The notes under the pieces were generated by a model, which was not told where the DNA came from, searched no databases, and saw only the letters and a list, made by a program, of their open reading frames with translations. From Gemmatimonadales bacterium (GTDB lineage: Bacteria > Gemmatimonadota > Gemmatimonadetes > Gemmatimonadales > GWC2-71-9), in NCBI GenBank assembly GCA_050733195.1, contig JBOHSH010000045.1, positions 16,088 to 80,087 of the forward strand: a DNA stretch of 64,000 nucleotides, in the 5' to 3' direction. Numbering within the stretch: position 1 is the first letter of the stretch; every line of letters starts with the position of its first letter. The translations under genes were made by a program, and so were the position numbers. Positions 1 to 64,000 of this stretch are shown piece by piece.

Positions 1-109
1 CCCGCCGACCCCGAGGTCCTCCGGCTCCGCGACACGCTCGCCTGACCCGGGGCTCCGCCCCGCGCTTCTCCGGCCCTGGGTTTGCATACCGGTGGGTCGG
101 GGGAATCTC

Positions 110-514
110 ATGAAACGTTGGCGCAACTTCACGGTGGCGCTCCTGGCGCTCGCCTCGGACGGGTGCGGCTTCGAGCCGCTCGGGGCCGAGGGCTGGGCGG
201 CGCCCCCGGCCTATCGCGTCTGGTGGGAACGGACCGAGGCTTGCTCGGGACTCCGCGGCGCGTTCGAGCAGATGGAATGGTTCGTGGTGCCCGGCGACCG
301 GTTCGCCTGCCCCAGCGGGACCTGCGCCGGACGCTGGGAGCCCGGACGGATCTTCCTGGCCAGCGCCTGGGCTCACGACGAGATGGTGGTGCGTCACGAG
401 ATCCTGCACGCCCTGATCGGACGGGGCGGGCACCCTAACCCGCCCTTCGGGGCAGGCTGCCCGCTCACCCGGGAGAGCTGGCCCGGGAGCTACGGCGCCG
501 CCGCGATCGACTGA
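110..514 (+). CDS. small putative lipoprotein with HExxH (zincin-like) motif
   Basis: ORF 92..514. The ATG at 110 gives MKRWRNFTVALLALASDGC, a signal peptide with a lipobox-like Cys. HEILH motif near the C-terminus. Choosing 110 over GTG 92 is inference. Confidence 0.6.
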   Translation: MKRWRNFTVALLALASDGCGFEPLGAEGWAAPPAYRVWWERTEACSGLRGAFEQMEWFVVPGDRFACPSGTCAGRWEPGRIFLASAWAHDEMVVRHEILHALIGRGGHPNPPFGAGCPLTRESWPGSYGAAAID

Positions 515-523
515 GGCGGGGCG

Positions 524-985
524 TCAGAAGACGCCGCCGGGCCCCGCGATCAGATAGGTGAGCTTGCTGCTGCCGGTGAGGAAGAAGGGGGATTTCGTCC
601 CGAGGTACTGGACGAACTTCGCAAAGAGCCTCGGATCCGGCGTCGTCACGGCGACGCCGATCAGCACGTCCGGATTCGTCCCGCCGAAGTTCTCGTAGTC
701 CAGCAGGTACTTGTCCCGGTCGAACGAGCCGGCCAGCTGGCCGGGCAGGAGCGGCCCGAGGCCGACCGGCACGCCGCCCGCCCCGGTCTCCGGCGGCCAG
801 GTCTCGCTGTCGGCGTGGTAATTGAGCGTGGCGACCGCGATCGCACGGAACTCGTTGGCGACCTGCGCGGCGACCGCGTTGTTCCGGAGATCGACGTACT
901 TGAGCACCGCGATGCCGGCCAGCAGCGTCATCACGATGACGACCGTCATCAGCTCCACGAGCGTGAACCCGCGGCGCTTCTTCAT
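524..985 (-). CDS. type IV pilin / T2SS pseudopilin-like protein (prepilin N-terminal methylation motif)
   Basis: N-terminus MKKRRGFTLVELMTVVIVMTLLAGIAV is a class III signal peptide with G|FTLVE, Glu5 and a hydrophobic helix. No Cys pair. Overlaps the upstream gene by 4 nt. Confidence 0.8.
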   Translation of the reverse strand: MKKRRGFTLVELMTVVIVMTLLAGIAVLKYVDLRNNAVAAQVANEFRAIAVATLNYHADSETWPPETGAGGVPVGLGPLLPGQLAGSFDRDKYLLDYENFGGTNPDVLIGVAVTTPDPRLFAKFVQYLGTKSPFFLTGSSKLTYLIAGPGGVF

Positions 986-1491
986 GGACGCCCTCGATCG
1001 CGCACCGCGATCAGGCTCGAGCCGAGGAACGCCGTGAGCGAGTCGCTCGAGCGGAGGGTGATCACCGAGTCCCCCGAGGTGCCCGTCAGGCTGAAGGCGT
1101 CGCCTGAGGAAGCCTGGTACGTGATGTCGGGACTGCCGCCGCCGGCCTCCGCGAGGGTCGCGGGGAGGCGACCGGCGCGCCGCGCGTAGTCGAAGACCCG
1201 ATGGCGTTCCCGCACCAGCGTGAGCCGCATCGACGCGGCGGCCAGCCGGGGCGGCTCGGGGGGCACCGCTTTCGGGCCCGCGAGCCAGACCGGCTGCACC
1301 ACCAGCAGTACCGCGGCGGCAATGCCGACGACACCCAGGAAGCCGAGTCGCCGGCGGCGGTGGGCCGAGCTCAGCCGGCCGAAGCGCTCCGCGTCCTGCT
1401 TGGCCTCCTGATCCTTGATCGCCGCGCGCGCCGCCTCGTACAGGTTGGTCTTGCTGTCGCGGCGCATGGTCTCCTGACGGGGTCCCGTCAC
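982..1491 (-). CDS. hypothetical single-pass membrane protein
   Basis: 169 aa ORF with a charged N-terminus, one hydrophobic segment (LGFLGVVGIAAAVLLVVQPVWL) and an extracytoplasmic Ser/Thr-rich domain. Translationally coupled to the pilin gene by a 4 nt overlap. No family recognised. Confidence 0.6.
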   Translation of the reverse strand: MTGPRQETMRRDSKTNLYEAARAAIKDQEAKQDAERFGRLSSAHRRRRLGFLGVVGIAAAVLLVVQPVWLAGPKAVPPEPPRLAAASMRLTLVRERHRVFDYARRAGRLPATLAEAGGGSPDITYQASSGDAFSLTGTSGDSVITLRSSDSLTAFLGSSLIAVRDRGRP

Positions 1492-1501
1492 GCGTCTCTC
1501 C

Positions 1502-1879
1502 TCACCGGTCGAGCGGCAAGCCCGCGAGCGCGCGGGTCACCAGAGTGGGGAACGTCGCCACGTCGATCGGCTTCGTGATGTAGTCGTCGAAACCGGCCGT
1601 CCTGGCCTTCTCCCGATCTCCCGTCATCGCGTGCGCCGTCAGTGCAATCACCCGCACCGAAGACCACGGCGAATTCCGGATTTCTGCAAGGAGCTCGAAC
1701 CCGTCCCGGCCGGGGAGCTGGATGTCCATCAGCACGAGCTCAGGTTGTGTCCCCTCAAGCGCTTGCCAGAGCCCTTCGCCCGAAGCGAGCCCGGTGACCT
1801 GGTGCCCACTGATCCCGAGGATCGCTCGGAAGAGCTTCATGTTGTCCGGATTATCCTCAACGATCAAGATCCGGGCCAT
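1502..1879 (-). CDS. single-domain response regulator (CheY-like receiver)
   Basis: 125 aa: ILIVEDNPDN, LVLMDIQLPGRDG (phospho-acceptor Asp), VIALTA, ITKP. All canonical REC residues are present. Confidence 0.9.
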   Translation of the reverse strand: MARILIVEDNPDNMKLFRAILGISGHQVTGLASGEGLWQALEGTQPELVLMDIQLPGRDGFELLAEIRNSPWSSVRVIALTAHAMTGDREKARTAGFDDYITKPIDVATFPTLVTRALAGLPLDR

Positions 1880-1888
1880 GACACCTCG

Positions 1889-4099
1889 TTAGGACATTCG
1901 GGCACGTCGTAGCACTGCTCGCACCCGGGCCTGCAGCGACTGGGGCTGGACGGGCTTGGAGAGATAATCCTGGGCACCGAGATCCAGCACCTGGGCCTCG
2001 GTGTCATCGACCCGCGCGGTGAGGACGATAACGGGGATGCTCGATGTGAGCACCCGGGCGCGCAGCTCCTCGAGCACGCCGAGGCCGTCGAGCCGGGGCA
2101 TGTCGATGTCCAGGATCATCAGGTCGAAGGGCCCCGATTCGATCGCGTCGAGAGCGTCGAGGCCGTCGGCGGACTCGACGACCTCGTAGCCTTCCCGCTC
2201 GAGGATCCCGCGCACCAGGCGCCGCATCTGACGGTCGTCATCCGCGATGAGAATACGGGTCTTGCCGCCGGCCGAACCGGACGCAGCCATCGCCGAACGA
2301 ACCGGCCCGGGTACCGCGCTCACCGGCGCGGGTTCGGGTGCCACGGCCTCCTCCTCCGTGCCTCTCTCCCCGAGGACGCGGACGGCCTCGTCGAGCGACG
2401 TCTGCCCCTGCCAGACGCGCTCGAGCGCGCTCTCCCAGAGCGACCGCATGCCAAGGGCTCGGGACGCCGTCGCGAGCGCGTCGGGCTGTGCCCCCTGCTC
2501 GATCCGTTTGGCGACCGCGTCGTCGATGGGGAGGATCTCGAGCACCGAGAGCCGGCCCCGGAATCCGGTCCCCCCGCACGCCTTGCAGCCGACGGCGCGG
2601 CGCGGCGTGGCCGCGCGCTCGGCGGGCGGGCGCGCCTCGCGCGGAAGCTCCGACACGTCGATGGGAACCGAGCACGGCGCACACAGCTGGCGGACCAGCC
2701 TCTGGGCCACGATGCCCTTGAGCACCGACGCGATCTTGTAGCTGTCGACCCCGAGATCGCGGAGACGAACGACGGCGCCGGCCGCGTCGTTGGTGTGCAT
2801 CGTGGAGAGAAGGAGGTGGCCGGTGAGTCCGGCCTGGACCGCGATCTCGGCGGTCTCCCGGTCGCGGATCTCGCCGACCAGCAGGATGTCGGGATCCTGG
2901 CGGAGCAGCGAGCGCAGCGCGGTCGCGAAGGTGAATCCCTGGGCCTCGGTCACCTGGAGCTGCGAGATGCCCGGGATGTCGTACTCCACCGGATCCTCGA
3001 CCGTCACGATGTTCACCTTGCCGGTCCGGAGCTCGTTGATGACGGCGTACAGCGTCGTCGTCTTACCGCTACCGGTGGGCCCGGTGACGAGCACCACGCC
3101 TTCGCGGTGCCCGAGCAGCCGGCGGAACACCTGCTCGTCCGCCGCGGGAAGGCCGAGGTCCGCGACGCTGGTGCGCAGGTTGGCCTTGTCCAGGATGCGG
3201 ACCACGACCTTTTCGCCGCGCCGGGCCACCGGCGCCGTCGCGATCCGGAGATCCACATGCTTGCCGTCGACCCGTACCGCCGCCCGCCCGTCGTGCGGAT
3301 GCAGCGGATCGGTGACGTCGAGCTTCGCGAGGATCTTGATCCGGCGAACCAGCGCGGGACCGGCCGTCGCCGGAAGCCGCATGACTTCCCGCAGCACGCC
3401 GTCGATCCGGTATCGAACCGACGTCCCATCGGAGAGCGGCTCGGCGTGGATGTCGCTGGCCCCCTCGCGGACGCCGTCGCCGATCATCGCGTCCACGAGA
3501 CGCGTCATGGGGGCGTCGAGCGCGGGGTCGCGGTGCGGCGTCACGACCGGCCCTTCCTCCACCGTCTCGAGCCGGGCCGGCTCGAGCCCGTCGAGGAGCC
3601 GCATGATGCTCTTTTCCGGCCGGTAGAGGTCGTCGATTTTCTCGGCGATTGCCGCCGGTGTCGCAAGCTGCAGGATCACATCGCGACCCGCGACGAAGGC
3701 CAGCGTCCGCTCGAGCTCCGCGTCGCGAGGATCGGAGGCGGCGATGGTGATGGTGCGATCGTCGGCCGTGACCGGGACGACGCCCTGCTTTCGGACCACC
3801 GATTCGGGCAGGAGTACCGCCGCTCGGGGGTCGGTGGCGTCGAGGTCGGCGATACAGACCTTGAAGCGCGTCGACAGTGCCTGGAGGATTTGCGGCTCGG
3901 TGGCGTAACCGCGGCTCACTACCCGTTCCCAAACGCTCTCGCTCCCCCCTCCGCGGAGCTCTTCGGCCTGGACGCTCAGGATAGTCCCCGCTTCAGCCAG
4001 TGCGGCGGCAAGCCAGAGATCGGAGGGTTGGCCGGGGTCGACGGGCATACCAGCACCGCCAGATTCGCCGGGTGAACCGCGGCGAACTCGTGTCCGCAC
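1889..4099 (-). CDS. GspE/PilB-family secretion/pilus assembly ATPase with C-terminal receiver (REC) domain
   Basis: 736 aa. N-terminal T2SSE_N-like region, Walker A GPTGSGKTTT, tetracysteine CAPC...CKAC, an Ala/Pro linker, then a full REC (ILIADDD, LMILDIDMPRLDG, VIVLTA, LSKP) encoded at about 1892..2263. An alternative start is Met17 at 4051. Confidence 0.9.
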   Translation of the reverse strand: MRTRVRRGSPGESGGAGMPVDPGQPSDLWLAAALAEAGTILSVQAEELRGGGSESVWERVVSRGYATEPQILQALSTRFKVCIADLDATDPRAAVLLPESVVRKQGVVPVTADDRTITIAASDPRDAELERTLAFVAGRDVILQLATPAAIAEKIDDLYRPEKSIMRLLDGLEPARLETVEEGPVVTPHRDPALDAPMTRLVDAMIGDGVREGASDIHAEPLSDGTSVRYRIDGVLREVMRLPATAGPALVRRIKILAKLDVTDPLHPHDGRAAVRVDGKHVDLRIATAPVARRGEKVVVRILDKANLRTSVADLGLPAADEQVFRRLLGHREGVVLVTGPTGSGKTTTLYAVINELRTGKVNIVTVEDPVEYDIPGISQLQVTEAQGFTFATALRSLLRQDPDILLVGEIRDRETAEIAVQAGLTGHLLLSTMHTNDAAGAVVRLRDLGVDSYKIASVLKGIVAQRLVRQLCAPCSVPIDVSELPREARPPAERAATPRRAVGCKACGGTGFRGRLSVLEILPIDDAVAKRIEQGAQPDALATASRALGMRSLWESALERVWQGQTSLDEAVRVLGERGTEEEAVAPEPAPVSAVPGPVRSAMAASGSAGGKTRILIADDDRQMRRLVRGILEREGYEVVESADGLDALDAIESGPFDLMILDIDMPRLDGLGVLEELRARVLTSSIPVIVLTARVDDTEAQVLDLGAQDYLSKPVQPQSLQARVRAVLRRARMS

Positions 4100-4106
4100 T
4101 TCGGGT

Positions 4107-4136
4107 TTGCTCCGCTTGAGGTGTTATAACTACAAT
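4107..4136 (+). promoter_or_regulatory. candidate sigma70-type promoter for aroA
   Basis: TTGCTC (4107-4112), an 18 nt spacer, then TACAAT (4131-4136), 23 nt upstream of ATG 4159. Lies in a locally AT-rich divergent intergenic region. Pattern match only. Confidence 0.3.
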
Positions 4137-4158
4137 TCCAGCAAGCAACTAGCAAGCC

Positions 4159-5487
4159 ATGATCGGCAGCGCAGCGAATCGCTACATCTGCCGAATTTCC
4201 ACAGGATCGGCTCGAATGGGTGAGATCCCAAGCCTCCGGGTACCGGGGGACAAGAGCATCACTCACCGACTTCTCCTCCTGGCGGGCCTGGCGCCCGGTG
4301 TATCCAGGATCCGGGGCGCGCTGACTTCGCTCGATGCCCGCTCGACCGCCCGGATTCTGCGAGTTCTTGGCGTGCGCGTTTCGCCGCTTCGGCCGGAAGC
4401 TCAGGTTCGGGTGGTGGGCCGGGGCCGATTCCGCCGGCCGAAGTCTCCGCTCGACTGCGGCAACTCGGGTACGACGGCGCGACTCGTCATGGGGCTGCTC
4501 GCCGCCCACTCCTTCCGCGCCGTGCTCACCGGCGACGCATCGCTCCGGCGGCGGCCGATGCGACGGGTCAGCGAGCCCCTCGAGCGCATGGGCGCCCGGT
4601 TCGAGGGGAGAAACGCCGATCGGCTCCCGATCGCCATTCGCGGCGGGCCGCTTCGGGAGCTGTCCTGGGAGCTTCCCGTCTCGAGCGCGCAGATCAAGGG
4701 CGCGCTGCTGCTCGCGGGGCTCGCCGGCGCGCGCGCCGTCTCGCTCCGCGAGCCCGCGGGCCTCTCCCGCGACCACACCGAGCGGCTGCTCCGCGCCTTC
4801 GGCTTCACGGTGCGAAGCGGGGACGACGGCTGGGTGCATTTCGAGCCCGACGGCCGGCTCGAGTCGTTCGATCTCACGGTCCCCGGCGATCCGTCGTCCG
4901 CGGCCTTTCTCGTCGGCGCGGCCCTTCTCTCGGAGACTCCCCTCCGGATCGAAGGTGTGGGCATCAACCCGACCCGCACGGGCTTCCTGCGCGTGCTCGA
5001 GCGGATGGGCGCCGTGGTCGAGGTCGAGGACGCGCGCGACGAAGGGGGAGAGCCCGTCGGCAATCTCCTCGTGACCCCGGCTTCGCTGACGGCGGTCACC
5101 GTGGAGGCGGGGGAGATTCCCTCGCTGATCGACGAGATCCCGATGCTGGCCGTGCTCGCCTCGCGGGCGCGCGGGGTCTCGCGCTTTCACGACGTCGGCG
5201 AGCTTCGAGTCAAGGAGAGCAACCGGCTCGCGCTGCTGGCGGAGAACCTCCGCGGGCTCGGCGCGGACGCGCGCGTCGACGGCGACGCGCTCGAGATCGA
5301 CGGGGGATCCCCGCCGCCGCGGGGGCGGGTCCGGACCGAGGGCGATCACCGGATCGCGATGGCGTTCGCGGTGCTCGGCCTGGCGCCGGGGGCCCGGGTG
5401 GCGATCGATGACCTGGGCTGCGCGGCGGTGAGCTTTCCCGGATTCGACCGGGTGCTGCAACGCCTGCGCCGGAGGCGTTCCGCATGA
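4159..5487 (+). CDS. aroA: 3-phosphoshikimate 1-carboxyvinyltransferase (EPSP synthase)
   Basis: VPGDKSITHRLLLLAGLA motif and full-length similarity to the AroA family. An alternative start is ATG 4216. Confidence 0.9.
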   Translation: MIGSAANRYICRISTGSARMGEIPSLRVPGDKSITHRLLLLAGLAPGVSRIRGALTSLDARSTARILRVLGVRVSPLRPEAQVRVVGRGRFRRPKSPLDCGNSGTTARLVMGLLAAHSFRAVLTGDASLRRRPMRRVSEPLERMGARFEGRNADRLPIAIRGGPLRELSWELPVSSAQIKGALLLAGLAGARAVSLREPAGLSRDHTERLLRAFGFTVRSGDDGWVHFEPDGRLESFDLTVPGDPSSAAFLVGAALLSETPLRIEGVGINPTRTGFLRVLERMGAVVEVEDARDEGGEPVGNLLVTPASLTAVTVEAGEIPSLIDEIPMLAVLASRARGVSRFHDVGELRVKESNRLALLAENLRGLGADARVDGDALEIDGGSPPPRGRVRTEGDHRIAMAFAVLGLAPGARVAIDDLGCAAVSFPGFDRVLQRLRRRRSA

Positions 5488-6155
5488 CGGCGCCGCCGCG
5501 CGTCGTCGCCATCGACGGCCCGTCCGCGTCGGGGAAATCGACCACCGCGGCGGCCGTCGCCCGGGAGCTGGGCGCGATCCACGTCGACTCCGGCGCGCTC
5601 TACCGCGCGCTCACCTCCGTCGCCCTGGAGATGGGCGGCCGGGAGCCGGCCGGAGTGCTCGACGCCGCGGAAGCGCGCGGGCTGGCGCTCCGGCTCGTCG
5701 GTGACGAAGTGATCCCGTACCTCGATGGCCGTCCCGCCGAGGACCGGATCCGCGGGTCGGCGGTCACTGCGCTCGTTTCCGAAGTGAGCGCGTGGCCCGC
5801 GATCCGCGCCTGGGTGACCGCCAGGCTCAGGGAAGCGGCGGGCCCCCGGACGCTGGTCATGGACGGCCGCGACATCGGCACCGACGTCTTCCCCGACGCT
5901 CCGGTCAAGGTCTTCCTCGTGGCGACGCCGACGGCGCGCGCGAGGAGGCGGCTGCTCCAGCGCGGGGACCGCCCCGCGAGCCGGGACATCGACGCGGAGG
6001 CTGCGGTGCTCGCCGAGCGGGACCGGAGAGACAGCGCCCGGGCGGTCGCGCCGCTGCGCCGGGCGGATGACGCCGTGGAGCTCGACACCACCACGCTGAC
6101 CTTCGAGGAGCAGGTCGGAGAGATCGTTCGGCTCGCCCGGAGCCGCTTGCCCTGA
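5484..6155 (+). CDS. cmk: cytidylate kinase
   Basis: P-loop VVAIDGPSASGKST and typical Cmk length. ATGA overlap with aroA. The cmk-rpsA adjacency is conserved. Confidence 0.9.
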   Translation: MTAPPRVVAIDGPSASGKSTTAAAVARELGAIHVDSGALYRALTSVALEMGGREPAGVLDAAEARGLALRLVGDEVIPYLDGRPAEDRIRGSAVTALVSEVSAWPAIRAWVTARLREAAGPRTLVMDGRDIGTDVFPDAPVKVFLVATPTARARRRLLQRGDRPASRDIDAEAAVLAERDRRDSARAVAPLRRADDAVELDTTTLTFEEQVGEIVRLARSRLP

Positions 6156-6260
6156 TCCTCTTGTCCCGATAGCTTTTAGGGCTTCGCTCGGCCCACTTCG
6201 GGGACGAGCGGATTCACCTCAGCCCGGCGCCGCCCGGCCCGGTCGGAAAGTGATCCTGTC

Positions 6261-7967
6261 ATGTCCAGTCCCTCTCTTCCCGAGCCCCTCACCACCGCCA
6301 CCAGCCTCCGGGTCCGCGAGGACCTGATCGACGAGAACTACACGTCCGAGGACTACGAAAAGATGCTCTCGATGTACGAGGGCACGATGGCGCAGATCGC
6401 CGAGGGCGAGATCGTCAAGTCGCGCGTGCTCCGGGTGACGGAGAACGCGGTCATCCTCGACGTCGGCTTCAAGTCCGAAGGCTCGGTGCCGCTCGACGAG
6501 TTCAAGGAGCCGCCGAAGGAAGGCGACGAAGTCGAGGTCTTCCTCGAGCACCTCGAGGACCAGGAGGGCGCGGTCGTCCTCTCCAAGAAAAAGGCCGACT
6601 TCATGCGGGTCTGGGAGAAGATCCGCATCGCCTACGAGAACGATCAGCCGGTTCAGGGCACGCTGAGCAAGAAGATCAAGGGCGGTGTGGTCGTGAACGT
6701 CATGGGCGTCGACGCGTTCCTGCCGGGCAGCCAGATCGCGCTCCGGCGGGTGCCCAACATCGACGAGCTCCTGGGGCAGTCGTTCGAGTTCAAGATCATC
6801 AAGCTCAACAAGCGGCGTCGCAATATCGTGGTCAGCCGCCGGGTGATCCTGGAGACCGAGCGCGCGAGCAAGCGCGAGCTGCTGATGAAGGAGCTGCAGG
6901 TCGGCCAGGTCCGGAAGGGCATCGTGAAGAACATCACCGACTTCGGCGCCTTCATCGACCTGGGCGGCGTGGACGGGCTCCTCCACATCACCGACATGTC
7001 CTACGGGCGGGTGTCGCACCCGACCGAGCTGGTGCAGATCGGGCATGAGGTCGAGGTCAAGATCCTCGACATCGACTGGCAGCGCGAGCGGATCTCGCTC
7101 GGCATGAAGCAGCTCCAGTCCTATCCCTGGAAGGACGTGGCCGAGAAGTACCCGGTCGGGACCCGGGTGCAGGGCAAGGTCGTCTCGATCACCAACTACG
7201 GCGCGTTCGTGGAGCTCGAGCCCGGCATCGAGGGCCTGGTGCACATCTCCGAGATGAGCTGGACGCGCAACGTCCGCCACCCGTCCAAGATCGTGAGCAT
7301 CGGCGAGACCATCGAGGCGGTCGTGCTCAAGGTGGACGAGCAGGAGGAAAAGATCTCGCTCGGCATGAAGCAGACCGAGCAGGACCCGTGGATGGTGCTG
7401 CCCCAGAAGTACCCGGTCGGCACCCGGATCCAGGGCAAGGTGCGGAACCTCACCAGCTTCGGCGCGTTCGTGGAGCTCGAGCCCGGGATCGACGGCCTGA
7501 TCCACATCTCGGACATGTCGTGGACCAAGCGGGTCCAGCATCCGTCGGAGGTCGTGAAGAAGGGCGACACGGTGGACGTGATCGTCCTCAACATCGACGC
7601 CGAGAACAAGCGGATCTCGCTCGGCCTCAAGCAGGCCGAGGAGGATCCCTGGCTCCGCATCGGCGACACCTACCCGGTGGGCCTGACGCTCCGCGGCCGG
7701 GTCGTGCGGCTCATGGACAAGGGCGTGGTGGTCGATCTCGGCAACGACATCGAGGGCTTCGTGCCGCTCTCGCAGCTCGGGGTGGAGCAGCACGTCGAGA
7801 ATCCCGGCGACGTGGTCAAGGAGGGCCAGCCGGTCGACCTCTCGGTGATTGAGGTCGATCCGATCCACCACCGGATCGTCGTGGGGGTCACGGGCTACCC
7901 CGAGGACGATACCGGGGCCCCGGCGCTGCAGCCGCCGCCCCCCCCGGTGGAGCCCGCAGCCGAGTAG
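6261..7967 (+). CDS. rpsA: 30S ribosomal protein S1
   Basis: 568 aa with six repeated S1 domains (recurring GxVxxItdFGAFVdL...GLlHiSe pattern) and a Pro-rich C-terminal tail. Confidence 0.95.
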
Positions 7968-8095
7968 CAACGACCCGCAGGCGGCTTCGTCACCGGCCCG
8001 AGGGAGGGCAGCCCCAGGCGGCGTCTCTCTTCGGGCCGGCGGTGCGTTCGAGCGCGGCTGTCCCCCCTGAAGCGTCTCCGGTATCTTCTCCGGCC

Positions 8096-9649
8096 ATGCC
8101 GACACCGCGCGAGCTACTCGATGACCTGCACCGGCGGCGGGCGGAAGCGGAGCAGGGCGGCGGCCCGGAGCGGGTCGCGCAGCAGCATCGCAAGGGCAAG
8201 CTCACCGCGCGCGAGCGCCTGGATCTCCTCCTCGACGAGGGCAGCTTCGTCGAGCTGGACCGATTCGTCACCCACCGATGCACGGACTTCGGGCTGGACG
8301 AGCAGGTGTATCCGGGCGACGGGGTGGTGGCCGGATCCGGGCGGATCGACGGCCGGCTCGTCTACGTCTTCTCTCAGGACTTCACCATTTTCGGGGGCTC
8401 GCTGTCCGAGACCCACGCCCAGAAGATCTGCAAAGTGATGGACCTCGCGGTGCGGAACGGCGCGCCCATCATCGGGCTCAACGATTCGGGCGGCGCCCGA
8501 ATCCAGGAAGGTGTGGCTTCCCTCGGCGGCTACGCCGACATCTTCCTCCGGAACACCCTGGCGTCCGGCGTGGTGCCTCAGATCTCGGCGATTCTCGGTC
8601 CCTGCGCCGGCGGGGCGGTGTACAGCCCGGCCATCACCGACTTCGTCTTCATGGTCCGGGGCGTGAGCTACATGTTCGTGACCGGCCCCAACGTCGTGAA
8701 GACGGTCACCCACGAGTCGGTAACTTTTGAACAGCTGGGTGGGGCGGACGTTCACGGCGAGGCCAGCGGCATCGCCCACGGCGTGTTCGGCTCGGAGCCC
8801 GAGTGTCTCGCGGCGATTCGCGAGCTCGTGGGGTACCTCCCCCCGAACAACCTCGACGCCGCCCCGGTGCTCCCGTCGGACGATCCCGAGGACCGGCGGG
8901 AGGCGTCGCTCCTCGATCTGGTCCCGGACCACGCCACCGCCCCCTATGACATGCGGCTCGCGATCCGCGCCGTGATGGACCACGGGGCCTTCTTCGAGAT
9001 CCACGCCGGATTCGCCCAGAACATCCTGACCGGGTTCGCCCGCCTGGGCGGCCGGTCGGTCGGCGTCGTCGCGAATCAGCCGATCGCTCTCGCGGGGGTG
9101 CTCGACATCAACGCGTCGGTGAAGGCGGCCCGCTTCATTCGCTTCTGCGACGCGTTCAACATTCCCGTCGTCACGTTCGTCGATGTCCCGGGGTTCCTGC
9201 CGGGGACCGCCCAGGAGCACGGCGGGATCATCCGGCACGGCGCGAAGCTCCTGTACGCCTACTGCGAGGCGACGGTGCCGAAGCTGACGGTGATCACCCG
9301 GAAAGCCTACGGCGGGGCGTACGACGTGATGAGCTCCAAGCACATCCGGGGCGACCTGAATCTCGCGTGGCCCACCGCCGAGATCGCGGTCATGGGGCCG
9401 AGAGGGGCGGCGGAGATCCTGTTCAAGGAGGAGATCGCCAGGGCGGCGGATCCGGAGGCGGAGATGCAGCGGCGGATCGACGAGTATACCCGCACCTTCG
9501 CCAACCCCTACCGCGCCGCCGCGCGGGGCTTCGTCGACGACGTGATCGATCCGCGCGACACGAGGCCGCATCTCATCGCCGGGCTGCGCATGCTGGCCGG
9601 GAAGCGCGACCGGAATCCTCCCAAGAAGCACGGCAGTATTCCCCTCTAG
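8096..9649 (+). CDS. acyl-CoA carboxylase carboxyltransferase (beta) subunit, propionyl-CoA carboxylase / methylmalonyl-CoA carboxyltransferase 12S family
   Basis: [32 protein letters not shown] and VVANQP..AG motifs typical of PccB/AccD5-type proteins. Start placed at MPTPRELL (ATG 8096) inside ORF 8042..9649. Confidence 0.9.
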
Positions 9650-9670
9650 CCCTCCGGGGACGCTGACCCG

Positions 9671-11170
9671 ATGGACATCCGGCGCGTGCTCGTGGCCAAT
9701 CGCGGAGAGATCGCGCTTCGGATCGTTCGCGCCTGCCACGAGGAAGGCCTGGAGGCGGTGGCCGTGCACTCGGCCGCGGACCGCTCGAGTCCGTTCGTTC
9801 GCGCCGCCGATCTGGCGGTGGAGATCGGTCCGGCACCGCCGGCAGCGAGCTACCTGCGCATCGACGCGCTCCTCGAGGCGGCGGCCCGGACCGGCGCGCA
9901 GGCCATCCATCCGGGTTACGGGTTTCTCGCCGAGCGCGCGGCGTTCGCCGAAGCGGTGGAGCGCGCGGGGCTCGTGTTCGTGGGCCCGCCGTCCGCGGCG
10001 ATCCGGGCCATGGGCGACAAGACCGAGGCGCGCCGGCGGATGCGCGCCGCCGACGTGCCGGTCGTGCCCGGCGGCGACGCGCCGCTCACCGATCCGCGCC
10101 AGGCCCGGCACCTCGCCCGGGAGCTCGGCTATCCCGTCATGGTCAAGGCGGCCGCGGGAGGCGGGGGCCGCGGGATGCGCGTGGTTCGCGATCCCGAGGG
10201 ACTGATGCCCGCGCTGGACGCCGCGGCGACGGAGGCCCGCAAGGCGTTCGGCGACGGCAGCGTCTATCTCGAGAAGTTCCTCGAGCGGCCGCGGCACATC
10301 GAGATCCAGGTGCTGGCCGACCACACCAAGACCGTGCATCTCGGCGAGCGGGAGTGCTCGATCCAGCGCCGGCATCAGAAGCTGGTGGAGGAGTCGCCGT
10401 CCCTCGCCGTGAGCCCGCAGCTCCGGCGCGCGATGGGCAGCGCCGCGGTCTCCGCGGCGGCGGCGGTGAAATACCGGGGCGCCGGCACCTGCGAGTTTCT
10501 GCTGCTGCCCGACGGCGCGTTCTACTTCCTCGAGATGAACACCCGCATCCAGGTCGAGCACCCCGTCACCGAGCTCGTCTACGCCGTCGACCTGGTCCGG
10601 GAGCAGCTCCGCATCGCGCGGGGCAAGCCCATGAGCGTCTCGGAGTGGCCGCTGGCCCCGCGCGGCCACGCGATCGAGTGCCGGATCACCAGCGAGGACC
10701 CCGCGCACGGCTTCCTGCCGAGCACGGGGCGGATCGCCTACCTGAGCGCCCCGGGCGGGCCGGGTGTGCGCTGGGATACCGGATTCGACGTGGGCGACGA
10801 GGTCACGCTCCACTACGACTCCATGCTGGCGAAGCTCATCGTGCACGCGCCCGACCGGCTCGCCGCGATCACGCGCGCCGAGCGGGCACTGCGGGAGCTC
10901 ACCGTGGTGGGCGTCGCCACCAACCAGGGATTCCATCTCCGGCTGCTCGCGGACCCGGCGTTTCGCGCCGGGGAGATCGACATCCAGTTCCTCGAGCGGC
11001 GGCGCGATCTGCTCGAGCCCCGGGTCGAGCCCGAGCGCGAGCGGGTGGCGGCCGTGGCCGCGGCGCTCGCCGAGGAGGAGCGACGGCTCTCGCAGAAGCC
11101 GGTCGTGGGCACGGGCGGCGACGGGCTGCACACCTGGCTCGAGACGGGACGCCGGGAAGGACTCCGGTGA
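9671..11170 (+). CDS. biotin carboxylase subunit of acyl-CoA carboxylase, lacking a biotinyl domain
   Basis: MDIRRVLVANRGEIALRI, ATP-grasp GGGGRGMR and EMNTRIQVEH motifs. 499 aa: the BC domain plus about 50 aa, with no AMKM biotinylation site. Confidence 0.9.
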   Translation: MDIRRVLVANRGEIALRIVRACHEEGLEAVAVHSAADRSSPFVRAADLAVEIGPAPPAASYLRIDALLEAAARTGAQAIHPGYGFLAERAAFAEAVERAGLVFVGPPSAAIRAMGDKTEARRRMRAADVPVVPGGDAPLTDPRQARHLARELGYPVMVKAAAGGGGRGMRVVRDPEGLMPALDAAATEARKAFGDGSVYLEKFLERPRHIEIQVLADHTKTVHLGERECSIQRRHQKLVEESPSLAVSPQLRRAMGSAAVSAAAAVKYRGAGTCEFLLLPDGAFYFLEMNTRIQVEHPVTELVYAVDLVREQLRIARGKPMSVSEWPLAPRGHAIECRITSEDPAHGFLPSTGRIAYLSAPGGPGVRWDTGFDVGDEVTLHYDSMLAKLIVHAPDRLAAITRAERALRELTVVGVATNQGFHLRLLADPAFRAGEIDIQFLERRRDLLEPRVEPERERVAAVAAALAEEERRLSQKPVVGTGGDGLHTWLETGRREGLR

Positions 11171-12393
11171 ACGCCGTCGTGCGGATCCGGGGCATCGCCG
11201 CGGGCGGCGACGGGGTGGGCTCGCTCGACGACGGGCTCACGGTCTTCGTGCCCCGGACGGCCCCGGGTGAGACGGTCGAGGTGACGGTCGTGAGGCGGCG
11301 ACGCTCGTACGCGCGGGCGAGGCTCGCGCGGGTGCTGGAGCCGTCGGCGGAGCGCGTCGAGCCGCGCTGCCCGCACTACGCGGGAGACGACTGCGGCGGG
11401 TGCCAGCTCCAGCATCTCGGCTCCTGGGCCCAGCGCTCGGCGCGCGCGGCCATCGTCGCCGACGCGCTGGGCCGGATCGGCGGCGCCGCCGTCGCCGTGG
11501 AGCCGCCGGATCCCGCCGCCGACGAGTGGGAGTACCGCAGTCGCGTCACGCTCGCCGCCCGCGGCGGCCGTATCGGGTTCCATCGCCACGGCCGCCCCGG
11601 CGACGTCTTCGAGCTGGTTCGCTGTCATATCGCGCGTCCCGAGATTCAGGAGCTGTGGACGGCGCTCCGGCAGTGCCGTCGCCTGTTTCCTCCCGCCCTC
11701 GAGTCTGTCATGCTGCGCATCGACCGGTCCGGTCGCCGCCATTGCTTCCTCAAGAGCGCCGGCGAACGGGCGTGGACCCGCGCACCCGAGCTGGCGCGCG
11801 CGCTCGCCGCGGCAGGGGTGCCCGTCGTGCTCTGGTGGGCTCCGGAGCGCGGCGCTCCCCGGGTCATGGCGGGCCCGGCGGAGTCGCCGGCGGCTCTGGT
11901 CTTCGAGCAGGTGCATCCGGCGATGGGTGACCGCGCACGGCGCCACGCGGTGGACGCGCTGGGACCGGTGAGCGGTCGCACCGTCTGGGATCTCTATGCG
12001 GGCATCGGCGAGACGACCGGGCTGCTCCTCGACCAGGGGGCCGCGGTCGAGAGCGTCGAAGTGGACGCGCGGGCGGTGGCGGAAGCGGAGCGACGGAGCG
12101 TCGCCGGGCGGGCCCGGCGCCACACCGGCCGGGTCGAAGACCTGCTCGACCGGCTCGGAGCGGCGGACGCGGTGATCGCGAACCCGCCGCGGACCGGTCT
12201 CGCTCCCGAGGTCACCGGCCGGTTCGCCGCCCAGCCGCCGGAGCGCCTCGTCTACGTCTCCTGCGACCCGGCGACGCTCGCGCGCGACGCGTCCCGGCTC
12301 GCGTCCAGCCATCGCCTCGATTCCGTCACGCTGTTCGACCTCTTTCCCCAGACGGCCCACGTCGAGACCGTGGCCCGGTTCGAGCGCCGATGA
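11167..12393 (+). CDS. TRAM-domain 23S rRNA (uracil-5)-methyltransferase, RumA/RlmD family
   Basis: GTG 11167 overlaps the upstream TGA. TRAM-like N-terminus (GDGVG..VFVPRTAPGETVEV), Fe-S Cys cluster CPHYAGDDCGGCQLQH, and a SAM MTase C-terminus (DLYAGIGE, NPPRTG, YVSCDPATLARD). Confidence 0.85.
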   Translation: MNAVVRIRGIAAGGDGVGSLDDGLTVFVPRTAPGETVEVTVVRRRRSYARARLARVLEPSAERVEPRCPHYAGDDCGGCQLQHLGSWAQRSARAAIVADALGRIGGAAVAVEPPDPAADEWEYRSRVTLAARGGRIGFHRHGRPGDVFELVRCHIARPEIQELWTALRQCRRLFPPALESVMLRIDRSGRRHCFLKSAGERAWTRAPELARALAAAGVPVVLWWAPERGAPRVMAGPAESPAALVFEQVHPAMGDRARRHAVDALGPVSGRTVWDLYAGIGETTGLLLDQGAAVESVEVDARAVAEAERRSVAGRARRHTGRVEDLLDRLGAADAVIANPPRTGLAPEVTGRFAAQPPERLVYVSCDPATLARDASRLASSHRLDSVTLFDLFPQTAHVETVARFERR

Positions 12394-12929
12394 AGTACCG
12401 GGTGAGCGTGAACGGGCACGCCTACGAGGTGGAAGTGCAGGGGACCCGTGTCGTCGTGGACGGCGTGGAGCACGAGGCCGAGCTCCGGACGGTCGCGGGC
12501 ACACCGCTCCGTCTGCTGGTGCTCGACGGACGGTCATGGGCGCTGCCGGTGGAAGCCGCGGGGCGGGGACGGTGGATTCTGCACCAGTGGGGGGAGCGAT
12601 TCGAGCTCGAAGTGCTCGACGAGCGGGCCAGTCACATCCGGAGCCTCGTGGGAACCGGGAAAGCCCACGCCGGCCTCGCGCTGGTGCGCGCCCCGATGCC
12701 CGGCCTCGTGGTGCGCGTGCTGGTGACGCCGGGGCAGGAAGTAGCTGCCGGCGACGGGCTCATCGTCCTCGAGGCCATGAAGATGGAAAACGAGCTCAAG
12801 GCCGCCGGACCCGGTGTCGTGGAGCGTGTCGAGGTGACGCCGGGTCAGGCGGTCGAGCGAGGTGCCCCGCTGGTCGCCTTTCGGGAGCCCTCAACCCCTT
12901 CCGCCGGACCCGCCTCGGACTTGACCTAA
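12390..12929 (+). CDS. biotin carboxyl carrier protein with N-terminal BT-like extension
   Basis: C-terminal biotinyl domain with the EAMKMEN biotinylation motif. An approximately 100 aa N-terminal region resembles the BT/hook region of long PCC/MCC alpha subunits. ATGA overlap with the methyltransferase gene. Confidence 0.85.
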   Translation: MKYRVSVNGHAYEVEVQGTRVVVDGVEHEAELRTVAGTPLRLLVLDGRSWALPVEAAGRGRWILHQWGERFELEVLDERASHIRSLVGTGKAHAGLALVRAPMPGLVVRVLVTPGQEVAAGDGLIVLEAMKMENELKAAGPGVVERVEVTPGQAVERGAPLVAFREPSTPSAGPASDLT

Positions 12930-12950
12930 CCTGTTGGTGCCCGTTATGTT
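12921..12950 (+). promoter_or_regulatory. candidate promoter for rplM-rpsI
   Basis: TTGACC (12921-12926), an 18 nt spacer, then TATGTT (12945-12950), about 55 nt upstream of the rplM ATG. Pattern match only. Confidence 0.25.
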
Positions 12951-13004
12951 GCAAAGCTCTGTTTTAACCGCTACTCCAGAGGGGAAGCCGGGCGACACGA
13001 ACGC

Positions 13005-13448
13005 ATGAAGACCTACACCGCGACGCCGGCGGATATCCGGCACGACTGGCACATCGTCGACGCCGAGGGCGTTCCGCTCGGCCGGCTCGCCAGCGCCGTA
13101 GCGCAGCTCATCCGCGGCAAGCACAAGCCCACCTTCACGCCGCATCTCGACGGCGGTGACTTCGTCGTCGTCGTGAACGCGTCGAAGGTCCGGCTCACCG
13201 GGCGGAAGCGGGAGCAGAAGGAGTACTTCTCGCACTCCGGGTACATGGGCAACGAGCGCTTCACGCCGATCGAAACCGTGCTCGCGAAGCATCCCGAGCG
13301 GGTGATCGAGAAGGCGGTGTTCGGCATGCTGCCGAAGAACGCGCTGGCGCGGCAGCGCCTCCGGACGAAGCTCAAGGTGTACGGGGGAGCGACCCATCCG
13401 CACGCAGCGCAGCAGCCGAAGCCCTACGACGTGAAGGTGAGCGCATGA
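13005..13448 (+). CDS. rplM: 50S ribosomal protein L13
   Basis: [22 protein letters not shown]...GRLAS..A..IRGKHKP is the typical L13 N-terminus. 147 aa. Confidence 0.95.
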
Positions 13449-13843
13449 CCACGGATCAGTTCCGCTGGCACGCCGTCGGCCGCCGGAAGACCAGCGTGGC
13501 GCGGGTCTATCTGACGCCGGGCACCGGCAAGTGGGAAGTCAACGGCCGGACCCTCGGCGATTACTTCCCCCGCTCGTCGCTGGTGCAGCACATCCAGCAG
13601 CCGTTCACCACGACCGACACGCTCGGCGCGTTCGACGTGAAGGCGCACGTGGACGGAGGCGGGCAGTCGGGTCAGGCGGGCGCGATGCGGCTCGCCCTGG
13701 CGCGGGCGCTGGTGCTGGCCGACCAGCTGCACCGGCCGAAGCTCCGGACGAACGGACTGCTCACGCGGGATCCGCGCGCCGTCGAGCGGAAGAAGCCCGG
13801 CCGGCCGGGGGCGCGGAAGCGGTTCCAGTTCAGCAAGCGCTAG
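13445..13843 (+). CDS. rpsI: 30S ribosomal protein S9
   Basis: [10 protein letters not shown]...[10 protein letters not shown]...TRD.R.VERKK.G...ARK.FQFSKR, the canonical S9 C-terminus. ATGA overlap with rplM. Confidence 0.95.
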
Positions 13844-13974
13844 GACGGACGGTTGCGGGCGCGACGGACGACATCTCTCACATCGCTGGACCGCGGGCTG
13901 GGTGCCCTGACGGGTCGGCTCCCGGGATGAAGGCGATGGACGCACAACCCACACGGGAAGGACAGACGGCGGTA

Positions 13975-14862
13975 ATGGCTCAACCTCAGGTGCAGGATCT
14001 CCTCGAAGCGGGCGTGCATTTCGGGCACCAGACGCGGCGCTGGAACCCCAAGATGCGCCGGTTCATCTTCGCCGAGCGCTCGGGGATCTACATCATCGAC
14101 CTGCAGAAGACGCTCCGGCAGATTCACAAGGCCCAGGAGCTGCTGCGGGCGGTGGTCCTCCGCGGCGACAACGTCCTCTTCGTCTGCACCAAGAAGCAGC
14201 TCAAGGGGCTGGTCCAGGTCGACGCCCAGGCGGCGGGCTGCCACTACGTCACGGAGCGCTGGCTCGGCGGCACGCTCACCAACTTCGCCACCATCAAGCG
14301 GCAGATCCGCCGCCTGCGCGAGCTGGAGCAGGGCACGACCGAGGGCGACTTCGACAACTACACGAAGAAGGAGAAGCTCCTCTTCGAGCGGGAGCGCGTG
14401 AAGCTCGCGCGCAACCTGGAAGGCCTGAAGTTCATGGGGCGGCTTCCCGGGGCGCTCTTCGTGGTGGACGCCAAGAAGGAGCGGATCGCGATCCAGGAGG
14501 CCAACAAGCTGGGCGTGCCGGTGGTGGCGATCGTGGACACCAACGCGGATCCCGACGTGATCACGGTGCCGATCCCGGGCAACGACGACGCGATCCGGTC
14601 GGTCTCCCTCATCACGGCGGCGCTCTGCGACGTCATCCGGGAGGCGCGGCAGCAGGCGCCGGTGCGGGAAGTCGTCGAGCACGAGGAGGCCGAGACCTAC
14701 TCGACCGACGGCGGCACCGAGGGCGATCCCGATGCGGATCGCCGGCGGCGGCGCCCCGCCCGCAAGCGGCGTCCGAAGCCCGAGGCGATCGCCGCCCGGC
14801 TCAAGCACGAAGGGGACGCCGGCGCGGCGGCCCCGACCGGAGCGACGGAATCCGGCAGCTGA
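13975..14862 (+). CDS. rpsB: 30S ribosomal protein S2
   Basis: ATG 13975 gives MAQPQVQDLLEAGVHFGHQTRRWNPKM, the canonical S2 N-terminus. The upstream part of ORF 13531..14862 is an over-extension. Basic, acidic-flanked C-terminal tail. Confidence 0.95.
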   Translation: MAQPQVQDLLEAGVHFGHQTRRWNPKMRRFIFAERSGIYIIDLQKTLRQIHKAQELLRAVVLRGDNVLFVCTKKQLKGLVQVDAQAAGCHYVTERWLGGTLTNFATIKRQIRRLRELEQGTTEGDFDNYTKKEKLLFERERVKLARNLEGLKFMGRLPGALFVVDAKKERIAIQEANKLGVPVVAIVDTNADPDVITVPIPGNDDAIRSVSLITAALCDVIREARQQAPVREVVEHEEAETYSTDGGTEGDPDADRRRRRPARKRRPKPEAIAARLKHEGDAGAAAPTGATESGS

Positions 14863-14889
14863 GCCGGGAACCGGGCCGAGCATGACCCG

Positions 14890-14932
14890 CCGCCGCGCCA
14901 TGGCCCCGAGGGCTCCAGCGCGGCGGTTTTTT
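14890..14932 (+). terminator. intrinsic terminator/attenuator between rpsB and tsf
   Basis: CCGCCGCGC (14890-14898) pairs with GCGCGGCGG (14918-14926), with further pairing possible in the loop. Followed directly by TTTTTT (14927-14932). An attenuator occupies the same position in the E. coli rpsB-tsf operon. Confidence 0.6.
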
Positions 14933-14959
14933 CTCTTCACCGGAGAAGGTTGAGAGGCC

Positions 14960-15832
14960 ATGACGACGAAGGCGTTTTCGACCAAGGACATCAGTGCGCT
15001 GCGCGTCCGGACCGGCGCGGGGATCACCGATTGCAAGAACGCGCTCACCGAGTCGGAGGGCGACATGGAGAAGGCCGTCGAGGTCCTCCGCAAGAAGGGG
15101 ATCGCGAAGGCCGACAAGCGCGCCGGCCGCACTGCGTCCCAGGGCCTCGTGGTGATCGAGGCGCTGGCGGACGGATCCGCGGCGGCGATGGTCGAGCTCA
15201 GCTGCGAGACCGATTTCGTTGCGCGGACGCCCGACTTCGCCGGCCTGGCGCGGGAGCTCGCGGTGCACACGCTGGGGAACGCCCCGGGGGGCGTGCACCC
15301 CGGGTCCGTGCTCGACGACCAGCCGTTCGGGGGCAAGACCGTCGCCGAGGTCGTGAAGGCGGTCTCGGGCAAGACCGGGGAGGCGATGAGCCTGACCCGG
15401 GTCGCGCGCTTTCAGACGACCGGCGGGACGGTGCAGAGCTATCTCCACCACAACGGCCAGGTGGGGGTGCTCGTCGAGGTCGCCGGCCCGGCCGAGCCGG
15501 CCGTGGAGGCGCTGGCCCGCGACGTGGCGCTGCACGTCGCCTCGGCCGATCCGATCGGCGTGAGTGAAGCCGACATCCCGGCCGAGACGATCGCCCGGGA
15601 GCGCCGCATTGCCGAGGAGCAGGTGGCCCAGGAGGGGAAGCCCGAGGCCATCCGCCCCAAGATCGTCGAGGGCAAGGTTCGGAAGTTCGTGGCGGAGCGG
15701 ACGCTCCTGGGCCAGGCCTTCGTGAAGGACGAGAGCCGGACGATCGGCGCGTTGCAGGCCGAGGCGTCCACGGCCGCAGGGGCGCCGGTGAGCGTCCGGC
15801 GGTTCGCCCGGTTCAAAGTGGGCGAGAGCTGA
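14960..15832 (+). CDS. tsf: elongation factor Ts
   Basis: STKDISALRVRTGAGITDCKNAL...KKG..KA.KR UBA-like N-terminus. 290 aa. Confidence 0.95.
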   Translation: MTTKAFSTKDISALRVRTGAGITDCKNALTESEGDMEKAVEVLRKKGIAKADKRAGRTASQGLVVIEALADGSAAAMVELSCETDFVARTPDFAGLARELAVHTLGNAPGGVHPGSVLDDQPFGGKTVAEVVKAVSGKTGEAMSLTRVARFQTTGGTVQSYLHHNGQVGVLVEVAGPAEPAVEALARDVALHVASADPIGVSEADIPAETIARERRIAEEQVAQEGKPEAIRPKIVEGKVRKFVAERTLLGQAFVKDESRTIGALQAEASTAAGAPVSVRRFARFKVGES

Positions 15833-16542
15833 TGCCCCTGGCCTATCGCCGGGCCCTGCTCAAGATTTCCGGCGAGGCCCTCGCGGGCAGCCGCGGCCTC
15901 GTCCTGGACTATCCCGTGGTGGAAACCCTCGCGCGGGAGATCCGCGCGGTGCACGAGCAGGGAATCCACCTCGGCCTCGTCGTCGGGGGCGGCAACATCG
16001 TCCGGGGGACTCTGGCGAGCCAGGAGGGGCTCGACCGGGTCTCCGCCGACTACATGGGCATGCTCGCGACGGTCATCAACGCCCTCGCGCTGCAGGACGT
16101 GCTGGAGCGGATCGGCGTGCAGACCCGCGTGCTCACCGCCATCCGCATGGAGTCGCTCGCGGAGCCGTACATCCGCCGGCGGGCGGTCCGGCATCTGGAG
16201 AAGGGGCGGCTCGTGATCTTCGCGGGAGGCACGGGCAACCCCTTCTTCTCCACCGATACGGCCGCGGTGCTGCGCGCGCTGGAGATGGAGGCCGAGGTGA
16301 TTCTGAAGGCCACCGGCGTGGACGGCATCTTCACCGGCGATCCGAAGCGGGATCCGACGGCGCAGTTCATCCCGGAGCTGTCCTTCCAGGAAGCGCTGGT
16401 GAACGGCTATGCCGTAATGGACGCGAACGCCTTCGGCCTCTGCAAGGAGAATCGGCTTCCCATCGTCGTCTTCAACATCAACCAGCCGGGAGCGATCGGG
16501 CGGGTGCTCGCCGGCGACCGCGTGGGGACGATCGTCCGATGA
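15832..16542 (+). CDS. pyrH: UMP kinase
   Basis: YRRALLKISGEAL, VVGGGNI.RG and FAGGTGNPFFSTDTAA motifs. 1 nt overlap with tsf. Confidence 0.95.
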   Translation: MPLAYRRALLKISGEALAGSRGLVLDYPVVETLAREIRAVHEQGIHLGLVVGGGNIVRGTLASQEGLDRVSADYMGMLATVINALALQDVLERIGVQTRVLTAIRMESLAEPYIRRRAVRHLEKGRLVIFAGGTGNPFFSTDTAAVLRALEMEAEVILKATGVDGIFTGDPKRDPTAQFIPELSFQEALVNGYAVMDANAFGLCKENRLPIVVFNINQPGAIGRVLAGDRVGTIVR

Positions 16543-17105
16543 CACCGCAAGCGACCAGCATTCTCGACATCGTGAAGCACGCCCGGGAGGGAATGCACAA
16601 GGCCGTGGAGAACACGAAGCGGGAGCTGACCGGGCTCCGCGGCAACAAGGCCAGCACGGCGCTGCTCGACGTGGTGCGCGTGGAGGCCTATGGCAGCCAC
16701 GTCCCGCTCAACCAGCTCGGGATGGTGTCGGCGCCGGAGCCGCGGCTGCTGACGGTGCAGCCGTTCGACAAGTCGCTGGTTCCGGTCGTGGAAAAGGCGA
16801 TCCGCGACTCGGACCTGGGTCTCAACCCGTCCTCGCAGGGGAGCCTCATCCGGGTGCCGATCCCGCCGCTCTCGGAGGAGCGGCGGCGCGAGCTCGTGAA
16901 GGTGGTGCACAAGCTGGCCGAGGAAGGCCGGGTGGCGGTGCGGCACGCGCGCACCGACGCGCTGCACAAGATGAAGAAAGTGGAGCACGTCTCCGAGGAC
17001 GCGAAGACCCGCGCCGAGAAGGACATCCAGAAGGTCCACGACGAGCACATCAAGCAGATCGATCAGCTGATTCACGGCAAAGAAGCGGAGATCATGGCGG
17101 TGTGA
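16539..17105 (+). CDS. frr: ribosome recycling factor
   Basis: 188 aa with LRGNKASTALLD.V.VEAYG and IPPLSEERRRELVK motifs. Confidence 0.95.
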   Translation: MTPQATSILDIVKHAREGMHKAVENTKRELTGLRGNKASTALLDVVRVEAYGSHVPLNQLGMVSAPEPRLLTVQPFDKSLVPVVEKAIRDSDLGLNPSSQGSLIRVPIPPLSEERRRELVKVVHKLAEEGRVAVRHARTDALHKMKKVEHVSEDAKTRAEKDIQKVHDEHIKQIDQLIHGKEAEIMAV

Positions 17106-17857
17106 CCCAGTCCGTGGACGAGCTGCTCGGGCGGATCCGGGTCCAGGGCGGCGTCCCGACCCACATCGCCGTGATCATGGACGGGAACGGGCGCTGGGCG
17201 CGGCGCCGGGACCTCCCGCGTCCCGCCGGGCACCAGGCCGGCATGGCCGCGGTGCGCGAGTGCGTGGAAGGGGCGATCCAGGCCGGCGTCGAGTGTCTCA
17301 CCCTCTTCGCGTTCAGCCAGGAGAACTGGCAGCGGCCGCCGGAGGAGATCGACGCGCTGATGGCGTTGCTGCAGGAATACGTCGAGCGCGAGGGAGCCGA
17401 GCTCCGCCGCCAGGGCGTGGGCGTGCGGGTGCTCGGCGAGCTCGACCGCCTCACCCCCGAGGCGCGCGCCGCCGTGGAGACGATCGAGCGGGACACCGCG
17501 GACGGCCACACGCTGACGCTCAGCATCTGCCTCTCCTACGGCTCCCGCGCGGAGATCGCGCGGGCCGCGCGGCTCATCGCCGAGGACGTCCGCGCCGGCC
17601 GGCTCCGTCCCGAGGAGGTCGGGGAAGCGGAGGTCGCCCGCCGCCTCTACACCGCCTTAGTCCCGGACCCCGACCTGCTGGTGCGCACCTCGGGAGAGCA
17701 CCGCCTCTCGAACTTCCTGCTCTGGCAGCTCGCCTACGCCGAGATTTACGTGACGCCGGTGCTCTGGCCCGACTTCACCCGGCGCCATCTCTTCGAGGCG
17801 ATCCTCGACTTCCAGCGCCGCGAGCGGCGTTACGGACGCGTCTCGAGCCACTCGTGA
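17102..17857 (+). CDS. uppS: di-trans,poly-cis-undecaprenyl-diphosphate synthase
   Basis: HIAVIMDGNGRWA, TLFAFSQENW.RP and RTSGEHRLSNFLLWQ.AYAE motifs. Confidence 0.95.
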   Translation: MTQSVDELLGRIRVQGGVPTHIAVIMDGNGRWARRRDLPRPAGHQAGMAAVRECVEGAIQAGVECLTLFAFSQENWQRPPEEIDALMALLQEYVEREGAELRRQGVGVRVLGELDRLTPEARAAVETIERDTADGHTLTLSICLSYGSRAEIARAARLIAEDVRAGRLRPEEVGEAEVARRLYTALVPDPDLLVRTSGEHRLSNFLLWQLAYAEIYVTPVLWPDFTRRHLFEAILDFQRRERRYGRVSSHS

Positions 17858-18768
17858 GCAACGACGTCAAGCGGGTGGTCGTCGCGGCGGTCGCCATTCC
17901 GGTGGCGCTCGGCCTGGTCTGGCTCGGAGGCCTCGCCGCGGCGCTGGCGGTGGCGGCGCTGGCCGCGCTCGGGACGCGGGAGCTCTGTGGCCTGGCCGAG
18001 CAGAGCGGCGTCCGTCCGCTCCGGGGGCTCGCCGTGCTGCTCGCGATCCTGGCGCCGCTCGCCACCTGGGCGCTCGCGGGCCCGTCGAGCGGGGAGCTGG
18101 CCCGCTCCAGCGGCTTTCCCGGCGGGGACCTGCTGCTCAATGCTCCGCTCTGGCTCTTCGCGCAGTGGCCGCTCGCCGCCGCGCTGGTGCCGCCGCTCGT
18201 GCTCGCCGCGACGCTGGCCGTCCGGCCGCCGGGGGATCGGCCGCTCGAGGCGGCCGCGATTACCACGTTCGCGCCGTTCTACTGCGGGGTGCTTCCCTCG
18301 GCGCTCCTGGTGATCCGGTACGGCGCCGGGCCGTCGCGCGACTGGGGCGCGGTGTGGCTCGTCTTTCTCCCGCTCGCCGTCACCTGGATCTGCGACAGCT
18401 TCGCGATGTGGGGCGGGCGGCTTATCGGCGGCGCCAAGCTCGCTCCCAGCGTGAGCCCGGGGAAGACGCGGGCGGGCGCCGTGGCGGGGCTCCTGGGCGG
18501 AACCCTCGCGGCGCTGGTGTATGTGCCGCTGGCACTTGCTCCCACCGGCCGGGACATTCCGGTCCCCCAGGCGGCCGTCATCGGGCTCGTGCTCGCGCTC
18601 GTCGCGCAGGTGGGCGATCTCGCGGAGTCGCTCTTCAAGCGCGAGGCGGGGGTCAAGGACTCCGGCGATCTCTTCCCCGGTCACGGCGGGGTGCTGGACC
18701 GGCTCGATTCGCTCTACTTCGTGCTTCCCGTGGCGGCGCTCCTCTATCGCGCCTTCGGAGTGCTCTGA
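17854..18768 (+). CDS. cdsA: phosphatidate cytidylyltransferase
   Basis: GTG 17854 overlaps the uppS TGA. Polytopic membrane protein with the signature SLFKREAGVKDSGDLFPGHGGVLDRLDS. The upstream part of ORF 17260.. is an over-extension. Confidence 0.9.
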   Translation: MSNDVKRVVVAAVAIPVALGLVWLGGLAAALAVAALAALGTRELCGLAEQSGVRPLRGLAVLLAILAPLATWALAGPSSGELARSSGFPGGDLLLNAPLWLFAQWPLAAALVPPLVLAATLAVRPPGDRPLEAAAITTFAPFYCGVLPSALLVIRYGAGPSRDWGAVWLVFLPLAVTWICDSFAMWGGRLIGGAKLAPSVSPGKTRAGAVAGLLGGTLAALVYVPLALAPTGRDIPVPQAAVIGLVLALVAQVGDLAESLFKREAGVKDSGDLFPGHGGVLDRLDSLYFVLPVAALLYRAFGVL

Positions 18769-18771
18769 GCC

Positions 18772-19866
18772 GTGCGCGGCGTCGCGGTGCTGGGTTCGAC
18801 CGGATCCATCGGAGCGAGCACCCTCGCCGTGCTCGACCGCCATCGCGACCGCTTCCGGGTCGTGGCGCTGGCGGCCGGCTCCAACGGGCGGCTCCTCGCG
18901 GAGCAGATCGCCCACTGGGAGCCGGCGTTCGCCGCCCTCGTCTGCGACGCCGGGCCCGCCTGCCTCGTCCAGGCCGCGACCCATCCCGACGTGGACATCG
19001 TCGTCAACGCGGTGGTGGGCTTCGCCGGGCTCGAGGCCACGCTCGCCGCGCTCGAGGCCGGGAAGCGGGTGGCGCTCGCCAACAAGGAGTCGCTCGTCGT
19101 GGCGGGCGAGCTGGTGCTCGCCGCGGCGCGTTCGGGAGGTGGTGAGCTGGTGCCCGTGGACTCCGAGCACAGCGCGGTGCTCCAGTGTCTGGCGGGGAGC
19201 CGGGCCGCGCTCCGGCGGCTCATCCTCACCGCTTCCGGCGGGCCCTTCCGGGCGTGGGAGCCGTCGCGGCTCTCGGAGGCCACGGTTCCGGAGGCGCTCA
19301 ACCATCCCACCTGGCGGATGGGCAGCAAGATCACCGTCGACAGCGCCACGCTCGCGAACAAGGCCCTCGAGGTGATCGAGGCCCATCACCTCTACGGTCT
19401 CGACTTCGACCGGATCGAGGTGGTCGTCCATCCGCAGAGCATCGTTCACGCGTTCGTCGAGTTCTCCGACGGCAGCGTGCTCGGCCAGCTCGGATTCCCG
19501 TCGATGGAGCTGCCGATCCTCTACGCGCTCACCCATCCCGACCGGATCGACGACCCCGGGATCCGGCCGTTCGATCCGGTGAGCGCGGGACCGCTCACGT
19601 TCGAGCCGGTGCGGCGCGACGTCTTCCGCGCGTTCGACCTCGGGGTGCGCGCCGGCCGGACCGGCGGGACGGCGCCGGCGGTGTTCAACGCCGCGAACGA
19701 GGTGGCGGTCGGCGCCTTCCTCGCCGGAGCGATTCCCTTCGGCCGGATCCCCGACATCATCGACGAGACCCTGTCCAGGCACGTCCCCGGCGCGGTGACC
19801 GGCCTCGCGGCCGTCCAGGCCGCCGACGCGTGGGCCCGCGAGCGGGCGGCGGAGGTGACGGTGTGA
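18772..19866 (+). CDS. dxr: 1-deoxy-D-xylulose 5-phosphate reductoisomerase
   Basis: VAVLGSTGSIG, LANKESLV, DSEHSA and NHP.W.MG.KITVDSAT motifs. Confidence 0.95.
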   Translation: MRGVAVLGSTGSIGASTLAVLDRHRDRFRVVALAAGSNGRLLAEQIAHWEPAFAALVCDAGPACLVQAATHPDVDIVVNAVVGFAGLEATLAALEAGKRVALANKESLVVAGELVLAAARSGGGELVPVDSEHSAVLQCLAGSRAALRRLILTASGGPFRAWEPSRLSEATVPEALNHPTWRMGSKITVDSATLANKALEVIEAHHLYGLDFDRIEVVVHPQSIVHAFVEFSDGSVLGQLGFPSMELPILYALTHPDRIDDPGIRPFDPVSAGPLTFEPVRRDVFRAFDLGVRAGRTGGTAPAVFNAANEVAVGAFLAGAIPFGRIPDIIDETLSRHVPGAVTGLAAVQAADAWARERAAEVTV

Positions 19867-21236
19867 GCAGCGTTCTCATCAACGTCCTGGCGCTGATCGT
19901 CGTGCTCGGGGTGCTCGTGTTCGTGCACGAGCTCGGCCACTTCATCGCGGCGAAGTGGGCCGGCATCTACGTGCATCGCTTCTCGCTCGGACTCGGGCCG
20001 CCGATCCGTCGCCTGACCACCCGCCGCGGCGAGACCGAGTACTCGATCTCCTGGCTGCCGCTCGGCGGCTACGTGAAGATGGCGAGCAGGGAGGAGGATC
20101 CCACTGCCGAAGCGCTCGAGGGCGGCGCGGTGCACACGCCCGTCCCTCGCGATCGCGTCATGGAAGCGAAGCCGGTCTGGAAGCGGATGATCGTGATTCT
20201 GGCGGGCGTGGCGATGAACGCGCTCTTCGCCTGGCTCGTGTTCTCGGGACTCAACTGGGCCATCGGTCTTTCGGTCTATCCGGTCACGACGATCGGACGC
20301 GTGCACCAGGCTTCCCTCCCCGAGGGCGCGGAAGGGCTCGCGCGCCTCCAGCCCGGCGACCGGATCGTCCGCGTGGCCGGCCGCCGGACGGAATCGTGGG
20401 AAGCGGTGCAGCAGGCCCTCATCACCGCCTCGACCGACTCGATCCTCATCGAGACGGAGAGCGGGGCCCAGGTCGCGGTGCGCATCCACCGCGATGCCCT
20501 CGAAGCGCGCACCCGCGCGGCCGCGGCGATCGAGCCCTCCATCGCGCCCGTCATCGGACAGGTCACGGCGGGGCGTCCCGCGTCGCGGGCGGGCGTTGAA
20601 CCCGGCGACACCATCGTGTCGGTGAACGGCGACCCGATCGGGCAGTGGCGGGAGCTCGTCGAAGCGATCGAATCCCGGCCGGAGCAGGAGGTCACCCTCG
20701 TCGTGGGCCGCGCCGACGGGCGAAGGACGATCACGGCCCGGACGATCGCCGAAGAGACGCGGGACAGCGCGGGGCAACCGCGCCGCGTGGGCAAGCTCGG
20801 CCTCGGGCCGCGGCTCTTGGAGCATCACGAGCCGGTGTCCCTCGGACGCGCGGTCGTCCTCGGCGCGCGGCAGACGGCGACGGTCTCGACGCAGATCGTC
20901 CGGGTGGTTCGGGGGATGTTCAGCGGACGAGTGTCGACGCGGGAGGTCGGCGGGCCGATCGCCATCGGCGTCGCGGCGGGGGAGTCGGCTCAGCTCGGTC
21001 TCCCGTCTTTCCTGGCCTTCATGGCCACGATCTCCGTGAATCTCGCGGTGCTCAACCTCCTGCCCATTCCGGTGCTCGACGGCGGCCAGTTCCTGTTCCT
21101 GCTGGGAGAGGCGGTGCTGCGGCGGCCCCTGTCGCCCCGGCTCCGGGAGCGGCTGGTCCTCGTGGGGCTGATCCTGCTGGTCCTGCTGATGGTGCTGGCT
21201 TTCTCGAACGACATCCGGAGGCTGATTGGGTTCTGA
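19863..21236 (+). CDS. rseP: RIP metalloprotease RseP (site-2 protease)
   Basis: GTG 19863 gives VSSVLINVLALIVVLGVLVFVHELGHF (HExxH in TM1). PDZ region, and C-terminal NLLPIPVLDGG motif. Confidence 0.9.
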   Translation: MSSVLINVLALIVVLGVLVFVHELGHFIAAKWAGIYVHRFSLGLGPPIRRLTTRRGETEYSISWLPLGGYVKMASREEDPTAEALEGGAVHTPVPRDRVMEAKPVWKRMIVILAGVAMNALFAWLVFSGLNWAIGLSVYPVTTIGRVHQASLPEGAEGLARLQPGDRIVRVAGRRTESWEAVQQALITASTDSILIETESGAQVAVRIHRDALEARTRAAAAIEPSIAPVIGQVTAGRPASRAGVEPGDTIVSVNGDPIGQWRELVEAIESRPEQEVTLVVGRADGRRTITARTIAEETRDSAGQPRRVGKLGLGPRLLEHHEPVSLGRAVVLGARQTATVSTQIVRVVRGMFSGRVSTREVGGPIAIGVAAGESAQLGLPSFLAFMATISVNLAVLNLLPIPVLDGGQFLFLLGEAVLRRPLSPRLRERLVLVGLILLVLLMVLAFSNDIRRLIGF

Positions 21237-21278
21237 GTTCTGGGTTCTGAGTTCTGGGTTCTGAGTTCTGGGTTCTGG
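21230..21278 (+). repeat. tandem heptamer array (GTTCTGA/GTTCTGG) x7
   Basis: Read directly: GTTCTGA GTTCTGG GTTCTGA GTTCTGG GTTCTGA GTTCTGG GTTCTGG. The first unit contains the rseP stop codon (21234-21236). Confidence 0.9.
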
Positions 21279-21344
21279 TCCTTCCCTAACCCCTGACTCC
21301 CTGCCTTCCCCTAGCCTCCGGTGCCCACCCCGGTTATCTTATTG

Positions 21345-21353
21345 TGCTATATA
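21345..21353 (+). promoter_or_regulatory. candidate extended -10 promoter element for rpsO
   Basis: TGCTATATA (a TGnTATAAT-like extended -10) in an AT-rich patch 42 nt upstream of the rpsO ATG. No convincing -35. Pattern match only. Confidence 0.3.
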
Positions 21354-21394
21354 CTTTTCGGACTTTCGGCAAAGGTCACGGGGTGCCAGGCAGC

Positions 21395-21655
21395 ATGGGT
21401 TACGACAAGCACGGGGTGATGGTCAAGCACCGCCTGCACGAGACGGATACCGGCTCGGCCCGGGTGCAGGTGGCTCTCCTCACCGAGCGCATCAACTCGC
21501 TCACCGAGCACTTCCGGGTCCATATCAAGGATCACCATGGGCGGCGGGGCCTCCTCAAGATGGTCGGTACCCGCCGGCGTCTCCTGAATTTCTTGAAGAA
21601 CAACGACCTGGAGACGTATCGCGCGCTGATCCAGGAGCTCGGACTCCGGCACTAG
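21395..21655 (+). CDS. rpsO: 30S ribosomal protein S15
   Basis: [48 protein letters not shown] 21395 gives the expected approximately 17 aa before DTGS. The upstream part of ORF 21344.. was rejected. Confidence 0.9.
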
Positions 21656-21671
21656 CCGGACCCGGGTCCGC

Positions 21672-21703
21672 GCGGGCGTCCGGCCACGAGCTGGGACGCC
21701 CGC
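21672..21703 (+). promoter_or_regulatory. GC-rich hairpin in the rpsO-pnp spacer (candidate rpsO terminator / pnp leader processing stem)
   Basis: GCGGGCGTCC (21672-21681) pairs perfectly with GGACGCCCGC (21694-21703) around a 12 nt loop. No U-tract follows. In E. coli the equivalent spacer holds the RNase III-processed pnp autoregulatory hairpin. Confidence 0.45.
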
Positions 21704-21740
21704 TGCGCATTGGCACGGACCGTTCACCGACGAGAGCACA

Positions 21741-23822
<2,082 letters not shown>

Positions 23823-23828
23823 CCGAGC

Positions 23829-25121
23829 GTGGAGGTCGAGCGGCTCGACGAAGGGCTCACCCGGTGCGTGCTGCCCAGCGGGCTCGTCGTGCTCACCGAG
23901 CTCCTCCCCGGCGTGCGGTCGGCCGCCGTCGGCATCTGGGTGCGGTCGGCGAGCGCGCACGAGGCGCCGGGGCAGATGGGCGCCGCCCATCTGCTGGAGC
24001 ACCTGGTCTTCAAGGGCACCGAGCGGCGATCCGCCCAGGAGCTGGCGCGTGAGCTCGAGGTGCGGGGCGGCTCGCTCGACGCCTACACCTCCCGGGATTA
24101 CACCAGCTTCCAGGCGCACGTGCTCGACGCCGACGTGCCGCTCGCGGTGGAGATCCTCACCGACCTCGTGCGCCGGCCCCTGCTTCGCGCCGAGGACCTG
24201 GAGCTCGAGCGCAACGTCGTGCTCGAGGAGATCAACGGGGTCGAGGACACCCCGGACGACCTGGTCTTCGAGCTGCACGCCCGGGCGCTCTGGCCCGAGC
24301 ACCCCTACGGCTACTCGATCCTCGGCACGCGGGACACGATCCGAAGCCTCGCGGCCGGGGATCTCGCGGCGATCCACCGCGAGGGGTACTATCGCGGCAA
24401 CTGCGTGATCGCCGCGGCGGGCCACGTCGATCACGAGCAGATGCTCACGGTCCTGGAGCGGGAGGGATGGTTCGAGGGCGCCCCCGAGCCGGCCCGCGGG
24501 CCGGTGACCGCCGGGCCGGCTCTGCGCGGCGGGGTGGTGGACCTGCCCCGTGAAACGGCGCAGGCGCACCTCGTCCTCGGGACGGACACGTTCGCGGGAC
24601 GCGATCCGCGACGCTATGCCCTCGCGATTCTCACGAACCATCTCGGCGGCGGCATGTCGAGCCGGCTGTTTCAGCGCGTGCGGGAGGAGCTCGGCCTGGC
24701 GTACGCGGTCTACGCCTACCAGCACCTCTACCAGAGCGCCGGCGTCCTGGGCGTGTACGTGGGAACGCAGCCGGGCTCGGTCGAACGTGCGGAGGCGGCG
24801 ATCCGCGTCGAGCTGGGCCGGCTCGCGGAGTCGGGGCTCGCGCCCGACGCGCTCGCGAGCGGACAGCAGCAGCTCAAGGGCCAGCTGATGCTCTCGCTCG
24901 AGAATCCGGTGAGCCGGATGCACCGCCTCGCCGGCTCCGTGCTCCATCGCGACCGGTATCGCCGGCTCGACGAGCTCCTCGCCGAGATCGACGCGGTCAC
25001 GGCCGACGAGGTTCGCGCGGTCGCCGCGGAGTACTTCGCCCCCGACCGATGGACCGTGGTGCGGCTGGGCCAGAACGCAGCGAACGACGATCCCCCCCCT
25101 CGACAAGCGCGGGAACCATGA
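23829..25121 (+). CDS. M16 family zinc peptidase (pitrilysin-like)
   Basis: Inverted zinc motif [11 protein letters not shown] (HxxEH) and downstream Glu (LEEINGVED). 430 aa. Lies downstream of pnp, as in many bacteria. Confidence 0.9.
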
Positions 25122-26230
25122 TGATCGGCGTGCCGAAGGAGATCAAGACGAACGAGAACCGGGTGGCGCTGGTTCCGGCCGGGGCCGAGCTCTTCACCGA
25201 GAAGGGCCACTCGGTGCTGATCGAGGGCGGCGCGGGGCTCGGCAGCGGCTTCAGCGACGGCCAGTACGTCGCCGCGGGCGCCACGATCGTCGCGACCGCC
25301 GACGAGGTCTGGTCGCGCGCCGACATGATCATGAAGGTCAAGGAGCCGATCGAGGTGGAATGGCCCCGGATGCGCCCGGGCCAGGTCATCTACACCTACT
25401 TCCATTTCGCCGCCTCGGAGCCGCTCACCCGCGCGGTGATCGGCTCGGGCGCGGTGGCGATCGCCTACGAGACGGTGCAGCTCGCGAGCGGCGAGCTGCC
25501 GCTGCTCACCCCGATGTCGGAGGTGGCCGGGCGGATGGCGGTGCAGGAGGGCGCGAAGTACCTGGAGAAGGTGCACGGCGGCCGCGGCGTGCTGCTCGGG
25601 GGCGTGCCGGGCGTCGAGCCGGCGGAGGTGATGATCATCGGCGGCGGCGTGGTGGGCACCAACGCGGCCAAGATGGCGGCGGGTCTCGGCTCGCGGGTGA
25701 CCATCCTCGATCTTTCCCTCGAGCGGCTCCGCTACCTCGACGATGTGTTGCCGAAAAACGTGCGCACCGTCTACAGCAATCGATACAATCTCCTCGAGTC
25801 GCTGGAACGGGCGGATCTCGTCGTCGGCGCGGTGCTGCTGCCGGGCGCCAAGGCCCCGCACCTCATCCGGCGCGAGGACCTCCAGCGGATGAAGCCGGGG
25901 GCAGTCATCGTCGACGTGGCCGTCGACCAGGGCGGGTGCGTCGAGACGATCAAGCCCACGACCCACGAGGATCCGGTGTACTTCGTCGACGGGATCCTCC
26001 ACTATGGGGTCGCCAACATGCCGGGCGGCGTCCCGCGCACCTCGACGCTGGCGCTGACCAACGCCACCACGCCGTACGGGCTCCGCCTGGCGCGCGACGG
26101 ATGGAAGTCGGCGTGCCGCTCGGACTCCGCCCTCCGGCTCGGGCTGAACGTGGTCTGTGGAAACGTCGTATACCCGGGCGTGGCGGAAGCGTTCGGTCTG
26201 CCGCTCATCGACGTGGAGACGGTGCTCTAG
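25118..26230 (+). CDS. ald: alanine dehydrogenase
   Basis: [23 protein letters not shown]-terminus and Rossmann motif [18 protein letters not shown] overlap with the peptidase gene. Confidence 0.9.
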
Positions 26231-26232
26231 CG

Positions 26233-26670
26233 GTGGTCGAGATTCAGATCGCGCGGCTTCCCCACGCGGACGGGCTTCCGCTCCCCGCGCGGGCGACCGA
26301 GGGATCGGCGGGGTTCGACATCGCGAGCGCGGAGGACGGCGTCCTGACGCCGGGGGAGCGGCGGCTCTTCGGCACCGGCTTCCGGGTCGCGGTTCCCGAC
26401 GGCTACGAGGTCCAGCTCCGCCCGCGCTCCGGTCTCGCCCTGCGCCACGGCATCACCCTTCCCAACACGCCCGCGACCATCGACAGCGACTACCGGGGCG
26501 AGCTCAAGATCGCGCTGGTGAACCTCGGCACCGAGTCTTTCGAAGTGACGCGAGGCATGCGAATCGCCCAGTTGATCGTGGCGCGCGTCGAGCCGGCGCG
26601 GTTCCGGCCCGTCGAGGAGCTGCCCCCCTCCCTCCGGGGGGACGGCGGCTTCGGCAGCACCGGCCGATGA
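26233..26670 (+). CDS. dut: dUTP diphosphatase
   Basis: GTG 26233. [23 protein letters not shown] and GGFGSTG motifs. 145 aa. Confidence 0.9.
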
Positions 26671-26756
26671 GCCCCGTTCGGCCCCGTTTTTGCCTTGTTG
26701 AAGTCCAAGTGCCTCATTAGGTTCGGCTCACTCTCACGGTCCGGCGCCCGCGAGTC

Positions 26757-27797
26757 ATGTTTTCGTTTTCGTCCTTCAAGCTGGGCAGCCTCCTGCCCGC
26801 GAATGAAATCGCGGTGGACCTCGGCACGGCCAACACGCTGATCTACGTGAAGGGCGAAGGGATCGTGCTGAACGAGCCCTCCGTCGTGGCCCTCGAGCGC
26901 AGCAGCGGCAAGATCAAGGGCATCGGGCTCGAAGCGAAGCGGATGCTCGGTCGCACGCCCGACGGGATCATGGCCGTCCGGCCGCTCAAGGACGGGGTGA
27001 TCGCCGACTTCGACGTGACCGAGAAGATGCTGCGGTATTTCCTGAAGACCATCATCGACAAGCATCTCTTCCGCGTGAAGCCGCGGGTGATCGTCTGCGT
27101 GCCGTCGGGGATCACCGAAGTGGAGCGCCGCGCCGTGCGCGACTCCGCCGAGACGGCCGGCGCCAAGCAGGTGTTCATGGTGGCCGAACCCATGGCCGCG
27201 GCCATCGGGGTCGGCCTCCCGGTCGAGACGCCGACCGGCAACATGGTGATCGACATCGGCGGCGGCACCACGGAGATCGCGGTCATCGCGCTGTCGGGGA
27301 TCGTGTCGGATACCTCGATCCGCACCGGCGGCGACGAGCTGGACCAGGCGATCGTGCAGTTCATGCGGAAGAACTACAACCTCCTGGTGGGCGAGCCCAC
27401 CGCGGAGGCGATCAAGATCAAGATCGGCTCGGCGTACCCGACGGGCGACGAGCGGGAGATGGAGGTGAAGGGGCGGGACCTCGTCTCCGGCATCCCGAAG
27501 ACGGTGCGGGTGCATTCGGCGGAGATCCGCGAAGCGATCCAGGAGCCGGTCCAGCAGGTGGTGGACGCGGTGCGCCGGGCGCTCGAGATCACGCCCCCGG
27601 AGCTGGCGAGCGACATCGTGGACCGCGGCATCATCATGACCGGCGGGGGCGCCCTGATCCGCGGGCTCGACCTGCTGCTGCAGCAGGAGACCGGCCTGCC
27701 CATTCACGTCGACGAAGATCCCCTCACCTGCGTGGTGCGGGGCACCGGGCGCATCCTCGACGACTACGAGAAGTACCGGGGCGTGCTCAGCACCTGA
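26757..27797 (+). CDS. mreB: rod shape-determining protein MreB
   Basis: IAVDLGTANTLIYVKG, DIGGGTTEIAVI and the actin-fold motifs. 346 aa. Confidence 0.95.
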   Translation: MFSFSSFKLGSLLPANEIAVDLGTANTLIYVKGEGIVLNEPSVVALERSSGKIKGIGLEAKRMLGRTPDGIMAVRPLKDGVIADFDVTEKMLRYFLKTIIDKHLFRVKPRVIVCVPSGITEVERRAVRDSAETAGAKQVFMVAEPMAAAIGVGLPVETPTGNMVIDIGGGTTEIAVIALSGIVSDTSIRTGGDELDQAIVQFMRKNYNLLVGEPTAEAIKIKIGSAYPTGDEREMEVKGRDLVSGIPKTVRVHSAEIREAIQEPVQQVVDAVRRALEITPPELASDIVDRGIIMTGGGALIRGLDLLLQQETGLPIHVDEDPLTCVVRGTGRILDDYEKYRGVLST

Positions 27798-27799
27798 CG

Positions 27800-28630
27800 A
27801 TGAACCGTGGCTTCGGCCGCGTCACCTCGCGGAGCGACACCCTGCTGTTCCTCGGGTGTCTTGCGCTCGGACTCGGTGCGCTGGCCCTGCCGGCCGGCAC
27901 GAGCCAGCCGCTGGCGAGCCGACTGCGGGACACCGTCTTCTATCCCCTTCTCTGGGTCCAGCAGCGGGCGGTGGAGGGCCGCACCGGCCGGACCCGGTTC
28001 CGCGCGGTGCAGGCGGAGCGGGACTCGGTCGCGCTGGCCGCGCAGCTCGTGGCCGCGCTTCGCGCCGAGAACGACCGGCTCCGCGCGATCCTCGGCCTCT
28101 CGCGACGCGCGGCCGTGCGATCCCTGCCCGCCGAAGTCCTCCACCAGGCCGTGCCGACCGAGGGCCGGACCGTGCTGCTCAGCATCGGCCAGGATGCAGG
28201 GGCCGCCGCCGGTGATCCGGTCGCGGCGCCGGAGGGATTGATCGGCGTGATCCTCAATGCCGGCCAACGGACCAGCGTGGCGATGACCTGGGCGCATCCG
28301 GACTTCCGGGTCAGCGCCGTAACCGAAGACGGCTCGGTCCTCGGGATCGTGGCTCCCTCCACCTCGCTCGAGGCGAGTGAAGCGTTCCTGGAGTTCCGCG
28401 GCGTGCCGTATCGCGACACGGTGGAGACCGGCGTCCTGGTCATGACCTCCGGGTTGGGCGGGGTCTATCCGCGCGGCATTCCGCTCGGTCGGGTGGCGGG
28501 CGTCCGGCGGGAGGAGCTGGGCTGGGAGCGCGTCTACCGTCTCCTGCCCGCCGCGAATCCGGGTCACGTGGCTCACGTCGTGGTGCTCAAGGCGAGGGGC
28601 GCGTCGGCCCCCGGGGAGCCGGTGCCGTGA
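27800..28630 (+). CDS. mreC: rod shape-determining protein MreC
   Basis: N-terminal TM segment, coiled-coil (LRAENDRLRAILGL), and a C-terminal beta-rich domain (GLGGVYPRGIPLGRV). Position between mreB and mreD. Confidence 0.85.
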   Translation: MNRGFGRVTSRSDTLLFLGCLALGLGALALPAGTSQPLASRLRDTVFYPLLWVQQRAVEGRTGRTRFRAVQAERDSVALAAQLVAALRAENDRLRAILGLSRRAAVRSLPAEVLHQAVPTEGRTVLLSIGQDAGAAAGDPVAAPEGLIGVILNAGQRTSVAMTWAHPDFRVSAVTEDGSVLGIVAPSTSLEASEAFLEFRGVPYRDTVETGVLVMTSGLGGVYPRGIPLGRVAGVRREELGWERVYRLLPAANPGHVAHVVVLKARGASAPGEPVP

Positions 28631-29124
28631 GCCCGTCACGCCGGGGAGACGGGCGGATCTACGTCGCCTTCCTGCTGCTGCTGGCCCTGCATTTCTACGC
28701 CCGGCCGCGGATCTGGGACGGCCGAGCGGCCCCGGATTTCCTGGCGCTCGGCCTGATCCTGTTCTCCATTCGCACGCGCCCCGGCGTCGCGGCCCTGGTC
28801 GGGTTTCTCGTTGGCCTCCTGACCGACACGCTCACCCCCGCGAAGTTCGGGGCGAACGCCATTGCCCACGCCGTGCTGGGCTACGCCTCGGCGTGGGGCC
28901 GGGCGGTGTTCTTCGCCGACAATCTGCTCGTCAACGCCGGACTGTTCGCGGGCGGCGTCTGGGTGCGGAACGCGCTGGTGCTGCTCCTGAGCGGGACGCC
29001 GATGGACCAGTTCGGCCCGATGCTCGGGATCTGGGCGCCGCTGCAGGCGATCACGACGGCGCTCGCCGGCGTAGTGCTGCTCGTTCTGCTCCGCGACTGG
29101 TTCGCGATCCGCCTCGAAGCATGA
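28627..29124 (+). CDS. mreD: rod shape-determining protein MreD
   Basis: 165 aa polytopic hydrophobic protein. GTGA overlap with mreC and ATGA overlap with mrdA. Assignment rests mainly on synteny. Confidence 0.75.
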   Translation: MSPSRRGDGRIYVAFLLLLALHFYARPRIWDGRAAPDFLALGLILFSIRTRPGVAALVGFLVGLLTDTLTPAKFGANAIAHAVLGYASAWGRAVFFADNLLVNAGLFAGGVWVRNALVLLLSGTPMDQFGPMLGIWAPLQAITTALAGVVLLVLLRDWFAIRLEA

Positions 29125-30968
29125 GCGCGCTCACTCCGGACCGGCTTCGCGATCGCGCCGCCACCGCCCGCGCGGTGCTCGCGGCCGTGTTCCTGCTCCT
29201 CGCGGGAGCCTTCTTCCGCGCCCAGATCCTGGGTCACGAGGTCTACCGTCTCAAGGCGGAGCAGAACCGGCTTCGCCAGGTGCCGCTCCTCGCGCCGCGC
29301 GGGGCGATCCTCGACCGGAACGGCGAGGTCATCGCCGACAACGTGCCGGGCTACACCGTCAAGCTCTTCGCCGCCTCGGAAGACTCCCTGCGCGCCGTGC
29401 TGGCCCGGGTGGCCGGGCTGGTGCCGATGGACAGCGGGGTCGTCGAAGGCATCATCCGGCGCTGGCGCGGGGCGAAGTACCAGCCGGCCGTGGTCCTGAG
29501 CGCGGGAAGCTTCGTGCACGTCTCCCGGCTGGAGGAGCACCGATACCTGCTTCCGGGGCTGGTGGTGCAGACCGAGCCGCGGAGGATCTACCCCTCGGGC
29601 ACCGCCGTCGCGCATCTCGCGGGGTACGTCACCGAAGTGACCCAGGGCGAGCTCGAGTCGAACGCCTTCCCGGGTTCGCGCCTGGGAGGCATCGTCGGCC
29701 GCGACGGGCTGGAGCGCCAGTACGACTCCCTCCTGCGCGGCGTGGACGGCATCAAGTTCACCGAAGTGGACGCCCGCGGCCGTCTGGTGCGGGAAGAGGT
29801 CTCGTCCCCCTCCCTGACGCCGATCGCGGGGAATCCCATCCGCACGACGGTGGATCTCCCGCTCCAGGTCTTCGTGGACAGTCTCTGGCGGGCCGCCCTG
29901 CCCGACACGCGCGGCAGCCTGATGGCCATGACGCCGGAGGGCGAGGTCCTCGCGCTCTACTCGGCGCCCAGCTTCGATCCGAACGAGTTCGTCGGCGGCA
30001 TCGATCCGTCGCAATGGGCCGGCCTGCTGAGCGACGAAGCCAAGCCGCTCCTCAACCGCGCGACCCGCGGCACCTATCCTCCCGCGTCGCCGTTCAAGCT
30101 CGCCACGGCGACCATGGCGCTCCGGAAGGGCATCGTGAACTTCGAGACGCGGATGCCCGAGCCCTGCCGGGGCGGATACCAGTTCGGCAACCGGTACTTC
30201 CGGTGCTGGAAGAAGGAAGGCCACGGCTCGGTCGATCTCACCGGCGCCATCCGCGTGAGCTGCGACGTGTACTTCTACCAGCTCGGGCTTCGGCTCGGCC
30301 TGCCCGCGATGCTCGAGGAGGGGACGCGGCTCGGGTTTGCGCTCGCTACGGCCATCGACCTCGGCGTGGAGACCCGGCCGTTCTATCCGCCCGGCGTGCA
30401 GTATTACGACCGACGCTACGGGCCGCGGGGGTGGAGCCGTGCCGTCACTCTCAACCTCTCGATCGGCCAGGGCGAGAACAACCAGTCGCTGGTCAGCATG
30501 ATGCGCTTCTACGCGGCGATGGCGGGCGACGGGAAGCTGCGGGTCCCGCGACTGGTGTGGCCGGCGACCGCTCCGCCGCCGGCGGGCGACCTCGGCCTCA
30601 CCGCGGACCAGCTGGTCGGCCTCCGCTATGCGCTGAGCGACGTGGTGCGCAGCGGGACCGCGGCGGCGAGCGGCGGCCGCGAGCTCAACGTCGCGGGGAA
30701 GACCGGTACGGCGCAGAACCCGCATGGGAAAGACCACGGCTGGTTCATCGGCTTCGCGCCGGCCGATGAGCCGCGGATCATCGTGGGGAGCATCATGGAG
30801 TTCAAGGAGCACGGCTCCTCGGTCGCCCCGTACGTCGTCCAGGTGATCCGGCGCTACCTGGTGAAGCGCGATTCCACGCTCGCGAAGGCGCGGGTCCGTC
30901 TCCGCGTGGAGGCCGACTCGGCACCGCGCGAGACGGTGCTGCCGCCCGACACCGCCCGACGGCCGTGA
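29121..30968 (+). CDS. mrdA: penicillin-binding protein 2 (elongasome transpeptidase)
   Basis: ATG 29121. N-terminal TM segment, then SPFK (SxxK), SIGQGE (SxN-like) and KTGTAQ (KTG) transpeptidase motifs. Confidence 0.9.
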   Translation: MSALTPDRLRDRAATARAVLAAVFLLLAGAFFRAQILGHEVYRLKAEQNRLRQVPLLAPRGAILDRNGEVIADNVPGYTVKLFAASEDSLRAVLARVAGLVPMDSGVVEGIIRRWRGAKYQPAVVLSAGSFVHVSRLEEHRYLLPGLVVQTEPRRIYPSGTAVAHLAGYVTEVTQGELESNAFPGSRLGGIVGRDGLERQYDSLLRGVDGIKFTEVDARGRLVREEVSSPSLTPIAGNPIRTTVDLPLQVFVDSLWRAALPDTRGSLMAMTPEGEVLALYSAPSFDPNEFVGGIDPSQWAGLLSDEAKPLLNRATRGTYPPASPFKLATATMALRKGIVNFETRMPEPCRGGYQFGNRYFRCWKKEGHGSVDLTGAIRVSCDVYFYQLGLRLGLPAMLEEGTRLGFALATAIDLGVETRPFYPPGVQYYDRRYGPRGWSRAVTLNLSIGQGENNQSLVSMMRFYAAMAGDGKLRVPRLVWPATAPPPAGDLGLTADQLVGLRYALSDVVRSGTAAASGGRELNVAGKTGTAQNPHGKDHGWFIGFAPADEPRIIVGSIMEFKEHGSSVAPYVVQVIRRYLVKRDSTLAKARVRLRVEADSAPRETVLPPDTARRP

Positions 30969-32209
30969 TCCGCACCCGGCTCGATCGTCCGCTGCTCGTG
31001 ACCGTCGGCCTGCTGCTCGGGTTCGGCATTCTCATGGTGTACTCGGCGGGCCAGACCGACGTACCGACGCCCGCGAACGGCGCCTGGATGCGGCAGCTCG
31101 TCTGGGTTGTGCTGGCGTGCGTCGCGGGCTCGGTCGTGTTCCGCCTGAACTTCCGGATCGTCGAGTGGGCCGCGCCCGGGATCTACGCGCTCGCGATCGC
31201 CCTCCTCGTGCTGACGCTCGTGATCGGGACGGGGGCGGGGTCGGCCGCGGGGAGCAAGAGCTGGCTCGCGGTCGGCGGGTACCGGCTGGGACAGCCCGCC
31301 GAGCTCGCCAAGCTGGCGACGATCCTGCTCCTGGCGCGCTATCTCTCGTCGCTGCGGGAGGCCCCGCAGACCCTCCGGCAGCTCGTGATGCCGTGTCTCA
31401 TCGTGGGCGCCCCCTTCCTGCTCGTGATGATGCAGCCCGACCTCGGCAGCGCGATCGTGTTCATCGGGATCCTGTTCGCGATGCTGTTCTGGGCAGGCGT
31501 CTCCCCCCGGCTGCTCCTGCTGCTCATCTCGCCCGCGGTGAGCCTGCTGCTCGCGGCGAGCACGGCGTGGTGGGGCGCCTGGATGATCCTGCTGTTCGCC
31601 CTGCTCGTGCTCTGGCGGCCGTACGTCACCGAGGGGGTGCTGATCTACCTGGTCAATTCGGCCATGGGCATCGTGGCGATCATGATCTGGACCCGTGTGC
31701 TCAAGCCCTATCAGCAGCAGCGGCTGGTCTCGTTCCTCAACCCCGAAGCCGACCCCGTTCGCTCCGGATACCAGCTGATTCAGTCGAAGGTCGCCATCGG
31801 ATCCGGCGGGCTGCTGGGCAACGGGTTCCTGGACGGGCCTCAGAAGCGTCTCGCCTTCCTCCCGGAGCAGTACACCGACTTCATCTTTGCGGTGTTGGGC
31901 GAGGAGCTGGGCTTCGTGGGTGTAGCGGCGGCGCTGGTGCTCTTCTTCGCGCTCTTCCTCAACCTGGTGCGCATCGCCCGCCTGGCCACCGATCCCTTCG
32001 CGAGCCTCGTGGTATTCGGCGTCCTCGGTCTCTTCTTCACCCATCTCTTCGAGAACATCGGTATGACCATCAACGTCATGCCCATCACGGGGATTCCGCT
32101 GCCATTCTTTTCATACGGCGGCTCGTTCATGCTGAGCTGCGGCATGGCGATCGCCCTGGTGCTCCGGGTCGCCCGCGATTCGCGGCTGTCCGGCTATGCT
32201 GAAGTATGA
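30965..32209 (+). CDS. rodA: SEDS family peptidoglycan glycosyltransferase RodA
   Basis: 414 aa polytopic protein with QPAELAK, PDLGSA and TDFIFAVLGEELGFVG motifs. GTGA overlap with mrdA. Confidence 0.9.
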   Translation: MIRTRLDRPLLVTVGLLLGFGILMVYSAGQTDVPTPANGAWMRQLVWVVLACVAGSVVFRLNFRIVEWAAPGIYALAIALLVLTLVIGTGAGSAAGSKSWLAVGGYRLGQPAELAKLATILLLARYLSSLREAPQTLRQLVMPCLIVGAPFLLVMMQPDLGSAIVFIGILFAMLFWAGVSPRLLLLLISPAVSLLLAASTAWWGAWMILLFALLVLWRPYVTEGVLIYLVNSAMGIVAIMIWTRVLKPYQQQRLVSFLNPEADPVRSGYQLIQSKVAIGSGGLLGNGFLDGPQKRLAFLPEQYTDFIFAVLGEELGFVGVAAALVLFFALFLNLVRIARLATDPFASLVVFGVLGLFFTHLFENIGMTINVMPITGIPLPFFSYGGSFMLSCGMAIALVLRVARDSRLSGYAEV

Positions 32210-32314
32210 CAATGACTTAGCTGTCAAGGTCTGGCGATGTGCCAGGCATTGCGCCAGATTGTGGCCTGGCTACCGGGCAGCGGACACCTTTCCGACAACC
32301 CCAGACCAGAGCCT

Positions 32315-33196
32315 ATGGCTGTGACGGCGTGGTTCAAGAAGGAGCGGAAGCCCCGGATCTCGCAGCGGACGAAGCTCGAGATTCCAAAGGACGCCTGGGA
32401 GCGGTGTGAGGCCTGCGGTCACGTGGACATCCGCGAGCGATTCGAGCGGAACCTCAACGTCTGCGCCGAGTGCGGGCACCATCGCCGTTTCACCGCCGAG
32501 GAGTACATCGAGCTCCTTACGGACGCCGGGACGTGGCGGGAGTACTTCGCCAACCTGAAATCGCAGGACCCGCTCACCTTCGAGAGCTACGCCGAGCGTC
32601 TCACCACCGCCGAGAAGAAGGCGGGGGAGTCGGAGGCGATCTATACCGGGTTCGGCCGGCTGGACGGGATGCCGATGCACCTCGGTGTCATGAACTTCGG
32701 GTTCATGGGCGGCTCGATGGGGTCCGTGGTGGGTGAGAAGATCGCCCGGCTCGCCCGCCGCGCGGTCGACAAGAAGATCCCCCTCGTGATCGTCTGCACC
32801 AGCGGCGGAGCGCGGATGCAGGAGGGGGTGCTCTCGCTGATGCAGATGGCCAAGACGTCGGCGGCGATCGGCCAGCTCAAGCAGGACTCCGTCCCGTTCG
32901 TCACGATCCTCACGAATCCCACGACCGGCGGCGTCTCGGCCTCCTACGCCATGCAGGGAGACGCGATTCTCGCGGAGCCCGGCGCGGTGATCGGATTCGC
33001 GGGGCAGCGGGTGATCAAGCAGACCATCGGGCAGGATCTGCCGGAAGGCTTCCAGACGGCCGAGTTTCTGCTGGATCACGGTCAGATCGACGAAGTCGTG
33101 CCCCGGGGGTCGCTGCGGGAGACGACGGCGCGGCTCATCCGGCACATGCTCGGACACTCGGCGGCCGCACCGGCGCCGGTGGCGGCGGCGGGCTGA
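32315..33196 (+). CDS. accD: acetyl-CoA carboxylase carboxyltransferase beta subunit
   Basis: ATG 32315 gives MAVTAWFKKE. Zinc ribbon CEACGH...CAECGHH, then the GGSMGSVVGEK and GGARMQEG motifs. Confidence 0.9.
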   Translation: MAVTAWFKKERKPRISQRTKLEIPKDAWERCEACGHVDIRERFERNLNVCAECGHHRRFTAEEYIELLTDAGTWREYFANLKSQDPLTFESYAERLTTAEKKAGESEAIYTGFGRLDGMPMHLGVMNFGFMGGSMGSVVGEKIARLARRAVDKKIPLVIVCTSGGARMQEGVLSLMQMAKTSAAIGQLKQDSVPFVTILTNPTTGGVSASYAMQGDAILAEPGAVIGFAGQRVIKQTIGQDLPEGFQTAEFLLDHGQIDEVVPRGSLRETTARLIRHMLGHSAAAPAPVAAAG

Positions 33197-33442
33197 GACG
33201 ACCGCCCTCGGTGGCCCCGTGGACCGCGGATCGGGGGCTCAGACGGGCCCCCTTTTACTTTTCCTCCGGCTCAGGCCGTTCGGTGCACGTTCCCCGCTCA
33301 CGCCCTTCCGGATCTCTCCCTGCCGACATCTCCCGCCTACGCTGACGCGCTCGCGTACCTGTATCCGCGAGTCACCCAGATCAAGTTCGGGCTGGAGACG
33401 ACGTCGGCGCTGCTGGCCGAGCTGGGAGATCCCCACCGGATC

Positions 33443-34567
33443 GTGCCGGTCGTCCACGTCGGAGGCACGAACGGCAAGGGAAGCGTGGCGACGCTCGTGG
33501 CGTCGGCGCTGCGCGAGGCCGGGTGGCGAGTCGGGGTGTATACCTCCCCGCACCTGGTCTCGTTTCGGGAGCGTATCACGGTGGACGGGCTCCCGATCTC
33601 CGAGGCGGCGGTGGTGACCTGGCTCCGGCGGCTTCGGCCGCTGGCGGACGAGCTGGGCGCCACGTTCTTCGAGACCACGACCGTGATCGCCTTCGCGGAC
33701 CTGGTCGCGCGGGGCGCCGAGGTCCTGGTGATCGAGGTGGGCCTGGGCGGGCGGCTGGACAGCACGAACGTCGTCCGCCCCGTCGTGAGCGTCGTCACCA
33801 AGATCGAGCTGGACCACCAGAAGTATCTTGGCGACACGCTGGAGGCCATCGCCCGCGAGAAGGCCTGGATCGCCAAGCCGGGCGCGCCGCTGGTGACGGG
33901 AGAGACGCGGGAGGCGCTGATTCCGGTGCTTCTGGCGGAGGCGGAGCGGGCCGTGCGCTCTCTCGATCCCTCGGCGCGGGCGGACGTCCGGGTGGTGCCC
34001 GCGGCCGAGCGGTGGGAAGGCCCGCTGGGGCTCGCGGGGTCGCACCAGCGTCGCAACGCGGCGGTGGCGGCGGGAGCGCTTCGCGCGCTTCCGGCTCCCT
34101 GGCGACCCGACGAGGCGGCGCTCGCGCGGGGCTTCCGCGACGCGTTCATCCCCGGACGGCTCGACCGCCGGGGGAAATGGCTGTTCGACGTGGCGCATAA
34201 CCCGGACGGCGTCGCGGCGCTCGTCGCCGGGCTGGGCGAGCTGGATCTTCCGCGACCCCTCCACGCGCTGGTCTCCATTCTCGGCGACAAGGCGTGGCCC
34301 GAGATGCTCGTGGAGCTCGACCGCGCGGTCGACCGGGGGATCCTGACGATCGCCCCCACGGCAGAGAATCGGGGGTGGGATCTCGACTGGCTGCGGCGAT
34401 GGCTCCGGGATCCCGACCGGCCGCCGGCGCGGGCGCAGTGGTCGCTGGTGCCGGAGTTCGAGGAGGCGCTCCGCCGGGTGCAGGCCGGCGCCGGGACGGT
34501 TCTGGTGACCGGCTCCTTTCACACGGTGGGCGACGTGATGGAATCGCTCGGGATGGGTCCGATCTGA
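33443..34567 (+). CDS. folC: bifunctional folylpolyglutamate synthase / dihydrofolate synthase
   Basis: VHVGGTNGKGS P-loop, VIEVGLGGRLDSTN and HNPDG motifs. GTG 33443 is the first canonical start, but conserved FolC N-terminal sequence continues upstream in frame (see findings). The true 5' end is probably near 33320. Confidence 0.85.
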   Translation: MPVVHVGGTNGKGSVATLVASALREAGWRVGVYTSPHLVSFRERITVDGLPISEAAVVTWLRRLRPLADELGATFFETTTVIAFADLVARGAEVLVIEVGLGGRLDSTNVVRPVVSVVTKIELDHQKYLGDTLEAIAREKAWIAKPGAPLVTGETREALIPVLLAEAERAVRSLDPSARADVRVVPAAERWEGPLGLAGSHQRRNAAVAAGALRALPAPWRPDEAALARGFRDAFIPGRLDRRGKWLFDVAHNPDGVAALVAGLGELDLPRPLHALVSILGDKAWPEMLVELDRAVDRGILTIAPTAENRGWDLDWLRRWLRDPDRPPARAQWSLVPEFEEALRRVQAGAGTVLVTGSFHTVGDVMESLGMGPI

Positions 34568-34578
34568 GGAGGACGGCG

Positions 34579-35871
34579 ATGGATCGCAACACGGTAAGGC
34601 GAGCGGCCCGATCGGCGGTGCTGGCGGCCCTGGCGACGGGATCCGGCTGCAGGGACGACGCGGGGGTAGCCGGGGCCAGAGTCCGCGACAGCGCGGGCAT
34701 CTCCATCGTCGAGATCGAGGGTCCGGGCGACGCCACACCGGTCTGGTCCGTGTCGGAGCCGGCCTCGATCGACCTCGGCGGCGGCGGCGGTCACCCCGCG
34801 TACGACTTCGATGCGGTGACGACGGTGCTCCGGCTGACGGATGGCCGGCTCGTGGTCGCGAACGGCTCGAGCAACGAGATCCGGATCTTCGATGCGCAGG
34901 GGGCCCATCTCAAGACGGTGGGGCGCACCGGCGGCGGTCCCGGAGAGTTCCAGTCCCTGATGGGCCTCTGGAACGGGCCCGGGGATTCGCTGCTGGCGGC
35001 GGACATCGTCGCCCGCCGGGTCAGCGTCTACGACCCGCAGGGCGTCTTCGTGCGGGGCTTCGGGCTGGGCGGCGAAGCGGGCGTCACGATTCCGACCGAC
35101 GGAGTCGTGAAGCTCGTCATCCCGCAGGGGTGGCTCGCGGACGGCTCCATCATCGGCATGGCGCAGGGATTCCGGATCAACGATCCCCGGCAGGGCTTGT
35201 ACCGCGATTCCTTGTCCATCGTTCGGTACGCGTCCGACGGTCCCGCCCGGGACACGGTGGGCAAGTTCCCCGGCATCGAGATGGAACAGACGCCCCTCCA
35301 GATCCGCGGCCAGACGCTTTCCACCCCGGATGCGGTGCCGCTCGGGAAGTCGACCGCCTTCGCCATCCGTGGCGACCGGGTGTACATCGCCAAGAACGAT
35401 GCCTGGGAGATCGAGCTGCGGGGGCCGAGGGGCGCGCTGATTCGGCTGATCCGTCGCGAGGTTCCGGCGGCGCCGATCACCGACCAGGACCAGGAGCGCC
35501 ATCGCCAGGAGCGCGTCGAGCAGATGGAGGGGCTGCCGCAGTTCAAGGGGATCCCCGAGCCGATCAAGGAGCAGATGCGGGCGCGGGTGCGCGATGCGCG
35601 CTACCCGCCGACGTTCCCGTTCATCGCCAACCTGCTGGTGGACGACTCGGGCCATCTCTGGGTGCAGGAAGTCGAGAAGCCCGGCGAGGAGCGGACGAGG
35701 TTCGTCATCCTCGACTCCACGGGGGTGGTGGCCGCGGTCGCCGTCATGCCGGCGCGGTTCCGGCCGACCGCGATCGGCGCGGACGCGATCGCCGGCATCT
35801 GGCGGGACGATGACGACGTGGAGCACGTGCGCGTGTATCGGCTGCAACGGGTGGGCGGCCCGGCTTCGTGA
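34579..35871 (+). CDS. lipoprotein, 6-bladed beta-propeller (NHL-like) family
   Basis: ATG 34579 preceded by GAGGAGG. Signal peptide plus lipobox (LAALATGSGC). Recurrent G.GPGEF / hydrophobic-strand pattern typical of the 6-bladed beta-propeller lipoprotein family. The upstream part of ORF 34294.. was rejected. Confidence 0.75.
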   Translation: MDRNTVRRAARSAVLAALATGSGCRDDAGVAGARVRDSAGISIVEIEGPGDATPVWSVSEPASIDLGGGGGHPAYDFDAVTTVLRLTDGRLVVANGSSNEIRIFDAQGAHLKTVGRTGGGPGEFQSLMGLWNGPGDSLLAADIVARRVSVYDPQGVFVRGFGLGGEAGVTIPTDGVVKLVIPQGWLADGSIIGMAQGFRINDPRQGLYRDSLSIVRYASDGPARDTVGKFPGIEMEQTPLQIRGQTLSTPDAVPLGKSTAFAIRGDRVYIAKNDAWEIELRGPRGALIRLIRREVPAAPITDQDQERHRQERVEQMEGLPQFKGIPEPIKEQMRARVRDARYPPTFPFIANLLVDDSGHLWVQEVEKPGEERTRFVILDSTGVVAAVAVMPARFRPTAIGADAIAGIWRDDDDVEHVRVYRLQRVGGPAS

Positions 35872-35902
35872 GCGAGGGGCATCCCGCTAAGTTTCGCGGC
35901 TT

Positions 35903-37255
35903 ATGACGCTTCAGGCCCTGCCCGGATTCCGCGATTTCTTCCCCGAAGAGTTCGCGTTGCGGGCCCACATCTTCGAGGCCATGCGCCGCACCGCGCGGCG
36001 CTACGGCTTCGAGGAGGTGGACGGGCCGCCGCTCGAGCCGCTCGAGCTCTTCACCAACAAGAGCGGCGAGGAGATCGTCGGACAGCTCTACACGTTCGTG
36101 GACCGGGGCGGACGCGCCGTGGCGCTGCGTCCCGAGATGACGCCGACGCTGGCCCGGATGGCCGCCCAGCGCGCCAACGGACTCAAGAAGCCGATCCGCT
36201 GGTTCTCGATCCCCCAGCTGTTCCGGTACGAGCGGCAGCAGCGCGGCCGGCTGCGCGAGCACTTCCAGCTCAACTGCGATCTGGTCGGTGAGCCCGGCCC
36301 GATCGGCGACGCGGAGATCATCGCGCTCGCGATCGACGTGATGCGCGCCCTCGGCCTGGGTCCGTCCGATGTGAGGGTCCGGATTTCGGATCGCCGGCTG
36401 CTCAATGTGCTCATCGGCGAGGCGGGAATCGACGCCGAGCTGCAGGGGCTCGCGTACCAGGCGCTCGACAAGCACGGACGCGGCGAGTACGCCGCCAGGC
36501 GGCGGGCGCTGGCGGAGCGCGGCGTCGGCGAGTCGGCGCTGGAGGCCCTGGAGAGCCTGCCGGGCCTCCGGACCTGGGCGGATCTGGAGACGCGGTTTCC
36601 GCTCGCCGCGAGCGCCGGAGAGCCGCTGCGCCTCACTATGGAAGCGCTCGGGCACATGGGCCTCGCCGACTTCCTCGACCTCGACCTGACCATCGTGCGG
36701 GGGCTCGCGTACTACACCGGCACCGTCTTCGAGCTCTTCGACGCGCAACGCGCCCTGCGCGCCATCTGCGGCGGCGGCCGTTACGACGACCTGCTCAAGC
36801 GCGCGGGCGGGCCCGACCTTCCCGCGCTCGGCTTCGGCATGGGGGACGTCGTGCTCGGCGAGCTCCTGCAGGAGCGCGGCCTGGTTCCGGCCGTGCCCGC
36901 GTCGGCGGACGTCTTTCTCGCCTTCGTGAGTGCGGAGGACCGTCCGTTTCTCCTCGGCCTCGCGCACCGCCTCCGCGAGGCGGGCCTGGCCGTGGAATAC
37001 GGCCTCGGGGAGGAGCGCGTCGGGCGCCAGCTCAAGCTGGCCGACGCCCGCCGGGCGGCGTTCGCCGTCGTGGTAGGCTCGGAGGAGCGGGCCCGCGGCG
37101 CCGTGGTTCTCAAGGATCTCCGGACCGGCACGCAGCACGAGGTGCCGGCCGGCCGCCTGGCGGAGCTCGTGCGCGCCGGCCTCGATGCCGGCACGGCGAC
37201 GGCCGGCGCCCGGACCTCCCTCACCGCCTCAACCGCTTCCGACACCGATGGCTGA
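35903..37255 (+). CDS. hisS: histidine--tRNA ligase
   Basis: PGFRDFFPEE, LRPEMT, QLFRYERPQ-like (FRYERQQRGR) and GGGRYD class II motifs. 450 aa. Confidence 0.95.
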   Translation: MTLQALPGFRDFFPEEFALRAHIFEAMRRTARRYGFEEVDGPPLEPLELFTNKSGEEIVGQLYTFVDRGGRAVALRPEMTPTLARMAAQRANGLKKPIRWFSIPQLFRYERQQRGRLREHFQLNCDLVGEPGPIGDAEIIALAIDVMRALGLGPSDVRVRISDRRLLNVLIGEAGIDAELQGLAYQALDKHGRGEYAARRRALAERGVGESALEALESLPGLRTWADLETRFPLAASAGEPLRLTMEALGHMGLADFLDLDLTIVRGLAYYTGTVFELFDAQRALRAICGGGRYDDLLKRAGGPDLPALGFGMGDVVLGELLQERGLVPAVPASADVFLAFVSAEDRPFLLGLAHRLREAGLAVEYGLGEERVGRQLKLADARRAAFAVVVGSEERARGAVVLKDLRTGTQHEVPAGRLAELVRAGLDAGTATAGARTSLTASTASDTDG

Positions 37256-38705
37256 GTCCAAGGGCCTCACTCCGCGCGGGCAGGATTTCAGCGCCTGGTA
37301 CAACGAGCTGATCCTCAGGGCCGAGCTGGCCGACTACAGCCCGGTGCGCGGCTGCATGGTGATCCGGCCGAACGGCTACGCCATCTGGGAGCAGATGCAG
37401 CAGGCCCTCGACCGGATGTTCAAGGACACCGGCCACGAGAACGCCTACTTCCCGCTCTTCATTCCGCAGAGCTTCCTCGCCAAGGAAGCGGAGCACGTGG
37501 AGGGGTTCGCCCCGGAGACGGCGGTGGTCACGCACGGCGGCGGCAAGGAGCTCGAGGAGCCGCTGGTGGTGCGGCCGACCTCCGAGACGATCATCTACGC
37601 GATGTTCGCCAAGTGGATCCAGAGCTGGCGGGATCTGCCGGTGCTGATGAACCAGTGGGCGAACGTGGTGCGATGGGAGCTCCGGACCCGGCTGTTCCTC
37701 CGTACCACCGAGTTCCTCTGGCAGGAGGGCCACACCGCGCACGCCACGGAGGCGGAGGCCGAAGCCGAGGCGCGCCTCATTCTGGGCCTCTACCGGCGCT
37801 TCATGGAAGAGTGGATGGCGATGCCCGTGCTGACGGGGCTCAAGACCGACAGCGAGCGGTTCGCGGGCGCGCTGCGGACCTATTCGCTCGAGGCGCTGAT
37901 GCAGGACAACAAGGCGCTGCAGGCCGGCACGAGCCACAACCTGGGACAGAACTTCGCGAAAGCGTTCGACGTGACCTTCCAGACGGCGGACGGCGGACTG
38001 GGACACGTCTGGAGCACGTCGTGGGGAGTGTCAACCCGGCTGGTGGGCGGCCTGATCATGACCCACGGCGACGACAACGGCCTGGTCTGCCCGCCGCGGC
38101 TGGCGCAGTGGCAGGTCGTCATCGTGCCGATCTGGAAGAACGACGCCGAGCGGGGCCAGGTCGCGGAGGCGGGCAGCCGGATTCAGCGGGAGCTGCACGA
38201 TGCCGGCGTCCGCGCGCACCTGGACCTGCGGGACGGGCTCAAGCCCGGCGCCAAGTACTACGAATGGGAAGGGCGGGGCGTGCCGCTCCGACTCGAGCTC
38301 GGGCCGCGGGATCTGGCCGGGCAGACCGTGATGCTCGCGAGGCGATTCGGCGGCGACGGGAAGAAGGAGGCCATCCCGATGGCCGGGATCGCCGGACGGA
38401 TCATCGCCGAGATGGACCGGATGCAGCGAGGCCTGCTGGACGCCGCGCGGACCCGGCGCGAGACCAACTCTCTTCGCGGGCCGCGGAGCCGCCAGGAGTT
38501 CATCGACTTTCTGGAGGGCACCGGCGGGTTCGTCTATGCCGGCTGGTGCGGCGATCCCGCCGTCGAGGCCGAGATCAAGGAGCAGACGAAGGCGAGCATC
38601 CGGGTCCTGCCCGACCAGGAGTTCCGGTCGCCGGAGGCACCGGCGACCTGCATCTGGACCGGGCGTCCCGCCGTCCACGAGGCGGTGTGGGCGAAGGCCT
38701 ACTGA
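37248..38705 (+). CDS. proS: proline--tRNA ligase (archaeal/eukaryote-like type, no INS editing domain)
   Basis: ATG 37248 gives MAESKGLTPRGQDFSAWYNELI. RPTSET, FLRTTEFLWQEGHT and GTSHNLG motifs. Ends in ...AKAY, the family's characteristic C-terminal Tyr. 8 nt overlap with hisS. Confidence 0.95.
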   Translation: MAESKGLTPRGQDFSAWYNELILRAELADYSPVRGCMVIRPNGYAIWEQMQQALDRMFKDTGHENAYFPLFIPQSFLAKEAEHVEGFAPETAVVTHGGGKELEEPLVVRPTSETIIYAMFAKWIQSWRDLPVLMNQWANVVRWELRTRLFLRTTEFLWQEGHTAHATEAEAEAEARLILGLYRRFMEEWMAMPVLTGLKTDSERFAGALRTYSLEALMQDNKALQAGTSHNLGQNFAKAFDVTFQTADGGLGHVWSTSWGVSTRLVGGLIMTHGDDNGLVCPPRLAQWQVVIVPIWKNDAERGQVAEAGSRIQRELHDAGVRAHLDLRDGLKPGAKYYEWEGRGVPLRLELGPRDLAGQTVMLARRFGGDGKKEAIPMAGIAGRIIAEMDRMQRGLLDAARTRRETNSLRGPRSRQEFIDFLEGTGGFVYAGWCGDPAVEAEIKEQTKASIRVLPDQEFRSPEAPATCIWTGRPAVHEAVWAKAY

Positions 38706-38740
38706 GGACGGCCGGGCGGGCGGACGGCCAGACGGCCGGA

Positions 38741-40030
38741 GTGGTCGCCCGGCAGGCGGCTCTCTTCGCCGACGCCGGGCTCGCGCGGCAGGCGAACGGC
38801 ACGCTGACCCTGGCCGGGGTGTCGCTCAACGAGGTCGCGGCCGCCGTCGGCACGCCGGCGTATGTCTACAACGCGGGCGCGGTCCGGGCACACTACGAGA
38901 GCCTTTCCCGCGCGCTCACTCCGCTCGACCACCGCCTCTGCTATGCCGTCAAGGCCAACGGCTGCCTCGCGCTGCTCCGGGTGCTCAAGGACCTGGGGGC
39001 GGGCGCGGACATCGTGTCCGTGGGGGAGCTTCGCCGCGTCCTCGCCGCGGGATTTGCGCCCTCCACCATCGTCTTCAGCGGCGTGGGCAAGACACGCGAG
39101 GAGCTGGCCGAAGCCTGCGCCGAGCGCATCGGCCAGATCAACGTGGAATCGGTGGAGGAGCTGGAGATGCTCGGGCGGGTCGCCGAGCTGCAGGACACCC
39201 GGATCCGCGTTGGCATCCGGGTGAATCCGGACGTCACGCTCACGACGCATCCCTATCTCACCACCGGTACCGCCGCGGCCAAGTTCGGGATTCCGGCCGA
39301 TCTGGTCCTGGACACGGCGCGCCGCATCGCGGCGCATCCCCGGCTTGAGCTCACCGGCCTCGCGATGCACGTGGGGAGCCAGCTGCTCGACACCGCGCCG
39401 TTCCTCAAAGGCGCGACCCGTCTGGTCGAGCTGGTCCTCCAGATCCGCGCCGCGGGCATCACGACGCTCCGCGCGCTCGACATCGGTGGCGGACTCGGGA
39501 TCCGCTATGCCGACGAGACGCCGCTCGCCCCGGAGCGGCTCGCGGGGGTCATCCGGCCGGTCGTCTCGGGGCTCGGCCTGGCGCTGCACCTGGAGCCGGG
39601 GCGCTACCTGGTCGGCAGCGCCGGCGTGCTGCTGGCCACGGTGCTCTACCGGAAGCGCTCGGGCGGGAAGGATTTCGTGGTGGTGGACGCCGGGATGAAC
39701 GACCTGGTTCGGCCGAGCCACTACCAGGCGCACCACGAGGTCGTGGTGGTCGAGGAGCGCGATCGCCCGGTCAAATCGGTGGACGTCGTGGGACCGATTT
39801 GCGAGACCGGCGACTTCCTGGCGCTCGAGCGCCCGCTCCCCGCCGTCGAGCCGGGAGAGCGGCTCGCCATTCTCTGCGCCGGGGCCTACGGATTCGTGAT
39901 GGGCTCGACCTACAACGCGCGCCCGCGTCCCCCCGAGGTCCTGGTCGACGCCGGCAGGTTCGGCGTCGCGCGTCCCCGGGAGACGCTGGACGATCTCGTC
40001 CGCGGCGAATCCGTCACTCCGCTGGGGTGA
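38741..40030 (+). CDS. lysA: diaminopimelate decarboxylase
   Basis: GTPAYVYN, the PLP-lysine motif [14 protein letters not shown] and GAYG motifs. The start at GTG 38741 is inferred; the upstream 1.1 kb of ORF 37613.. is the proS shadow frame. Confidence 0.9.
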
Positions 40031-40037
40031 GCCGCCC

Positions 40038-41594
40038 ATGACGACGCACCCGGACGGCATCCTGATCCTCGACTACGGGTCGCAGTTCACGCAGCTCATC
40101 GCGCGCCGGGTCCGGGAAGCGCATGTCTACTGCGAGATTCATCCTCCCACCCGCTCCCTCGACTGGATCCGCGACTGGAAGCCCCGGGGCATCATTCTCT
40201 CCGGCGGCCCCAACTCGGTGTACGATCCGGGCGCGCCGCTGGCGGAGCCGGGGTTGCTGGAGCTGGGCGTCCCGGTGCTCGGACTCTGCTACGGGATGCA
40301 GCTGCTCGCGCAGCTCGCCGGCGGGAAGGTGACGCATGCGTCGCGGCGGGAGTACGGCCGCGCCCAGGTCACGGTGGAAGGCGGGAAGCTGTTCCGCGGC
40401 TTCGAGCGCGGCGAGGACCTCAGCGTCTGGATGAGCCACGGCGATCATGTCTCGGCTCCGCCTCCGGGCTTCGTCCGCACCGGGTCCAGCGTGAATTCCC
40501 CCGTCGCGGCCATGGAGCACGAGACCCGTCCGCTGTTCGCCGTCCAGTTTCATCCCGAGGTCGCGCACACGCCGCGCGGCGGCGAGGTCCTCGCGAACTT
40601 CCTCTTCGAGATCTGCGGCTGCGTCCCGGACTGGACCGCCGGACACTTCATCGAGCTCGAGACGGCCCGGATCCGGGAACAGGTCGGACCCGGGGCCCGG
40701 GTCATCTGCGGGCTCTCCGGCGGCGTCGATTCGTCGGTCGCCGCGGCGCTGGTGCATCGCGCGGTCGGCGACCGGCTCACCTGCATCTTCGTCGACCACG
40801 GCCTGCTCCGGCTCCACGAGCGCGACCAGGTGGAGGCGACGTTCCGCCGTCACCTGGGGATCGATTTCCGAGTCGTGGATGCGAGCGAGCGCTTCCTGAC
40901 GGCGCTGGCCGGCATCGAGGACCCCGAGCGGAAGCGGCGCATCATCGGGCACGAGTTCATCGAGGTATTCGCCGCGGAAGCCCGCGACGTCGGATCGGAC
41001 GTGGCGTTCCTGGTTCAGGGCACTCTCTATCCCGACGTGATCGAATCGGTCAGTCCGCGCGGGGGACCGTCCGTCACGATCAAGACGCATCACAACGTCG
41101 GGGGCCTCCCGGAGAAGCTTCCGTTCGCGCTGATCGAGCCGCTCCGGGAGCTGTTCAAGGACGAGGTCCGGCAGGTCGGCCGGGAGCTGGGACTTCCCGA
41201 GGAAATGGTGGGCCGGCATCCCTTCCCGGGTCCCGGTCTCGCGATCCGGATCCTCGGTGCCGTGACACGCCCCGAGCTCGACACGCTGCGGCAGGTCGAT
41301 GCGATCTACATCGAGGAGATCCGTGCCGCCGGGCTCTACGACGAGATCTGGCAGGCGTTCGCCGTGCTCCTCCCGATCCGGTCGGTCGGCGTCCAGGGCG
41401 ATTTCCGCACGTACGACCAGGCGGTGGCTCTGCGGGCGGTCACCAGCCGCGACGGCATGACCGCGGACTGGTTCCCGTTTCCGCCCGACCTGCTCGGCAG
41501 GATCTCGAACCGGATCGCCAACGAGGTCAAAGGGGTGAATCGCGTCGTCTACGACGTGAGCTCGAAGCCGCCCGCGACCATCGAATGGGAGTGA
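40038..41594 (+). CDS. guaA: GMP synthase (glutamine-hydrolysing)
   Basis: GATase domain ([13 protein letters not shown]), ATP-PPase SGGVDSSV, and the C-terminal ...PPATIEWE. Confidence 0.95.
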
Positions 41595-41607
41595 CCGCGT
41601 AGCACGC

Positions 41608-42060
41608 CTACGCCCCCCGTTCATCGAGCAGGGCCAACAGCTGATCGGGATTCGTGAGCGTCTTGAGGCGGTCGGCCACGTCGGACTGCTGCGCGAATTT
41701 CGCAATGCTGCCCAGAACCTGCAGATACTGGTTCGCCACTTCCACGGGGGGCGCCACGATCAGAAAAAACACGTGCACCGGACGGCCGTCGATCGCGTCG
41801 TACTCCACGCCGGGCTTGTGCACGCCGAAGGCGAGGCGGAGCCGCTTGACCTCGAGGGAGCGGCAGTGCGGAATGGCGATGCCGCGACCCACCCCGGTGG
41901 ATCCCAGGGCTTCCCGCCGGCGGAGCAGGCGGGCGAGGGTACCGGTCGCGCGTTCGTCGAGGTGGAGCAGAGTGATCAGCTCGTCGAGCACGGCGTCCTT
42001 GGTCGGCGCGTGCAGGTCGAGCGAAACGGCGCTCGGCTCGATGAAGTCCCGGAGTCGCAT
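41608..42060 (-). CDS. ptsN: PTS EIIA(Ntr)-type nitrogen regulatory protein
   Basis: 150 aa PTS_EIIA_2 fold: GSTGVGRGIAIPH (phosphorylatable His) and VHVFFLIVAP. Convergent with guaA across a 13 nt gap. Confidence 0.85.
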   Translation of the reverse strand: MRLRDFIEPSAVSLDLHAPTKDAVLDELITLLHLDERATGTLARLLRRREALGSTGVGRGIAIPHCRSLEVKRLRLAFGVHKPGVEYDAIDGRPVHVFFLIVAPPVEVANQYLQVLGSIAKFAQQSDVADRLKTLTNPDQLLALLDERGA

Positions 42061-42142
42061 GGCGGGAAGAGTTTACGGGCGGATCATGGCAGAGTCAAAC
42101 CCTGTGATTGCTCCGGTCCGACGGCGCAAGTAACTTTCCATC

Positions 42143-43144
42143 ATGCGGTTACCGTACCGAGTCGAGGTGTCGACTCCCCTCATTCTGGCTCCCATGGCCG
42201 GAGTGTCCGAGGCGCCGTTCCGGCAAGTCTGCCGGCGCTTCGGGGCGGACGTGCTCATGACCGAGTTTCTCTCGGCGGAGGCCATCCGGCGGGGAATCCG
42301 GAAGACGATCGAAGGGGCGGAATTCGAGGAGATCGAGCGGCCGATCGGCGTGCAGATCTACGGGGCCGATCCCGAGGCGATGGCGCGCGCGGCCGCCATC
42401 GTCACCGAGGCCTACGCACCCGAGTTCCTCGACATCAACTTCGGCTGTCCGGTGAAGAAGGTCGTGCAGCGCAACGGCGGTTCGGGCTGCCTGCGCGATC
42501 TCGATCTCGTCCAGCGGATCATCCGCGCGGTCGTGGCGGCGACGCATCTTCCGGTGACCGTGAAGACCCGGAGCGGCTGGAGCGAGGAGACCCGCGATCC
42601 CGTGGGCATCGCGCTCAGGGTTCAGGATGCGGGAGCGCGCGCGTTCACGCTCCACGCGCGGACCCGCACCCAGATGTTCCAGGGCAAGGCGAGCTGGGAC
42701 GAGATCGCGCGCGTGGTGAGCGCGCTGGACATCCCGGTCATCGGGAACGGGGACGTGCAGACGGCGGAGGACGTGGTCCGGCTGCAGCGTCATACCGGCT
42801 GCGCGGGCGTGATGATCGGCCGCGGCTCCTTCGGCACTCCCTGGCTGTTCCGGGACGCGCATGCGCTGCTCCGCGGCGAACCGTGTCCGGCCGCGCCGGG
42901 CCCGGCCGAACGCTTCGCCCTGGCGCTCGAGCACGCGCGGCTGGCGATCCGCCTTCAGGGCGACACCCGCAAGACCGTGATCGAGTTCCGCAAGCACTTC
43001 GGCTGGTACACCAGAGGGCTTCCCGCCGCCGGGACCCTGCGGGAGCGCCTCTTCCGGGTGGAGACCATGGCGGAGGCGGAGGCGGTCTTCCGGAGCTATC
43101 TCTTGGGCCGCGCGAGCGGCGAGTCCGCCGTCCGGGCGGCGTGA
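42143..43144 (+). CDS. tRNA-dihydrouridine synthase
   Basis: ILAPMAGVSEAPFR, INFGCPVKKV, VTVKTR and HARTR motifs of the Dus (DusB-like) family. Confidence 0.9.
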   Translation: MRLPYRVEVSTPLILAPMAGVSEAPFRQVCRRFGADVLMTEFLSAEAIRRGIRKTIEGAEFEEIERPIGVQIYGADPEAMARAAAIVTEAYAPEFLDINFGCPVKKVVQRNGGSGCLRDLDLVQRIIRAVVAATHLPVTVKTRSGWSEETRDPVGIALRVQDAGARAFTLHARTRTQMFQGKASWDEIARVVSALDIPVIGNGDVQTAEDVVRLQRHTGCAGVMIGRGSFGTPWLFRDAHALLRGEPCPAAPGPAERFALALEHARLAIRLQGDTRKTVIEFRKHFGWYTRGLPAAGTLRERLFRVETMAEAEAVFRSYLLGRASGESAVRAA

Positions 43145-43905
43145 ACCGCGCGCGGCTGGAGGCGCTGCTGGCCGAGGTCGCCTCCGGCACCACGAGTCCG
43201 ACCACGGCCCTGGAACGGCTCGAGCACTTTCCCACCGAGAATCTGGGGTTCGCCCGGCTCGACCATCATCGGGCCCTGCGGCTGGGGCAGCCCGAGGTGG
43301 TGTTCGCGGCGAGCAAGACCGACGCCCAGCTGACCGCGATCTGCGAGCGGCTGGCCGCGGCGCACGGCACCTTCCTGGCCACCCGGGTTACGGACGCGCA
43401 GGGGCGCGCGCTGGTCGCGCGCTTCGGGGGCGCGCGGTGGAATGCCCTCGGGCGGGTCGTCTGGCTGCCGGCGGCGAGCCGCGAGGAGCTCGGCGGGGGG
43501 GCCGCGCTCGTGGTCTCCGCCGGGACCAGCGATCTCCCCGTTGCGGAGGAAGCGGCGGCCGTGCTCGACGCCATGGGCGCCACCGTCGAGACGCTGGCCG
43601 ACGTGGGGGTCGCCGGGCTCCACCGGGTCCTCGCGGCGAGCGACCAGCTCCGCCGGGCCGCGGTCGTGATCGTCGTCGCGGGCATGGAGGGCGCGCTCCC
43701 GAGCGTGGTCGGCGGCCTCGTCGCGGCGCCGGTGATCGCGGTGCCGACAAGCGTGGGCTACGGCGCCTCCTTCGGCGGCGTGGCGGCCCTGCTGGGCATG
43801 CTCAACTCGTGCGCTCCCGGTGTGACGGTCGTGAACATCGACAACGGTTTCGGCGCGGCGATGGCCGCGGTCCGGCTCCTCGCGGCACGAGTCCGGGCGG
43901 GCTGA
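43141..43905 (+). CDS. larB: nickel-pincer cofactor biosynthesis protein LarB (PurE-like AIR carboxylase fold)
   Basis: GTG 43141 overlaps the dus TGA. AGTSDLPVAEEAA, DVGVAGLHRV, VAGMEGALPSVVGGL, AVPTSVGYGA and MLNSCAPGVTVVNIDNGFGAA are the LarB/COG1691 signature blocks. Confidence 0.8.
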   Translation: MNRARLEALLAEVASGTTSPTTALERLEHFPTENLGFARLDHHRALRLGQPEVVFAASKTDAQLTAICERLAAAHGTFLATRVTDAQGRALVARFGGARWNALGRVVWLPAASREELGGGAALVVSAGTSDLPVAEEAAAVLDAMGATVETLADVGVAGLHRVLAASDQLRRAAVVIVVAGMEGALPSVVGGLVAAPVIAVPTSVGYGASFGGVAALLGMLNSCAPGVTVVNIDNGFGAAMAAVRLLAARVRAG

Positions 43906-44831
43906 TGGAGACCGTCGTCCATTGCTCCGAGAATCCGGCCTTCACCTGGATCGACGTCTATGGACCCGAGCCGGCGGAGCTCCTGGACCTGGCGCGCCGC
44001 TACGGCCTGCACCAGACCTCGGTCGAAGATTGCCTCGATCCGGAGCACCTCCCGAAGCACGAGCGCATCGGCGAGACGACGTTCCTGATTCTCCGGGTGT
44101 TCGATCCGGCGGCACCGGACCGGGCCGCGAGCGTACAGGAACTCACGAGGAAGATCGCGCTCTTCCTGCGACAGGATCTCGCGATCACGATCCATCGCGT
44201 GGATCTGCCGCTGATCCGCGATCTCCGGGAACGGTTCTCCGGCCACGGTCCCGAAAGCGCGTGCACGCCGCTCGAACTGCTCACGGCGCTGGTGCGGGGA
44301 GGGCTCGCGAGCTACGAGAAGCCGCTCGCCACGGCGGAGGATTCGCTCGACCAGTTCGAGGAGGAGCTGTTCCACGGGCGGGCCCGGGGGCCGGCGCTGC
44401 CGCGCATTCACCAGCTCAAGCGGCGCGTGAGCCTGATTCGGCGGATGCTGTGGCAGACCACCTCGGTGATTCAGCGCCTGACGCCAACCGGTGAGCGCAC
44501 CCAGCCGGTCTACCAGGACCTCCGGGAGACCGCGGAGGGGTATCACTTCTGGGCCGACGAGCTTCTCGAGGAGGTGAACAACCTCCTCGCGATGTACGTG
44601 ACCATGGCGTCCCACCGGACGAACGAGGTCATGCGGGTGCTCACCGTCTTTTCCGCGTTCTTCCTGCCGCTCACGTTCATCGTCGGCGTCTACGGCATGA
44701 ACTTCGACTGGATGCCGGAGCTCCCGCAGCGATGGGGTTATCCGGCGGTGCTCGGGCTCATGGCGGGAGTGAGCCTGGTCATCTTCGTCTGGTTCCGGCG
44801 CCGAGGCTGGCTCCGGCGCGCCCGCGACTGA
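43905..44831 (+). CDS. corA: CorA-family divalent metal ion transporter
   Basis: TGATG overlap with larB. Cytoplasmic domain plus two C-terminal TM segments carrying the YGMNF signature. Confidence 0.85.
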   Translation: METVVHCSENPAFTWIDVYGPEPAELLDLARRYGLHQTSVEDCLDPEHLPKHERIGETTFLILRVFDPAAPDRAASVQELTRKIALFLRQDLAITIHRVDLPLIRDLRERFSGHGPESACTPLELLTALVRGGLASYEKPLATAEDSLDQFEEELFHGRARGPALPRIHQLKRRVSLIRRMLWQTTSVIQRLTPTGERTQPVYQDLRETAEGYHFWADELLEEVNNLLAMYVTMASHRTNEVMRVLTVFSAFFLPLTFIVGVYGMNFDWMPELPQRWGYPAVLGLMAGVSLVIFVWFRRRGWLRRARD

Positions 44832-44834
44832 CGG

Positions 44835-46178
44835 ATGTCTCTGTTGGAGCCGTTCTGGAGGTGGCTGCGCCGGGAGGAGCCGGCTGCGTGGGCGCCCGGC
44901 GACGGGCCGCCCGTGCTCGAATGGGTGAGGCGCGCCAACGCCGCGCAGGGCGCCTGGCTGGTCGGGTCGGGAACCCGGGAGACTTCGGCGCCGGCCGGGG
45001 GAATTCCGGCGGAGACGGATCGCCTCGTGCGCGTCCGGCTCGAGCAGCATCGCCTGGGCGACGCGCAGGGCGTCGAGCGTCTCGATCGCGGGTTGCTCGT
45101 CTACGCGTCGCTCGACGGACGGGCCGCGGCCCTGCTCCTGCCGGACGGAGCGTCGGCGTCGCGCCGCGAGCTCGCACGGCACGACCTCGCCCGGCTCGTC
45201 GACTACGACCGCTGGCGGCCGATCCTCGCCGAAGTCACCCGCCAGCAGGGCACGCCCGGAGAATCCGTCGAGAGCATCGCGCTCAGGCTCGCGCATCAGC
45301 TGGAACGCCAGCTGGGGGTCGAGGCGGCCGTGGCGCTTCCCCGGGGATCGGTCGTCGAGATCGCCGGAGTCTCGCTCCGCTCGGATCGGCGCCTCATGGG
45401 GACCGTCCTCGACGATTCCAGCCCTCTCGCCCGCGTGGCCAGGGGCCAGTCGGGCGACCTGGCCGGCGTCGACGATCCGCTCGGCGGCGCGATCGGCGAC
45501 CGCCGGAACCGCTGGGGCCTTGCCTACGTGGCACCCATCCCGTGGAGCGGGAGCCCGGTCGGGGCGGTGGCGGTCTGGTCCCCCAGCGGCACCGAGCCCC
45601 GAGGGGGGGCCCTGGCGGCGTTCCGCGCCACGCTCGACGCCGCCGGCCCGCGGCTCCAGGCGGCCACGGACCGCCGCACGCTCGCGGAGATGGCGATACG
45701 CGATCCGCTCACGGGCGCGCTCAACCGGCGCGGGCTGGACGAGCGACTCCGCTCCGTCGCGTCGGGTGTGGGTGCGCTGGTCTACGCCGACCTCGATCAC
45801 TTCAAGAAGCTCAACGACACCCTGGGCCACCCTGCCGGGGACCAGGCGCTCATCCACTTCGCCCGGCTGCTGGAGCAGGCGGTGCGCGACGGCGATGTCG
45901 TCGCACGCATCGGCGGGGAAGAGTTTGCCGTCTGGTTGCCGGGGGCGTCTCTCGAGCGGGGCCGCCAGGTGGCGGAGCGGGTGCGCCAGGCCTTCTCCTG
46001 GAGCGACTGGCGGTGGCAGGGTGAGCGATGGCCGCTGACGGCGTCGTTCGGCGTCGCCGCCTGTCCGGAGACCGCGCCACGAGTGGAGCTGCTCCCCGCG
46101 CAGGCCGACCGCGCCCTTTACACGGCCAAGAGGGAGGGGAGGGACCGGGTGGCGGTGGAGCAGGGAGTTAGGGACTAG
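44835..46178 (+). CDS. diguanylate cyclase (GGDEF) with uncharacterised N-terminal sensory region
   Basis: C-terminal DPLTGALNRRG, DLDHFKKLND, active site RIGGEEFAV and YTAKREGRDRV. The N-terminal approximately 285 aa are unassigned, possibly GAF-like. Confidence 0.85.
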   Translation: MSLLEPFWRWLRREEPAAWAPGDGPPVLEWVRRANAAQGAWLVGSGTRETSAPAGGIPAETDRLVRVRLEQHRLGDAQGVERLDRGLLVYASLDGRAAALLLPDGASASRRELARHDLARLVDYDRWRPILAEVTRQQGTPGESVESIALRLAHQLERQLGVEAAVALPRGSVVEIAGVSLRSDRRLMGTVLDDSSPLARVARGQSGDLAGVDDPLGGAIGDRRNRWGLAYVAPIPWSGSPVGAVAVWSPSGTEPRGGALAAFRATLDAAGPRLQAATDRRTLAEMAIRDPLTGALNRRGLDERLRSVASGVGALVYADLDHFKKLNDTLGHPAGDQALIHFARLLEQAVRDGDVVARIGGEEFAVWLPGASLERGRQVAERVRQAFSWSDWRWQGERWPLTASFGVAACPETAPRVELLPAQADRALYTAKREGRDRVAVEQGVRD

Positions 46179-46201
46179 GGACTGGGGACTGGGGACTAGG
46201 G
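46163..46201 (+). repeat. tandem heptamer array GGGACTR x4 plus partial units; G-quadruplex-type motif
   Basis: Read directly: GGGAGTTA GGGACTA GGGACTG GGGACTG GGGACTA GGG. The diguanylate cyclase stop TAG (46176-46178) spans the junction of the first and second full units. Confidence 0.85.
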
Positions 46202-46251
46202 CGCCAGGAGGAGTCACGCATCGATTCACCGCCGTAACCCTCGTCGTCGCG

Positions 46252-46829
46252 ATGGCGATGAGCGGGCACGCTCACGCGCAGGCCGCCGACTCGGCGCTCG
46301 TGGCATGGGCCCGCGCGATTCACGACCGGGTCATCACGCTCGACACCCACGTCGACATCAACCCGGGAAACTTCACTCCGGCCCGGAACTACACCCAGCG
46401 CCTGTCGACGCAGGTGGATCTGCCCAAGATGGAAGAGGGCGGCCTGGACGCGGTGTTCCTCATCGTCTATGTCGGTGAGAACAGCGATCTCACGCCCGAC
46501 GGCTTCGCCCGAGCCCACGCCGCGGCGCTCGAGAAGTTCACGGCGATCCATCGGCTGACGAAGGAGCTGGCCCCCGACCGGATCGGTCTCGCCCTGACGG
46601 CGGCGGACGTGCGCCGCATCGCCGCCACGGGGAGGAAAGTGGCGCTCATCGGGGTGGGCGACTCGGCGACCCGGGCGGCGTATCAGGGCGAGCTGCAGGA
46701 GATCAACCGGCGCTCCCCCCCTATCGGGAGGCGGACATCGCCAAGCTCTGGTCGGGGAATCTGCTTCGGGTCATGGAGGCCGTCGAGCGCGTAGCCGCCG
46801 CATCCAAGCCAGTAGACGGAACCTTGTAA
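46252..46829 (+). pseudogene. remnant of an M19-family membrane dipeptidase gene (internal deletions plus frameshift)
   Basis: The first 135 aa of ORF 46252..46794 look like an M19 N-terminus (ITLDTHVDI, QVDLPKMEEGGLDAVF, KVALIGV). The central catalytic part is absent. A typical C-terminus (YREADIAKLWSGNLLRVMEAVE...) reads in another frame, 46722..46829, just after a C7 run (46715-46721). Total about 580 nt against roughly 1.1-1.2 kb expected. Confidence 0.55.
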
Positions 46830-46956
46830 GTCGTTAACCGGCCACCGTTTCTGGATTCTGATCTGTAGTATCACATTAGCGTGTTGGCTGGTTACAATCG
46901 GGTCCGGAAAGGGCAGGTTGTCCCGGCGGTGGCATGCGAGTAGCATTCCCCCCGTC

Positions 46957-47317
46957 GGGGGCGACTGGCTTCGACGGATTGGTTGAAAGTGAGGCAGCGT
47001 GCCCAGGTCCCAGATCCCTGGCTAAACCGTCTGGAATGCTTCAACTGCCAACTCTGACTTGGCGCTGGCTGCGTGAGTTGAGCTCTGCTCGCTGACGCAC
47101 CTCCGGCCGCAGAAGCCCGCCCGGGGCGTCGCGTCCGGATCGTAAAGCTGGGCTGGCCCGGCGCGTGTCCTCCGGCGCGCCGGGTAAGATCTCAGGAGGT
47201 CCGTTCCGGGAAGGTCGGCCGTTCACCGGCCCGGGACCACGCGAGAAGAATGGCCTACGCACGTAGACGCCGCGCCGGACGCTGATTCGGACCAGGGTTC
47301 GATTCCCTGCGCCTCCA
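46957..47317 (+). ncRNA. ssrA: transfer-messenger RNA (tmRNA)
   Basis: 5' GGGGGCGACTGGCTTCGACGG, 3' T-arm GGTTCGATTCCCTG, and acceptor strand CGCCTCC followed by the discriminator A. The 7 bp acceptor stem includes the G3:U pair. Tag reading frame ...GCC AAC TCT GAC TTG GCG CTG GCT GCG TGA (47047-47076) encodes ANSDLALAA. CCA is not fully encoded (ACTC). Confidence 0.9.
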
Positions 47318-47320
47318 CTC

Positions 47321-47390
47321 GAAGGGCGGTCGGGCAGCCGGGCGGTGTGAGTCACACCGATCCGTCGGCCGGCCGCCCTTTCCCTTTTCC
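47321..47390 (+). terminator. candidate ssrA terminator (long stem with inner hairpin, T/C-rich tail)
   Basis: GAAGGGCGGTCGG (47321-47333) pairs with CCGGCCGCCCTTT (47369-47381, one G:U). The stem encloses the inner hairpin GGTGTGA/TCACACC and is followed by TCCCTTTTCC. Confidence 0.45.
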
Positions 47391-47434
47391 CTTCGGACGG
47401 CATCTTTTTCGGCGGTTCCCCCCGGTCCGGTTCC

Positions 47435-49009
47435 GTGACGACCTGCCCCGCGCTCCGGTGCCTGCTCTGCCTCGCCCTCGTGCCAGGTGTGGATGCCCGG
47501 GCGCAGCGGGCGCGTCTGGGCAGCGTGTCGTTTCCCACCAGCGCGGGTCCCGCGGCGCAGGCCGAGTTCGTCACCGGCGTTCTCTGGCTCCACAGCTTCG
47601 AGTACGACCGAGCCGCAAACGCCTTCCGGAACGCGCAGCGGCTCGAGCCGGGGTTCGTCCTGGCCTACTGGGGCGAGGCGATGACCCACACGCATCCCGT
47701 CTGGAACGAGCAAGACCCGACTTCTGGCCGTGAGGTTCTGGGGCGCCTGGGTCCGAGTACCGCGGTCCGCCTCGCCAGGGCGCCGACGCGCCGAGAGGGG
47801 CTGTACCTGGAGGCGGTGGAAGCGCTGTACGGTGAGGGCTCCAAGGCGCGCCGGGACACCCTCTACGCGCACGCCATGGAGCGTCTGGTCCGGGAGCATC
47901 CGGAGGATCACGAAGCGAAGGCGTTCTACGCGCTCGCGCTGCTGGGCCAGAACCAGGGCGTGCGGGACACGACGACGTATCTTCGCTCCGCGCCGTATGC
48001 CGACACGGTGTTTCGCGCGAATCGCTCGCACCCGGGAGCCGCGCACTACCTGATCCACGCGTACGACGATCCGTTCCATGCGCGGCTGGGTCTCGAAGCG
48101 GCCCGGGCCTACTCCGGGATCGCGCCCGACGCGCCGCACGCCCAGCACATGACGACCCACATCTTCCTTGCGCTCGGGATGTGGGAAGAGGTCGTGAGCC
48201 AGAATCGTATCGCCCTGCACCACGCGCCGCGGGCGCCCGGCCACTACAGCAGCTGGCTGCATTACGGCCTGCTGCAGCAGGGCCGAATCGGGGAGGCGAC
48301 GCAGCTCCTTGTCCGGCTCGGCGGCGATCTCCCCCGCACGGCGGGTCAGGGGCCTCATACGTATCGCAGCGTTATGCGCGCGAGCCATCTCCTCCACGCG
48401 AAGGAGTGGCGCGGAGGACCGGCGGAATGGCAGCTGCCGCACGACCGAATGGCGCCGGCGGGACAGGCGGTGGACGCCTACCTCCGTGGAGCCATCGCCT
48501 TCCGGCGGCGAAACGGAGGAATCCTCGCGGCCGCGGGAGCGGAAGTCGCGCTGCTCGCCGCCCGCGTTGAGGCGGATGCTCTCGGGGCAGGCGGCCCGGA
48601 AGTCCGGCAGGTCCGCGTCATGGCCCGCGAGCTGGGAGCGATGCTGCTGTTTCTCAACGGCTCGCGCGACGGCGCCGTGCGGGTTATGCGGGAGGCCACG
48701 ATCCTGGAAGACGCGATTCCACTGGAGTTCGGCCCGCCGGTCATCGTGGAGCCTTCGCACGAGCTGCTCGGCACGATGCTGCTCGAAATGGACCCGAAGG
48801 CGGCCCAGCTCGAGTTCGAGAAAGCTCTGGTGCTCGCGCCGGGACGGGCGCTCGCGCTGGAAGGTCTGGTTCGCGCCTCGGTGGCGGCCGGTGACCGGGA
48901 CACCGCGCGCCGCGCGCTGGACTCGTTGAGCACCGTGTGGCGGGAGGCCGATCCCCGGATCCGGGACGACCTCGAGGTGCTCCGCCGCACGGTGAGCCGG
49001 ATGCGTTAG
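47435..49009 (+). CDS. secreted TPR-like repeat protein, function unknown
   Basis: 524 aa starting at GTG, with a signal-peptide-like N-terminus (LRCLLCLALVPGVDARAQ). Helical-repeat composition (A/L/R/E rich, with recurring A..Y..AL...G motifs). No catalytic motif recognised. Confidence 0.7.
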   Translation: MTTCPALRCLLCLALVPGVDARAQRARLGSVSFPTSAGPAAQAEFVTGVLWLHSFEYDRAANAFRNAQRLEPGFVLAYWGEAMTHTHPVWNEQDPTSGREVLGRLGPSTAVRLARAPTRREGLYLEAVEALYGEGSKARRDTLYAHAMERLVREHPEDHEAKAFYALALLGQNQGVRDTTTYLRSAPYADTVFRANRSHPGAAHYLIHAYDDPFHARLGLEAARAYSGIAPDAPHAQHMTTHIFLALGMWEEVVSQNRIALHHAPRAPGHYSSWLHYGLLQQGRIGEATQLLVRLGGDLPRTAGQGPHTYRSVMRASHLLHAKEWRGGPAEWQLPHDRMAPAGQAVDAYLRGAIAFRRRNGGILAAAGAEVALLAARVEADALGAGGPEVRQVRVMARELGAMLLFLNGSRDGAVRVMREATILEDAIPLEFGPPVIVEPSHELLGTMLLEMDPKAAQLEFEKALVLAPGRALALEGLVRASVAAGDRDTARRALDSLSTVWREADPRIRDDLEVLRRTVSRMR

Positions 49010-49503
49010 GGAGCCGCGGGCAGGGTCGTCTCGGCGATCTTCCGCTCCTGATCCCGCCGGAAGGCCGTCAGCTTCTCCGCCAGCTTCGCATCCGACCTCG
49101 CCAGCATCGCCACGGCGAACAGCGCCGCATTGTGCGCCCCCGCCTCTCCGATCGCGAACGTCGCCACGGGAATCCCCGCCGGCATCTGGACCGTCGAGAG
49201 CAGGGAATCGAGTCCCTGCAAGTGGCGGCTCGGCATCGGCACCCCGAGGACCGGGAGCGTAGTCCCGGCCGCCATCACCCCGGCCAGGTGCGCGGCCCCG
49301 CCGGCCGCCGCGATGATGCACTGCAGCCCGCGGGATGCAGCATCCGCCGCATATCGATGGGCGAGGTCGGGACTCCGATGCGCGGAGACGACACGAGCTT
49401 CGCATTCGACGCCGAAATCCTGAAGCCGTCGGACAGCATGCTGCATCACCTCCCAGTCGGAGGCGCTGCCCATCAGGATACCCACCTTTGGGGAACCCGC
49501 CAT
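49006..49503 (-). CDS. purE: 5-(carboxyamino)imidazole ribonucleotide mutase
   Basis: The C-terminal 165 aa of the 1194 aa shadow ORF: MAGSPKVGILMGSASDWEVM...VVSAHR.P...AAGGAAHL.GV.A..T..PV.GVP. The ATG at 49503 was confirmed on the plus strand (cat at 49501-49503). Confidence 0.95.
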   Translation of the reverse strand: MAGSPKVGILMGSASDWEVMQHAVRRLQDFGVECEARVVSAHRSPDLAHRYAADAASRGLQCIIAAAGGAAHLAGVMAAGTTLPVLGVPMPSRHLQGLDSLLSTVQMPAGIPVATFAIGEAGAHNAALFAVAMLARSDAKLAEKLTAFRRDQERKIAETTLPAAP

Positions 49504-49734
49504 TGAGTCCCTCGGTGCTCGAGTGGATAGGGGTTTGACGTGGCGCAAGATGGCTGTCGGCGTCGCGGGGATCAAGCAGGATTCGGCGCCTTTCAGCACC
49601 CCGTCGGGGGAATCCCGACCAAGGGTCCGAAGCGCAAGTCCAAGCTCAACATACGATAACCAGCGGAGCCCGGGCGTGGTACGTCCGTTGCACCTCGGGA
49701 GCGGGATTCCCGACCGAGACCCGGAAGGAACTGC

Positions 49735-52701
49735 ATGCGCTGGCGGCCCCAACACAAGTCTCCCCCCAGGGGAGGCGAGTCCAATGGACTGCTCAGGAGC
49801 CGGTTCGGCCGGCGCCTGCTCGGGCTGTTCGTCGTGTGCGCCCTGCTTCCGACGAGCCTCGTAGCGATCCTGTCGTTCCATTCGGTTGCCGACCAGCTGT
49901 CCAGCCAGAGCGAGGACCGCCGCCACGCCCTGGTCGGCTCGATCGGCCGCACGATCTACGACCGGCTCCTGGCTCTGGAATCGGATCTGCGCGGCGCCGA
50001 TCTCCGGCCATCCGCCTGCTCGAGCGCCGCGTCCCGCCGGGATCCCGACGCCATCGACGACGCCTGCGGGCTGGGGGCGCTCGCCGTCGGCCTGCGTTCG
50101 CTCGTGGCCGTGCCGGACCGGGGCCCGGTGAGGCCGCTCTTCGGGGAGCTCGACAGCTCGCTGCTCGGCACATTTCGCGATTCGCTCCGGCCCGTCCAGA
50201 GCGCCGTGCTCACGGGACGCAACGCGGCGGGCGAGCCGACCATCTACCTCGCGCACCGCAAGTCCGGATCGGCCGGGGGGTACGTGCTCCTCGGCGAGGT
50301 CTACCTCCCCGCCATCTGGGGGGAGGGCGACGAGCACGCCCTTCCCGCTTCGATGCGGCTCACGGTCTGGGACCCCGGAAGCGGGGCCCTGCTCCACTCT
50401 GCGGGAGACACGCTGGTGGTACCGCCCGCGGTGCTCGGCGCGATGCAGCGATCGCCGACGGGCGCCTTCGAGTGGCGTGGCGAAGCGACCCGCTCCGTCG
50501 CCACCTACTGGTCGCTTCCGCGCACCCGTCGATTCCGCATGCCGGAGCTGCGGGTGGTCTTGAGCGAGCGCGCCGAAGACGTCATGGCGCCGATGGCGCA
50601 GTTCTCCAACACGTTCCCGCTGGTGCTCCTCGCCTCGATCGGCCTGGTCGTGATTCTCGGACTGAGCCAGATCCGCCGCAGCGTCCTCCCGCTGGGCGAG
50701 CTGCAGCGCGGAACCAGCCGGATCGCGCACCGGGAGTTCGACAGCCGCGTGCAGATCACGAGCGGCGACGAGCTCGAAGACCTGGCCGGAGCGTTCAACA
50801 CGATGGCCTCGCAGCTCGGCCGGCAGTTCCGGGCGCTGTCCACGGCCGCGGAGCTGGACCGGGCGGTGCTGTCCTCGGTGGACACGACCCGCATCGTCGA
50901 CACGGTCCTGGCAAAGCTCCCGGAGCTCTGCGCCTGTGAAGCCCTCGCGATCACGCTCTTCGACGCCTCCCCGGGCTCCGCCGGCGCCGCGACGGCGTGG
51001 GTGGCGGAGCCGGGCGGACCGGTCCGGCGCTGGCCTGTGCCGATCGAAGTCCCGGCGGCGGAGCTCGACGCCGTGCGTGCGTCGCGCGAGCGGCTCGTCG
51101 TGGAGGCGGCGGAGTCCGCTGCCCCGGCGTACCTGCGGACGCTCGCCTCGGACCCGCCGCGCACCGTCGTCGTGTTCCCGCTGTTCTACCGGGACGAGCT
51201 CCTGGGACTGCTGCTGTTGCGCATGGATGCCGCGCAGCTCGCCCAGGAGGAGGAGGAGCTGCTGCAGGCGCGGCGGCTGGCGGATCAGGTCGCCGTGGCG
51301 CTCGCCAACGCGCGCATGGTGGACCAGGTCCGCTTCCTCGCCTTCTACGACAGCCTGACCCGGCTGCCGAACCGGGTTCTCTTCAAGGAACGCCTGGCGC
51401 AGGCGATCGCGCGGGCCGCGCGCCGGCAGAAGCTGGTGGGCGTCTGCTTCCTCGATCTCGACCACTTCAGCCGGATCAACGACACGCTGGGCCACGAGAC
51501 GGGCGACCGCCTCGTGCAGGACGTCGCGGCCCGGCTGACCGCCTGCACGCGGCGGGGCGACAGCGTGGCGCGCTTCGGCGAGGAGCCGGCGATCGAAGTG
51601 GCGCGCCTTGGAGGAGACGAGTTCACCGTCATGCTGCCCGACCTCGACGAGCCGCAGGACGCGGTTCGGGTCGTGCGCCGGATCCTCGAGTCCTTCACCC
51701 AGCCGTTCCGTCTCGGCGGGCACGAGGTGTTCGTCACCACCAGCGCGGGTGTCGCGATCTATCCCTTCGACGGCAGCGACATCGAGGATCTGCTCAAGAA
51801 CGCCGACGCGGCGATGTTCAACGCGAAAGAGCAGGGACGCAACGTCTACCGGCTCTACTCGGCCTCGATGAACGCCGAGGCGGTGGATCGCCTGCGCACG
51901 GAGCAGCAGCTGCGGCGCGCGGTCGAGAGCGGCGAGTTCACGATGCACTACCAGCCCATCCTCGATTCCCAGTCCGGCCGGATCACCGGCGCGGAAGCCC
52001 TGGTGCGCTGGCAGCACCCGGATCTCGGCCTCGTTTTCCCGGGCTCGTTCATCAAGCTCTGCGAGGAGAGCGGGCTGATCGTGCCGCTCGGCACCTGGAT
52101 TCTCCGCTCCGTGTGCGAGCAGAGCCGGGCCTGGCGCGAGGCCGGCCTGGGCCCGCTGACGATCTCGGTCAACCTGTCGGGACGCCAGCTGCACTCCGAG
52201 GAGCTGGTGGGGACGGTGCAGGAGGCGCTGCGCGCGACCGGCACGCCGCCGGAGTCTCTGGTGCTCGAGCTCACGGAGAGCATGCTGATGGATCCGGCGG
52301 GCCAGGTCGGGGCCACGATCCGCGAGCTCGCCGGTCTCGGGGTCGGGCTCGCGATCGATGACTTCGGCACCGGCTATTCGTCGCTCAGCTACCTCAAGCA
52401 CTTCCCGGTCGGCACCGTCAAGATCGACCAGTCGTTCGTCGCGGACGTCACGGAGAAGGCGGACGCCGCGGCGATCGTCACCGCCATCATCGCGCTGACC
52501 CGAGCGCTCGGCATGGACGTCGTCGCGGAAGGCGTCGAGACCGAGAGCCAGGCCGCTTTCCTGCGAAAGCACGGCTGCACCAAGCTGCAAGGATTCCTTT
52601 TCGGGCGGCCTACGACGCCGGAGGGATTCTCTGCGGGTGCGGAGGAGTCGCTTCGAGCCGTCACGGCTCCGGGCGGCCGGTCGAAGGCCGCCCGGCGCTG
52701 A
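49735..52701 (+). CDS. membrane-bound GGDEF-EAL signalling protein with periplasmic sensor, HAMP and GAF-like regions
   Basis: 988 aa. Two TM segments flank a domain of about 260 aa. HAMP (DELEDLAGAFNTMASQL), a GAF-like segment, GGDEF (RLGGDEFTVML), and EAL (EALVRWQHP, DDFGTGYSSL, VAEGVET). Confidence 0.9.
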   Translation: MRWRPQHKSPPRGGESNGLLRSRFGRRLLGLFVVCALLPTSLVAILSFHSVADQLSSQSEDRRHALVGSIGRTIYDRLLALESDLRGADLRPSACSSAASRRDPDAIDDACGLGALAVGLRSLVAVPDRGPVRPLFGELDSSLLGTFRDSLRPVQSAVLTGRNAAGEPTIYLAHRKSGSAGGYVLLGEVYLPAIWGEGDEHALPASMRLTVWDPGSGALLHSAGDTLVVPPAVLGAMQRSPTGAFEWRGEATRSVATYWSLPRTRRFRMPELRVVLSERAEDVMAPMAQFSNTFPLVLLASIGLVVILGLSQIRRSVLPLGELQRGTSRIAHREFDSRVQITSGDELEDLAGAFNTMASQLGRQFRALSTAAELDRAVLSSVDTTRIVDTVLAKLPELCACEALAITLFDASPGSAGAATAWVAEPGGPVRRWPVPIEVPAAELDAVRASRERLVVEAAESAAPAYLRTLASDPPRTVVVFPLFYRDELLGLLLLRMDAAQLAQEEEELLQARRLADQVAVALANARMVDQVRFLAFYDSLTRLPNRVLFKERLAQAIARAARRQKLVGVCFLDLDHFSRINDTLGHETGDRLVQDVAARLTACTRRGDSVARFGEEPAIEVARLGGDEFTVMLPDLDEPQDAVRVVRRILESFTQPFRLGGHEVFVTTSAGVAIYPFDGSDIEDLLKNADAAMFNAKEQGRNVYRLYSASMNAEAVDRLRTEQQLRRAVESGEFTMHYQPILDSQSGRITGAEALVRWQHPDLGLVFPGSFIKLCEESGLIVPLGTWILRSVCEQSRAWREAGLGPLTISVNLSGRQLHSEELVGTVQEALRATGTPPESLVLELTESMLMDPAGQVGATIRELAGLGVGLAIDDFGTGYSSLSYLKHFPVGTVKIDQSFVADVTEKADAAAIVTAIIALTRALGMDVVAEGVETESQAAFLRKHGCTKLQGFLFGRPTTPEGFSAGAEESLRAVTAPGGRSKAARR

Positions 52702-52702
52702 C

Positions 52703-52729
52703 GCCGCCCGCCCTTCGGGAAGCGGCGGC
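52703..52729. terminator. short GC hairpin between convergent genes (possible bidirectional terminator)
   Basis: GCCGCC (52703-52708) pairs with GGCGGC (52724-52729) around an inner CCC-TTC-GGG element. It fills the whole 28 nt gap between two stop codons. No U-tract. Confidence 0.3.
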
Positions 52730-55393
52730 CTAGACGGTCGCGCGGGTGCGGTTCATGGTGCCGCGCTCGGCGAGCGCGGCCTGGGCGGCGGCGAGACGGG
52801 CGATCGGGACGCGGAAGGGCGAGCAGCTCACGTAGTTCATCCGCTGGGCCTCGCAGAAGGCGATCGCGGCCGGCTCCCCTCCGTGCTCGCCGCAGATCCC
52901 CACCTTGAGATCCTGCCGGGTCTTCCGGCCCAGCTCCAGCGCCATGGCGATCAGCTTGCCCACGCCCCCCGTGTCCAGCTCGATGAAGGGGTCGTACTCG
53001 ATGATGTTCCGCTCGAGATAGGCCGGGAGGAACACCCCGGCGTCGTCGCGCGAGAGCCCCCACGTGGTCTGGGTGAGGTCGTTGGTGCCGAAGGAGAAGA
53101 ACTGCGCTTCGCGGGCGATCTCGTCCGCGGTGAGGGCGGCTCGGGGGAGCTCGATCATCGTGCCGAGGAGGTAGGGCACCGTGATCTGGCGCTGGCGGAA
53201 CACTTCCTCGGCGACCTGGCGGACGATCAGCGCCTGCTGGCGGAACTCCACCACGTGCGCCACGAGCGGGATCATCACCTCGGGCTGGACCCGCCCTTTG
53301 CGCGCGGCCACGGTGCAGGCGGCCTCGAAGATGGCGCGCGCCTGCATCGCGGTGATCTCGGGATAGATGATGCCGAGCCGGCAGCCCCGGAGGCCGAGCA
53401 TCGGATTCACCTCGGAGAGGGCGGCGATGGTGCGCTCGACGTCGCGCACCGGAGTGCCCATCTCCGCGGCAAGCGCGGCGATCTCGGCGGGGTCCTTGGG
53501 AAGGAACTCGTGCAACGGGGGGTCGAGCAGCCGGATCGTGACCGGGTAGCCCTCCATCGCGCGGAAGATGCCCTCGAAGTCGTTCCGCTGCATCGGCAGG
53601 AGCTTGGCGAGCGCCCGCTCGCGGCCTTCCAGGTCGCGCGACAGAATCATCTCCCGCATCGCGGAGATGCGGTCGCTCTCGAAGAACATGTGCTCCGTGC
53701 GACACAGACCGATGCCCTCGGCGCCGAAGTCGCGGCCCCGGTGGGCGTCGGCCGGCGTGTCGGCGTTGACCCGCACGCGCATGATGCGCATCTGGTCCGC
53801 CCACCCCATCAGCCGGGAGAAGTTCCCCGAGAGCTCCGGCGCGATGAGCCGGGCCCGGCCGGAGAAGACGCGCCCCGAGCTGCCGTCCACCGTGATCCAG
53901 TCTCCCTCGGCCACGCGCCGGCCGTTCACCCGGAAGGCCTGGTCGTCCTCCACGGCGATGTCGTTCGCGCCGGCCACGCAGGGCTTGCCCATGCCCCGCG
54001 CGACCACCGCCGCGTGAGAAGTCATGCCACCGCGCGCCGTGAGGATGGCCTTCGCCAGGACCATCCCGTGAAAGTCTTCCGGACTGGTCTCGCGGCGGAC
54101 CAGGATCACCGCCTCGCCCTTGCGGCCCAGCGCCTCGGCCCGGTCGGCGTCGAACACCGCGGCGCCGGACGCGGCGCCGGGCGATGCGGGAAGCCCGACG
54201 GTCAGGAGATCGAGCGCTGCCTGTGGATCGATCGTCGGGTGGAGCAGCTGATTCAGGTCGTTGGGCGGAACCCGCGCGACGGCCTCCTCCTCGGAGATGA
54301 ACCCTTCATCCACCATCTCCACGGCGGTGCGCACGGCGGCGTGGCCGGACCGCTGGGCCCGCCGGGTCTGGAGCATGTACAGGCGGCCGCGCTCGATGGT
54401 GAACTCGAGGTCCTGCACGTCCCGGAAGTGACGCTCGAGCGTGCGGGTCACCCGCTCGAGGTCGGCGTAGGCGTCGGGAAGCTGCTCCTTCAGCTGGGCG
54501 ATCGGCTGCGGGGTGCGGCTGCCGGAGACGACGTCCTCTCCCTGGGCGTTGAGGAGGTATTCGCCGTACAGCACCCGCTCACCCGTCGATGGATCCCGGG
54601 TGAAGGCCACCCCGGTGCCCGAGTCCTCGCCCATGTTCCCGAAGACCATCGCCACCACGTTCACCGCGGTGCCCATGGTGTCGGGGATGTCGTGGAGCTT
54701 CCGGTAATCGATCGCGCGCCGGGTGTTCCAGCTCTCGAACACGGCGGTGATGGCCGCCCACAGCTGGTCCATCGGGTTCTCGGGGAAGGTCTTCCCGCTC
54801 TCCCGCCGGACCAGCTCCTTGAACTCGGCGGTGAGATCGCGAAGCGTCTCCCATTCGAGGTCGATGTCGCGCGCCACGCCGGCGGCCTTCCGGCGCCCCT
54901 CGAGCGGCTCCTCGAAGACCCGCCGGGGCACGTCGAAAACCACCCCGCCGAACATCTGCACGAACCGGCGATAGGTGTCGTAGGCGAACCCCGCGTTGCC
55001 GCTCATCGCGCGGAGCCCTTCGACGGTGGTGTCGTTGAGGCCGAGGTTCAGGATGGTCTCCATCATACCGGGCATCGAGAGCGCGGCCCCTGAGCGCACG
55101 GAAACGAGGAGCGGCTCGCGGCTCCCTCCGAAATGGCGTCCGGTGGCGGCCTCGAGCCGGCCCAGCGCCGCTTCGATCTCGGGCTTGAGCCGCGGCGGGA
55201 AGCTCCTGGTCTCGAGGAAGGTGGTGCAGAGCGTCGCCGCGATCGTGAATCCCGGAGGGACCGGAATGCCGAGGTTGGTCATTTCGGCGAGCCCGGCGCC
55301 CTTGCCGCCGAGCACGTCCTTCATGGCCGCGGTGCCCTCGGCGCGGCCCTGCCCGAAGAAGTAGACGAGCGCCTGCGGGGCGGTGGCCGTCAC
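52730..55393 (-). CDS. ppdK: pyruvate, phosphate dikinase
   Basis: GTG 55393 gives VTATAPQALVYFFG..GKGAGLAEM. Phospho-His region GGMTSHAAVVARG and PEP-utilising C-terminus (CGEHGG). 887 aa. GTGA overlap with purF. Confidence 0.95.
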   Translation of the reverse strand: MTATAPQALVYFFGQGRAEGTAAMKDVLGGKGAGLAEMTNLGIPVPPGFTIAATLCTTFLETRSFPPRLKPEIEAALGRLEAATGRHFGGSREPLLVSVRSGAALSMPGMMETILNLGLNDTTVEGLRAMSGNAGFAYDTYRRFVQMFGGVVFDVPRRVFEEPLEGRRKAAGVARDIDLEWETLRDLTAEFKELVRRESGKTFPENPMDQLWAAITAVFESWNTRRAIDYRKLHDIPDTMGTAVNVVAMVFGNMGEDSGTGVAFTRDPSTGERVLYGEYLLNAQGEDVVSGSRTPQPIAQLKEQLPDAYADLERVTRTLERHFRDVQDLEFTIERGRLYMLQTRRAQRSGHAAVRTAVEMVDEGFISEEEAVARVPPNDLNQLLHPTIDPQAALDLLTVGLPASPGAASGAAVFDADRAEALGRKGEAVILVRRETSPEDFHGMVLAKAILTARGGMTSHAAVVARGMGKPCVAGANDIAVEDDQAFRVNGRRVAEGDWITVDGSSGRVFSGRARLIAPELSGNFSRLMGWADQMRIMRVRVNADTPADAHRGRDFGAEGIGLCRTEHMFFESDRISAMREMILSRDLEGRERALAKLLPMQRNDFEGIFRAMEGYPVTIRLLDPPLHEFLPKDPAEIAALAAEMGTPVRDVERTIAALSEVNPMLGLRGCRLGIIYPEITAMQARAIFEAACTVAARKGRVQPEVMIPLVAHVVEFRQQALIVRQVAEEVFRQRQITVPYLLGTMIELPRAALTADEIAREAQFFSFGTNDLTQTTWGLSRDDAGVFLPAYLERNIIEYDPFIELDTGGVGKLIAMALELGRKTRQDLKVGICGEHGGEPAAIAFCEAQRMNYVSCSPFRVPIARLAAAQAALAERGTMNRTRATV

Positions 55394-56784
55394 CGGGTGA
55401 TCCCGGCCAGCGGGTGGTGCTCGCCGCCGCGGCCCGCCTCGGCGCCGACCGGGATCGGGTAGGCGCCGGAGAAGCAGGCGTGGCAGAAGCCGCTGCGGGT
55501 GCCGGCGGCCCGCAGCATGCCCTCGAGGGAGAGGTAGCCGAGCGTATCCACCCCCAGGAAGTCGCGGATCTCGTCCACCGAGTGCGACGAGGCGATGAGC
55601 TCCTCCTTCGTCGGGGTATCGATGCCGTAGTAACACGGGCCCGTGATGGGCGGGGACCCCAGCCGGAAGTGCACTTCCCGTGCCCCGGCGGACCGGATCA
55701 TCTGGACCAGACCCTTGCTCGTCGTCCCCCGGACCAGCGAATCGTCCACGACCACCACCGACCGGCCGGCGATGACCTCGCGCACGGGGTTGAACTTGAT
55801 CTTGACCTTGGCGACCCGGAGCGCCTGGCTCGGATTGATGAACGTCCGGCCGACGTAGTGGTTCCGGATGAGGCCATGCTCGAGCTTGAGGCCGCTCTGC
55901 TCGGCGAAGCCGAGCGCCATCGCGTTGCTCGAATCGGGAACGCTGAAGACCACGTCGGCCCCCGCCGCGGGGTGCTCGAGGGCGAGCTCGCGGCCCAGCT
56001 CGCGCCGGACCCGGTCGACCGATTCGCCGAACACCGCGCTGTCCGGGCGGGAGAAGTACACCAGCTCGAACACGCACCGGCTCATCGGCTTGGGCGGAAG
56101 CGGCGCGAGCGCTTTCACCACGCCGGCCGCGATCCGCACGAATTCCCCGGGCCGGAGCTCCCGGATGACGCTCGCGCCGATGAGGTCGAGGGCGCACGTT
56201 TCGGAGGCGACGACGACGCCGTCGCCGAGCCGGCCGAGGACGAGGGGGCGGAACCCCCGCGGATCGACCACGGCATACAGCGTTCGCCCGACCGCGATCA
56301 CGAGGCTGAAGGCGCCCTCGACCCGGCTCAGCGCCTCCCGGATCTGGGCTTCGGGGTCGGCGCCGGGTGCCCGGGCGATCAGATGGACGATCACTTCGGA
56401 ATCCGACGACGACTGGAAGATCGCGCCTTCCGCCACGAGCTCGCGCTTGAGCTCGGCGGCGTTGGTCAGGTTGCCGTTATGGGCGAGCGCGAGGGGCCCG
56501 CAGCGATAGTTCGCGAGACACGGCTGAGCGTTGGTCAGGATGGAGCTGCCCGTGGTGGAGTACCGCGTGTGGCCCACGGCGACGTCGCCCGACAGCTCCC
56601 GGATGTGCGGCTCCTCGAAGATCTCGCCCACCAGGCCCATCCCCTTGTGACTCCGGGGCAGGCCGGCCGCGTCGATCGTCACGATGCCGGCGCTCTCCTG
56701 GCCGCGATGCTGCAGCGCATAGAGCCCGAGGTACGCCAGACGCCCGGCGTCGGGGATCGCGGAGACGCCGATGATGCCGCACAT
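55390..56784 (-). CDS. purF: amidophosphoribosyltransferase
   Basis: MCGIIGV N-terminal nucleophile Cys, HTRYST.G, and the PRT motif VVVVDDSLVRGTT. 464 aa. Confidence 0.95.
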   Translation of the reverse strand: MCGIIGVSAIPDAGRLAYLGLYALQHRGQESAGIVTIDAAGLPRSHKGMGLVGEIFEEPHIRELSGDVAVGHTRYSTTGSSILTNAQPCLANYRCGPLALAHNGNLTNAAELKRELVAEGAIFQSSSDSEVIVHLIARAPGADPEAQIREALSRVEGAFSLVIAVGRTLYAVVDPRGFRPLVLGRLGDGVVVASETCALDLIGASVIRELRPGEFVRIAAGVVKALAPLPPKPMSRCVFELVYFSRPDSAVFGESVDRVRRELGRELALEHPAAGADVVFSVPDSSNAMALGFAEQSGLKLEHGLIRNHYVGRTFINPSQALRVAKVKIKFNPVREVIAGRSVVVVDDSLVRGTTSKGLVQMIRSAGAREVHFRLGSPPITGPCYYGIDTPTKEELIASSHSVDEIRDFLGVDTLGYLSLEGMLRAAGTRSGFCHACFSGAYPIPVGAEAGRGGEHHPLAGITR

Positions 56785-56786
56785 TC

Positions 56787-59108
56787 TCAGCGGCCTTCCA
56801 GCACGGCGTCGGCCGCGGCGGACATGCGACGCGGGATCGCGTCGAGCCAGGCCCGCCGCAGCTCGTGCACCCGCCAGACGAGCGGGGTCTCTTCCGGCGC
56901 GAGCGTGATCTCGAGGACGCAGGGGTACTCGGGGGATTCGGTCTCGCAGACGAGGCCGATCGTCTCGCAGGGCACCCCGTGCGCGGCGGCAAGATCCGCG
57001 AGCGGCCCGGCCTGGTCGGCCGCGACGCTCACGATCACCCGGCCGGCGTCCTCGCCGTAGAGCAGCGCCTCGGGCGCGAGTCCGTCGCGCCGCAGCGTCA
57101 CGGTCGCCCCGAACGGGGCCAGCGCGTACGGCCCGCCGATACAGCATTCGGCCAGTGCGACGGCGATTCCCCCCTCCGCGCAGTCGTGGGCGCTCCGCAG
57201 GAGCCCCGCCCCGGCGGCGGCCAGGAGGAGTCGCTGGAGCCGGAGCTCGTGGTCCAGGTCCACGGGCGGCGGGGCTCCCCCGACGAACCCGTGCACCACT
57301 TCCCAGTAGGACGAGCCGCCCAGATGTCCGCGGGTGTCGCCCAGGAGAAGAATCCGGTCGCCGGCGCCGCGGAAATGGCTCCCGACTCGGCGGGTGACGT
57401 CGCGCAACAGTCCGACCATGCCCACGGTGGGCGTCGGGTCGATGGCCCCGCCGGGGCTCTCGTTGTAGAGCGACACGTTGCCGCCGGTGACCGGGGTGCC
57501 GAAGGCCCGACAGGCGTCGCCGATGCCGCGGCACGCCTCGCGGAACTGGAAGAACACGTCCGGCTTGTCGGGGTTGCCGAAATTGAGGCAGTCGGTGATC
57601 CCCAGGGGCTCCGCACCGCTGCATGCGATGTTCCTCGCGGCCTCGGCCACCGCGCTCTTGCCTCCCTCGTAGGGATCGAGGGCCACGTACCGCTGATTCA
57701 CGTCCACAGTGACGGCCAGGCCGAAGCCCGTGCCGGTCACGCGGAGCACGCCGGCGTCGCAGCCCGGACCGAAAACCGTCTCGCCCTGCACGGTCGAGTC
57801 GTACTGCTCGAAGACCCACCGCTTGCTGGCGATCGTGGGGTCGTCGAGCAGGAGCAGCAGCGCCTGATGCCGGCCTGCGCGCGGCGCCTCGAGCGGGCTC
57901 GCCGAGCGCCGCGCGATCGCCGCGGGAGCCTCGACGGCCTCGGGGTGGTACACCGGGCAGCCCTCGACCAGACGCTCCCCGGGGATGGCGGCCACGGTGA
58001 GGCCGTCATGCACGACGCGGAAGAGGCCGTCGTCCGTCACCCGTCCGATCGGCGTGGCGTCGAGCTCCCACTTCCGGCAGACGGCGCGGATGGCCTCGAT
58101 GCGCTCGGGTTCGGCCACGACGAGCATCCGTTCCTGCGACTCGGAGAGCATGATCTCGTACGGCGTCATGCCCGGCTCGCGGGTGGGCACGCGGGCGGTG
58201 TCGATCTCGACGCCGACGCCGCCGCGGGCGGCCATCTCCGCCGAAGAGCTGGTCAGGCCGGCGGCGCCCATGTCCTGGATGGCGACCACGAGGCCGCTCT
58301 CGATCAGCTCGAGCGTCGCCTCGAGGAGGAGCTTCTCGGTGAACGGATCGCCGACCTGCACCTGGGGGCGGCGCGACTCGCTCGCGCCGGAGAGCTCCTC
58401 GGACGCGAAGCTCGCCCCGTGGATCCCGTCGCGTCCCGTGCGCGAGCCCATCGCCAGCAGCACGTTGCCGACGCCGTGGGCGCGCGCGCGGATCAGATCG
58501 CGCTCCCGGAGCAGCCCCACGCACATCGCGTTGACCAGCGGGTTCCCGCTGTACCCCGGCGCGAAGGCGACCTCGCCGCCGAGCGTGGGCACGCCGACGC
58601 AGTTGCCGTAGTCGCCGACCCCCTTCACGATCCCGGCGAAGAGGTAGCGGTTCCGGGCCTCGTCCAGCGGTCCGAGCCGCAGGGAGTTGAGGACCGCCAC
58701 GGGCCGCGCGCCCATCGTGAAGACGTCCCGGAGGATCCCCCCGACGCCGGTCGCCGCGCCCTGATACGGCTCCACCGCGCTCGGGTGATTGTGGGACTCG
58801 ATCTTGAAGGCCACCGCCCAGCCGTCGGGGAGCCGGAGCACGCCGGCGTTCTCGCCGGGCCCCTGGATCACGTGCTCACCGGTGGTCGGGAAGGTCTTGA
58901 GGACCGGCTTCGTGTGCTTGTAGGAGCAGTGTTCCGACCAGAGCGCGGAGAAGATGCCCAGCTCGGTGAGCGTCGGCGTCCGCCCGAGCAGGCTCAGGAT
59001 CCCGGCGGACTCGCGGTCGTTGAGCCCGTGCTCGCGCACGACCTCGGCGGTCACGACCCGCTCGCCCGGGAAGGGGCGGGCTTCGGCGGGGAGGGTGCCC
59101 TGGATCAC
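56787..59108 (-). CDS. purL: phosphoribosylformylglycinamidine synthase subunit PurL
   Basis: GTG 59108. [38 protein letters not shown] and DCLNFGNP motifs. 773 aa. Confidence 0.95.
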
Positions 59109-59428
59109 CGGCCGCCCTTCCGCCGGGACAGCGCCGAGGCCACGTCGCCCAGGACCTTTCGGAACAGCCCCGGATCCTCGTGCTTCAGCAGCACGTCGAC
59201 CTCCCCGCGATCGAGCCAGAGTCCTCCACACTCGCCGCAGTGGTCCACCTGGATCGCGTGAAATTCGATGGTCTTGAGATCGGAGCCGTCCTTCGGGCAC
59301 TTCATGTAATGGCTCTTTCGCTCCGTCGCGATGCGCGATCGCTCCTCCTGGGCGCGGAGCCGGGCAATCTTCTCGGCCTCTTCGCGCGCGAAGTACTCGT
59401 CCTCGTTCCGGCTCGGCTTGTCGCTCAT
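59105..59428 (-). CDS. zinc-ribbon protein (zf-TFIIB-like CPxC...CxxCxGxWLD family), function unknown
   Basis: ATG 59428 gives [25 protein letters not shown]... then CPKDG...[18 protein letters not shown]. 107 aa. Its stop overlaps the purL GTG (GTGA). Confidence 0.75.
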
Positions 59429-59432
59429 GTGT

Positions 59433-59460
59433 CCGTTGACCGTTGACCGTTGACCGTTCA
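59433..59460 (-). repeat. tandem heptamer array (minus strand TGAACGG TCAACGG TCAACGG TCAACGG)
   Basis: Read directly; the plus strand reads CCGTTGA x3 then CCGTTCA. The first minus-strand unit contains the purQ stop codon. The array fills the purQ to zinc-ribbon spacer. Confidence 0.85.
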
Positions 59461-60153
59461 CCCCGCGGGCTGGAACGCGCCCCACTGGAGCAGGGAAGCG
59501 AACACCCGGTGCCCCGCGTCCGATCCGAGGACCGGATCCGCGAGGCGCTCGGGATGGGGCATCATCCCGACCACGTTCCCGGCGGCGTTGCAGATGCCCG
59601 CGATGTCGCGCAACGAGCCGTTCGGATTGGCGGGGAAGTCGGGACTGCCGCCGATGTACCGGAGCACCACGCGGCGCTCGCTCTCGAGCTGGTCGAGGAC
59701 GGCGTCCGGCGCCACGTAACGGCCCTCGCCGTGGCCGATCGGGATCCGGATGACCTCCCGGTCGCGGTACGCGGACGTAAAGGCGGTGTCCGTCCGCTCG
59801 ATCCGGACGTCCACCGGGCGCGACAGATACTTGAGGCCGGCGTTGCGCATGAGGGCGCCGGGAAGCAGCCCCGCCTCGCAGAGAATCTGGAAGCCGTTGC
59901 AGACGCCGAGCACGGGGCCTCCGCGCTCTGCGTGCCGGCGCACGGCGGCCATGACGGGCGCGAACCGGGCGATGGCGCCGCTCCGGAGATAGTCGCCGTA
60001 GCTGAAACCGCCCGGCAGGAGCACGGCGTCGGCGCCGGCGAGATCGCTCTCGCGATGGAAGTGGTAGAACGGGTCTCCGCCGGCGCGCTCGACCGCCCGG
60101 AAGAGCTCGGGCTCGCAGTTGCTGCCGGGAAACCGGAGCACCGCGACGCGCAT
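59458..60153 (-). CDS. purQ: phosphoribosylformylglycinamidine synthase subunit PurQ (glutaminase)
   Basis: [36 protein letters not shown] (nucleophile Cys) and MMPHPER. 231 aa. The ATG at 60153 was confirmed. Confidence 0.95.
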
Positions 60154-60413
60154 CACGACGCGACCCGCGCTTCGACGTCGATCTCGAAGTCCTCGGTCAC
60201 GGGATTCGCCAGCAGTCGCTCGCACATCGCGCGCACGCGGTCGGCCGCGGCGTCGCGGGACGGGGCGGCCACCTCCAGAGCGATCGCCTTTCCGACGTGC
60301 ACGTTGCTGGCCTCGGAAAAGTTCAGCGCCGACAGCGCGTGCTCCACCGCCTGGCCCTGCGGATCGAGCAGGCCGGCGCGGGGGAGGATGCGCACGTGCA
60401 CGCGCCAGGTCAT
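60153..60413 (-). CDS. purS: phosphoribosylformylglycinamidine synthase subunit PurS
   Basis: 86 aa: V.V..R.G.LDPQG.AV..AL..L......V..GK..........A...V..MC..LLANP. ATGA overlaps on both sides. Confidence 0.9.
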   Translation of the reverse strand: MTWRVHVRILPRAGLLDPQGQAVEHALSALNFSEASNVHVGKAIALEVAAPSRDAAADRVRAMCERLLANPVTEDFEIDVEARVAS

Positions 60414-61195
60414 GGGGTACCACCTCCGGCGGTTGCGGGCTCGTCGCGGCTGATGAGCGTGAGGATGAAGTGGCGCAGGATCCCGAAGGTCATGTAGGCG
60501 ACGCCGACCGGAAAGAGCACGGACGAAGGGGCGATGACGGCGCCCACGAGGATGCCGAGCTGCAGCACGAGCCCGATGACCCCTCCGGTGGTGCGCAGGT
60601 CCACGGGCGCGTTCCGCGGGTACATCACCTTGCTCACCATCAGGACGGCGAGGAGCAGGATGAGAAACACGAGGCCCTGGTGCTCGAGGTCGAGATACGC
60701 GACCGAGCGCCGGTACCACTCGGTCTGGCTGAACGGATAATAGGCGGCGAGCGTCATTCCGGCCGATGGCGACGGCATCCCGACGAACCACCCGGGCGTG
60801 GGCTTGGTCGCGGCGAGCACATTGTACCGGGCGAGCCGCAGCGTCGCGGCGACCACGTAGAGGTAGCAGACCACCCAGCCGAAGCGGCCCGTCGTGCTCA
60901 GCTCCAGCAGGTACATCAGCAGGGCGGGCGCGACGCCGAAGGAGATCACGTCGACCAGCGAATCGAGCTCCGCGCCGAACCGGCTTCCGGTCTTCGACAT
61001 CCGGGCGACCCGGCCGTCCAGCATGTCGAGAATCGCCGCATAGAAGATGAACCACGACGCCTGCCGGAAGTTGCCGTTGAAGGCGGAGACGATCGACCAG
61101 AAGCCGAAGAAGAGGTTCCCGAGCGTGAAGGCGCTCGGGACGACCACGACCACGCGGCGGATCCCGGTTTTCGGCCGGGTCGGCGTCACGTCCAT
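60410..61195 (-). CDS. pssA: CDP-diacylglycerol--serine O-phosphatidyltransferase
   Basis: CDP-alcohol phosphatidyltransferase motif DMLDGRVARMSKTGSRFGAELDSLVD. Polytopic, 261 aa. Start at ATG 61195 inside ORF 60410..61426. Confidence 0.9.
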   Translation of the reverse strand: MDVTPTRPKTGIRRVVVVVPSAFTLGNLFFGFWSIVSAFNGNFRQASWFIFYAAILDMLDGRVARMSKTGSRFGAELDSLVDVISFGVAPALLMYLLELSTTGRFGWVVCYLYVVAATLRLARYNVLAATKPTPGWFVGMPSPSAGMTLAAYYPFSQTEWYRRSVAYLDLEHQGLVFLILLLAVLMVSKVMYPRNAPVDLRTTGGVIGLVLQLGILVGAVIAPSSVLFPVGVAYMTFGILRHFILTLISRDEPATAGGGTP

Positions 61196-61812
61196 CGCGC
61201 TACCACCGTGAGGCCCGCCCGGGTGGTGTCCCCGGGCCGGACCGATACGGTCGCCTGGGGCGGCACGAAGACGTCCACCCGCGAGCCGAACCGGATGAGT
61301 CCCATGCGCTGGCCTTGCGCCACCTCGGTGCCCTCGCCGTGATCCGTCACGATGCGGCGGGCGACGAGGCCCGCGATCTGGCGCACGAGGATGCGGCCGC
61401 CCCGCGTCTCCAGCCCGATACTGCACTGCTCGTTGTCCGCGGACGCCTTCTCCGCCATCGCGTTGAGGAACCGCCCCTGCATGTAGTGGCGGTAGACGAT
61501 GCGGCCGCCGGCCGGATAGCGGTTCACGTGCACGTCGAAGACGTTCATGAAGATGGAAACACGGGTCGCCTGGCCCCGCAGGAACGCCGGCTCGTCGATC
61601 GGAATCACGCTCACGACCTTCCCGTCGGCGGGGGCGATCACGAGATCGTCTCCACGGGGCCCGTTCCGCACGGGATCGCGAAAGAAGGCGAGCACCCAGA
61701 TCGCCGCGGGAAGCCAGAGCGCGAAGGCGGGCCAGACCTGGAGCCAGGCGAGCACCGCCGCCACGATCCAGGCTCCGAGGATGAACGGCCAGCCCTCGGG
61801 GGCCACCCGCAT
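61186..61812 (-). CDS. psd: phosphatidylserine decarboxylase (short form proenzyme)
   Basis: 208 aa with two N-terminal TM segments, FMNVFDVHVNR, and the self-cleavage motif FGSRVD near the C-terminus. Confidence 0.9.
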   Translation of the reverse strand: MRVAPEGWPFILGAWIVAAVLAWLQVWPAFALWLPAAIWVLAFFRDPVRNGPRGDDLVIAPADGKVVSVIPIDEPAFLRGQATRVSIFMNVFDVHVNRYPAGGRIVYRHYMQGRFLNAMAEKASADNEQCSIGLETRGGRILVRQIAGLVARRIVTDHGEGTEVAQGQRMGLIRFGSRVDVFVPPQATVSVRPGDTTRAGLTVVARWT

Positions 61813-62732
61813 CAGCCCGCCTCCGGCAGCTCGGAGCCGGTGATCAGCCGATACGCTTCGACGTAGCGTGCCGTCGTGGCGGAGACGACGTCCGCCGGCA
61901 GCGCGGGCGGCGGCGCTTCACCGTTCCAGCGACCCTCGGCCCTGAGCCGGGCGAGGAAGTCCCGGAGCGGCTGCTTGTCGAAGCTCGGCTGGGGTCGGCC
62001 CGGGCGATAGCCGTCGCTCGGCCAGAAGCGGGAAGAGTCGGGCGTGAGGACCTCGTCGATCAGGACGAGCTCGCCCGCGCCGCCGATCCCGAACTCGAAC
62101 TTGGTGTCGGCGATGATGATGCCGCGCGACTCGGCGTGGGCGCCGCCCGCGGCGAAGAGCGCCAGGGACCGGCCGCGGAGCTCTTCGGAGAGCCGGTCTC
62201 CCAGCGCCGCGCGCATCGTGTCGAACGTCACGTTCTCGTCGTGCCCGCTCTCCGCCTTGGTCGCCGGCGAGAAGATCGGATGCGGGAAACGGTCGCTTTC
62301 CCCGAGACCCGGGGGCAGCCGCTCCCCCGCCAGCGTGCCGGTTTCCCGGTACTCGCGCCACGCGGAGCCGGAGAGATAGCCACGGACCACGCACTCGAAG
62401 GCGACGGGCTCCGTGCGCCTGACGAGCGTCGCACGGCCGGCGATCGCCTCGCGGTGACCGCGAAGCGCGGGGATCCGCCCGAGGATCTCGTCGGTATCCG
62501 CGGTCAGGAAATGGTGAGGGCCGAGGTGTCCGAGCCTCCGGCCCCAGAAGGCGCTGAGCTGCGTCAGCACCCGTCCCTTTCGCGGCACGGGCTCCGCCAT
62601 GACGACGTCGAAGGCGCTCACCCGGTCGCTCGCGACGAGCAGGAGATGGGCCTGGTCGACCTCGTAGACCTCGCGGACCTTCCCCCGCCGCCAGAGGGGC
62701 AGGGGCAGCCGGCTCGCCACCATCACGGTCAT
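61812..62732 (-). CDS. purC: phosphoribosylaminoimidazole-succinocarboxamide synthase
   Basis: ATG 62732 gives MTVMVASRLPLPLWRRGKVREVY. ASDRVSAFD, ADTKFEFG, DEVLTPDSSRFW and DKQ.LRD motifs. 306 aa. Confidence 0.95.
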   Translation of the reverse strand: MTVMVASRLPLPLWRRGKVREVYEVDQAHLLLVASDRVSAFDVVMAEPVPRKGRVLTQLSAFWGRRLGHLGPHHFLTADTDEILGRIPALRGHREAIAGRATLVRRTEPVAFECVVRGYLSGSAWREYRETGTLAGERLPPGLGESDRFPHPIFSPATKAESGHDENVTFDTMRAALGDRLSEELRGRSLALFAAGGAHAESRGIIIADTKFEFGIGGAGELVLIDEVLTPDSSRFWPSDGYRPGRPQPSFDKQPLRDFLARLRAEGRWNGEAPPPALPADVVSATTARYVEAYRLITGSELPEAG

Positions 62733-64000
62733 ACGCTCACCTCCGCACTCTCCGCCGCCGCCGCGAGCCTGCCCGCGCGCTCGAGCGCCGGCGCGAGGGT
62801 CTCGCGGAGAAACTCGCCGACCTGCGCCTCGGAGCGGCCCGTGTAACGGGCGGGCTCGAGCTCCGCGGCGAGGGCGGTCGCCGGGACGCTCCGGAAGGCG
62901 GGATGCGCGGCCATCCGTTCGAGCAGCACGTTGGGCTTTCCCGCGCTGACCTCCTCCGCCGCGCGCAGGCTCTCCGTCCGGATCACCTCGTGCAGCCCCT
63001 GCCGGTCGCCCCCGGCCTGCACGCCGAGCATGAGCCAGCGCTCCGTCGCCATGAACGGCATCTGCTCCTCCACGTGACGGGCGATCACCGCCTCCCGCAC
63101 CTCGAGCCCGGTCGCGACGTTGGTGGCCAGGATCAGGATGGCGTCGGCCGTCAGAAACGCCTGCGGCAGGACGAGCCGCCGGTTCGCGCTGTCGTCGAGC
63201 GTGCGCTCCAGCCACTGCGACGCCGCGGTCTGCGCCGTGTTCTGCTGAAGAGAGATGAGAAACCGGGCCAGTCCGGAGATCCGCTCCGCCCGCATCGGAT
63301 TCCGCTTGTACGCCATGGCGCTGGAGCCGATCTGCTCCGACTCGAAGGGCTCGAGCAACTCGCCCTCGTGCTGCAGGAGGCGGAGATCGCCCGCCAGCTT
63401 GGCGGCCGACTGGGCGAGGCCCGAGAGGGTGTCGAGGATGGCGCTGTCCTGCTTCCGCGAATAGGTCTGCCCGCCGGCCGCGAACGACCGCGCGAACCCC
63501 ATGCGCTCGGTGACCCGCCGGTCGAGCTCGCGAACCCGGGCATGATCGCCGCCGAAGAGCTCCAGGAACGACGCCTGCGTGCCGGTCGTGCCCTTGCAGC
63601 CGCGGAAGCGCACCGTCTCGAGCCGGTAACAGATCTCCTCGGCGTCGAGGAGAAAGTCCTGGGCCCACAGCACGGCTCGCTTGCCGACCGTCGTGAGCTG
63701 CGCGGGCTGGAAGTGGGTGTAGGCGAGGCAGGGGAGGGATGCGTGACGTTCGGCGAACCCGGCCAACGCGCGAAGCAGCGCGATGAGGCGGCCCAGCAGG
63801 AGGCGGAGGCCGTCACGCATCACGAGGAGGTCGGCGTTGTCGGCCACGAAGGCGCTGGTCGCGCCGAGGTGCAGGTACGGCCTCGCCGCGGGCGCCTGAT
63901 CGCCGAGGGCGTGGATGTGGGCCATGACGTCGTGCCGGAACCGCCGCTCGTATTGCGTGACCGCCGACAGGTTCGCGTCGTCGAGGTGCTCGCGCAGCGC
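62729..64000 (-). CDS. purB: adenylosuccinate lyase (5' end runs off the window)
   Basis: HLGATSAFV, THFQPAQ and the signature SSAMAYKRNPMRAE. Reading upstream of Met 63925 continues in frame as ...ALREHLDDANLSAVTQYERRFRHDV to the window edge, so the gene is partial here. Confidence 0.9.
   Translation of the reverse strand, partial: ALREHLDDANLSAVTQYERRFRHDVMAHIHALGDQAPAARPYLHLGATSAFVADNADLLVMRDGLRLLLGRLIALLRALAGFAERHASLPCLAYTHFQPAQLTTVGKRAVLWAQDFLLDAEEICYRLETVRFRGCKGTTGTQASFLELFGGDHARVRELDRRVTERMGFARSFAAGGQTYSRKQDSAILDTLSGLAQSAAKLAGDLRLLQHEGELLEPFESEQIGSSAMAYKRNPMRAERISGLARFLISLQQNTAQTAASQWLERTLDDSANRRLVLPQAFLTADAILILATNVATGLEVREAVIARHVEEQMPFMATERWLMLGVQAGGDRQGLHEVIRTESLRAAEEVSAGKPNVLLERMAAHPAFRSVPATALAAELEPARYTGRSEAQVGEFLRETLAPALERAGRLAAAAESAEVSV

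Follow-up and report, generated by a model that had tools for sequence, protein, structure and literature searches.

What does a PilB/GspE-type ATPase do when it carries a receiver domain (REC) of its own and is encoded beside a second receiver, a membrane protein and a prepilin, with no other assembly gene close by? The question is raised by a four-gene unit in a 64-kb stretch of DNA (64,000 nucleotides, here called the window) from a Gemmatimonadales MAG, the host being a soil bacterium.

Organization of the four-gene unit

Four minus-strand ORFs, encoding an ATPase–REC fusion, a stand-alone receiver, a 169-aa protein (UNK169) and a prepilin, were verified at their coordinates. The features of the locus are as follows; Pfam domain positions and residue numbers, here and below, refer to the maximal ORF of the fusion (736 aa).

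524..985, minus strand: prepilin, 153 aa, class III signal KKRRG/FTLVELM; Pfam N_methyl (E 4e-7) and TIGR02532
982..1491, minus strand: UNK169, a 169-aa bitopic orphan membrane protein; ORF with no Pfam family
1502..1879, minus strand: stand-alone single-domain receiver, 125 aa; Pfam PF00072 Response_reg, E 4e-27
1889..4048, minus strand: MshEN–T2SSE–REC fusion ATPase gene; ORF with Pfam and NCBIfam domains, start inferred
1919..2254, minus strand: C-terminal REC domain; Pfam PF00072, residues 616–727, E 8e-31
2255..2377, minus strand: Ala/Pro-rich linker of ~40 residues between ATPase and REC; from the sequence
2378..3517, minus strand: T2SSE ATPase core; Pfam PF00437, residues 195–574, E 3e-120
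3608..3850, minus strand: MshEN / T2SSE_N1 domain; Pfam PF05157, residues 84–164, E 4e-15
3851..4024, minus strand: N-terminal helical region, MshEN_N; from comparison with the motif of Wang et al. 2016, conserved among homologues
4049..4215, no strand: divergent intergenic region common to the module and aroA; relatively AT-rich sequence

A preliminary description of this DNA had placed a CheY-like receiver 9 nt downstream of the ATPase gene, a single-pass protein without a family 10 nt further on, and a prepilin gene overlapping the latter by 4 nt. All three spacings were reproduced, and the domain searches listed above agree with each of these assignments. GC3 of the four ORFs is 0.81–0.94, as is typical of real genes in a genome of ~70% GC. 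The unit has an operon structure, and its synteny is conserved: the module was found in ~30 Gemmatimonadales species genomes with aroA as its usual neighbour, and the four-gene order is retained in ~25 of them. The gene divergent to the module is aroA at 21 of 28 Gemmatimonadota loci.

The region between the module and aroA, delimited on the aroA side by a start fixed from an independent gene call of 423 aa, presumably carries a promoter; searches of it yielded neither a match to the sigma-70 consensus nor an Rfam element. At the other end of the unit, the convergent ORF at 92–514 had been described as a lipoprotein gene. A lipobox-like signal is visible by eye, and the description was amended to include an HExxH motif.

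The ATPase–receiver fusion

The length of 736 aa first given for the ATPase is that of the maximal ORF, from GTG 4099. The ORF itself, the Walker A motif and the four cysteines stood up to examination, and the length was revised: ATG 4048, giving 719 aa, is the likely start, because the N-termini of homologues are conserved and an independent gene call on locus L085 is also of 719 aa. The NCBI call, of 676 aa, loses conserved sequence. A protein from a Gemmatimonadales MAG matches it at 100% identity.

Pfam searches with the 736-aa protein matched all three of MshEN, T2SSE and Response_reg. The PF00437 match spans 366 of the 370 profile positions, and the closest PDB sequences to the ATPase core are Geobacter PilB and Vibrio GspE, at ~375 bits each. 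Across 121 homologues (56–76% identity), Walker A, Asp box, Walker B and His box show little or no variation, and the tetracysteine C473, C476, C505 and C508 is present in every one. A tetracysteine Zn-binding motif in the C-terminal domain is typical of assembly ATPases, and the T2SSE_N1 domain of GspE docks on its membrane partner GspL. The N1 plus N2–CTD architecture of the fusion is that of PilB, GspE and MshE (Geobacter PilB, 5TSG/5ZFR; Vibrio GspE, 4PHT; V. cholerae MshE), with which it also shares these four motifs and the Zn motif. The core match, the motifs, the four cysteines and the PF05157 domain place it among the PilB/GspE-type T2SSE ATPases. The fusion scores 476.9 bits against the PilB equivalog TIGR02538 (cut-off 675.65) and 504.1 bits against the GspE equivalog TIGR02533 (cut-off 630.25). 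By sequence, it is a member of the T2SSE superfamily that is assignable to neither equivalog.

The fusion also differs from PilB, GspE and MshE in its C-terminal phospho-acceptor REC and its degenerate c-di-GMP motifs. The REC is complete, as had been proposed, with D620/D621, D664, T694 and K715 all intact and kept in 115–121 of the 121 homologues; its residues are those expected of a phospho-accepting receiver. The linker that joins it to the ATPase varies in length from <10 to >250 residues across the family.

[quoted passage not shown] 2016). When the window sequence and 40 homologues were compared with it, both copies in the fusion proved degenerate. RLG is replaced by WLA in the first and by SVW in the second, so that R at position 1 has become W or S and G at position 3 A or W, and Q24 is gone from both. 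On these motifs the fusion would fall outside the MshE-type c-di-GMP-binding ATPases, and c-di-GMP binding has probably been lost.

The stand-alone receiver

The stand-alone receiver is 36% identical to the fused REC and, when the two are aligned, appears to retain E/D, D, T and K at the corresponding positions. In NCBIfam, the receivers of hybrid kinases match it best. Most Gemmatimonadales loci have it immediately downstream of the fusion, as does L087, a locus from an unrelated lineage.

The pilin and its membrane partner

The prepilin, MKKRRG/FTLVELMTVVIVMTLLAGIAVL, matches PF07963 and TIGR02532 and has the class III signal of type IV pilins and pseudopilins. The mature pilin would have ~147 aa and is free of Cys; its globular part matched no specific pilin family. 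Across 16 sequences, orthologues and paralogues together, G-1, T+2 and E+5 do not vary. Pilins sharing the invariant G-1 and E+5 are otherwise only 18–66% identical, and invariance across such divergent proteins indicates selection for peptidase cleavage and filament assembly.

In the predicted structure of UNK169, a single TM segment separates a conserved cytoplasmic helix (~55 aa) from a small, 95-residue periplasmic domain with an α-βββ-αα fold; AF2 pLDDT is 89.2 for this domain and 77.6 for the whole protein. It matched no Pfam or NCBIfam family, and its predicted fold gave no significant match in the PDB. Its homologues form 19 clusters, and those with names are all from Gemmatimonadales. 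UNK169 adjoins the pilin in nearly all loci, and in four (L001, L005, L006 and L029) the pair is duplicated as a cassette, which indicates that the two proteins are functionally linked.

Several identities for UNK169 were considered and rejected. Alignment with local pilins by hhalign gave a probability of only 0.14, and a weak Foldseek match of the full-length model to a pilin (E 0.22) disappeared when the domain was used in isolation. No similarity of sequence, profile or fold to platform proteins, PilN/O, GspL/M or pilin families was detected. UNK169 does resemble PilN/PilO and GspL/GspM in size and topology, having a single TM between a short cytoplasmic part and a small domain in the periplasm, and its gene lies between those of the ATPase and the pilin. 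The periplasmic domains of PilN/PilO and GspL/GspM are ferredoxin-like αββ repeats, unlike the fold predicted for UNK169.

Absence of core assembly genes

The preliminary description had noted that platform, peptidase, secretin and kinase genes are lacking locally. This proved correct: a Pfam search of essentially every plausible ORF in the 64-kb window found no T2SSF platform, prepilin peptidase, secretin, PilMNO or histidine kinase, the content being housekeeping genes and two c-di-GMP enzymes. None of these assembly or kinase genes was found in ~3.5 kb beyond the pilin end either; this stretch, positions 1–523 and ~3 kb outside the window, was read from a Logan contig of 9.5 kb. A PilC-seeded search returned no protein labelled Gemmatimonadales among the best 120 matches, a result that is uninformative as to the presence of pilC.

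The same separation is seen across the family. Among REC-fused loci with 3 kb or more of sequence to either side, 0 of 26 had a T2SSF platform gene in the flanks, compared with 23 of 28 canonical PilB/GspE loci (p≈1e-10). REC-fused ATPases are thus systematically unlinked from platform genes.

In the generic model of type IV filament (TFF) systems three components are needed, namely an ATPase, a major pilin and a platform in the inner membrane (PilC/GspF/TadB), and multi-locus systems are allowed (Denise et al. 2019). At the level of the gene cluster, the ATPase and pilin are present and T2SSF is missing from the window, the pilin-side flank and the 26 loci. A class III signal needs a prepilin peptidase, and since none is encoded locally the unit cannot do without genes from other parts of the genome; the invariant G-1 and E+5 suggest that the peptidase is indeed among them.

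One possibility is that the fusion is simply the genome's only T4aP extension ATPase, encoded apart from a dispersed pilC/pilMNOPQ/pilD set that has no pilB of its own, the REC being an added input. In its favour, T4aP systems are typically multi-locus (Denise et al. 2019), members of the family are annotated as PilB by JGI, and the PilB and GspE structures give the ATPase almost equal scores. Type IV pilus genes have also been reported, in a survey of Gemmatimonadota MAGs, for every environment sampled except the marine one. Scores below the equivalog cut-offs for both PilB (477 vs 676 bits) and GspE (504 vs 630 bits) argue against this explanation. Two MshEN proteins are listed for Gemmatimonas aurantiaca, which makes more than one such ATPase per genome plausible, and Gemmatimonadales contain a second, 44%-identical ATPase–REC subfamily (locus L034). 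The dedicated UNK169–pilin cassette also suggests a specialised rather than a housekeeping filament. We therefore regard a displaced sole pilB as doubtful.

Distribution of the fusion

The fused architecture is neither rare nor unseen: at least 114 of the best 150 representatives (clusters at 50% identity), from several phyla, carry a C-terminal REC, which is the dominant form among relatives, and JGI already labels members of the family 'PilB-like/CheY-like'. In line with the preliminary description, no receiver-fused PilB/GspE that has been characterised was found in literature searches or in a 2024 review of PilB control. The nearest catalogued proteins are of the type REC–MshEN–T2SSE, for example Geobacter metallireducens Gmet_3473 (Wang et al. 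2016, Supplementary Table 4). Like the fusion, these are uncharacterised and join a receiver to an MshEN–T2SSE ATPase; unlike it, they carry the receiver at the N-terminus. Among our representatives this form is seen in P0287, and the C-terminal arrangement is absent from that table.

Outside Gemmatimonadales the fusion has no adjacent pilin, and its contexts are signalling, flagellar or biosynthetic. In L087 the fusion and a downstream stand-alone REC belong to a phosphorelay cluster, one of whose products is an Hpt protein, and in L088 the fusion closes a flagellar late-gene cluster with a start/stop overlap. In L034, within Gemmatimonadales, it is directly 3′ of a REC–GGDEF gene. Further signalling domains (GAF, TPR or an extra REC) have been gained by some members.

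These contexts and extra domains, with the lack of neighbouring platform genes at all 26 loci and of pilins outside Gemmatimonadales, would also fit a response regulator with an ATPase output that polymerises no pilin. Such a protein might act as a competitor or clutch at the platform of a different machine, whether pilus or flagellum, or might power some membrane process of another kind, the Gemmatimonadales pilin being merely co-regulated. Against this, all the catalytic motifs and the Zn-binding cysteines typical of assembly ATPases are strictly kept, and in Gemmatimonadales translational coupling to the pilin and its partner has persisted through deep divergence. We are not aware of any PilB-type ATPase that works outside filament systems, and rank this explanation as improbable, slightly below that of a displaced pilB.

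A self-contained minimal filament or secretion system, in which UNK169 replaces PilC/GspF beside the ATPase and pilin, is unlikely and by far the least probable reading: no positive evidence was found for this earlier suggestion, and although the platform is missing from all 26 loci, UNK169 is nearly always paired with the pilin and its conserved cytoplasmic segment could contact the ATPase, a bitopic protein with a 95-residue periplasmic domain is unlike the polytopic platforms, the pilin depends on a peptidase that the module does not encode, a diderm would need an outer-membrane conduit as well, and the generic TFF model demands an inner-membrane platform (Denise et al. 2019).

A proposed phosphorylation-gated assembly module

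The explanation that we prefer, and to which we give about an even chance, is a filament-assembly module gated by phosphorylation. It would have a pilin and an adaptor of its own and, not being self-sufficient, would draw on core machinery encoded elsewhere. Its motor would be a hexameric PilB/GspE-family ATPase, catalytically competent to judge from its motifs, with the C-terminal receiver tethered through the flexible Ala/Pro linker. Phosphorylation of D664 by an unlinked histidine kinase or phosphorelay would switch the motor on or off or control its recruitment. This receiver input may have replaced the c-di-GMP input of MshE-type ATPases, since both N-terminal c-di-GMP motifs are degenerate. 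UNK169 would be a pilin-specific inner-membrane adaptor, its cytoplasmic helix meeting the ATPase and its periplasmic domain the pilin. A prepilin peptidase would process the pilin precursor and a PilC/GspF platform would serve for its polymerisation, both being encoded elsewhere, and if the filament is surface-exposed it would cross the outer membrane through a secretin, again encoded elsewhere. In favour of the proposal are the intact motifs, the tight gene packing, the conserved gene order, the UNK169–pilin pairing and the return of a fusion with a downstream stand-alone REC in the phosphorelay cluster of L087. With no platform gene at the REC-fused loci, coupling to PilC/GspF is assumed rather than seen. 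That no platform is nearby, that no cognate kinase was found, that UNK169 resembles no known assembly protein and that pilins are not adjacent outside Gemmatimonadales all count against the proposal.

By analogy with PixH versus PixG and PilH versus PilG, the stand-alone receiver might compete for the phosphodonor and so act as a phosphate sink or relay. In Synechocystis PixG must be phosphorylated to bind PilB1, and PixH works against it (PMC11181946). PilB1 and PilC are also bound by PatA-type regulators, and for the related regulator PixE, which is of this type, the contact with PilB1 was mapped to the PATAN domain. In PixG/PixH and in P. aeruginosa PilG/PilH, a phosphorylated receiver acts directly on the extension ATPase and a second, single-domain receiver antagonises it by draining phosphoryl groups. 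The window offers a parallel, with exactly one motor-attached and one free receiver. Unlike here, PixG/PixH and PilG/PilH are free-standing proteins belonging to Che-like systems with a kinase of their own; in the window a covalent fusion joins one receiver to the motor, and neither a kinase nor a Che gene lies close by.

Of the REC-fused forms only the N-terminal variant has been catalogued (Wang et al. 2016), and the C-terminal fusion family is large and uncharacterised. Because the fusion lies in other contexts and has no adjacent pilin outside Gemmatimonadales, the ancestral role of the family may have been something other than filament assembly.

The receiver-fused ATPase lies in a four-gene operon

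The preliminary description of this region reported a four-gene unit containing an ATPase fused to a receiver (REC) domain. This unit is real: the open reading frames (ORFs), their spacing and their Pfam and NCBIfam domains were all found. The four ORFs are arranged head-to-tail, with gaps of 9 nt and 10 nt and a 4 nt overlap between the final pair.

1889–4099, minus strand: fusion ATPase, maximal ORF, 736 aa
1502–1879, minus strand: stand-alone receiver, 125 aa (Pfam Response_reg, E 4e-27)
982–1491, minus strand: UNK169, a membrane protein of 169 aa with no Pfam family match
524–985, minus strand: prepilin, 153 aa, with an N-terminal methylation motif (Pfam)

GC content at the third codon position is 0.81–0.94 for all four ORFs, and the neighbouring housekeeping genes are alike. 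Pfam divides the fusion as follows, numbering residues from the start of the 736-aa ORF.

Residues 84–164: MshEN (E 4e-15)
Residues 195–574: T2SSE (E 3e-120)
Residues 616–727: Response_reg (E 8e-31)

NCBIfam agrees with the Pfam domain picture of the four ORFs, and scores the fusion ATPase under two equivalog cut-offs: 504 bits for GspE, where 630 are required, and 477 bits for PilB, where 676 are required. Among proteins of solved structure, Geobacter PilB and Vibrio GspE match it best in sequence (about 375 bits each).

The fusion and its domains were thus as originally described; the length of 736 aa was not, and applies only to the maximal ORF from GTG 4099. Because an alignment of 40 homologue N-termini begins at about residue 18 of this ORF, and an independent gene call on an identical contig gives a protein of 719 aa, the gene most likely starts at ATG 4048. 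The public NCBI model (protein P0001, 676 aa) begins at V61 and drops about 43 conserved N-terminal residues, including the first MshEN_N-like helix pair. Simple consensus scans of window 1–4600 gave no sigma-70-type promoter or operon terminator, and a search of the same interval for a riboswitch or other leader RNA gave no relevant Rfam element.

Pfam was then run over essentially every plausible ORF in the window, including gap ORFs missed by the first gene list. No T2SSF platform protein (PilC/GspF), prepilin peptidase, secretin, PilM/N/O, PilT or histidine kinase was found in the 64 kb. The rest of the window carries ribosomal, tRNA-synthetase, cell-wall, lipid and purine genes together with two c-di-GMP enzymes. 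Beyond the pilin, about 3.5 kb was inspected, comprising window 1–523 and a 9.5-kb Logan contig with identical genes; on the latter the pilin is followed by a 134-aa protein, then PPK2, then a LOG-family gene. Window 92–514 (plus strand) encodes a small protein of 134–140 aa, convergent to the pilin, in which a lipobox-like signal (LLALASDGC) and an HExxH metalloprotease motif (RHEILHAL) can be seen by eye. It has no Pfam or NCBIfam family, and recurs in two further assemblies with identical neighbouring genes (L085, L086).

Catalytic and phospho-acceptor residues are retained and c-di-GMP motifs are degenerate

Conservation was assessed by aligning 120 homologues (56–76% identity) with the fusion protein. 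Walker A (GPTGSGKTTT), the Asp box, Walker B, the His box and the four cysteines are invariant or nearly so, as are the D620/D621 acidic pair, the phospho-acceptor D664, T694 and K715 of the fused receiver. The free receiver has the full set of REC residues and is 36% identical to the fused one; its best curated (NCBIfam) matches are the receiver domains of hybrid kinases.

MshEN contains two 24-residue c-di-GMP motifs, in which key residues have been singled out (Wang et al. 2016). The N-terminal helical region of the fusion is conserved among its homologues, and both motifs are degenerate: the two copies read W and S in place of R1 and A and W in place of G3, and both lack Q24. These substitutions suggest that the fusion ATPase no longer binds c-di-GMP. 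Despite the degenerate appearance of the motifs, the organism does signal with c-di-GMP, since the window encodes two enzymes of this pathway.

44835–46178, plus strand: GGDEF protein
49735–52701, plus strand: HAMP–GAF–GGDEF–EAL protein

Control of the ATPase by c-di-GMP through these two genes was considered and set aside, as they are more than 40 kb distant and the MshEN motifs are degenerate.

The module is conserved in Gemmatimonadales

A Gemmatimonadales MAG encodes a protein 100% identical to the fusion ATPase, and the MshEN–T2SSE–REC architecture is present in all of the best 120 clusters (90% identity). A scan of GTDB species genomes gave about 35 Gemmatimonadota loci with full-length matches to the fusion, which were searched with an UNK169 HMM, the receiver and a prepilin pattern. 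About 25 of the roughly 30 loci with enough downstream sequence have the order fusion – REC – UNK169 – pilin, and aroA is the divergent neighbour at 21 of 28. Four loci (L001, L005, L006, L029) carry UNK169 and the pilin together as a duplicated cassette, and some of the pilin genes are convergent.

Two pilin subfamilies were distinguished, one Cys-free, as in the window, and one with a C-terminal Cys pair. Members of the Cys-pair subfamily (…CGI…PACY) are about 140 aa when mature and usually convergent to the operon (L001, L005, L006, L018–L029); each copy is accompanied by its own UNK169 paralogue, and the lineage of the window lacks this subfamily. Across the pilins G-1, T+2 and E+5 are invariant and identity in the remainder falls as low as 18%, a pattern that speaks for ongoing selection on cleavage by the peptidase and on filament assembly.

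At five loci (L011, L015, L017, L030, L036) aroA and the fusion gene are separated by an additional ORF. It matches the UNK169 HMM weakly (E 1e-4 to 1e-10), and could be a distant UNK169 paralogue or a composition artefact. On a 3.68-Mb contig of a Gemmatimonadales MAG (L034, 8952–11995) lies a gene of a second ATPase–REC subfamily, with 44% identity to the window protein. This gene overlaps the stop of an upstream REC–GGDEF (PleD-like) gene and is followed by SecDF; neither pilin nor UNK169 was found near it.

UNK169 is an orphan membrane protein

UNK169 has 19 homologue clusters among 5.8 billion proteins, and those that are named all belong to Gemmatimonadales. Conserved features are a cytoplasmic 'RDSKTxLxEAA' helix, one transmembrane segment, a 'QPxWLxGPK' turn and a 'GRLPATLAEAG' loop. 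AlphaFold models a long membrane-crossing helix followed by an α-βββ-αα domain, with a pLDDT of 77.6 overall and 89.2 when the domain is modelled alone.

A Foldseek search with the full-length AF2 model gave a type IV pilin as the top match (4d40, probability 0.93, E 0.22), and also PilV (5v23). With the better model of the isolated periplasmic domain these weak matches vanished, leaving no pilin and no significant match of any kind, and hhalign of UNK169 against the neighbouring pilins was null. Derivation of UNK169 from a pilin was therefore rejected as unsupported. Identity with PilN, PilO, GspM or GspL was likewise rejected, as Pfam at E≤5 returned nothing consistent over all 19 members. 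Its topology, its position and its co-duplication with the pilin are the sole pointers to its function.

ATPase–REC proteins form a large family encoded apart from platform genes

Homologues were sought among 1.84 billion representative proteins, one per 50%-identity cluster. Plain ATPase–REC proteins, with one core and one C-terminal receiver, make up 114 of the 150 best matches (34–63% identity to the window protein), a count that covers these top 150 representatives only. Elusimicrobia and Desulfobacterota (L037–L040) are among the named or located carriers. Elaborated forms comprise fusions with TPR, GAF or two more receivers, tandem double ATPases and an N-terminal-REC form. Representatives P0183, P0236, P0176 and P0220 include ATPase–REC–TPR, ATPase–REC–GAF and ATPase–REC×3 proteins and one of 1513 aa, whose C-terminal 760 residues have no Pfam family match. 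About 12 representatives within P0146–P0171 (about 1000 aa each) contain two complete T2SSE cores in tandem after a single MshEN.

Platform genes were surveyed by jackhmmer, seeded by the verified T2SSF of one canonical locus and run against all fetched loci; the comparison was restricted to loci having 3 kb or more on each side. The flanks contained a platform gene at 23 of 28 loci of canonical, REC-less PilB/GspE, and at 0 of 26 loci of REC-fused ATPases (Fisher p = 9e-11, for samples that are phylogenetically non-independent, the fused set spanning several phyla). When an Eisenbacteria PilC (L069) was used as the seed in looking for a Gemmatimonadales PilC, the named proteins among the best 120 matches came from Eisenbacteria, Acidobacteria, Planctomycetes and Omnitrophica. 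Among published inventories of Gemmatimonadota pilus genes, the accessible supplementary material of Mujakić et al. 2023 and of Denise et al. 2019 has no pilC/pilQ or Gemmatimonas entries.

Outside Gemmatimonadales no prepilin was adjacent to the fusion at the loci inspected, among them the following.

L087, 6606–12650: phosphorelay cluster of an NtrC-type regulator, REC–Hpt–REC and REC–HisKA genes, the fusion and a free receiver
L088, 1–12151: fusion overlapping the final gene in a cluster of flagellar late genes
L003: fusion amid lysine-biosynthesis genes
L004: fusion amid genes for Ser/Thr protein kinases, with a PAS sensor kinase about 0.8 kb upstream of it

The pair of a fusion and a downstream free receiver thus recurs outside Gemmatimonadales (L087). 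The cluster at L088 encodes FlgM, FlgN, FlgK, FlgL, FliW, flagellins, CsrA, FliD and FliS, and hints at a link between the family and the control of flagellar motility.

In a crude neighbour-joining tree of ATPase cores, 104 of 150 REC-fused proteins share one clade with 0 of 30 platform-linked canonical ATPases; a clade widened to 148 of the 150 takes in 10 canonical ATPases. Fused and canonical proteins are also interleaved when scored on the core only. A single origin of the fusion was not established by either result.

Discussion

The reading that we prefer, and to which we give about even credence, is that the module consists of a phospho-gated assembly ATPase, its own pilin and a membrane adaptor, UNK169, specific to that pilin. 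The fused receiver would pass a two-component signal straight to the ATPase hexamer and would stand in for the lost c-di-GMP input, while the free receiver may act as a competing phosphate sink or as a relay. Platform, peptidase and outer-membrane conduit would be supplied by genes elsewhere in the genome. The closest experimental precedent acts in trans, through separate receiver proteins, whereas here the receiver is covalently fused. In Synechocystis, PilB1 is bound only by phosphorylated PixG, and PixH antagonises (PMC11181946); PatA-type regulators bind PilB1 and PilC. PilG and PilH of P. aeruginosa have roles similar to those of PixG and PixH (2024 review of PilB regulation).

It is unlikely that the fusion is the genome's only pilB, merely displaced. 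Dispersed T4aP loci (Denise et al. 2019) and the JGI naming of the family are compatible with displacement. Against it stand the sub-threshold PilB and GspE equivalog scores, the listing of two MshEN proteins in Gemmatimonas aurantiaca, the existence of a second ATPase–REC subfamily and a pilin cassette private to the module. The non-pilus contexts outside Gemmatimonadales would suit a signalling ATPase that does not polymerise pilin, but the assembly-ATPase motifs are all strictly retained and the protein is coupled to a pilin in the Gemmatimonadales module, and we consider this unlikely too. The family-wide lack of adjacent platform genes is compatible with C-terminal-REC T2SSE ATPases being a distinct, PilC/GspF-free class of traffic ATPase, with the bitopic UNK169 in Gemmatimonadales coupling the motor directly to its dedicated pilin in a phosphorelay-driven, platform-less minimal filament or secretion device; we regard this as very improbable. 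About as improbable is that the module is a self-contained machine working without a platform, as its pilin requires a peptidase that the module lacks, UNK169 is unlike any platform, and the generic TFF model (Denise et al. 2019) demands ATPase, platform and pilin.

Neither full-text searches nor the 2024 review of PilB regulation turned up a T2SSE ATPase with a fused receiver that has been characterised. The architectures of Wang et al. 2016 include REC–MshEN–T2SSE (Gmet_3473), GAF–MshEN–T2SSE and MshEN–T2SSE–cNMPbind, and MshEN–T2SSE–REC is not among them. Routine Pfam and JGI annotation already shows ATPase–REC proteins, so that the domain combination itself is not novel. What appears to be undescribed is how large the family is, how systematically it is encoded away from platform genes, and the conserved Gemmatimonadales module with its orphan partner and private pilin.

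It is not settled how the motors of pilus extension are turned on and off; known inputs include c-di-GMP acting on MshEN and partners such as PilZ–FimX and receivers of the PixG/PilG type. A covalent fusion of motor and receiver argues for direct action of receivers on PilB-type hexamers, and offers a simple single-polypeptide system for this action, with one aspartate (D664). That a large, multi-phylum family occurs apart from platform genes, and in the vicinity of signalling and flagellar genes, points to a regulatory layer, or a use, of traffic ATPases that is as yet unexplored. Gemmatimonadota are abundant in soil but poorly cultured, and in this phylum the module marks out a conserved candidate for a surface filament, one that has a dedicated pilin and an orphan partner protein.

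What the first reader, a model, noticed from the sequence alone, without database searches (positions are those of the whole stretch)
21230..21278. Heptamer tandem array starting in the rseP stop codon, placing TGA in all three frames
Seven perfect heptamers alternate GTTCTGA/GTTCTGG, which is equivalent to 3.5 copies of a 14-mer. They begin inside the last codons of rseP (GGG TTC TGA) and continue 42 nt beyond the stop.

Because the period is 14 nt, TGA recurs at 21234, 21248 and 21262, once in each reading frame. The tract is much less GC-rich than its surroundings.

Two other arrays in this window (46163..46201 and 59433..59460) are also heptameric, and each also begins with the stop codon of the upstream gene. 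Three out of three is unlikely to be coincidence.

From memory, heptanucleotide tandem arrays (STRR elements, e.g. CCCCAGT, TTGGTCA, CAACAGT) are known from heterocystous cyanobacteria. I know of no described equivalent in a high-GC heterotroph. Possible roles include a slippage-prone element, a protein or RNA binding array, or a frame-independent translation stop pad.
Basis: partly seen in the sequence, partly recalled or inferred. Interest (0 to 1): 0.6.

Follow-up and report, generated by a model that had tools for sequence, protein, structure and literature searches.

The report
Heptamer microsatellite at rseP stop codon
The 7-base repeat after rseP is a real, length-variable microsatellite, one of about 400 such arrays in this Gemmatimonadales genome; it belongs to a repeat class already described in Xanthomonas and cyanobacteria, and its stop codons in all three frames look like a by-product rather than a function.

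Summary
Seven perfect GTTCTGR units lie at 21230-21278, the first supplies the rseP stop, and TGA falls in all three frames.

It is not a local oddity. The genome has about 400 period-7/8 arrays against 17 of period 6. Some 46% touch a stop codon.

The stop-pad reading is not supported:
- An excess of sense-strand stops exists only where an array overlaps an ORF end, where it is true by definition.
- Relatives carry stop-free units at the same rseP site.
- A fourth array in this window (38706-38740) abuts a TGA and has no stop in its unit.

A second assembly of the same species has three extra units here, so the array is real and slippage-prone.

The "no equivalent in a high-GC heterotroph" claim fails. 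Xanthomonas GGGAATC arrays (Rehm 2015) show the same stop-codon bias and inverted pairs. MacGregor 2015 explains the three-frame stops.

Wider context:
- Arrays often form G-rich-first hairpin pairs.
- All four PF05635 four-helix-bundle genes of this genome sit in such hairpins, and one has GTTCTGR arms.
- This scan has already noted that gene-plus-arms cassette many times on other DNA.

The parts
21228..21278 (+). Heptamer array (GTTCTGR) of 7.4 units. The G-rich strand is on the rseP sense strand. It is a solo array with no complementary arm.
   Evidence: The RNA fold of 21222-21335 is no better than shuffles (z -0.61). It is three units longer in GCA_975101925.1.
19863..21236 (+). rseP-like gene (M50 peptidase with PDZ). 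Its last two codons and TGA stop (21234-21236) are the first array unit.
   Evidence: Pfam Peptidase_M50 at 2.9e-61 and PDZ_6. The C-terminus ...SNDIRRLIGF* has the same length as ...SNDIRRLLGV* in relative L001; compare GGCGTCTGA with GGGTTCTGA.
21279..21320 (+). Degenerate C-rich tract with a rough 7-8 nt period (TCCTTCCC TAACCCC TGACTCCC TGCCTTCCCC TAGCCTCC). It fills the space up to the presumed rpsO promoter. It is not complementary to the GTTCTGR array.
   Evidence: Read. TRF did not call it, so this is inference. Its position relative to the conserved promoter/leader block comes from the alignment by eye with relatives.
21395..21655 (+). rpsO (ribosomal protein S15), the downstream gene.
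   Evidence: Pfam Ribosomal_S15 at 8.7e-33. The exact protein was found in a second assembly.
46169..46201 (+). TAGGGAC/TGGGGAC heptamer array spanning the stop (TAG 46176-46178) of a GGDEF gene. The G-rich strand is on the sense strand.
   Evidence: It is identical in GCA_975101925.1.
59433..59462 (-). TCAACGG heptamer array filling the 29-nt gap between the purQ stop (59460-59458) and the ATG (59428) of a zinc-ribbon gene.
   Evidence: It is identical in two other assemblies.
38706..38740 (+). Octamer array (GGACGGCC GGGCGGGC GGACGGCC AGACGGCC) starting directly after a TGA stop (38703-38705). The unit holds no stop triplet.

Best explanation
The tract is a heptanucleotide microsatellite, (GTTCTGR)n. 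It is one solo copy of a species-specific family of about 113 arrays, within about 400 period-7/8 arrays in this Gemmatimonadales genome.

Shown:
- It is real and it changes length in whole units between strains.
- The arrays are overwhelmingly intergenic.
- They sit hard against stop codons with the G-rich strand on the sense strand of the gene that ends there.
- More than a third form G-rich-first inverted pairs that fold into long hairpins.
- All four PF05635 (S23p/Avd-like four-helix-bundle) genes of the genome lie in the loops of such hairpins. One has GTTCTGR arms.

Inferred:
- The rseP array is a gene-less, partner-less relative of those IVS-like hairpin cassettes.
- It was laid down in the only tolerated space at this locus, the few bases between the rseP stop and the rpsO promoter.
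- It has since grown and shrunk by replication slippage.
- It has crept over the last two codons of rseP. That is tolerated because the GTTCTGA variant supplies an in-frame TGA at once and keeps the protein's length.
- TGA in all three frames follows from a stop-bearing unit whose period is coprime to 3. It is a filter on which arrays can overlap a gene end, not a selected stop pad.
For: - Genome-wide class: TRF finds 295 period-7 and 108 period-8 loci against 17 of period 6. Of these, 298 of 403 have under 25% in predicted CDS in a genome that is 88% coding.
- Species-specific unit: 263 matches to four GTTCTGR units in G000 and none in 40 relatives, including 24 congeners.
- Length polymorphism: +21 nt (GTTCGGG GTTCGGG GTTCTGG) with 1 SNP in about 270 nt of flank.
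- Same site, other units: relatives have 7/8-mer arrays of different sequence right after the rseP stop. These are often inverted pairs around a variable loop, and in L011, L013 and L014 the loop holds a PF05635 gene.
- Little free space: relatives without arrays have only about 6-20 nt between the stop and the promoter block.
- Stop content is a by-product.
- Strand rule: within 15 nt of a stop the G-rich strand is on the sense strand 165 v 36. Stop-free units show the same, 39 v 6.
- Hairpin pairs: 61 of 63 are G-rich-first, with median z -9.6.
- PF05635: 4 of 4 genes in G000 are flanked by inverted arrays, against 24 of 3023 genes in general. Elsewhere in the order, 29 of 30 sampled loci are flanked on both sides, as are 26 of 29 in congeners.
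- Other phyla and cultured isolates show the same layout.
- Published: heptamers lie in the stem of the Coxiella IVS.
Against: - No mechanism of spread is known. There is no transposase, no target-site duplication and no RVT_1 gene in the 98% complete assembly.
- The window's array has no complementary arm. Its descent from a cassette rests only on the shared unit.
- The tight fit to stop codons and the G-rich-on-sense rule could reflect a function in transcription or RNA processing rather than mere tolerance.
- Gene positions come from my own crude caller.
- Only one of the three arrays compared between strains differs in length.
Confidence: 0.65

Rival explanations
1. Frame-independent stop pad. 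The array is kept because it places TGA in all three frames after rseP and so catches read-through or frameshifted ribosomes.
For: TGA lies in all three frames within 31 nt. Among arrays near stops, 80 of 216 close all three frames on the sense strand against 41 on the antisense strand. The longer allele in the second assembly still closes all three frames.
Against: - The bias is confined to arrays that overlap the ORF end, where it holds by definition. There is none for arrays 1-10 nt downstream.
- 119 of 403 arrays have no stop triplet on either strand.
- Orthologous rseP sites in relatives carry stop-free units.
- The octamer array at 38706 abuts a TGA without any stop of its own.
- The most common unit variant, GTTCTGG, has no stop.
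- MacGregor 2015 gives the trivial explanation.
Confidence: 0.06
2. Polar transcription or RNA-processing element. G-rich arrays on the sense strand just after a stop form G-quadruplexes, R-loops or, when paired, RNase III hairpins. These would end, insulate or process the upstream transcript, here separating rseP from rpsO.
For: - The strand rule is strong and distance-dependent: G-rich on sense 165 v 36 next to stops, reversed at 16-60 nt.
- Hairpin pairs are very stable.
- RNase III cuts at the first heptamer of the Coxiella IVS stem.
- Xanthomonas units fold into G4 structures in vitro.
- Arrays are about 1.8-fold enriched between convergent genes.
Against: - The window allele has G3 tracts only every 14 nt, so loops are 11 nt. 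The conspecific allele has a canonical G4 run. G4 capacity is therefore not conserved at this locus.
- There is no hairpin (z -0.61) and no terminator-like site.
- Many relatives lack any array at this site.
- Rehm et al. found no clear effect on transcript ends or expression.
Confidence: 0.2
3. Contingency (phase-variation) switch. Gain or loss of units toggles expression of rseP or rpsO.
For: The period is not a multiple of 3, and copy number differs between strains.
Against: - The first unit supplies the in-frame stop in both alleles, so unit changes downstream cannot shift the rseP frame.
- The array lies upstream of the whole rpsO promoter block rather than between its -35 and -10 regions.
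- rseP and rpsO are housekeeping genes.
- Hundreds of arrays sit next to unrelated genes.
Confidence: 0.04
4. Assembly artefact or chance.
For: Short-read MAG assemblies can mis-build repeats. Here 61 arrays lie at contig ends.
Against: The same array sits in the same place in an independent assembly with near-identical flanks. Arrays 2 and 3 are identical in two or three assemblies, one of them a Logan contig. A perfect 49-nt periodic tract cannot arise by chance.
Confidence: 0.01

Closest known systems
G-rich heptamer repeats of Xanthomonas (GGGAATC) and Nostoc PCC 7120 (GGGGA(C/T)T), Rehm et al. 2015, PMC4692102
   Same: - Heptamer tandem arrays in hundreds of copies, over-represented between genes.
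- A strong bias to lie within 50 bp of, or overlap, the stop codon with the G-rich strand on the coding strand.
- Many convergent inverted pairs.
- Copy-number differences between related strains.
- A high-GC heterotroph host.
- The crystallised PF05635 protein XCC0516 sits next to one of these arrays.
   Different: - The unit sequence differs, and there are many unit families (about 40) in one genome, including octamers.
- The window array has G3 tracts only every 14 nt, so it is not a canonical G4 motif.
- The host phylum is Gemmatimonadota.
STRR (short tandemly repeated repetitive) heptamers of heterocystous cyanobacteria
   Same: Dispersed tandem heptamers that are lineage-specific in sequence and have no established function. 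PF05635 genes on Nostoc and Anabaena plasmids are flanked by such arrays.
   Different: The host is not cyanobacterial and the units differ. Membership is by analogy only.
TAACTGA direct repeats of marine Beggiatoaceae, MacGregor 2015, PMC4679880
   Same: An intergenic heptamer whose forward orientation gives stops in all three frames. It can therefore only overlap the very end of an ORF.
   Different: Those repeats lie mostly just upstream of start codons in forward orientation. They have 2-6 copies of a single unit and rarely form inverted pairs.
ORF-bearing 23S rRNA intervening sequences (Coxiella, Leptospira; S23p/PF05635), Warrier et al. 2016, PMC4990558
   Same: A long stem made of terminal inverted repeats that contain variable tandem heptamers around a four-helix-bundle ORF. 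G000 has four cassettes of the same layout, one with GTTCTGR arms. An Azospirillum 23S IVS shows the same heptamer arms.
   Different: The rseP array has neither the gene nor a complementary arm, and it is not in rRNA.

Membership tests
Dispersed intergenic heptamer SSR class (Mrazek 2007; Rehm 2015) | Tandem head-to-tail units of 7 nt, present in many copies per genome and in excess over other periods | tested here: met
   295 period-7 loci against 17 of period 6 and 25 of period 9
Dispersed intergenic heptamer SSR class (Mrazek 2007; Rehm 2015) | Over-represented in non-coding DNA, close to or overlapping stop codons, with the G-rich strand on the coding strand | tested here: met
   298 of 403 arrays are mostly outside CDS. 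46% touch a stop. G-rich on sense 165 v 36.
Dispersed intergenic heptamer SSR class (Mrazek 2007; Rehm 2015) | Copy number varies between related strains | tested here: met
   +3 units in GCA_975101925.1. Arrays 2 and 3 are unchanged.
Xanthomonas/Nostoc GGGNATC quadruplex repeats | Unit GGGNATC, with four or more G3 tracts separated by short loops | tested here: not met
   The unit is GTTCTGR. In the window allele G3 tracts recur every 14 nt.
Cyanobacterial STRR | Occurs in heterocystous cyanobacteria with units such as CCCCAGT, TTGGTCA, CAACAGT | tested here: not met
   The host is a Gemmatimonadales MAG. Only 3 arrays in the genome have the unit CCCCAGT.
PF05635 hairpin cassette (IVS-like) | Two complementary inverted arrays enclosing a four-helix-bundle gene | tested here: not met
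   There is no complementary arm and no gene at 21228-21394. The unit is shared with the cassette at C134:10222-10808.
Contingency-locus SSR (phase variation) | The repeat lies inside a reading frame or between the -35 and -10 regions, so unit changes switch expression | tested here: not met
   The in-frame stop is in the first unit of both alleles, and the array lies upstream of the promoter block.
Intrinsic terminator / REP-type palindrome | A stable hairpin, with a U tract for terminators | tested here: not met
   Fold z -0.61. No terminator-like site was found.
Known RNA families (Rfam) | A match to a curated covariance model | tested here: not met
   No match at E <= 1 in 21100-21500

The most novel reading that the evidence does not exclude
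Solo arrays such as the one at the rseP stop would be the scattered, gene-less arms of a class of IVS-like hairpin cassettes that I could not find described in print.

In this reading each PF05635 (S23p/Avd-like) four-helix-bundle protein recognises its own 7-8 nt unit. By a mechanism still unknown, it seeds that unit at gene ends across the genome, with a fixed polarity (G-rich arm 5', on the sense strand after stop codons).

This would explain the long-noted excess of heptamer repeats in bacteria, including STRR and the Xanthomonas G4 repeats. It would also give the S23p family a function.

The scan has already raised the cassette itself many times on other DNA. What this genome adds:
- Its four cassettes carry four of its major dispersed unit families.
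- The polarity rule also holds for solo arrays.
- Sampled genomes without PF05635 had no period-7/8 arrays.
Probability: 0.3. Interest if true: 0.8.

Novelty: new member of a known kind. Interest (0 to 1): 0.38.

Why it matters
On its own the rseP array is an ordinary member of a repeat class that has been in print since 2007-2015, so the headline idea of a stop pad should be dropped.

What is worth keeping is the pattern it belongs to. In this phylum the arrays obey a strict polarity and hug stop codons. They turn over in sequence while keeping their place: the same rseP site carries different units in different species. They also share units with the hairpin arms around four-helix-bundle genes of the rRNA-IVS/Avd family.

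If that link is causal, it would explain why 7-base repeats are the commonest long microsatellite in bacteria. It would also point to a function for a protein family with solved structures but no known role.

In practice these arrays break short-read assemblies (61 lie at contig ends). They also shift called gene ends, which matters for annotation of such MAGs.

Tried and rejected
I used exact-protein look-ups in other assemblies instead.
- Hairpin or terminator at the window array: the RNA fold is no better than shuffles and there is no terminator-like or sigma-70-like site.
- Known RNA family, including an S15 leader: none found.
- Telomerase-like or retroelement synthesis of the units: no RVT_1 domain in the genome. 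I dropped this as a working idea, although the G-first polarity first suggested 3'-end addition.
- First orientation test (unit strand against transcription in co-oriented gaps): it looked balanced. That was misleading, because arrays next to stops and arrays next to starts have opposite orientation. The split by distance shows the real rule.
- MITE-like element: loops of the 63 hairpin pairs share no obvious sequence. No target duplications were looked for systematically.
- Gene orientation relative to arm polarity: this is uninformative, because a G-first pair reads the same on both strands.
- The 'of' option of the genome search does not accept a locus id. I reached other phyla through handles instead.

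Full report
**1. The observation**

The window reads GTTCTGA GTTCTGG GTTCTGA GTTCTGG GTTCTGA GTTCTGG GTTCTGG at 21230-21278. TRF gives period 14, 3.6 copies, 100% match, and period 7, 7.4 copies.

The ORF that ends here (19863-21236) is an M50 peptidase with a PDZ domain, that is RseP. The next gene is rpsO. rseP ends GGG TTC TGA, so the array supplies its last two codons and its stop.

TGA starts at 21234, 21248 and 21262, one in each frame. GC drops to 0.53-0.60.

- At 46169-46201 the in-frame TAG of a GGDEF gene is in the second unit.
- At 59433-59462 the genes are on the minus strand. The array starts with purQ's TGA and ends 4 nt before the next ATG.

A fourth array was missed. GGACGGCC-type octamers at 38706-38740 start directly after a TGA, and the unit holds no stop.

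**2. Real, and variable**

The exact S15 protein is also encoded in a separate assembly, GCA_975101925.1. Its rseP-rpsO spacer aligns with one SNP in about 270 nt. It carries exactly 21 extra bases inside the array: GTTCGGG GTTCGGG GTTCTGG. The array is therefore not an artefact, and it changes by whole units.

Arrays 2 and 3 are identical in that assembly, and array 3 is also identical in a Logan contig.

**3. A genome-wide class**

The window lies in a 3.69-Mb, 70% GC, 286-contig genome. Named relatives place it in the Gemmatimonadales.

TRF at score 45 or more finds 295 period-7 and 108 period-8 loci, against 17 of period 6 and 25 of period 9. The unit families are few and related by strand and rotation:
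- GTTCTGG/GTTCTGA, about 113 arrays
- GGGGAAC, 55
- GACGGTT, 33
- TAGGGAC and TAGGGGC
- TAGGGAGC-type and GACGGCCR-type octamers

With a simple codon-usage gene caller (3023 genes, 88% coding), 298 of 403 arrays have less than a quarter of their length in CDS.

Four GTTCTGR units in a row occur 263 times in this genome. They occur nowhere in 40 relatives, 24 of them in the same genus.

**4. The stop-codon link and the stop-pad idea**

The link is real. Of 342 arrays with two called neighbours, 156 touch or overlap a stop codon and 43 touch a start. In co-oriented gaps the median distance is 1 nt to the upstream stop and 42 nt to the downstream start.

The stop content of the units does not behave like a selected feature:
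- Arrays that carry more stop triplets on the sense strand than on the antisense strand dominate only where the array overlaps the ORF end (33 v 2 in co-oriented gaps, 19 v 1 in convergent gaps). There an ORF must by definition end at the first in-frame stop. A stop-free orientation would add a long tail to the protein.
- For arrays lying 1-10 nt beyond the stop there is no bias (13 v 8 and 4 v 5).
- 119 of 403 arrays have no stop triplet on either strand.
- At the orthologous rseP site, relatives carry GGCGGACC, AGGCGGTC, GGACGGAA, GCGGGACA and other units, most of them stop-free, starting 0-6 nt after the stop.
- MacGregor (2015) made the same point for TAACTGA repeats.

**5. Why exactly here**

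Relatives without arrays have an rseP-rpsO spacer of only 85-120 nt. Almost all of it is a conserved promoter and leader block (...TTGCC/TTGTCC... TTATTCT... GCTACAACGGATTACGACGC) that begins 6-20 nt after the stop. The only space that tolerates an insertion is thus right behind the stop.

RseP of a closer relative ends ...SNDIRRLLGV* (GGC GTC TGA). The window's protein ends ...SNDIRRLIGF* (GGG TTC TGA). It has the same length, with 7 of 9 bases shared. The array has therefore replaced the native end without changing protein length, and microhomology may have helped.

**6. Polarity and hairpins**

Within 15 nt of a stop codon the G-rich strand of the array is on the sense strand of the gene that ends there in 165 of 201 cases. 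For units with no stop triplet the count is 39 v 6. At 16-60 nt the orientation is reversed, 4 v 41.

This reflects a fixed handedness. There are 63 pairs of complementary arrays with loops of 4-73 nt. In 61 of them the G-rich arm is 5' on either strand. They fold with a median of -76.5 kcal/mol and a median z of -9.6.

Rehm et al. report the same geometry in Xanthomonas: the coding strand after stops, the non-coding strand before starts, and 70-75 convergent pairs.

The window's array is followed by a degenerate C-rich tract of another family, so it is G-first but not complementary. The region folds no better than shuffles (z -0.61). There is no terminator-like site and no Rfam match.

**7. 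The four-helix-bundle link**

The genome has four PF05635 (23S_rRNA_IVP) genes. All four lie in the loops of G-first inverted array pairs. Their arms are TAGGGAC/TAGGGGC, GTTCTGR, GACGGCCR and GGGGAAC, which are four of the main dispersed families. Only 24 of 3023 genes have arrays near both ends.

The same layout recurs widely:
- Across the order, 105 of 121 genomes have such genes.
- 30 of 30 sampled loci have inverted flanks, 29 of them with 7/8-nt arrays on both sides, each with its own unit.
- 26 of 29 loci in congeners are flanked on both sides. None has GTTCTGR arms.
- It appears in Planctomycetota, Bacteroidales and Chloroflexota MAGs.
- It appears in cultured isolates: Nostoc, Anabaena, Trichormus, Picosynechococcus, Gemmatirosa, and a true 23S rRNA IVS of Azospirillum.

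Supporting details:
- The closest solved structure is XCC0516 of Xanthomonas campestris. Rehm's supplement lists a GGGAATC array overlapping its annotated start.
- Warrier et al. (2016) describe variable tandem heptamers in the RNase III stem of the Coxiella IVS.
- Protein identity falls as unit distance grows (Spearman -0.48, permutation p 5e-4). This is confounded by common descent.
- In samples of 45-100 kb per genome, seven genomes without PF05635 had no period-7/8 arrays in 523 kb. Seven genomes with PF05635 had 24 in 565 kb, found in five of the seven. The samples are small and the genomes are related.
- No reverse transcriptase domain is present.

The scan's own notes show that this cassette has been raised many times before on other DNA. 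They also show that a later check put the 'mobile insert' reading at about even odds, with no enzyme, no target duplication and no observed movement. I treat the link as context and as the bold reading, not as settled.

**8. Verdict**

The array is an ordinary member of a described class of bacterial heptamer microsatellites, here in a phylum where I found no published account. The stop-pad idea is not supported, and slippage is supported.

Two things remain unexplained: the strict G-first polarity, and how one unit comes to occupy a hundred sites in one species while the same sites carry other units in its relatives.

Noticed in passing
It starts directly after a TGA stop (38703-38705) and ends about 1 nt before a GTG that may start the next gene. 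The unit has no stop triplet.
   Followed up: partly
window 21320-21394, and L009-L060 upstream of rpsO: A conserved block precedes rpsO across Gemmatimonadales...TTATTCTNCCGTGCTACAACGGATTACGACGC... It is probably the promoter plus an S15 leader. It has no Rfam match and could be an undescribed S15 autoregulatory leader.
   Followed up: no
G000 genome-wide (e.g. C163:27716-27885, C134:10222-10808): 61 of 63 inverted array pairs have the G-rich arm 5' on either strand. The same holds for 44 of 49 strongly skewed PF05635 cassettes in other genomes. A small lineage with AGCCATC/CCTTCAG-type arms is reversed. I have no explanation for this polarity.
   Followed up: partly
L010, L015, L026, L027 (rseP-rpsO spacer of relatives): In some relatives the loop between the inverted arrays at this site holds a long GC-rich palindrome (GTCACCCTGAGCGCAGCGAAGGGGGCATGCC...) instead of a gene. 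It looks like a separate REP-like element that lands in the same hairpin loops.
   Followed up: no
L011, L013, L014; remnant in L023: At the orthologous rseP-rpsO site these relatives carry a PF05635 four-helix-bundle gene on the opposite strand between inverted octamer arrays (GGCGGACC ... GGTCCGCC). L023 keeps the arms and what looks like a decayed piece of the gene.
   Followed up: partly
G000 contig ends: 61 of 403 arrays lie at contig ends, so these repeats are a main cause of fragmentation in this 286-contig assembly. Array counts are therefore lower bounds.
   Followed up: no
window 46252-46794: The M19 dipeptidase ORF after the TAGGGAC array is only 180 aa and matches just the first third of the Pfam model (2-113 of 319). 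It may be broken or frameshifted. The second assembly aa.
   Followed up: no
Plasmid collection: Among 72,556 plasmids, homologues of this genome's four-helix-bundle protein are almost confined to cyanobacteria, mostly heterocystous ones. These are the classic STRR hosts. They are often wedged between cas genes or between subunits of one enzyme.
   Followed up: partly
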